A DNA stretch of 19,722 bases from Alkalispirochaeta sp. Lineage in GTDB: Bacteria > Spirochaetota > Spirochaetia > DSM-27196 > Alkalispirochaetaceae. The notes under the pieces were generated by a model. That model saw only the letters and a list, made by a program, of their open reading frames with translations. It was not told where the DNA came from and did no database searches. The stretch covers positions 1-19,722 of the forward strand of contig CBDESZ010000029.1 in NCBI GenBank assembly GCA_965242725.1, read 5' to 3'. The position numbers were made by a program, and so were the translations under genes. Shown here piece by piece: positions 1-19,722 of the stretch (position 1 is its first letter; each line of letters begins with the position of its first letter).

Positions 1-17
1 ACGAGTAACACCCGTCC

Positions 18-1354
18 ATGGAAGGACGGATACCACCACACAATATCGATGCCGAGGTTGCCACCCTCGGCGCCGTGTTGCTTGATCCTCCGGCGTTGAC
101 GCGGGTCATTGACTACGTCCGCCCGGAGGATTTTTATCGTCAGGCCAACGGCCGAATATTTGAAGGAGTTCTCAAGCTCTGGGATCGAGGCGAAAGCATC
201 GACCTTATCACGCTGACAAACGAGCTGCAGTCGGAAGGGACAGCTCGAGCGGGCGGGGGGCGCCGCCTATATATCGTCGTTGACGACGTCGGTACCCACC
301 AGCGCAAACGTCGAGTACTACGCCCAGATCGTCAGGCAAACCAGCCTGCGCCGCCGTCTCATTTCCCTGGCGGGAGAGATTACGGAAAGCTGTTTTGACG
401 ATACCATTCCGACGCGACAGGTCATTGAAGAGGCGGAGCGCCGGATCTTTGAGCTTGCCGAGACCAATCAGACCAGGACGTTCCAGCCGGCAAAGGAAGT
501 GGTGAAGCGTACCGTCGCCGCCATCGAGAAACTCTATCACAATCAGGAAGACTACACGGGAATTCCCACCGGATTCCGCGCGCTGGACAACATGACCAGC
601 GGATTCCAGAACAGCGAGTTTATCGTTATCGGTGCACGTCCGTCGGTGGGAAAGACGGCCTTTGCCCTTTCCATGGCGGCCAATATATCGGTGGGGCACA
701 AGGTCCCCGTGGGATTTTTCACCCTTGAGATGAGCGACATGGCGCTTATGCAGCGTCTCGTCGCGTCGGAAGCACGGATCGGCAGTCAGATCATCCGGAC
801 CGGTATGTTGCGACCTTCGGATTTTGCCCAACCTGACCAATGCGGCGGGGCGGATTTACGAAGCGCCGTTGTGGATTTCCGATACTCCAGGCATGCGTCT
901 TCTCGACCTGCGTGCCCAGGCGCGCCGCATGGTGAGTCAGCACGGAGTGCGCATCCTCTTTGTGGACTATCTCACCCTTATTACCAATGAAAACACCGAG
1001 CTTCCCCGGCATGAACAGATCGCGGAGGTCTCGCGCTCACTGAAAGCACTCGCACGGGAGCTGGAGATACCCGTCGTCGCCCTCTCCCAGGTGAGCCGTG
1101 ACACCGAGGGAAAGCGGCCCATGCTGTCGAACATACGGGAATCGGGTAGTATAGAACAGGACGCGGACGTGGTGATATTTCTGCATCGCGACAGAAATCT
1201 CGATCAGGAATCAACGGAAAAAATGAACATCATCGAGACGGAATTGATCCTGGCGAAACAGCGGAACGGCCCCGTCGGGACGATCAAGATCGCCTTTGTG
1301 CCGCGATATACGAAGTTCGACAATCTCGCAGATGATATTGACCAAGGAGAATAG
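18..1354 (+). CDS. dnaB: Replicative DNA helicase DnaB, split over three frames by two +1 insertions (about 237-240 and 827-829), probably sequencing artefacts
   Basis: N-terminal PPHNIDAE..LGA.LL..., Walker A GARPSVGKT, FTLEMS, FVDYL, VALSQVSR, IRESGSIEQDADVV and AKQRNGP. Removing one base at 237-240 and one C at 827-829 gives a continuous 444-aa ORF (..SEGQLERAGGAAYISSLT.. and ..PSDFANLTNAAGRIY..). Confidence 0.96.
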
Positions 1355-1356
1355 CT

Positions 1357-1644
1357 ATGAAACTGGAGTCGATGTATAACTTTGATGATCTGACCAATGA
1401 AGCGGAGCGACTCGTCATCGAGGAGCTGGAGCTGCAGCTTGAAAAGCGGGGAGACAACACCAATCTGTCGGAAGAGCTGCTCCTCGATATGGCGGCCTAC
1501 GCCCTCAACCATGTAAAACCGCTCTACCACGTCAATCTGGTCGGCCGGCTGTACGCCCATTCAATGCGGGAAGAGCACGCCGAAGAGGTTCGCCGGGCCG
1601 TAGCGGAAGCGATTTCTAAAATCGCCGGCGGCGAGGAAGCGTAA
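1357..1644 (+). CDS. ComFB-family (late competence development) protein, stand-alone, 95 aa
   Basis: N-x-x-E-x-L-V ... D-M-A-A-Y-A-L-N-x-x-x-P-x-Y motif and terminal 'AV..AI..I' helix typical of ComFB. AAGGAG SD upstream, 2 nt after the dnaB stop. Confidence 0.8.
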   Translation: MKLESMYNFDDLTNEAERLVIEELELQLEKRGDNTNLSEELLLDMAAYALNHVKPLYHVNLVGRLYAHSMREEHAEEVRRAVAEAISKIAGGEEA

Positions 1645-1661
1645 TACCGCCGTCGCACCCT

Positions 1662-3875
1662 CTACGATGAGGGTGCGGGTTCTCCACTGAAGGGATCAAA
1701 TCGGGGGCGCCGATCTTCAGAATCGTCCCGTCCTGAATCAAATCGATGGCCCGGTGAGGCGGGATCGCTTCCGCCGGGTCGGGTTGGTGTTGCCCGGAGC
1801 GGCTCCTGGGCCGGAATGTTAATACGCAGTGACTCTACGTCCCTTTCAACGTCGTTGACGCTCAGGTACCGCAAAGAGGCGAGGTAGTCCCGGGACACCA
1901 CATAGGTCCCGTCGGGCCGCAGGGCGATCCACGATCCCAGACCACTCCCGGCTATTGCGTAGATATCAAGAATGGGTTCACCGGCGAACCGGTCGTAAAT
2001 CGACACGGTTCCGTCGCGGTTCAGCGTGTACAGATAGTTTCCGTTCAGTGCGATCCGATAGGGGATATGGGCGGGATTTCGTCGTACCTCCGACGTGTTT
2101 GTCCCGTCCCAGCGCAGAATTCCGCCGCGATCATCGAGGGTCGTATATGCATTACCGGTGACCGGATCAATCACGAGCATCGCTTCAAGGTATTCGCCGT
2201 CGATCTCGATAATACGGCGGCGGCGCTGAAAGGATGCGCCCTCAAAGACCTCCACCACCGTGGAAAGTGCGCCGGACTGATCGGTGTACACCCCGATGGT
2301 AAAGAGCCGTCCCCGGCGTTCGTCATAGTCAATAAAGAAGACAAGGTCCGTGGAGGTGTCAAGCGGGACCGTTTCGCTCGTACGCGTGTCGACGCGCAGC
2401 ACCGACGAGTTGAAAATGCCCCCCGCGGCGGTTCCGATGAATACGCCTCTGCTCGTGAGAGACGCCGTCTGTATGCTTCTGCCCCGATAGGAAAAAGTCT
2501 CCTCGCCGGTCACGGCGTCCTGAATGGTGACCCGGCCGGAACGGTCGCGAAACAGTACGGAACCGTCATGAATGTCGACTCCCGTCAGGCTGTCCGGGGG
2601 GTTCAGGGGAGAGGGAACGACCGACACGGTGTCGGGATGAAATTCCCGGAGCGTCAGATTTCGTTGTTCCGGGAGCCAGATCAAGTGAAGCCAGTCGCCG
2701 TCGGAAATGAATCGCCCCGCGGTAGACGCGTCAATACGGGTAAACCTCCCGCCGGCGTAGCGTGTCGATTCGATGGGGATTTCGGGATTGAAGAAATCGC
2801 TCCGTATCGAGACGACCTGGTCCGTGCCGAGGAGGTGGAGCGTATCCTGTTGAAGGAGAAAATCATTCACCGGCTCCACAACCTGCCGGTTCATGATCGT
2901 CGGACGTACTTCGAAAGGGAGCCACCGGAGGAAACGTCCCGAGTCGTCTCCGGCAAAGATGTCCCTGCCGTGAATGTAGTATGCCGTGATTCCCGGCGGT
3001 ATTTCCCGCCGGGTGGTAAACCTGCGCTGCAGCGATCCTCCGGAGAACCGGTAACGTCGTATCAACGGTTCACCGAGAATATCACGGGAGACGACGACGA
3101 TATCGCCGTCGGCCCGGTCGGTCTGTATCACCTCGATTTCTCCTGCCGCCGTTTCCGCAACCACCTCTCCCGAGAGGAGATCGAGGACGCCGAGGGTTCC
3201 GTTGGATAGCCTGCCGGCGGCAAATCGGGTCGTGGTAAGCAGGGAAAGGTGAGACAGATCGGGTTGCGCGGAAAAGCGCCCGGCCTCGCTTCCGGTGACG
3301 ATGTTGCGATACACGATTGCGCCGTTACCCGGTGCGTAGGTCATGACCCGTTCTTCACTCCTGGCAATGACGAACCACGAGACGATGCCCGTATTCTGCC
3401 GGAGAAAGGGGAGCTGTCGCCCGCTGCGTCCGTCGAGGATCTGCACACTTCTCAGGCGGGGAACAGAATAGACCAGATACGTTCCCTGGGATGAGACGTC
3501 CATGTGAAGGACTTCATCCTGGGGGGTATGGAGAAACAGTCGTTCACCGGTTCGCCAGTCCCAGACGGTAATATGATGGCGCTCGCCGTTGGAAGAGTAT
3601 ACGGCGACCCTTCTGTCGTCTGAAAACGGAACGAGTTTTTCTATCGGCAGGACGTCGGCATGTATGGACTGAAGGAGTCGGTCCGTTTCCGGATCCCAGA
3701 CCATCACCTTGCCGTCCTGACCGCCGGTGAACACGCGTTCACCGCCGTTAAGTCCCGCCACGTCGTGAACGCTCTCGATATGTCCCGTCCGTACCGTCAC
3801 CAGCTCCTGCGCGGAGAGGAGGGACAACGGCAGGAGCAGAATGAGTGCCGTTACGGCGATCCTATTCATAGTCAT
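1662..3875 (-). CDS. Secreted/periplasmic WD40/YVTN-type beta-propeller protein (737 aa)
   Basis: Sec signal peptide (MNRIAVTALILLLPLSLLSA/QE), WD40 blade GHIESVHDV...FTGGQDGKVMVWD, ITVWDW, YTLNRDGTVSIYD. Lies 6 nt downstream of the rseP stop. Alternative ATG at 3869. Confidence 0.8.
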   Translation of the reverse strand: MTMNRIAVTALILLLPLSLLSAQELVTVRTGHIESVHDVAGLNGGERVFTGGQDGKVMVWDPETDRLLQSIHADVLPIEKLVPFSDDRRVAVYSSNGERHHITVWDWRTGERLFLHTPQDEVLHMDVSSQGTYLVYSVPRLRSVQILDGRSGRQLPFLRQNTGIVSWFVIARSEERVMTYAPGNGAIVYRNIVTGSEAGRFSAQPDLSHLSLLTTTRFAAGRLSNGTLGVLDLLSGEVVAETAAGEIEVIQTDRADGDIVVVSRDILGEPLIRRYRFSGGSLQRRFTTRREIPPGITAYYIHGRDIFAGDDSGRFLRWLPFEVRPTIMNRQVVEPVNDFLLQQDTLHLLGTDQVVSIRSDFFNPEIPIESTRYAGGRFTRIDASTAGRFISDGDWLHLIWLPEQRNLTLREFHPDTVSVVPSPLNPPDSLTGVDIHDGSVLFRDRSGRVTIQDAVTGEETFSYRGRSIQTASLTSRGVFIGTAAGGIFNSSVLRVDTRTSETVPLDTSTDLVFFIDYDERRGRLFTIGVYTDQSGALSTVVEVFEGASFQRRRRIIEIDGEYLEAMLVIDPVTGNAYTTLDDRGGILRWDGTNTSEVRRNPAHIPYRIALNGNYLYTLNRDGTVSIYDRFAGEPILDIYAIAGSGLGSWIALRPDGTYVVSRDYLASLRYLSVNDVERDVESLRINIPAQEPLRATPTRPGGSDPASPGHRFDSGRDDSEDRRPRFDPFSGEPAPSS

Positions 3876-3881
3876 GAAATT

Positions 3882-5234
3882 TCACCCCCGGGCAAAGAAG
3901 AGTATGTCGTTAAAAAGCGCAAAAAACATCAACGCGACGATAATAACGTTGCCGATCAACTGGTAGTGATACACGAATCTTGGATGCAGAGGACGGCGGG
4001 TCACCATTTCCGAGAGGGACAATACGATCTGTCCCCCGTCGAGAACCGGTATCGGCAGGAGGTTCATGAAAAAGAGGGTGACACTGATAAGGCTCAGGAA
4101 GTTGAAAAACGAGAGCAACGCCCGTCCGACGCCGCCTTCCAGTCCGACCGTCGCAACCTCTCCTACCATGTAGGTGATGCGTACGGGACCCATGAGCGCC
4201 TGATTGAGATCAACACCACGGAAGAGTAATCCGATGCCCCGGAGGGTGAGCCTCAGCGTTTCAATCGCTTCAGAGACGCCCTCTATCATACCGCCGACAA
4301 GACCGAACTCCGGTGAGGATACGGTGATTGTCCGGTACCGTATGCCGAGATATGCGTTGCCGTCGGCGTTATAGTCGGGTACCACCGGGATGCGCAGCCG
4401 TTCGCCTTCGCGTTCGATCGTCAGTTGAATCGAAGAGGTATGTTCCGTGTTGAGGGCGGTTTCCACGCCGATTGAATGCATGACCTCCTGTCCGTCAACC
4501 GCCACGATTCGGTCGCCCGGTTTGAGACCCGCCAGTTTCGCCGGGGTATCCGGTGCGACCTCCCCGATGACGGGCTCTACCCAGGGGTACACCCCGATCT
4601 GACCCGCTCCCGTCGCCGTGTCCAGATGAGGCTTCAGGGTCGTTTCAAAGCTTGTCCCGTTCCTTCGTACCACCAATCGCAGAGACTCCTGGGCGGATTG
4701 TCCCACCATTCTCTGAATGTCACGAAACGAGACGACCTCTTCACCGTTTATTGCGGTAATGTAGTCACCGGTGGCAAGATTGGCCTCCGCCGCGGCGGTA
4801 CCGGACATACCGTATTCCTCTGCAAGGATGATGCGGTTGGGAAAGGTCTGTATCGAGTAGCCGACAATGGCGATCGCCGCCAGAACCACCACTGCAAAGA
4901 GAAAGTTCACCGCGGGTCCCGCGATGAGGACGAAAATCCGTTGAAGCGGCGTGGCGGCGTAAAAATCTCCCGGCTCCACATCGATTCGGGAACTCCTCGT
5001 CTGCCACGCCCGCAGCAGGGCGTGTTCGCCCTGCATTTTGCAGTATCCGCCGATGGGCAGCCAGCTGATGCGGTATTCCGTGCCCTTTCGGGTCGTACTC
5101 CATATTTTCCTGCCCCAGCCGACGCTGAAGGCTTCCACAGTGATTCCTACTGATTTGGCTGCCAGAAGGTGACCCAGCTCGTGCAGGAATACGACGAGAC
5201 CGAGACCCAGCAGACCGATGAGAACGTTGATCAT
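3882..5234 (-). CDS. rseP: RIP metalloprotease RseP (site-2 protease, two PDZ domains)
   Basis: HELGH zinc motif, PIGGYC, AGPAVN, two PDZ-like segments (ANLATGDYITAING, AGLKPGDRIVAVDG), NLLPIPVLDGG. Confidence 0.96.
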   Translation of the reverse strand: MINVLIGLLGLGLVVFLHELGHLLAAKSVGITVEAFSVGWGRKIWSTTRKGTEYRISWLPIGGYCKMQGEHALLRAWQTRSSRIDVEPGDFYAATPLQRIFVLIAGPAVNFLFAVVVLAAIAIVGYSIQTFPNRIILAEEYGMSGTAAAEANLATGDYITAINGEEVVSFRDIQRMVGQSAQESLRLVVRRNGTSFETTLKPHLDTATGAGQIGVYPWVEPVIGEVAPDTPAKLAGLKPGDRIVAVDGQEVMHSIGVETALNTEHTSSIQLTIEREGERLRIPVVPDYNADGNAYLGIRYRTITVSSPEFGLVGGMIEGVSEAIETLRLTLRGIGLLFRGVDLNQALMGPVRITYMVGEVATVGLEGGVGRALLSFFNFLSLISVTLFFMNLLPIPVLDGGQIVLSLSEMVTRRPLHPRFVYHYQLIGNVIIVALMFFALFNDILFFARG

Positions 5235-5246
5235 ATGGAGAGGCTC

Positions 5247-6143
5247 CTAGAGTCCAAAGATAAGCACATAACCGTAATAAAAGAATGGCGCCGCAAAGAG
5301 GGGAGAGTCAATTGAATCGAGAAGTCCTCCCCGACCCGGGATGAGTTGGCCCGAATCCTTTACCGTTGCGGCGCGTTTAAATGCGGATTCGACGAGGTCT
5401 CCCAGGATGCTGCTCACGCCGATGATGGCGCCGAAGAGAATCTGCCGGAAAAGTCCGCCGGTAAAGAGGTCAGGATAGAGAAATCCGGCAGAGATGATGA
5501 CGATGGGACTGGCACAGAAGCCGCCGATAAAACCGGCAATAGACTTGTTGGGGCTCACCGCGACGGGCGGCGGTGCGTCGGCCCGTCGCGTAAGGGGGCC
5601 CAGGAGTCTGCCGACGAGCCACGCGAGGCTGTCATTCAAATAGACCGCGAGGATAAAGACGATAATCATCACCGAGGGCGATGGAAGGTCGACAATACGC
5701 GTCACGTGCCACGCAAATAACCCCGGATAGATGAGCAGAAATATGTGACTGCTCACGACGTTGATGATTTCAAATATTTCCCGCTCTTTCCGTTTCATCA
5801 CCTGTACGGCCATGATGACGGCGATCATGAGCGTCAGGGTAATGAGCATCAGGTTGGCGGGGTGCAACTGGGTATTGAGATTCTCCGGCGGAATGTGAAT
5901 GGACAGATACCCCACAAAGGGGATGACTGCACCGAGGGCGGGAATGACGGCACCCTTTCCGGCGTAGTCACGGGTCTGGGGTGGAAAAAAAAACGCCGCC
6001 TCGTAGGCGGCCAGAGCCGACGCCACGATAACGATCAGACCGAAAAAGGGGAGACCCTGCCCGGGGAAGGCGAGTGCCGACAGAGCGAGCAGGGGAATAC
6101 CAAGAAAGAACACAAGAAGTCGAAGCACGGTATTGCGTGTCAT
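5247..6143 (-). CDS. cdsA: Phosphatidate cytidylyltransferase
   Basis: Polytopic membrane protein with SPNKS..G and GDLVESAFKR...KDSGQLIPGRGGLLDSIDS signature. ATGA overlap with the uppS stop. Confidence 0.95.
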   Translation of the reverse strand: MTRNTVLRLLVFFLGIPLLALSALAFPGQGLPFFGLIVIVASALAAYEAAFFFPPQTRDYAGKGAVIPALGAVIPFVGYLSIHIPPENLNTQLHPANLMLITLTLMIAVIMAVQVMKRKEREIFEIINVVSSHIFLLIYPGLFAWHVTRIVDLPSPSVMIIVFILAVYLNDSLAWLVGRLLGPLTRRADAPPPVAVSPNKSIAGFIGGFCASPIVIISAGFLYPDLFTGGLFRQILFGAIIGVSSILGDLVESAFKRAATVKDSGQLIPGRGGLLDSIDSPLFAAPFFYYGYVLIFGL

Positions 6144-6847
6144 CGCATACCTCCGTAGTTGCGTTTGCGCGCCTGAAAGTCCGCGATAGCAGCCTGAAGT
6201 TCATTGCTGCCCCAGTCGGGCCATAGCCGGTCGCTGAAATACAACTCCGCGTAGGCACACTCCCAGAGCATGAAATTGCTGATCCGCTTTTCTCCCCCCG
6301 TACGAATTATCAAATCCGGATCGGGAAAGGAGGGATGGTCAAGATGGTTCTGAATGATCTCCTCGTCGCACACCATTTCCCGGTCGTCCCGGACGGTGAG
6401 CCACCGGTTTACGGCGCGGGCGATCTCATTGCGGCCGCCGTAATTGACGGCGAGGTTGACGGTAATGGCATCAAAGTCGGCGGTCTCCGATGTGACCGTG
6501 TTGATCTCTTTCTGTACCGCTTTGGGAAGAGCGGCCATGTCACCGCTGTGACAGACGCGGACGCGATTATCCCGATAGAAGTCGTACTGGTTGCGCAAAT
6601 TCCGGGCGACAAGGCCCATGATGAAAGAGACCTCCTCCTTTGCGCGACGCCAGTTTTCCGTTGAAAATGCATAGAGCGACACGACCGCAACACCCTGGTG
6701 TATCGCTTCAAGGACGACGCGTTTAGCCGCCTCCACGCCTTCCCTGTGTCCCCGGGTGCGACGAAGCCCGCGGCTTGTCGCCCATCGGCCGTTGCCGTCC
6801 ATGATGATGCCGATGTGTTGCGGTACCGGAGGAGTAGAACTCGCCAT
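6140..6847 (-). CDS. uppS: Undecaprenyl diphosphate synthase (cis-prenyltransferase)
   Basis: HIGIIMDGNGRWA, YAFSTENWRR, NYGGRNEI, PDLIIRTGGEKRISNF, C-terminal RNYGG. TGATG overlap with frr. Confidence 0.97.
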   Translation of the reverse strand: MASSTPPVPQHIGIIMDGNGRWATSRGLRRTRGHREGVEAAKRVVLEAIHQGVAVVSLYAFSTENWRRAKEEVSFIMGLVARNLRNQYDFYRDNRVRVCHSGDMAALPKAVQKEINTVTSETADFDAITVNLAVNYGGRNEIARAVNRWLTVRDDREMVCDEEIIQNHLDHPSFPDPDLIIRTGGEKRISNFMLWECAYAELYFSDRLWPDWGSNELQAAIADFQARKRNYGGMR

Positions 6848-7401
6848 CAGATCTCCAATATCTCGGTCTCCTTGGCGGCGAGGATTTCGTTGATTTTTTC
6901 GACGTACTGATCGGTAAGCTTCTGTACGTTTTCTTCGCCCCGCTTTAGATCGTCCTCGCTGATTTCACCGTTCTTTTCGGCCTTTTTGAGATCGTCGTTC
7001 CCGTCGCGGCGAATGTTTCGGATGGCAATACGGCTCTGCTCAGCGATGTTTTTGGCGATCTTTACAATTTCTTTTCGACGCTCCTCGGTCAGGGGAGGAA
7101 TGTTGATCCGAATCACCTTGCCGTCGTTGCTTGGATTCAACGACAGCTCGGATGATTGGATCGCCTTTTCTATGGCACTGAGGAGCCCTTTGTCCCAGGG
7201 TTGGATGACCACGAGTCGCGACTCGGGAACGCTGACACTGGCGACCTGATTGAGGGGAGTGGGGTTTCCATAGTACTCCACCCTGATCTTGTCGAACATG
7301 GCGGCCGACGCGCGGCCGGTCCGGAGCGACGCGAGCTCCTCTTCCAGGGAGGCAACGCTCTTCTTCATTCGGTCTTCGGAGTCTTTCAAGATTGAATCCA
7401 T
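6847..7401 (-). CDS. frr: Ribosome recycling factor
   Basis: [43 protein letters not shown]. Confidence 0.98.
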
Positions 7402-7420
7402 GGGACACTCCTGTGTAGTA

Positions 7421-8266
7421 TTATATCTCTTCGCCGACGGCGTACACGATATACCCGGTAATCGAAAGTTCGGTACCTACGGAGTTTGCCACCTCCCTGG
7501 TCACCGCTGAGACACTTTTTTTCTCGTCCTTTACGAATCCCTGGTCGGTGAAACAGATTTCCGCAAAATGTTTCTTCAGTTTCCCCTGAACAATTCCCTG
7601 GAGCACCTTTTCCGGTTTTCCAAGGTTTTCCGCCTGTTTCAGGAAGATCTCTTCCTGTTCCTTCTTATAGCCGTCGTCCACTTTGTCCGCCGAGAGGTAG
7701 AGGGGACGGAAGGCCACGACATGCAGAGCGAGATCAAAGGCAAAGTCCTGCACTTCCGGTTTCTCCAGAGCTGCCGCATCGGCGGCCTGTACCTTGACGA
7801 TTCCGCCCATGCGTCCCGAGTCTCCGTGAATATAGCTTGAGAAGATCTCGGAACTCCCTTTTTCAAGTATGGCGAAACGGCGGATGCTCATGTTTTCCTT
7901 GATCGTGGAAATCGCGTCCTGCACCTTGGCGTTCAGCGATTCGTCTGCTTCACTGAGACCACGGGAGAGAACGTCGGCGACAATCTCGTTTCCAAGAGCG
8001 ACAAAGGTTTCGTTCCGGGCGACAAAGTCCGTTTCACACGCCATTTCAAGAATTGCAGCCTTGTTGCCGTCAATTGCGACGAAGACGCGTCCCTCGTTTG
8101 TAGCGCGCCCGCTGCGTTTTGCCGCGGCGGCTTTGCCCAGTTCTTTCAGGATGCGCTCCGCTTTGGCGAAGTCTCCATCCGCCTCCTGGAGAGCTTTTTT
8201 ACAGTCCATCATTCCCGCTCCGGTCTTCTCCCGAAGCTTTTTTACGTCAGCGGCAGTAATAGCCAT
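7421..8266 (-). CDS. tsf: Elongation factor Ts
   Basis: [36 protein letters not shown]. Confidence 0.98.
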
Positions 8267-8280
8267 TAGTTCCTCCTAAA

Positions 8281-8312
8281 GGACGGCGGCGGATCGTACC
8301 GGCCGCCGGTCC
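8281..8312 (-). terminator. GC-rich hairpin between rpsB and tsf (candidate weak attenuator or processing site)
   Basis: Minus strand GGACCGGCGGCCGG-TACGAT-CCGCCGCCGTCC, followed by only TTT and then the tsf SD. Confidence 0.5.
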
Positions 8313-8337
8313 GTAAACATCATGTGTATGCGGTGCG

Positions 8338-9312
8338 TCAGTCCTGATACAGGGTCTCTTCGTCCAGACCCGCTTCCTTTGCGACGGCTTCTTCCGGCGT
8401 CGTTTCGTCTTTGGGAAGCTCCGGATCCTGACCCGGTTCATAGTCGGAGTAGTCTTCAGCGGTATAGCTGTCGTCGCCTTCCTCGTCTTCCTTACCGACG
8501 GTGGCACCGAGCTTTACCGTTTCGACTTCTTCCTCGTCGTCTTCAAGCTCTTCTTCCCGACCTTCCGTCGCGCCGCTGTAATCTCCCTCTTCTTCATCAT
8601 CCTGAAGGTTTTCGATTACTTCCAGACCGATTTCATTGTCCGCCTCGATAACGGCCTTTGAGATAATCTGGGTAAAGAGGGTGATCGCCCTGATGGCGTC
8701 GTCGTTTCCGGGTATGGGATAGTCGATACCGGTGGGATCACAGTTGGTGTCCACAACGGCAATAATCGGGATGCCCATTCGACGTGCTTCGGCGATGGCG
8801 ATCGCTTCCTTGCGGGTGTCGATAATGAAAATCGCCCCGGGAAGTTCCTTCATTTCCTTGATACCGCCGAGATTTTTCTCCAGACGCTGCCGTTCTTTCA
8901 TAAGTCTGGAAACTTCTTTTTTTGTAAGGCTTTCAAAGGTGCCGTCCACTTCCATCTTCTCAAGCTTCTTGAGACGTTGGAGAGACTTCTTGATCGTTGA
9001 AAAGTTGGTCAACATTCCGCCAAGCCAGCGGTTATTGACGTAGTGCATTCCGCAGGAGAGTGCTTCTTTTTCAATCGCCTGCTGTGCCTGCTTTTTTGTA
9101 CCCACAAACAGCACCGATTTCCCCTGGATAACGGTGTTGCGAACGAGTTCGTATGCGTCCTTGATCGCCACGATCGTCTTCTGCAAATCGATGATGTGAA
9201 TACCGTTTCGTTCCGCAAAGATGAAGCGTTTCATCCGCGGATCCCACCGCTTGGTTTGATGTCCAAAATGCACACCTGACTCAAGCAGGTTTTTCATCGT
9301 AACTACTGCCAC
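8338..9312 (-). CDS. rpsB: 30S ribosomal protein S2 with long acidic C-terminal extension
   Basis: [49 protein letters not shown] start with AAGGAGGAG SD. Confidence 0.98.
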
Positions 9313-9326
9313 GATTGCTCCTCCTT

Positions 9327-9377
9327 GTGAGCGCTGAGCTCACCCCTTCGCTTTTGTCTCGTCTGTTCTAGGAACAG
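9327..9377 (-). promoter_or_regulatory. Structured rpsB 5' leader (candidate S2 autoregulatory element)
   Basis: Two 6-bp hairpins on the minus strand: CTGTTC-CTA-GAACAG (9363-9377) and GTGAGC-TCAGC-GCTCAC (9327-9343), the second directly 5' of the SD. Confidence 0.4.
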
Positions 9378-9449
9378 CGGAAATTTTCTTTCGACGTGAA
9401 CTATGTCCTTTTCGTGAAAGGTAATAGTATTGTATCGGTAGATACGAAT

Positions 9450-10064
9450 TCAGGTCGAAAGACGTTTGATCATAGAATAAACGGTATTGATTGGCAAGCC
9501 CATGACGGTGGAGTAGGTACCCTCGATACGTTCTACAAATGCGGCGGCGTGACCCTGAATTCGATATCCCCCTGCAACGCCGCGCCATTCATCGGTGTCC
9601 AGGTACCACCCCGTCTCCCCGGGAGTGAGGGTTCCAAAGGTGACGCGGGTGTGGGCAACCTCTTCAAGTGACCGGCCCGCCGGGTGCTGGGAAATAATGA
9701 CGGCCGTGTATACGCCGTGGGTTCGGCCGGAGAGGAGGGTCATCATCTCCCGGGCCTCTTCTCTGTCGGTGGGCTTGTCGAGAATCCTCCCGTCCGCGGC
9801 GACCACCGTGTCCGCCGCGAGGATCAGCCCCGCCCCGTTCTCCCCTTCGGTGACCGCATGGGCGGCGTCCATTTTCAGACGGCACCGGGCGAGGGCGACA
9901 ACCGCCGGCAATCTCTCCGGGGAGGTGCCGGTTTTCAGCAGTTCCCGTGGATCGATTGAGTCCTCGTCAACATGTACCGGAGAAACCACCGGTTCGATAC
10001 CGATCTGCCGCAGGAGTTCCACCCTCCGGGGGCTCGCACTTGCCAGTATGAGTTGTCCAACCAT
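9450..10064 (-). CDS. maf: Maf-family nucleoside triphosphate pyrophosphatase (YhdE-like)
   Basis: LILASASPRR..LL, VDE, LAADTVV, ILDKP, LSGRTH.V.T, AGGYRIQG, V.GLP. Start placed at ATG 10064 because the upstream extension overlaps the kinase gene. Confidence 0.93.
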   Translation of the reverse strand: MVGQLILASASPRRVELLRQIGIEPVVSPVHVDEDSIDPRELLKTGTSPERLPAVVALARCRLKMDAAHAVTEGENGAGLILAADTVVAADGRILDKPTDREEAREMMTLLSGRTHGVYTAVIISQHPAGRSLEEVAHTRVTFGTLTPGETGWYLDTDEWRGVAGGYRIQGHAAAFVERIEGTYSTVMGLPINTVYSMIKRLST

Positions 10065-10077
10065 TGCTGAGAACCTA

Positions 10078-10956
10078 TCAGGGATTGAAATCCAGGGGAA
10101 GGTGAACGGTAAAGCGACATCCCCTTTCATCCGGGAGTTCATCGATCGAAAAACTGCCGGTACCGGACGTGACGCTGAGATTTCCGCCCAGTTGGGAGCT
10201 CAAGGCATCGGCGATGGAGAGCCCCGTGCCGTACCGCTGATGGTCCATACCGACGCCGTTGTCTGTGACGGTCAATTCAATGGTATCGTCCCGCTGAAAG
10301 GCGTGGATTTCGATGGCGCCCTTGTCACCCCGAGGGTAGGCGTGAGTCACCGCATTTGTAAGCAGTTCAGACAAAATCATACCGATGTACACGCCCTGAT
10401 CCGGAGGTATGTGCACGGGGACGATCTCCTCCTGGAGAACGAGATGACGACGGGACGCCTCGGACGCGCACAGGCGGACGACCTCATGAAGTATCCGCGC
10501 GAGATCCACGGTGTCACCTTCGGCGTAGTTGTGTAACTCGTCCTGAATCACCGAGAGCGTCTCAATACGCCGGATATGGGCGGATACGGAGCTTTCCTCC
10601 TCTGAGAGACGGAGCAGAGCCGTAACGATTTGCAGATTGTTGCGAACCCGATGATTCAACTCCCGAATGAGCCGTTCCTTTTCGGAAATGACACGGGAAA
10701 GCTGGCGCTGCTTCTCCTTGAGCGAACTCAAGGTCGCGGTGATCCTGTCGGTGTACTGTTTCAGCAGGGTGAATACGAGGATCGTCGTGAGAAGAACGTA
10801 TATCGTACCTTTGTATGTCTGCAGCCGCGTGTAGACCTCGGGAGACGTGGAAACGAGGGCGACGATATAGTCCGAAGCGAGGATCCATATCGTGCCAAAC
10901 AGCAGATACACCGCTGTTATCACGAGGGGACCACGCCAGCGGTATGACTTGTTCAC
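10078..10956 (-). CDS. Membrane sensor histidine kinase, HWE/HisKA_2 type, 2 TM
   Basis: H-box RELNHRVRNNLQ, N-box ELLTNAVTHA, G1 DNGVG, G2 GTGL, two N-terminal TM helices. The ORF-track start at 11091 runs through the antisense of the tRNA. GTG 10956 (or ATG 10974) is more likely. Confidence 0.9.
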   Translation of the reverse strand: MNKSYRWRGPLVITAVYLLFGTIWILASDYIVALVSTSPEVYTRLQTYKGTIYVLLTTILVFTLLKQYTDRITATLSSLKEKQRQLSRVISEKERLIRELNHRVRNNLQIVTALLRLSEEESSVSAHIRRIETLSVIQDELHNYAEGDTVDLARILHEVVRLCASEASRRHLVLQEEIVPVHIPPDQGVYIGMILSELLTNAVTHAYPRGDKGAIEIHAFQRDDTIELTVTDNGVGMDHQRYGTGLSIADALSSQLGGNLSVTSGTGSFSIDELPDERGCRFTVHLPLDFNP

Positions 10957-10977
10957 AAGGCCACCATAACACATCCG

Positions 10978-11006
10978 TTGACTTATCACTATGTAAACGG
11001 TATGAT
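10978..11006 (+). promoter_or_regulatory. Sigma70-type promoter of tRNA-Arg
   Basis: TTGACT (10978-10983), 17 nt spacer, TATGAT (11001-11006), 10 nt upstream of the mature tRNA. Confidence 0.8.
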
Positions 11007-11016
11007 GCCGCAATCT

Positions 11017-11090
11017 GGTCACGTAGCTCAGCTGGATAGAGCGTCGGCCTCCGGAGCCGAAGGTCGTGGGTTCGAATCCCGCCGTGATCA
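11017..11090 (+). tRNA. tRNA-Arg (anticodon CCG), CCA not encoded
   Basis: Acceptor GGTCACG/CGTGATC plus discriminator A, D arm GCTC-AGCTGGATA-GAGC, anticodon arm TCGGC-CT CCG GA-GCCGA, T arm GTGGG-TTCGAAT-CCCGC. Confidence 0.97.
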
Positions 11091-11183
11091 TTTTTCCCGC
11101 CTTTCCTGAAGGATGCCTAATCTAAAAAGTGCCGTGTAAAAACGTCTCCCAAAATGACGCAAGAGCTCAACGGAGGTGCATGC

Positions 11184-12815
11184 ATGGCACATGGCGCACA
11201 CAACGGAGACCTGCCGACGGAACGCCTGAAGGCGCTTGAGAAGTCGGTGTTGGGTTTTTCCAGCCGATTCTGGAATCTCGTCTCGGTGACAAAATTGAAT
11301 GCTGCCTTTACCGGTGAAATCGTGCGGGAAACCGACGCGAACAGGGAGGCCCTCTCAAATACGGAAGCGGCGCTGCGGGAGATCAACCGGCAGGTCACCA
11401 ATATCGTGGAGGCGGCGGACCGATCCGAGAGGGAGGTTGAAGAGACGACCTCGTCGATTTCGGCGATCCGCGAGACGCTGAACAGCTTTTCCGGTGCACT
11501 GGAAGAGATGGAACGGCGATTCTCCGCCATGAGAAGCGCCTTTGAACTGGTCGACGACGCCGCCGGCAAGATCGGCGGAACGATTGGCGCCATTGAGGAT
11601 ATCTCGGACTTGACGAATCTTCTCGCCCTCAATGCCGCCATAGAAGCGGCGCGGGCAGGAGTACACGGGCGCGGGTTCAAAGTTGTTGCCGATGAGGTGA
11701 AACGGCTGGCCGATCAGAGCGGGGCCCTCACTGAAGACGTTTCGCACCGGCTGGCGGAACTGAGACGGCATGTCGGAGAAACCGTAGACACTATCGGAGA
11801 ATATGCGACGATGAAGTCACGCTTTACCACCCGCATATCCGACGCCGCAGGTGAGATGGTGAAGGCCATCGGCGCCATGGAAGAGGTGGAGCGACAAATA
11901 CAGGATGTTGCCCGGTCCGTGAGAAGTCAGCAGTCCTATATCGAGTCTGTGCACGATCAACTGGCCGGTGTGTCCCGTTCCGTCGAGAGTCTCCACCGTG
12001 CCAGTCATCACGTCGACACCAACCTCGCCACTGAGGAGGAGATGCTTGACCGTCTCGGTGCCGATGATACCGCCGTTCGTGACGGCCTTTCGCAGCTCTT
12101 CAGCCACGTCGCAAAATCCGGTGGCGGCCTCGGTGGCGAGGGACGAAACGTCGAGGGACACCATGTCGAAGGGTCCCGGACGGAGCTTTCCGGCATCCAC
12201 ATGGTCGTGGGACACGATCTGGCATATCCGCCGTGGTGCTATCTCGAGGACGGCCGGTCCCAGGGCATCAGCATCGACAGAATGAATGATATCGCCCGGG
12301 CACTTGATTTTGACGTCGTCTATCATCCCCGGCAGTTTGCGGACCTCTTCAAGGACTTTCGCGCCGGCCGGGTGCGGATCATGCTCAACATCGGCTGGCC
12401 CAACGACTATCTGCGGGATGCGGGGGTGATCGTCTCCGATCCCTATGCCCACTTTGAACCGGTGATATTCGTTTCCCGGGACAACGCACCTGAAGAAATG
12501 CAGTCGCCCGGCACCTTTGCCGACGCGCGTCTCGCCTGTCAGGCCGGCAGCTACGCGAAAAAGAGTATGGCCGCCTACGATCCGCACTATGTGTCGGTGG
12601 AAAACGATATCCAGGGCATGGCAAAAGTGATATGGGGGCGCGCCGATGGGGTGGTAACCGATCGTGCCGTGGGAACATACATTTCAAACCGTTTCTTTCG
12701 TGATTCCATCGTCCCCGCCACGGAGGCGCTGCAGAAGCTGGACGTGGTGATGGCGTTCCGGCCGGAGGACGAGGCGTTGCGGGACCGCATGAACGATATC
12801 CTGCGGACACGGTAG
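11184..12815 (+). CDS. Soluble methyl-accepting chemotaxis protein with C-terminal family-3 solute-binding (PBPb) domain
   Basis: Hairpin tip ISDLTNLLALNAAIEAARAGVHGRGFKVVADEVKRLA. C-terminal VVGHDLAYPPWCYLEDGRSQGISID...GRADGVVTD typical of SBP_bac_3. No TM or signal peptide. GGAGG SD 7 nt before ATG 11184. Confidence 0.9.
   Translation: MAHGAHNGDLPTERLKALEKSVLGFSSRFWNLVSVTKLNAAFTGEIVRETDANREALSNTEAALREINRQVTNIVEAADRSEREVEETTSSISAIRETLNSFSGALEEMERRFSAMRSAFELVDDAAGKIGGTIGAIEDISDLTNLLALNAAIEAARAGVHGRGFKVVADEVKRLADQSGALTEDVSHRLAELRRHVGETVDTIGEYATMKSRFTTRISDAAGEMVKAIGAMEEVERQIQDVARSVRSQQSYIESVHDQLAGVSRSVESLHRASHHVDTNLATEEEMLDRLGADDTAVRDGLSQLFSHVAKSGGGLGGEGRNVEGHHVEGSRTELSGIHMVVGHDLAYPPWCYLEDGRSQGISIDRMNDIARALDFDVVYHPRQFADLFKDFRAGRVRIMLNIGWPNDYLRDAGVIVSDPYAHFEPVIFVSRDNAPEEMQSPGTFADARLACQAGSYAKKSMAAYDPHYVSVENDIQGMAKVIWGRADGVVTDRAVGTYISNRFFRDSIVPATEALQKLDVVMAFRPEDEALRDRMNDILRTR
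12138..12176 (+). repeat. Imperfect 15-nt in-frame tandem repeat in the MCP interdomain linker
   Basis: GAGGGACGAAACGTC / GAGGGACACCATGTC / GAAGGGTCC encodes EGRNV-EGHHV-EGS. Confidence 0.6.
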
Positions 12816-12817
12816 AA

Positions 12818-12836
12818 ATACCGCCCATTGCGGTAT
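12818..12836 (+). terminator. Hairpin after the MCP stop
   Basis: ATACCGC-CCATT-GCGGTAT 7-bp stem. No U-tract, so termination is uncertain. Confidence 0.35.
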
Positions 12837-12879
12837 GTCCCGTATGCGTCGACAGGGACTCTGTGGTAAGGTCTTCGCT

Positions 12880-13488
12880 GTGGAAACAGGTAGTTCTATT
12901 CATGCCGGAGACGAAGCAGTATCGCACGGAACGGCGGCGGTTCCGGCACCTTCCCTGGCAAACATACTCGCCGTGCTCGGAGCGGTGGCGATGTTTTTCT
13001 CAACCCTCGAATTTCTCATTCCGAAACCGGTACCCTTTTTCCGAATCGGGCTTGCAAACATTCCGTTGCTCCTCGTCATTCCCACCTTTCGTATTCGACA
13101 CATTGTTGCACTCACCCTGCTGAAAGTCCTTGGTCAGGGCCTCATTAACGGAACGCTTGCGAGCTACGTATTTCTCTTCTCCCTCGGGGGTTCCCTTGCC
13201 AGTGTATTGGTCATGATAGCGATTTCCCGGGTGGGCGGACGGCATGTGACGCTGATCGGGGTCAGTACCGCCGGAGCGCTGGCGAGCAATATCGTACAGA
13301 TCGTCCTTTCCGTCGTCTTTATATTCGGCCCCACTTCATGGATCATCGCACCTCCCTTTCTCCTCCTCGGTACGATTGCCGGATTCTTTGTCGGCGTGGT
13401 GGCTGAGTATTTTCTCTCCTTTTCCCGGTGGATCGAGTTGCTGATACGCGATTATCGTCTGGTGGTGGCCGCCGGGGGCGTTGAGTGA
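12880..13488 (+). CDS. Gx transporter family membrane protein (PF07456 'heptaprenyl diphosphate synthase component I', EetB-like ECF S-type)
   Basis: LEFLIPKPVPFFRIGLAN, F.FSLGGSLAS, IGVS.AGA..SN..Q family motifs, about 6 TM. Start uncertain (GTG 12880 or ATG 12835/12844). Confidence 0.85.
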   Translation: METGSSIHAGDEAVSHGTAAVPAPSLANILAVLGAVAMFFSTLEFLIPKPVPFFRIGLANIPLLLVIPTFRIRHIVALTLLKVLGQGLINGTLASYVFLFSLGGSLASVLVMIAISRVGGRHVTLIGVSTAGALASNIVQIVLSVVFIFGPTSWIIAPPFLLLGTIAGFFVGVVAEYFLSFSRWIELLIRDYRLVVAAGGVE

Positions 13489-14120
13489 GTCTCCGCCGTC
13501 AAAATCCCTGGATGGTCGGCAATATCGCCGCGAGAGATCTCTTTATTGCCGGTATGGTGACGCTTCCCGCATTTCTCCTGCAGGAAAGCGTCATTATCCG
13601 TCTTGCCCAGGTCATTCTCTTCGGATGGTTTACCGTGCTGGCAGGCAAGCGGCTTTTATGGCTCTATTTCATCACAATTTCGATCGGTATAACCTTTTTT
13701 CACCTTCTCATTCCGACGGGTACCGTTCTTTTCGAAATCGCCTCCTTTCCCGTAACCTCAGGAGCGTTGCGCAGCGGAGTGTACAAGGCGCTGACCATCG
13801 TCGGAATGGTCTTTATTTCACTTGTTTCGGTCCGCGCCGATTTGAAACTGCCCGGGCGGGCGGGAATGGTTGTGGGAAAGCTATTCTGGTCGTTTGAACA
13901 GATCATGGAAGGGCGCGATACCTTGCGTTTTTCCGCTCCCCTGAAAAGCGCCGATGAACTGCTGGTGGGCGTCTATACGTCGCTGCGGTTCATGGACAAT
14001 GAGGTTGCGGAAACACAATCGCGTAAGGCGACGGCGGCTCGGTCGAGTCGTATCGGCATAATCGTACTCGTCCTTTGTGTACTGTCCCAATGGGTCCTTC
14101 TCTTTCTTCAGTCCGGATGA
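13485..14120 (+). CDS. Membrane protein resembling a degenerate ECF transporter T (CbiQ/FmnA-like) component
   Basis: Several TM helices with P.G.VLF.I..F.VT.GAL..G...AL segment seen in EcfT N-terminal regions. GTGA overlap with the Gx gene stop. Confidence 0.6.
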   Translation: MSLRRQNPWMVGNIAARDLFIAGMVTLPAFLLQESVIIRLAQVILFGWFTVLAGKRLLWLYFITISIGITFFHLLIPTGTVLFEIASFPVTSGALRSGVYKALTIVGMVFISLVSVRADLKLPGRAGMVVGKLFWSFEQIMEGRDTLRFSAPLKSADELLVGVYTSLRFMDNEVAETQSRKATAARSSRIGIIVLVLCVLSQWVLLFLQSG

Positions 14121-14145
14121 CCATTTTGAGAGGAATTGATATAAT
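14117..14145 (+). promoter_or_regulatory. Extended -10 promoter of the VOC gene
   Basis: ATGACC, 17 nt spacer, TATAAT (14140-14145) preceded by TG-A. SD AAGGAG at 14158-14163. Confidence 0.65.
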
Positions 14146-14172
14146 TCCCCGATCGAAAAGGAGCGCATCGGT

Positions 14173-15231
14173 ATGTACAACGTCCTTGTCAGTGGAATTC
14201 AACAACTCGGAGTGGGAGTTCCCAACGTAGACGAAGCATTTGAATGGTATCGAAATACCCTTGATCTGGACGTGCCGGTATTCAGGGAAGCGGCGGAAGC
14301 TCCCTACATGACATCCTATACGGGGGGAGCCGTCCAGAGCAGGGACGCAATGCTGGCGGTAAACCTCGCAGGCGGCGGCGGATTTGAAATCTGGCAGTAC
14401 ACGAGCCGCACGCCCGAGCCGCCGGAAAAACCGATCGAAATCGGGGATTACGGGCTCCTCGTCGGACGTATCAAGACACGGGGAGTGCATCAGGCGTACC
14501 AGCGGTTGCAGGCGCAGGGCGTGGACGTCCTTGGTGGTGTCCACGACGATCCCGAGGGCCGCCCCCGCGTCGGATTCCGCGATCCCTGGGGCAACCATTT
14601 TCAACTCGTGGAAAGCGACGACTGGTTTTCCAGGCCCCGCCGACAGACGGGAGGCGTTGCCGGTGCGGTAATCGGCGTCTCCGACATGGCTGCGGCGCTT
14701 GACTTCTATGCCACCGTTCTCGGCTATGACACCAAAATATATGATGAACACGATCTGTTTGCCGATCTTGCCTCCTTTCCCGGTGGAGACCGTCGATTGA
14801 GACGGGTACTCCTGACACGATCGGCCGGTCATGCCGGCGCATTCAGCCGCCTCTTCGGCGAGACGCGAATTGAACTCGTGGAAGTATCGGGGCATACGGG
14901 GCGACGGTCATTTGAAAACCGCTTCTGGGGTGATCTGGGATTCATTCACCTCTGTTTCGACATCGTGGGAATGGACATTCTCAAGACCCGCTGCGAGGCG
15001 GCGGGACATCCCTTTACCGTGGATTCCGGTTCCCGGTTTGATATGGGTGAAGCGGGAGGTCGGTTTGCCTATATAGAGGATCCCGACGGAACCCTCATTG
15101 AATTTGTGGAGACCCACAAAGTCCCGGTGATGAAAAAACTGAACTGGTACCTCGACCTGGAAAAACGGGGAATGGAAAAACCCCTTCCCCGATGGATGAT
15201 CAAGGCGATGGGGCTCGGTCGGGTGCGATAA
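14173..15231 (+). CDS. Tandem-domain VOC (glyoxalase/epimerase superfamily) protein, 352 aa
   Basis: GIQQLGVGV.NVDEA..WY, GFEIWQY, FRDPWGNHFQLVE, IGVSDM..A..FY..VLG, RIELVE, FIHLCFD, YIEDPDGTLIEFVE. Confidence 0.9.
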   Translation: MYNVLVSGIQQLGVGVPNVDEAFEWYRNTLDLDVPVFREAAEAPYMTSYTGGAVQSRDAMLAVNLAGGGGFEIWQYTSRTPEPPEKPIEIGDYGLLVGRIKTRGVHQAYQRLQAQGVDVLGGVHDDPEGRPRVGFRDPWGNHFQLVESDDWFSRPRRQTGGVAGAVIGVSDMAAALDFYATVLGYDTKIYDEHDLFADLASFPGGDRRLRRVLLTRSAGHAGAFSRLFGETRIELVEVSGHTGRRSFENRFWGDLGFIHLCFDIVGMDILKTRCEAAGHPFTVDSGSRFDMGEAGGRFAYIEDPDGTLIEFVETHKVPVMKKLNWYLDLEKRGMEKPLPRWMIKAMGLGRVR

Positions 15232-15308
15232 ACGACGCGGCAGCTCTCCGGGGGCCGTCCAGGGCGGTTGCCCGTTGGGGCGGAGGACGGGACGTCCTGC
15301 GACGTCAG

Positions 15309-15350
15309 TTCCCGGTGGCCGCGCCCGGAGGGCCGGACCACCGGAAATTT
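15309..15350. terminator. Strong hairpin between the convergent VOC and AOS genes (candidate bidirectional terminator)
   Basis: CCGGTGG (15312-15318) pairs with CCACCGG (15338-15344), with inner CCG/CGG and GCCC/GGGC. Flanked by TT and AAATTT. Confidence 0.55.
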
Positions 15351-15367
15351 CGCATAAAGAATAGTAA

Positions 15368-16696
15368 TCAGATTCCGTATACTTTGCGAATCATTCGGTC
15401 CTCGTCGTCCGTCATTGAAAGTCTGAGGCCCAGATTGTCCCGCATATGCTTGAAGACCGCGATCGTCTGCCGGACGTCCTCTTCTTCATGCATCGCCGTA
15501 GGAATCATCCGGAACATGAGCAGGCCCAGCGGAATGACGGGGTAGGCAATTGCAGTGACGAAGACGCCGTTCCGGCGCAGAAACCCTGACGTGGCGGCAC
15601 CGATCTTTTCAACTCCGTCTTCACCGACGGGGACAAAGACGGAACAGATCATAGACTCCCCGGGGCCGACATAAAATCCAAGTTCCTTCAATCCCGACTT
15701 GAGCTCGTTGCTGCGGGCCCACATTTTTGCCCGGCGGTCATCACCCGCCTTTACCAGGTCGAACGTCTTCCGGAGTGTCTGTACATAGACCATGGGCAGG
15801 CTTTTGGCAAAGACCTGGGTTCGTGCGTTATAGGCGATCCAGTCGGTCACCGCCTTGTCTGAAGCGGAAAAACCTCCGATGGAGGCAAAACTCTTGGCAA
15901 AGGTGCCGAAGTAGATATCGATATCGTCCTGGACACCGAAATGGGCCGCCGTGCCCTTACCCTGGGGGCCTATCGTGCCCCAGCCGTGGGCGTCGTCTAT
16001 AAATATCCGTGCCTCATACTTCCGCGCCAGGGCGGCGATATCGGCCAGCGGAGCCAGATCTCCGGTCATGCCGTATACGCCCTCGGTGACGATCATGACG
16101 CCTCCCTTGCGGTCGCGGTTGACCCGTTTGAGGACCTGTTCCAGGTTGTCCATATTATTGTGCTTGAACACGCGCAATTGAGCGCCGTTCATCGCCTGGG
16201 CCTGAAACGCGCCGTCCACGATGCAGGCGTGATCAAGTTTGTCCATGACGATCGTATCTTCTTTGCCTGCCAGCGCCTGGATCGTCCCGATGACACCCAT
16301 GTAGCCGTAGTTGAAGAGAAAGGCTGCTTCCTTTTCCGCGTGGTCCGCCAGTTCCCTTTCAAATGCAAGGTGGTATTCGGTGTTGCCGCTCATCATGCGG
16401 GAACCCATCGGTGAGCTTACACCGAAGTCATCGATCGTTGTCCGGGCCACGTCGAGAACATCCGGATGGTTTGCAAGACCGAGGTAATTGTTGACCGACC
16501 ACATAATGTGTTTTTTGCCCTTGAACTCCATGTGTCGGGAGGGGTTGGGCGGGAGCAGGGGGCGGGTGAATTCATCGTCGCCCATCGCCCGCATCTTGCC
16601 GAAATAGCCGCCGTCGGTGTGGCATTTTGCAAAGAGATCGGTATGACCTTCCGCCTTTGCGGCGCTATCCTGTTCTGCCTGTTCGTCTAATAGCAT
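15368..16696 (-). CDS. PLP-dependent alpha-oxoamine synthase, SulA/CapB-like cysteate acyltransferase (candidate 3-ketocapnine synthase), 442 aa
   Basis: WSVNNYLGLANHP, PMGSRMMSG, FNYGYMG, HACIVDG, EGVYGMTGD, DDAHG, GTFAKS (PLP Lys268), YNARTQVFAKSLP (Lys298), YPVIP..., RMIPTA.H. GAGGAG SD before ATG 16696. AOS family is near-certain, substrate is inferred. Confidence 0.85.
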   Translation of the reverse strand: MLLDEQAEQDSAAKAEGHTDLFAKCHTDGGYFGKMRAMGDDEFTRPLLPPNPSRHMEFKGKKHIMWSVNNYLGLANHPDVLDVARTTIDDFGVSSPMGSRMMSGNTEYHLAFERELADHAEKEAAFLFNYGYMGVIGTIQALAGKEDTIVMDKLDHACIVDGAFQAQAMNGAQLRVFKHNNMDNLEQVLKRVNRDRKGGVMIVTEGVYGMTGDLAPLADIAALARKYEARIFIDDAHGWGTIGPQGKGTAAHFGVQDDIDIYFGTFAKSFASIGGFSASDKAVTDWIAYNARTQVFAKSLPMVYVQTLRKTFDLVKAGDDRRAKMWARSNELKSGLKELGFYVGPGESMICSVFVPVGEDGVEKIGAATSGFLRRNGVFVTAIAYPVIPLGLLMFRMIPTAMHEEEDVRQTIAVFKHMRDNLGLRLSMTDDEDRMIRKVYGI

Positions 16697-16895
16697 TGTT
16701 CTAGTACTCCTCGGAAAATGCCGCCTCTCTGAACGTCGGCGACTTTCGGGTACTCTCGACAAAATTCGGATGTATGTCCATATCCCGGGTAGTGAAAGAC
16801 GACCGACGGGGAGACATTTACCGGTGAGTATCCCCGGCATCCCCGTCATGTGCGGAAGTCGACGCATAAATCGAGAAAAAAACGAAATTTTCAAA

Positions 16896-16920
16896 GTGAA
16901 TATCTGAACAAAAGATTCAC
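16896..16920. promoter_or_regulatory. Inverted repeat between the divergent AOS and TetR genes (candidate operator)
   Basis: GTGAAT-N13-ATTCAC in the AT-rich part of the intergenic region. Confidence 0.35.
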
Positions 16921-16959
16921 GGAATCAAACGGACACTTTCGAATCGTTAATGACCGTAC

Positions 16960-16965
16960 TATACT
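16960..16965 (+). promoter_or_regulatory. -10 box of a probable leaderless TetR transcript
   Basis: TATACT lies 6 nt before ATG 16972, no SD. TTCGAA (16938-16943) is a possible -35. Confidence 0.55.
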
Positions 16966-16971
16966 GCCCCT

Positions 16972-17623
16972 ATGAAAGCCAATCGGCGTAACCTCATCAT
17001 CAAATCCGGAATGGACCTCTTCTCGCGCTACGGGTATCGCGATGTCTCGGTGGAGGACATCATGCGCGGCGCCGGACTGAGCGTGGGGACATTCTACAAA
17101 TACTTTCGCAGCAAGGAAAACTTCTATGAAGACATCCTGCGACTCATCCAGCGTGAAGGCATCCGCAAAGCCGAAGCGATGGTGGAGCGACTGCACTCTC
17201 CCATTAACAAGTTGCGGGCGGTCTATCGATTCGTCATTCTCGGTTTGCGACGGTATCCGATCCTGCGTGGTGTTCTCGGAAGGGACGAACGCTTTCTCTA
17301 TCCCGGTATTGACGTGGGCTCGGGAGGAATCGGGATTCTGCGCAAGCGGATTGAGGAGATCCTTGACGAAATCATACGTGAAGGATCGCGACGGAACGTC
17401 TTTCGGCCCGGCCTCTATCACAATGCGCACCGCCTGGTCGTCGTTCTGTTGGACACGGTCATTATCCATCTCGACGATCCTCATATCGACACCGTTTCCC
17501 AGGATATTGCTGACACTCATACAGCGCGGTCTGAAGCGGACGCTCCGGCTTCGTCGCCGGGCGGAACGGCTGGACCGGCGCCTTGAGCGTTCCGGTGAAG
17601 ATATCAATTGGCTTGAAACTTGA
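16972..17623 (+). CDS. TetR/AcrR-family transcriptional regulator, probable +1 insertion near 17498-17509 (as-read stop at 17586)
   Basis: HTH RRNLIIKSGMDLFSRYGYRDVSVEDIMRGAGLSVGTFYKYFRSKENFY. After about 17500 the +1 frame reads LTLIQRGLKR..., a typical terminal TetR helix, and ends at 17623. Confidence 0.88.
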
Positions 17624-17649
17624 CATGTTTTTGTAAAGCACTATACGCT
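17620..17649 (+). promoter_or_regulatory. Sigma70-type promoter of rny-ymdB
   Basis: Perfect TTGACA (17620-17625), 18 nt spacer, TACGCT (17644-17649). SD GGAGG at 17670-17674. Confidence 0.65.
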
Positions 17650-17681
17650 AAACGCTTAGAACGATTAGTGGAGGAAGGTAT

Positions 17682-19211
17682 ATGCAACTGGTTTTGTTGA
17701 TCACCCTTCCTCTTGCAGGTGTAATTCTAGGTTGGACGATTCGCTGGCTGTATGCCAGGTTTCAGCTGTCTTCGACTGAACAGCGTGCAGAGCGTCTGAA
17801 GAAAGACGCCGCGAAAGATGCGGAAGCACGCAAGAAAGAGCTGATACTAGAGACAAGAGATGCGCTTCAGCGCGAACGAAATGAACAGGAGCGGGAACTT
17901 CGGGAGCGGCAGAAAGAACTGCAGCGACTGGAACAACGACTGTTACAGAAAGAAGAGAACCTAGAAGCCAAGTCCAATGCCCTGGAAAAGGAGCAGCAGG
18001 ATCTGGCGTCCCGTGAGAGGAATCTAGACGAGCGAAATAAATTCCTGGAGGAGCAGGAAATCCATTGGCGGAACGAGATGGAGAGGATCTCCGGTCTCAC
18101 CCAGGAGGAAGCGAGAAAGCTCATCATCTCTTCATTGGAGGATGAGGCGCGTCACGAGGCGCAGGGACTCGTCAATAAGATAGAACAGGAAGCCGTCGCG
18201 ACGGCGGAAAAGACGGCCCGGGAAATTCTCGTCTCCACAGTCCAGCGCGTCGCAAGCGAGGTGAATACGGAAGTTACCGTTTCATCGGTGAGCCTCCCCA
18301 ACGACGAAATGAAGGGGCGTATCATCGGTCGGGAAGGGCGGAACATCCGTACTCTGGAGACCCTCACCGGCGTGGACATCATTATCGACGACACCCCCGA
18401 GGCGGTTGTCGTCTCGTGCTTTGAACCCGTCCGTAAAGAGATCGCTAAACGATCCCTTGAGCGCCTCGTCACCGACGGTCGCATCCATCCGACGCGCATT
18501 GAGGAGGTGGTTCAGAAAGTCACCGCCGATATGACGCAGACGATCTATGAAGAGGGTGAAAAGGTTCTTTACGACCTCAACATTCACCACATTCGTCCCG
18601 AGGGTGTTCGCGGGCTGGGACGCCTCGCGTTCCGGACGAGCTACGGTCAGAACGTTCTCGCCCACAGCAAAGAAGTTGCCGTGCTTGCGGGGACGATCGC
18701 CGCAGAGATCGGCGCCGACGTGGAAATCGCCAAGCGGGGCGGAATCCTTCACGACATCGGGAAGGGCATCGAGACCGACGGGGACAGTAACCATGTAGAG
18801 CTTGGAGTTGAGCTGGCGAAGCGGCTGGGTGAAGACGCCCGCGTCATTAACTGTATCGCCGCACACCACGGCGATGTGCCCCACAACTGCATTGAGTCGG
18901 TGATCGTTCAGGTTGCCGACGCGATTTCCGCGTCACGTCCGGGAGCGCGCCGGGAAACCCTTGATAACTACATCAAGCGCCTTGAAAACCTCGAGGCGAT
19001 CGCCGAGGAATATGACGGCGTTGAAAAGGCGTATGCGATTCAGGCAGGTCGGGAGCTCCGCATCATGGTCAACCACGAAAAGGTGAGCGACCAGGAAGCG
19101 CGGGAAATCGCGAAGAAAATCGCCCGCAATATCGAGGATCAGTTGCGCTATCCCGGTAGAATCAAAGTGACGATGATTCGGGAAACCCGGGTCGTCGAAT
19201 ACGCGCGATAG
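17682..19211 (+). CDS. rny: Ribonuclease Y
   Basis: N-terminal TM, long coiled coil, KH domain EMKGRIIGREGRNIR, FRTSYGQN, HD domain LHDIGK, ADAISASRPGAR, AIQAGRELR. Confidence 0.98.
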   Translation: MQLVLLITLPLAGVILGWTIRWLYARFQLSSTEQRAERLKKDAAKDAEARKKELILETRDALQRERNEQERELRERQKELQRLEQRLLQKEENLEAKSNALEKEQQDLASRERNLDERNKFLEEQEIHWRNEMERISGLTQEEARKLIISSLEDEARHEAQGLVNKIEQEAVATAEKTAREILVSTVQRVASEVNTEVTVSSVSLPNDEMKGRIIGREGRNIRTLETLTGVDIIIDDTPEAVVVSCFEPVRKEIAKRSLERLVTDGRIHPTRIEEVVQKVTADMTQTIYEEGEKVLYDLNIHHIRPEGVRGLGRLAFRTSYGQNVLAHSKEVAVLAGTIAAEIGADVEIAKRGGILHDIGKGIETDGDSNHVELGVELAKRLGEDARVINCIAAHHGDVPHNCIESVIVQVADAISASRPGARRETLDNYIKRLENLEAIAEEYDGVEKAYAIQAGRELRIMVNHEKVSDQEAREIAKKIARNIEDQLRYPGRIKVTMIRETRVVEYAR

Positions 19212-19214
19212 TCT

Positions 19215-19722
19215 ATGCGAATCCTCATTCTGGGAGACGTCATCGGCCGGTCGGGCATGCGCGCCGTGGTGAGCGCCCTGAAAGGGCTCACCCGGCAGTA
19301 TCGCGCCGATGTGGTCGTCGTCAACGGTGAGAATGCGGCCGACGGGTTCGGGATCACGTCCCAACTGGCGGACCAGCTCTTCAAAGCGGGGGCCGACGTG
19401 ATTACCACCGGTAATCACGTCTGGCGTCACGATGAAATCGCGGAACTCCTGAACAATACCCCCAATATACTGAGACCCGACAACTATCCGGGAAACGCTC
19501 CGGGAAGCGGTGTCTATATTCACGAGGGAAAGAGCGGCCGCCTGGCGGTGGTGAACCTCCAGGGCCGTGATCGTATGGCTGCGATCGACTGTCCCTTCCG
19601 GCGTGGGCGGGAAATTGTGAAGCGTCTGAAGAACCAGGCCGACGCCATCGTCGTCGATTTTCACGCCGAGTCCACGGAAGAAAAGGAAGCCCTCGCACAC
19701 TATCTCGACGGCGATGTCGTTG
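19215..19722 (+). CDS. ymdB: TIGR00282/YmdB-family metallophosphoesterase (2',3'-cNMP phosphodiesterase), truncated by the window end
   Basis: Translated by hand from ATG 19215: MRILILGDVIGRSG...VNGENAADGFGIT...ITTGNHVW...LRPDNYP...NLQGR...DFHAESTEEK. Classic position after rny. Confidence 0.93.
   Translation, partial: MRILILGDVIGRSGMRAVVSALKGLTRQYRADVVVVNGENAADGFGITSQLADQLFKAGADVITTGNHVWRHDEIAELLNNTPNILRPDNYPGNAPGSGVYIHEGKSGRLAVVNLQGRDRMAAIDCPFRRGREIVKRLKNQADAIVVDFHAESTEEKEALAHYLDGDVV

Follow-up and report, generated by a model that had tools for sequence, protein, structure and literature searches.

Does a spirochaete carry a cysteate acyltransferase of the sulfonolipid pathway, and if so, where would its cysteate come from? 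The question is raised by one gene in the window analysed here, the whole 19,722-nucleotide stretch of an Alkalispirochaeta sp. assembly (GCA_965242725.1, contig CBDESZ010000029.1), which a preliminary description had read as a SulA/CapB-type enzyme. One passage of a 2023 review describes the making of sulfonolipids by bacteria as an apparently Bacteroidota-restricted trait that may be incompatible with sphingolipid synthesis (PMC10191378), and a gut-genome survey retained, after filtering, 42 Bacteroidota species and one Firmicutes_A species, with no "spiroch" in the accessible part of its text (PMC11525784). According to excerpts of a further paper, loose homologues of the reductase occur in 13 phyla and the later enzymes of the pathway are largely unknown (PMC11211663). 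In the titles and abstract openings searched, together with a passage of PMC8319176, we found no report of spirochaete sulfonolipids; papers that mention both sulfonolipids and spirochaetes exist, and supplements may list homologues.

Family membership and pocket of the acyltransferase

The acyltransferase gene lies on the minus strand (15368-16696), and translation from 16696 gives 442 codons free of stops. An alternative TTG start further upstream would give a frame of 508 aa, but we prefer the 442-aa start since the close homologues have this length and share the same initial Met. Re-translation returned the frame, motifs and lysine codons exactly as first described: WSVNNYLGLANHP at residues 66-78, PMGSRMMSG at 96-104, NYGY at 129-132, GTFAKS at 264-269 and YNARTQVFAKSLP at 289-301. 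Lys268 (codon 15893-15895, minus strand) is the PLP Schiff-base lysine, equivalent to CapB K250 and SulA K251, while Lys298 (codon 15803-15805, minus strand) is the lysine diagnostic of the CFAT clade, which replaces an Ala and forms a pocket wall in SulA. When aligned to the PDB sequences, Lys298 pairs with CapB K280 and SulA K281 with no local gaps, and all 121 close homologues, a count that includes the query, have it, so it is not a chance residue. Only 16 of the 150 best 50%-cluster representatives carry Lys at this position; 12 of these were placed in our tree, and all 12 fall inside the CFAT-like clade. The close homologues with names come from Spirochaeta sp. (91% over 81% of the length), Spirochaetaceae and Spirochaetales, and JGI calls such homologues "glycine C-acetyltransferase", which bears out the expectation that automatic annotation hides the protein as a Kbl/BioF type. 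A sigma-70 promoter scan found 0 sites against 1.1 expected, and the listed pieces of RNA run X4 gave a single 75-base match, 85% alike, on the gene.

The best PDB matches are CapB (28EH; 354 bits over residues 20-422) and SulA (7U7H; 344 bits), compared to 229 bits for the best serine palmitoyltransferase (SPT) and at most 192 bits for Kbl/BioF. The NCBIfam models for SPT, Kbl, BioF and ALAS all scored below cut-off, the best at 297.5 bits (BioF cut-off 426). PF00155, K268, the AlphaFold2 model and Foldseek agree on a fold-type I alpha-oxoamine synthase with a PLP lysine, and the model (pLDDT 93.8) is closest to SulA among the Foldseek matches listed (TM 0.85, 41% identity), which do not include CapB 28EH. 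At the eight positions that differ between CapB and S. multivorum SPT, the protein is CapB-like at six, conservatively changed at one (Y130 for F113) and SPT-like at one (S99). In a FastTree phylogeny of 74 sequences, in which six assayed CFATs were represented by proteins of Bernardetia, Aureibacter and unnamed Bacteroidota-type sources and G009 was left out (we use our own handles for genomes, G000 being the present assembly), the window protein falls within the CFAT-like clade with a support of 1.00, apart from SPT, BioF and Kbl. This genome's own SPT-like gene (contig C4) and Kbl gene (contig C18) fall outside that clade. The spirochaete sequences form a group with a Rhodothermaceae fusion and a gene from a Legionella lytica plasmid. 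This group adjoins the Bacteroidota branch, and identity between the spirochaete sequences and Bacteroidota-type CFATs is no more than about 41-43%. Sequence, tree, fold and the gene neighbourhood in relatives all give good support to the SulA/CapB-type family call, and the enzyme is very probably a cysteate acyltransferase.

The extra lysine had also been proposed to bind the sulfonate, a point that the literature corrects. In the sections available, SulA K281A binds cysteate normally but loses activity, which is ascribed to loss of the pocket wall and opening of the pocket (PMC9304779). Likewise, in the accessible parts of the account of the CapB-cysteate structure, the sulfonate is bonded by Asn52, His139 and Lys250, and the backbone of Lys280 contacts the PLP phosphate (PMC13692747). 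Since K281A still binds cysteate and other residues hold the sulfonate, Lys298 is a diagnostic residue whose role, by analogy, is likely structural. Those same parts of PMC13692747 list 18 pocket residues of CapB; 15 of them are identical in our alignment, the differences being S99 for A82, Y130 for F113 and V295 for M277 (CapB numbering second). The PMGSR motif thus has an SPT-like Ser where both solved CFATs carry Ala, and Ser99 is common to 111 of the 121 close homologues.

Compared to CapB/CO-CFAT of Capnocytophaga ochracea (28EH, 28FA; PMC13692747 in part), the window protein keeps residues including N69, Y132, H156, C158, E205, K268 and K298, but it sits on a separate branch of the clade and in a spirochaete host. 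The equivalents of N53, H140, K251, K281 and R376 of Alistipes finegoldii SulA (7U7H; PMC9304779 in part) are kept as well, whereas the phylum is another, no synthase was found in this genome and acyltransferase activity here is predicted. The nearest named relative outside the spirochaetes, at 52% identity, is the uncharacterised Rhodothermaceae fatty acyl-AMP ligase-ACP-AOS fusion (MBX2821842.1; P0123/P0273), which shares the SPMGSRM and FAKSLP motifs and groups among the spirochaete sequences, a position that depends on weak nodes. It has three domains and its own acyl carrier, while the window protein has only 442 aa. S. multivorum SPT (3A2B), Kbl and BioF share the fold and PLP chemistry (TM 0.76-0.83) and have Ser at position 99, but they are about 30% identical, score at least 125 bits lower, lack Lys298 and belong to another clade.

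Several related genes deserve separate mention. The L. lytica plasmid NZ_CP071528.1 (L040:7989-12860) carries a CFAT-like gene (44% identity) that retains the diagnostic Lys, and after it genes for a fatty acyl-AMP ligase-ACP-ComA fusion and for ComB. Together they make up a predicted self-contained sulfonate-lipid cluster of a gammaproteobacterium that would use the phosphosulfolactate route. Ligase-ACP-CFAT fusions of 1049-1127 aa (P0123/P0273, P0124, P0127; one from a named Rhodothermaceae) are candidates for a halophile sulfonolipid route. The CFAT-like proteins P0130, P0134, P0156, P0141, P0206 and P0133, of which P0156 lies outside the tree, have His, Arg or Glu at the diagnostic position and possibly act on other substrates. 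In the present genome, the SPT-like gene G000:C4:123275-124528 (L130) reaches 490 bits against the NCBIfam SerpalmtaseCFB cut-off of 640, and within genus g1 a profile search matched this type in this genome only. No adjoining ceramide genes were recognised; the gene may make sphingoid bases beside sulfonolipids.

The acyltransferase-synthase pair and the locus in this genome

In 400 other genomes of the phylum, each at least 90% complete, the same 15 carried both the acyltransferase and a TIGR03844 synthase over cut-off and 385 carried neither, although nine of the 15 come from one family and are not independent. Within the order (70 genomes), 41 hold both genes, five the acyltransferase only, five the synthase only, and 19 have no match to either. 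Of the 41, 38 carry the two as direct neighbours, and the pair is also found in six other families of the phylum. The usual family layout is rny, a divergent TetR gene, synthase, acyltransferase and a convergent VOC gene, while the row in G034 reads cysD-cysNC-synthase-CFAT-cysH. Ca. Haliotispira prima carries the pair too, with its synthase at 309 bits, just under the cut-off of 324.9; a scan of named genomes, made with a single protein, returned one true relative. Such gene context in relatives is a strong argument for cysteate use in the spirochaete clade. The partner synthase of these relatives is archaeal-type and not CapA, as beside CapB; a passage of the review assigns the archaeal type to Alistipes and Odoribacter as well, in terms not found in the paper cited there (PMC10191378). 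CapA was rejected as the partner enzyme, with the NF053679 cut-off passed in 0 of 41 genomes, and so was the ComA route found beside the related L. lytica gene, over cut-off in 0 of 41. Genus g16 (G458:C262, G459:C231, G037:C161) has an archaeal-type synthase with no acyltransferase match, the G037 copy being split over two frames, which means that the synthase can also be used for something else.

In the window, a gap of 275 bp (16697-16971) stands in place of the roughly 1.3 kb archaeal-type synthase gene of relatives. We found no synthase remnant in these 275 bp by a test that did reveal one in G007. Misassembly was rejected as the origin of the gap, as contigs of runs X1 and X2 span it without extra letters; both runs are of one sample, possibly the source of the window itself. 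The gap contains an imperfect inverted repeat, TGAA..N..ATTCA (16897-16919, 23 bp), a putative TetR operator conserved in the family, matched in the window and in eight of the nine intergenic regions of relatives scanned. It is followed by the divergent TetR-family regulator (16972-17623, plus strand), whose frame is shifted near 17507 by one extra base. Since contigs of three runs lack this base, the frameshift is likely an assembly error. The RNase Y gene (17682-19211, plus strand) is a conserved landmark that fixes the locus and lies outside the pathway. At the other end of the window, a DnaB-like helicase gene (18-1354) is spread over three frames (18-398, 280-990 and 824-1354), likely an indel error of the same kind.

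The same loss of the synthase at the locus, with the CFAT kept, is seen in G007 (where a 50-codon remnant persists), G020 and G443, and no synthase was found elsewhere in those genomes; for synthase presence, G005, G016 and G465 are contig-end cases. G002 and G012 have no synthase at the locus either, but hold copies on short separate contigs, one beside cysH, that group with family f6 (support 0.92). Such a regained foreign synthase suggests a lasting demand for cysteate. The acyltransferase itself is under continued purifying selection. Four pairs that include this genome give a dN/dS of 0.04-0.06, similar to the 0.04-0.09 of other pairs, although recent relaxation would be invisible in these values, as dS is near saturation and the pairs span time before the loss.

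Candidate partner genes

Neither a cysteate synthase nor a ketoreductase was found among the nine window proteins scanned, as the preliminary description had it, and whole-genome searches placed no cysteate synthase in the window and a candidate SDR on a separate contig, C16 (210064-210813). This SDR shares 44-47% identity with the SDRs flanking the locus in G023 and G033, its kin also flank Bacteroidota-type loci, and it was matched in 28 of 29 CFAT-positive versus two of 12 CFAT-negative genomes. We regard it as a candidate ketoreductase on these grounds.

Convergent to the acyltransferase gene lies a gene for a double-VOC (glyoxalase-fold) protein of 352 aa (14173-15231, plus strand). In the stretches fetched, it is near 27 of 36 spirochaete CFAT loci, with four of the nine misses at contig ends, and it was present elsewhere in all five CFAT-positive genomes retested. 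Five distant CFAT-positive genomes gave one strong match, two weak ones (33-36%) and two misses, and ten CFAT-negative genomes a single weak match of 30%. The next kin of the protein are from named Bacteroidota and Rhodothermales (55-61%). In a metagenome survey that examined the best 80 of 567 VOC loci found with a Bacteroidota-led alignment, an SDR was present at 24 of the 80 (19 at 40% or above, same-stranded and upstream). At four of the 80 the gene immediately upstream encodes a FAK/YAK-type acyltransferase, while most of these best 80 had no SDR or acyltransferase neighbour. One VOC locus has the order CapA-like gene (508 bits, cut-off 600), NAD epimerase, SDR, CFAT, VOC. Columns invariant across the family map to Gln10/Gln11, Glu72, His259 and Glu310 of the window protein, which we take to resemble a glyoxalase-I-type metal site. 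A fold search with a model of the Bacteroidota homologue P0382 returned generic glyoxalase-fold matches of at most 16% identity, and an Atlas search with the VOC protein returned unannotated VOC clusters. Linkage and co-occurrence together make the double-VOC protein a predicted member of the pathway, and the linkage suggests that it may have a role in long-chain-base lipid synthesis. We found no report of a VOC protein in the sulfonolipid pathway in the titles and abstract openings searched, nor in the PMC8319176 passage.

Further along the window, a Gx-transporter-like gene (PF07456) and a conserved 211-aa membrane-type gene without a family match (12835-14120) recur beside the VOC gene in relatives. 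A gene at 11154-12815 joins an MCP signalling domain (PF00015) to a periplasmic-binding-protein family 3 domain (PF00497).

Sources of cysteate and the standing of the pathway

The present assembly is 91.8% complete and shallow, with a contig depth of 2-4. Its best CapA match reaches 210 bits against the NF053679 cut-off of 600, its best match to the archaeal-type synthase reaches 49 bits against the TIGR03844 cut-off of 325, and the synthases of relatives used as queries match nothing in it. Neither ComA nor cysteine dioxygenase was found in the assembly, nor was CysH, with CysD and CysNC present. A synthase may have been missed, given the completeness and depth of the assembly. That this organism itself makes sulfonolipids is a weaker claim than for its relatives, since its assembly yielded no cysteate source that we could recognise.

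A threonine-synthase-like gene on C18, the source of the 49-bit match, was rejected as a cysteate synthase and sits in a molybdoenzyme-type cluster. We also considered an SsuABC/TauABC-like transporter beside cysM on C6, which scores below all curated cut-offs. The 40 kb block that holds it is 99% identical to one in G003, which has its own synthase, and a C6-type transporter was not found in G007 or G020. With close matches in G000 and G003 only, of 41 genomes, the transporter was rejected as a general substitute, and it remains a weak candidate for cysteate uptake here. The block (G000:C6:53478-93353; cysM, a CymR-like regulator and the transporter) is 99.3-99.6% identical to G003:C1 even though core genes differ by about 25%, which indicates either a recent transfer or mis-binning. 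At G000:C3:77627-91889, cysD and cysNC stand beside glycosyltransferase- and sulfotransferase-like ORFs (neighbours read by eye) and no cysH, an arrangement that suggests PAPS for sulfation and not a supply of sulfite.

Since the adjacent synthase has been lost, the acyltransferase would likely depend on external cysteate. We tentatively favour, at close to but below an even chance for the statement as a whole, a working PLP-dependent cysteate acyltransferase that is fed by salvaged cysteate after loss of the synthase. By analogy with SulA and CapB, PLP on Lys268 would form an external aldimine with cysteate, Lys298 from the other subunit would close the pocket, and decarboxylative condensation with acyl-ACP would yield a 3-ketocapnine-type base. 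The C16 SDR would then reduce the ketone, a further enzyme would presumably carry out N-acylation, and the double-VOC protein would act somewhere in the same pathway; TetR may regulate the acyltransferase gene via the inverted repeat, as co-occurrence and linkage suggest for all but the N-acylation. The route of cysteate uptake is the least certain step, with the C6 transporter as a candidate only.

It is possible, though unlikely, that the same enzyme and lipid are served by a relocated or re-acquired synthase, with its sulfite source, in an unassembled part of the genome. The f6-related copies on short contigs in G002 and G012 set a precedent for this, and the shallow, 91.8%-complete assembly leaves room for it, but four genomes would all have to miss the gene (G000 at 92%, G007 at 83%, G020 at 90% and G443 at 92% completeness), and CysH is likewise not found.

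A shift of the enzyme to another amino acid (Ser, Ala, Gly or similar), which would make the synthase dispensable, is improbable. It would fit the SPT-like Ser99, the repeated loss of the synthase with the acyltransferase retained, and the faster divergence, relative to the CFAT, of the synthase of the nearest relatives G006 and G009 (dN ratio 4.9, versus 2.0-3.8 in 12 other pairs). However, the pocket motifs are all identical to those of synthase-bearing relatives, the only clade-specific residues are A221 and M349, neither of which is a pocket position in the published passages available, and Bacteroidota-type FAKS/YAKS enzymes have Ser at position 99 too, including one whose operon holds a CapA-like gene. 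Moreover, CapB with as many as 19 residues exchanged acquired no activity on serine, as reported in the accessible parts of PMC13692747, and this genome has a separate SPT-like gene.

We consider it just as improbable that the acyltransferase is a recent relic of a pathway being lost and has yet to decay. No substrate source was found in the assembly, and G011 and G015, of the same genus and 94-95% complete, have no CFAT, synthase, SDR or VOC matches, so full loss of the pathway does happen. Yet the frame is intact, the rate against outgroup G003 shows no increase (dN 0.092 here versus 0.090 for G006), and the CFAT, operator, TetR, VOC and SDR persist where the synthase left no remnant.

Least probable of all is that another enzyme supplies cysteate, either CysM, which may use sulfite as a nucleophile in a side activity, passes its cut-off and lies beside the CymR-like regulator and SsuABC-like transporter, or transamination of sulfopyruvate, with Ldh_2-family dehydrogenases present in the genome: CysM-like matches turn up often among relatives that have the synthase, whereas G007 and G020 gave just one CysK-like match, the neighbours of the Ldh_2 genes are of sugar-acid-type transport and catabolism, and neither CysH nor ComA was found.

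Returning to the salvage of cysteate by a working acyltransferase, the finding amounts to known chemistry predicted in a new lineage, with a well-supported member of the CFAT clade. A broader reading, that free-living spirochaetes are a second large sulfonolipid reservoir, that some of their lineages live on scavenged cysteate and that the VOC protein is a capnine-pathway enzyme, possibly of a late step, strikes us as doubtful at present; it draws on the linkage of the VOC gene to the acyltransferase and SDR in Spirochaetota and Bacteroidota-type loci, and the VOC gene offers a concrete knockout target in tractable Bacteroidota. The separate SPT-like gene suggests that both long-chain-base routes may coexist in one genome. 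With the pair in 41 of 70 genomes of the order and in six other families, sulfonolipids in sediments or hosts would not be markers of Bacteroidota alone, and the repeated occurrence of the acyltransferase in genomes where no cysteate source can be recognised suggests that cysteate is obtained by cross-feeding.
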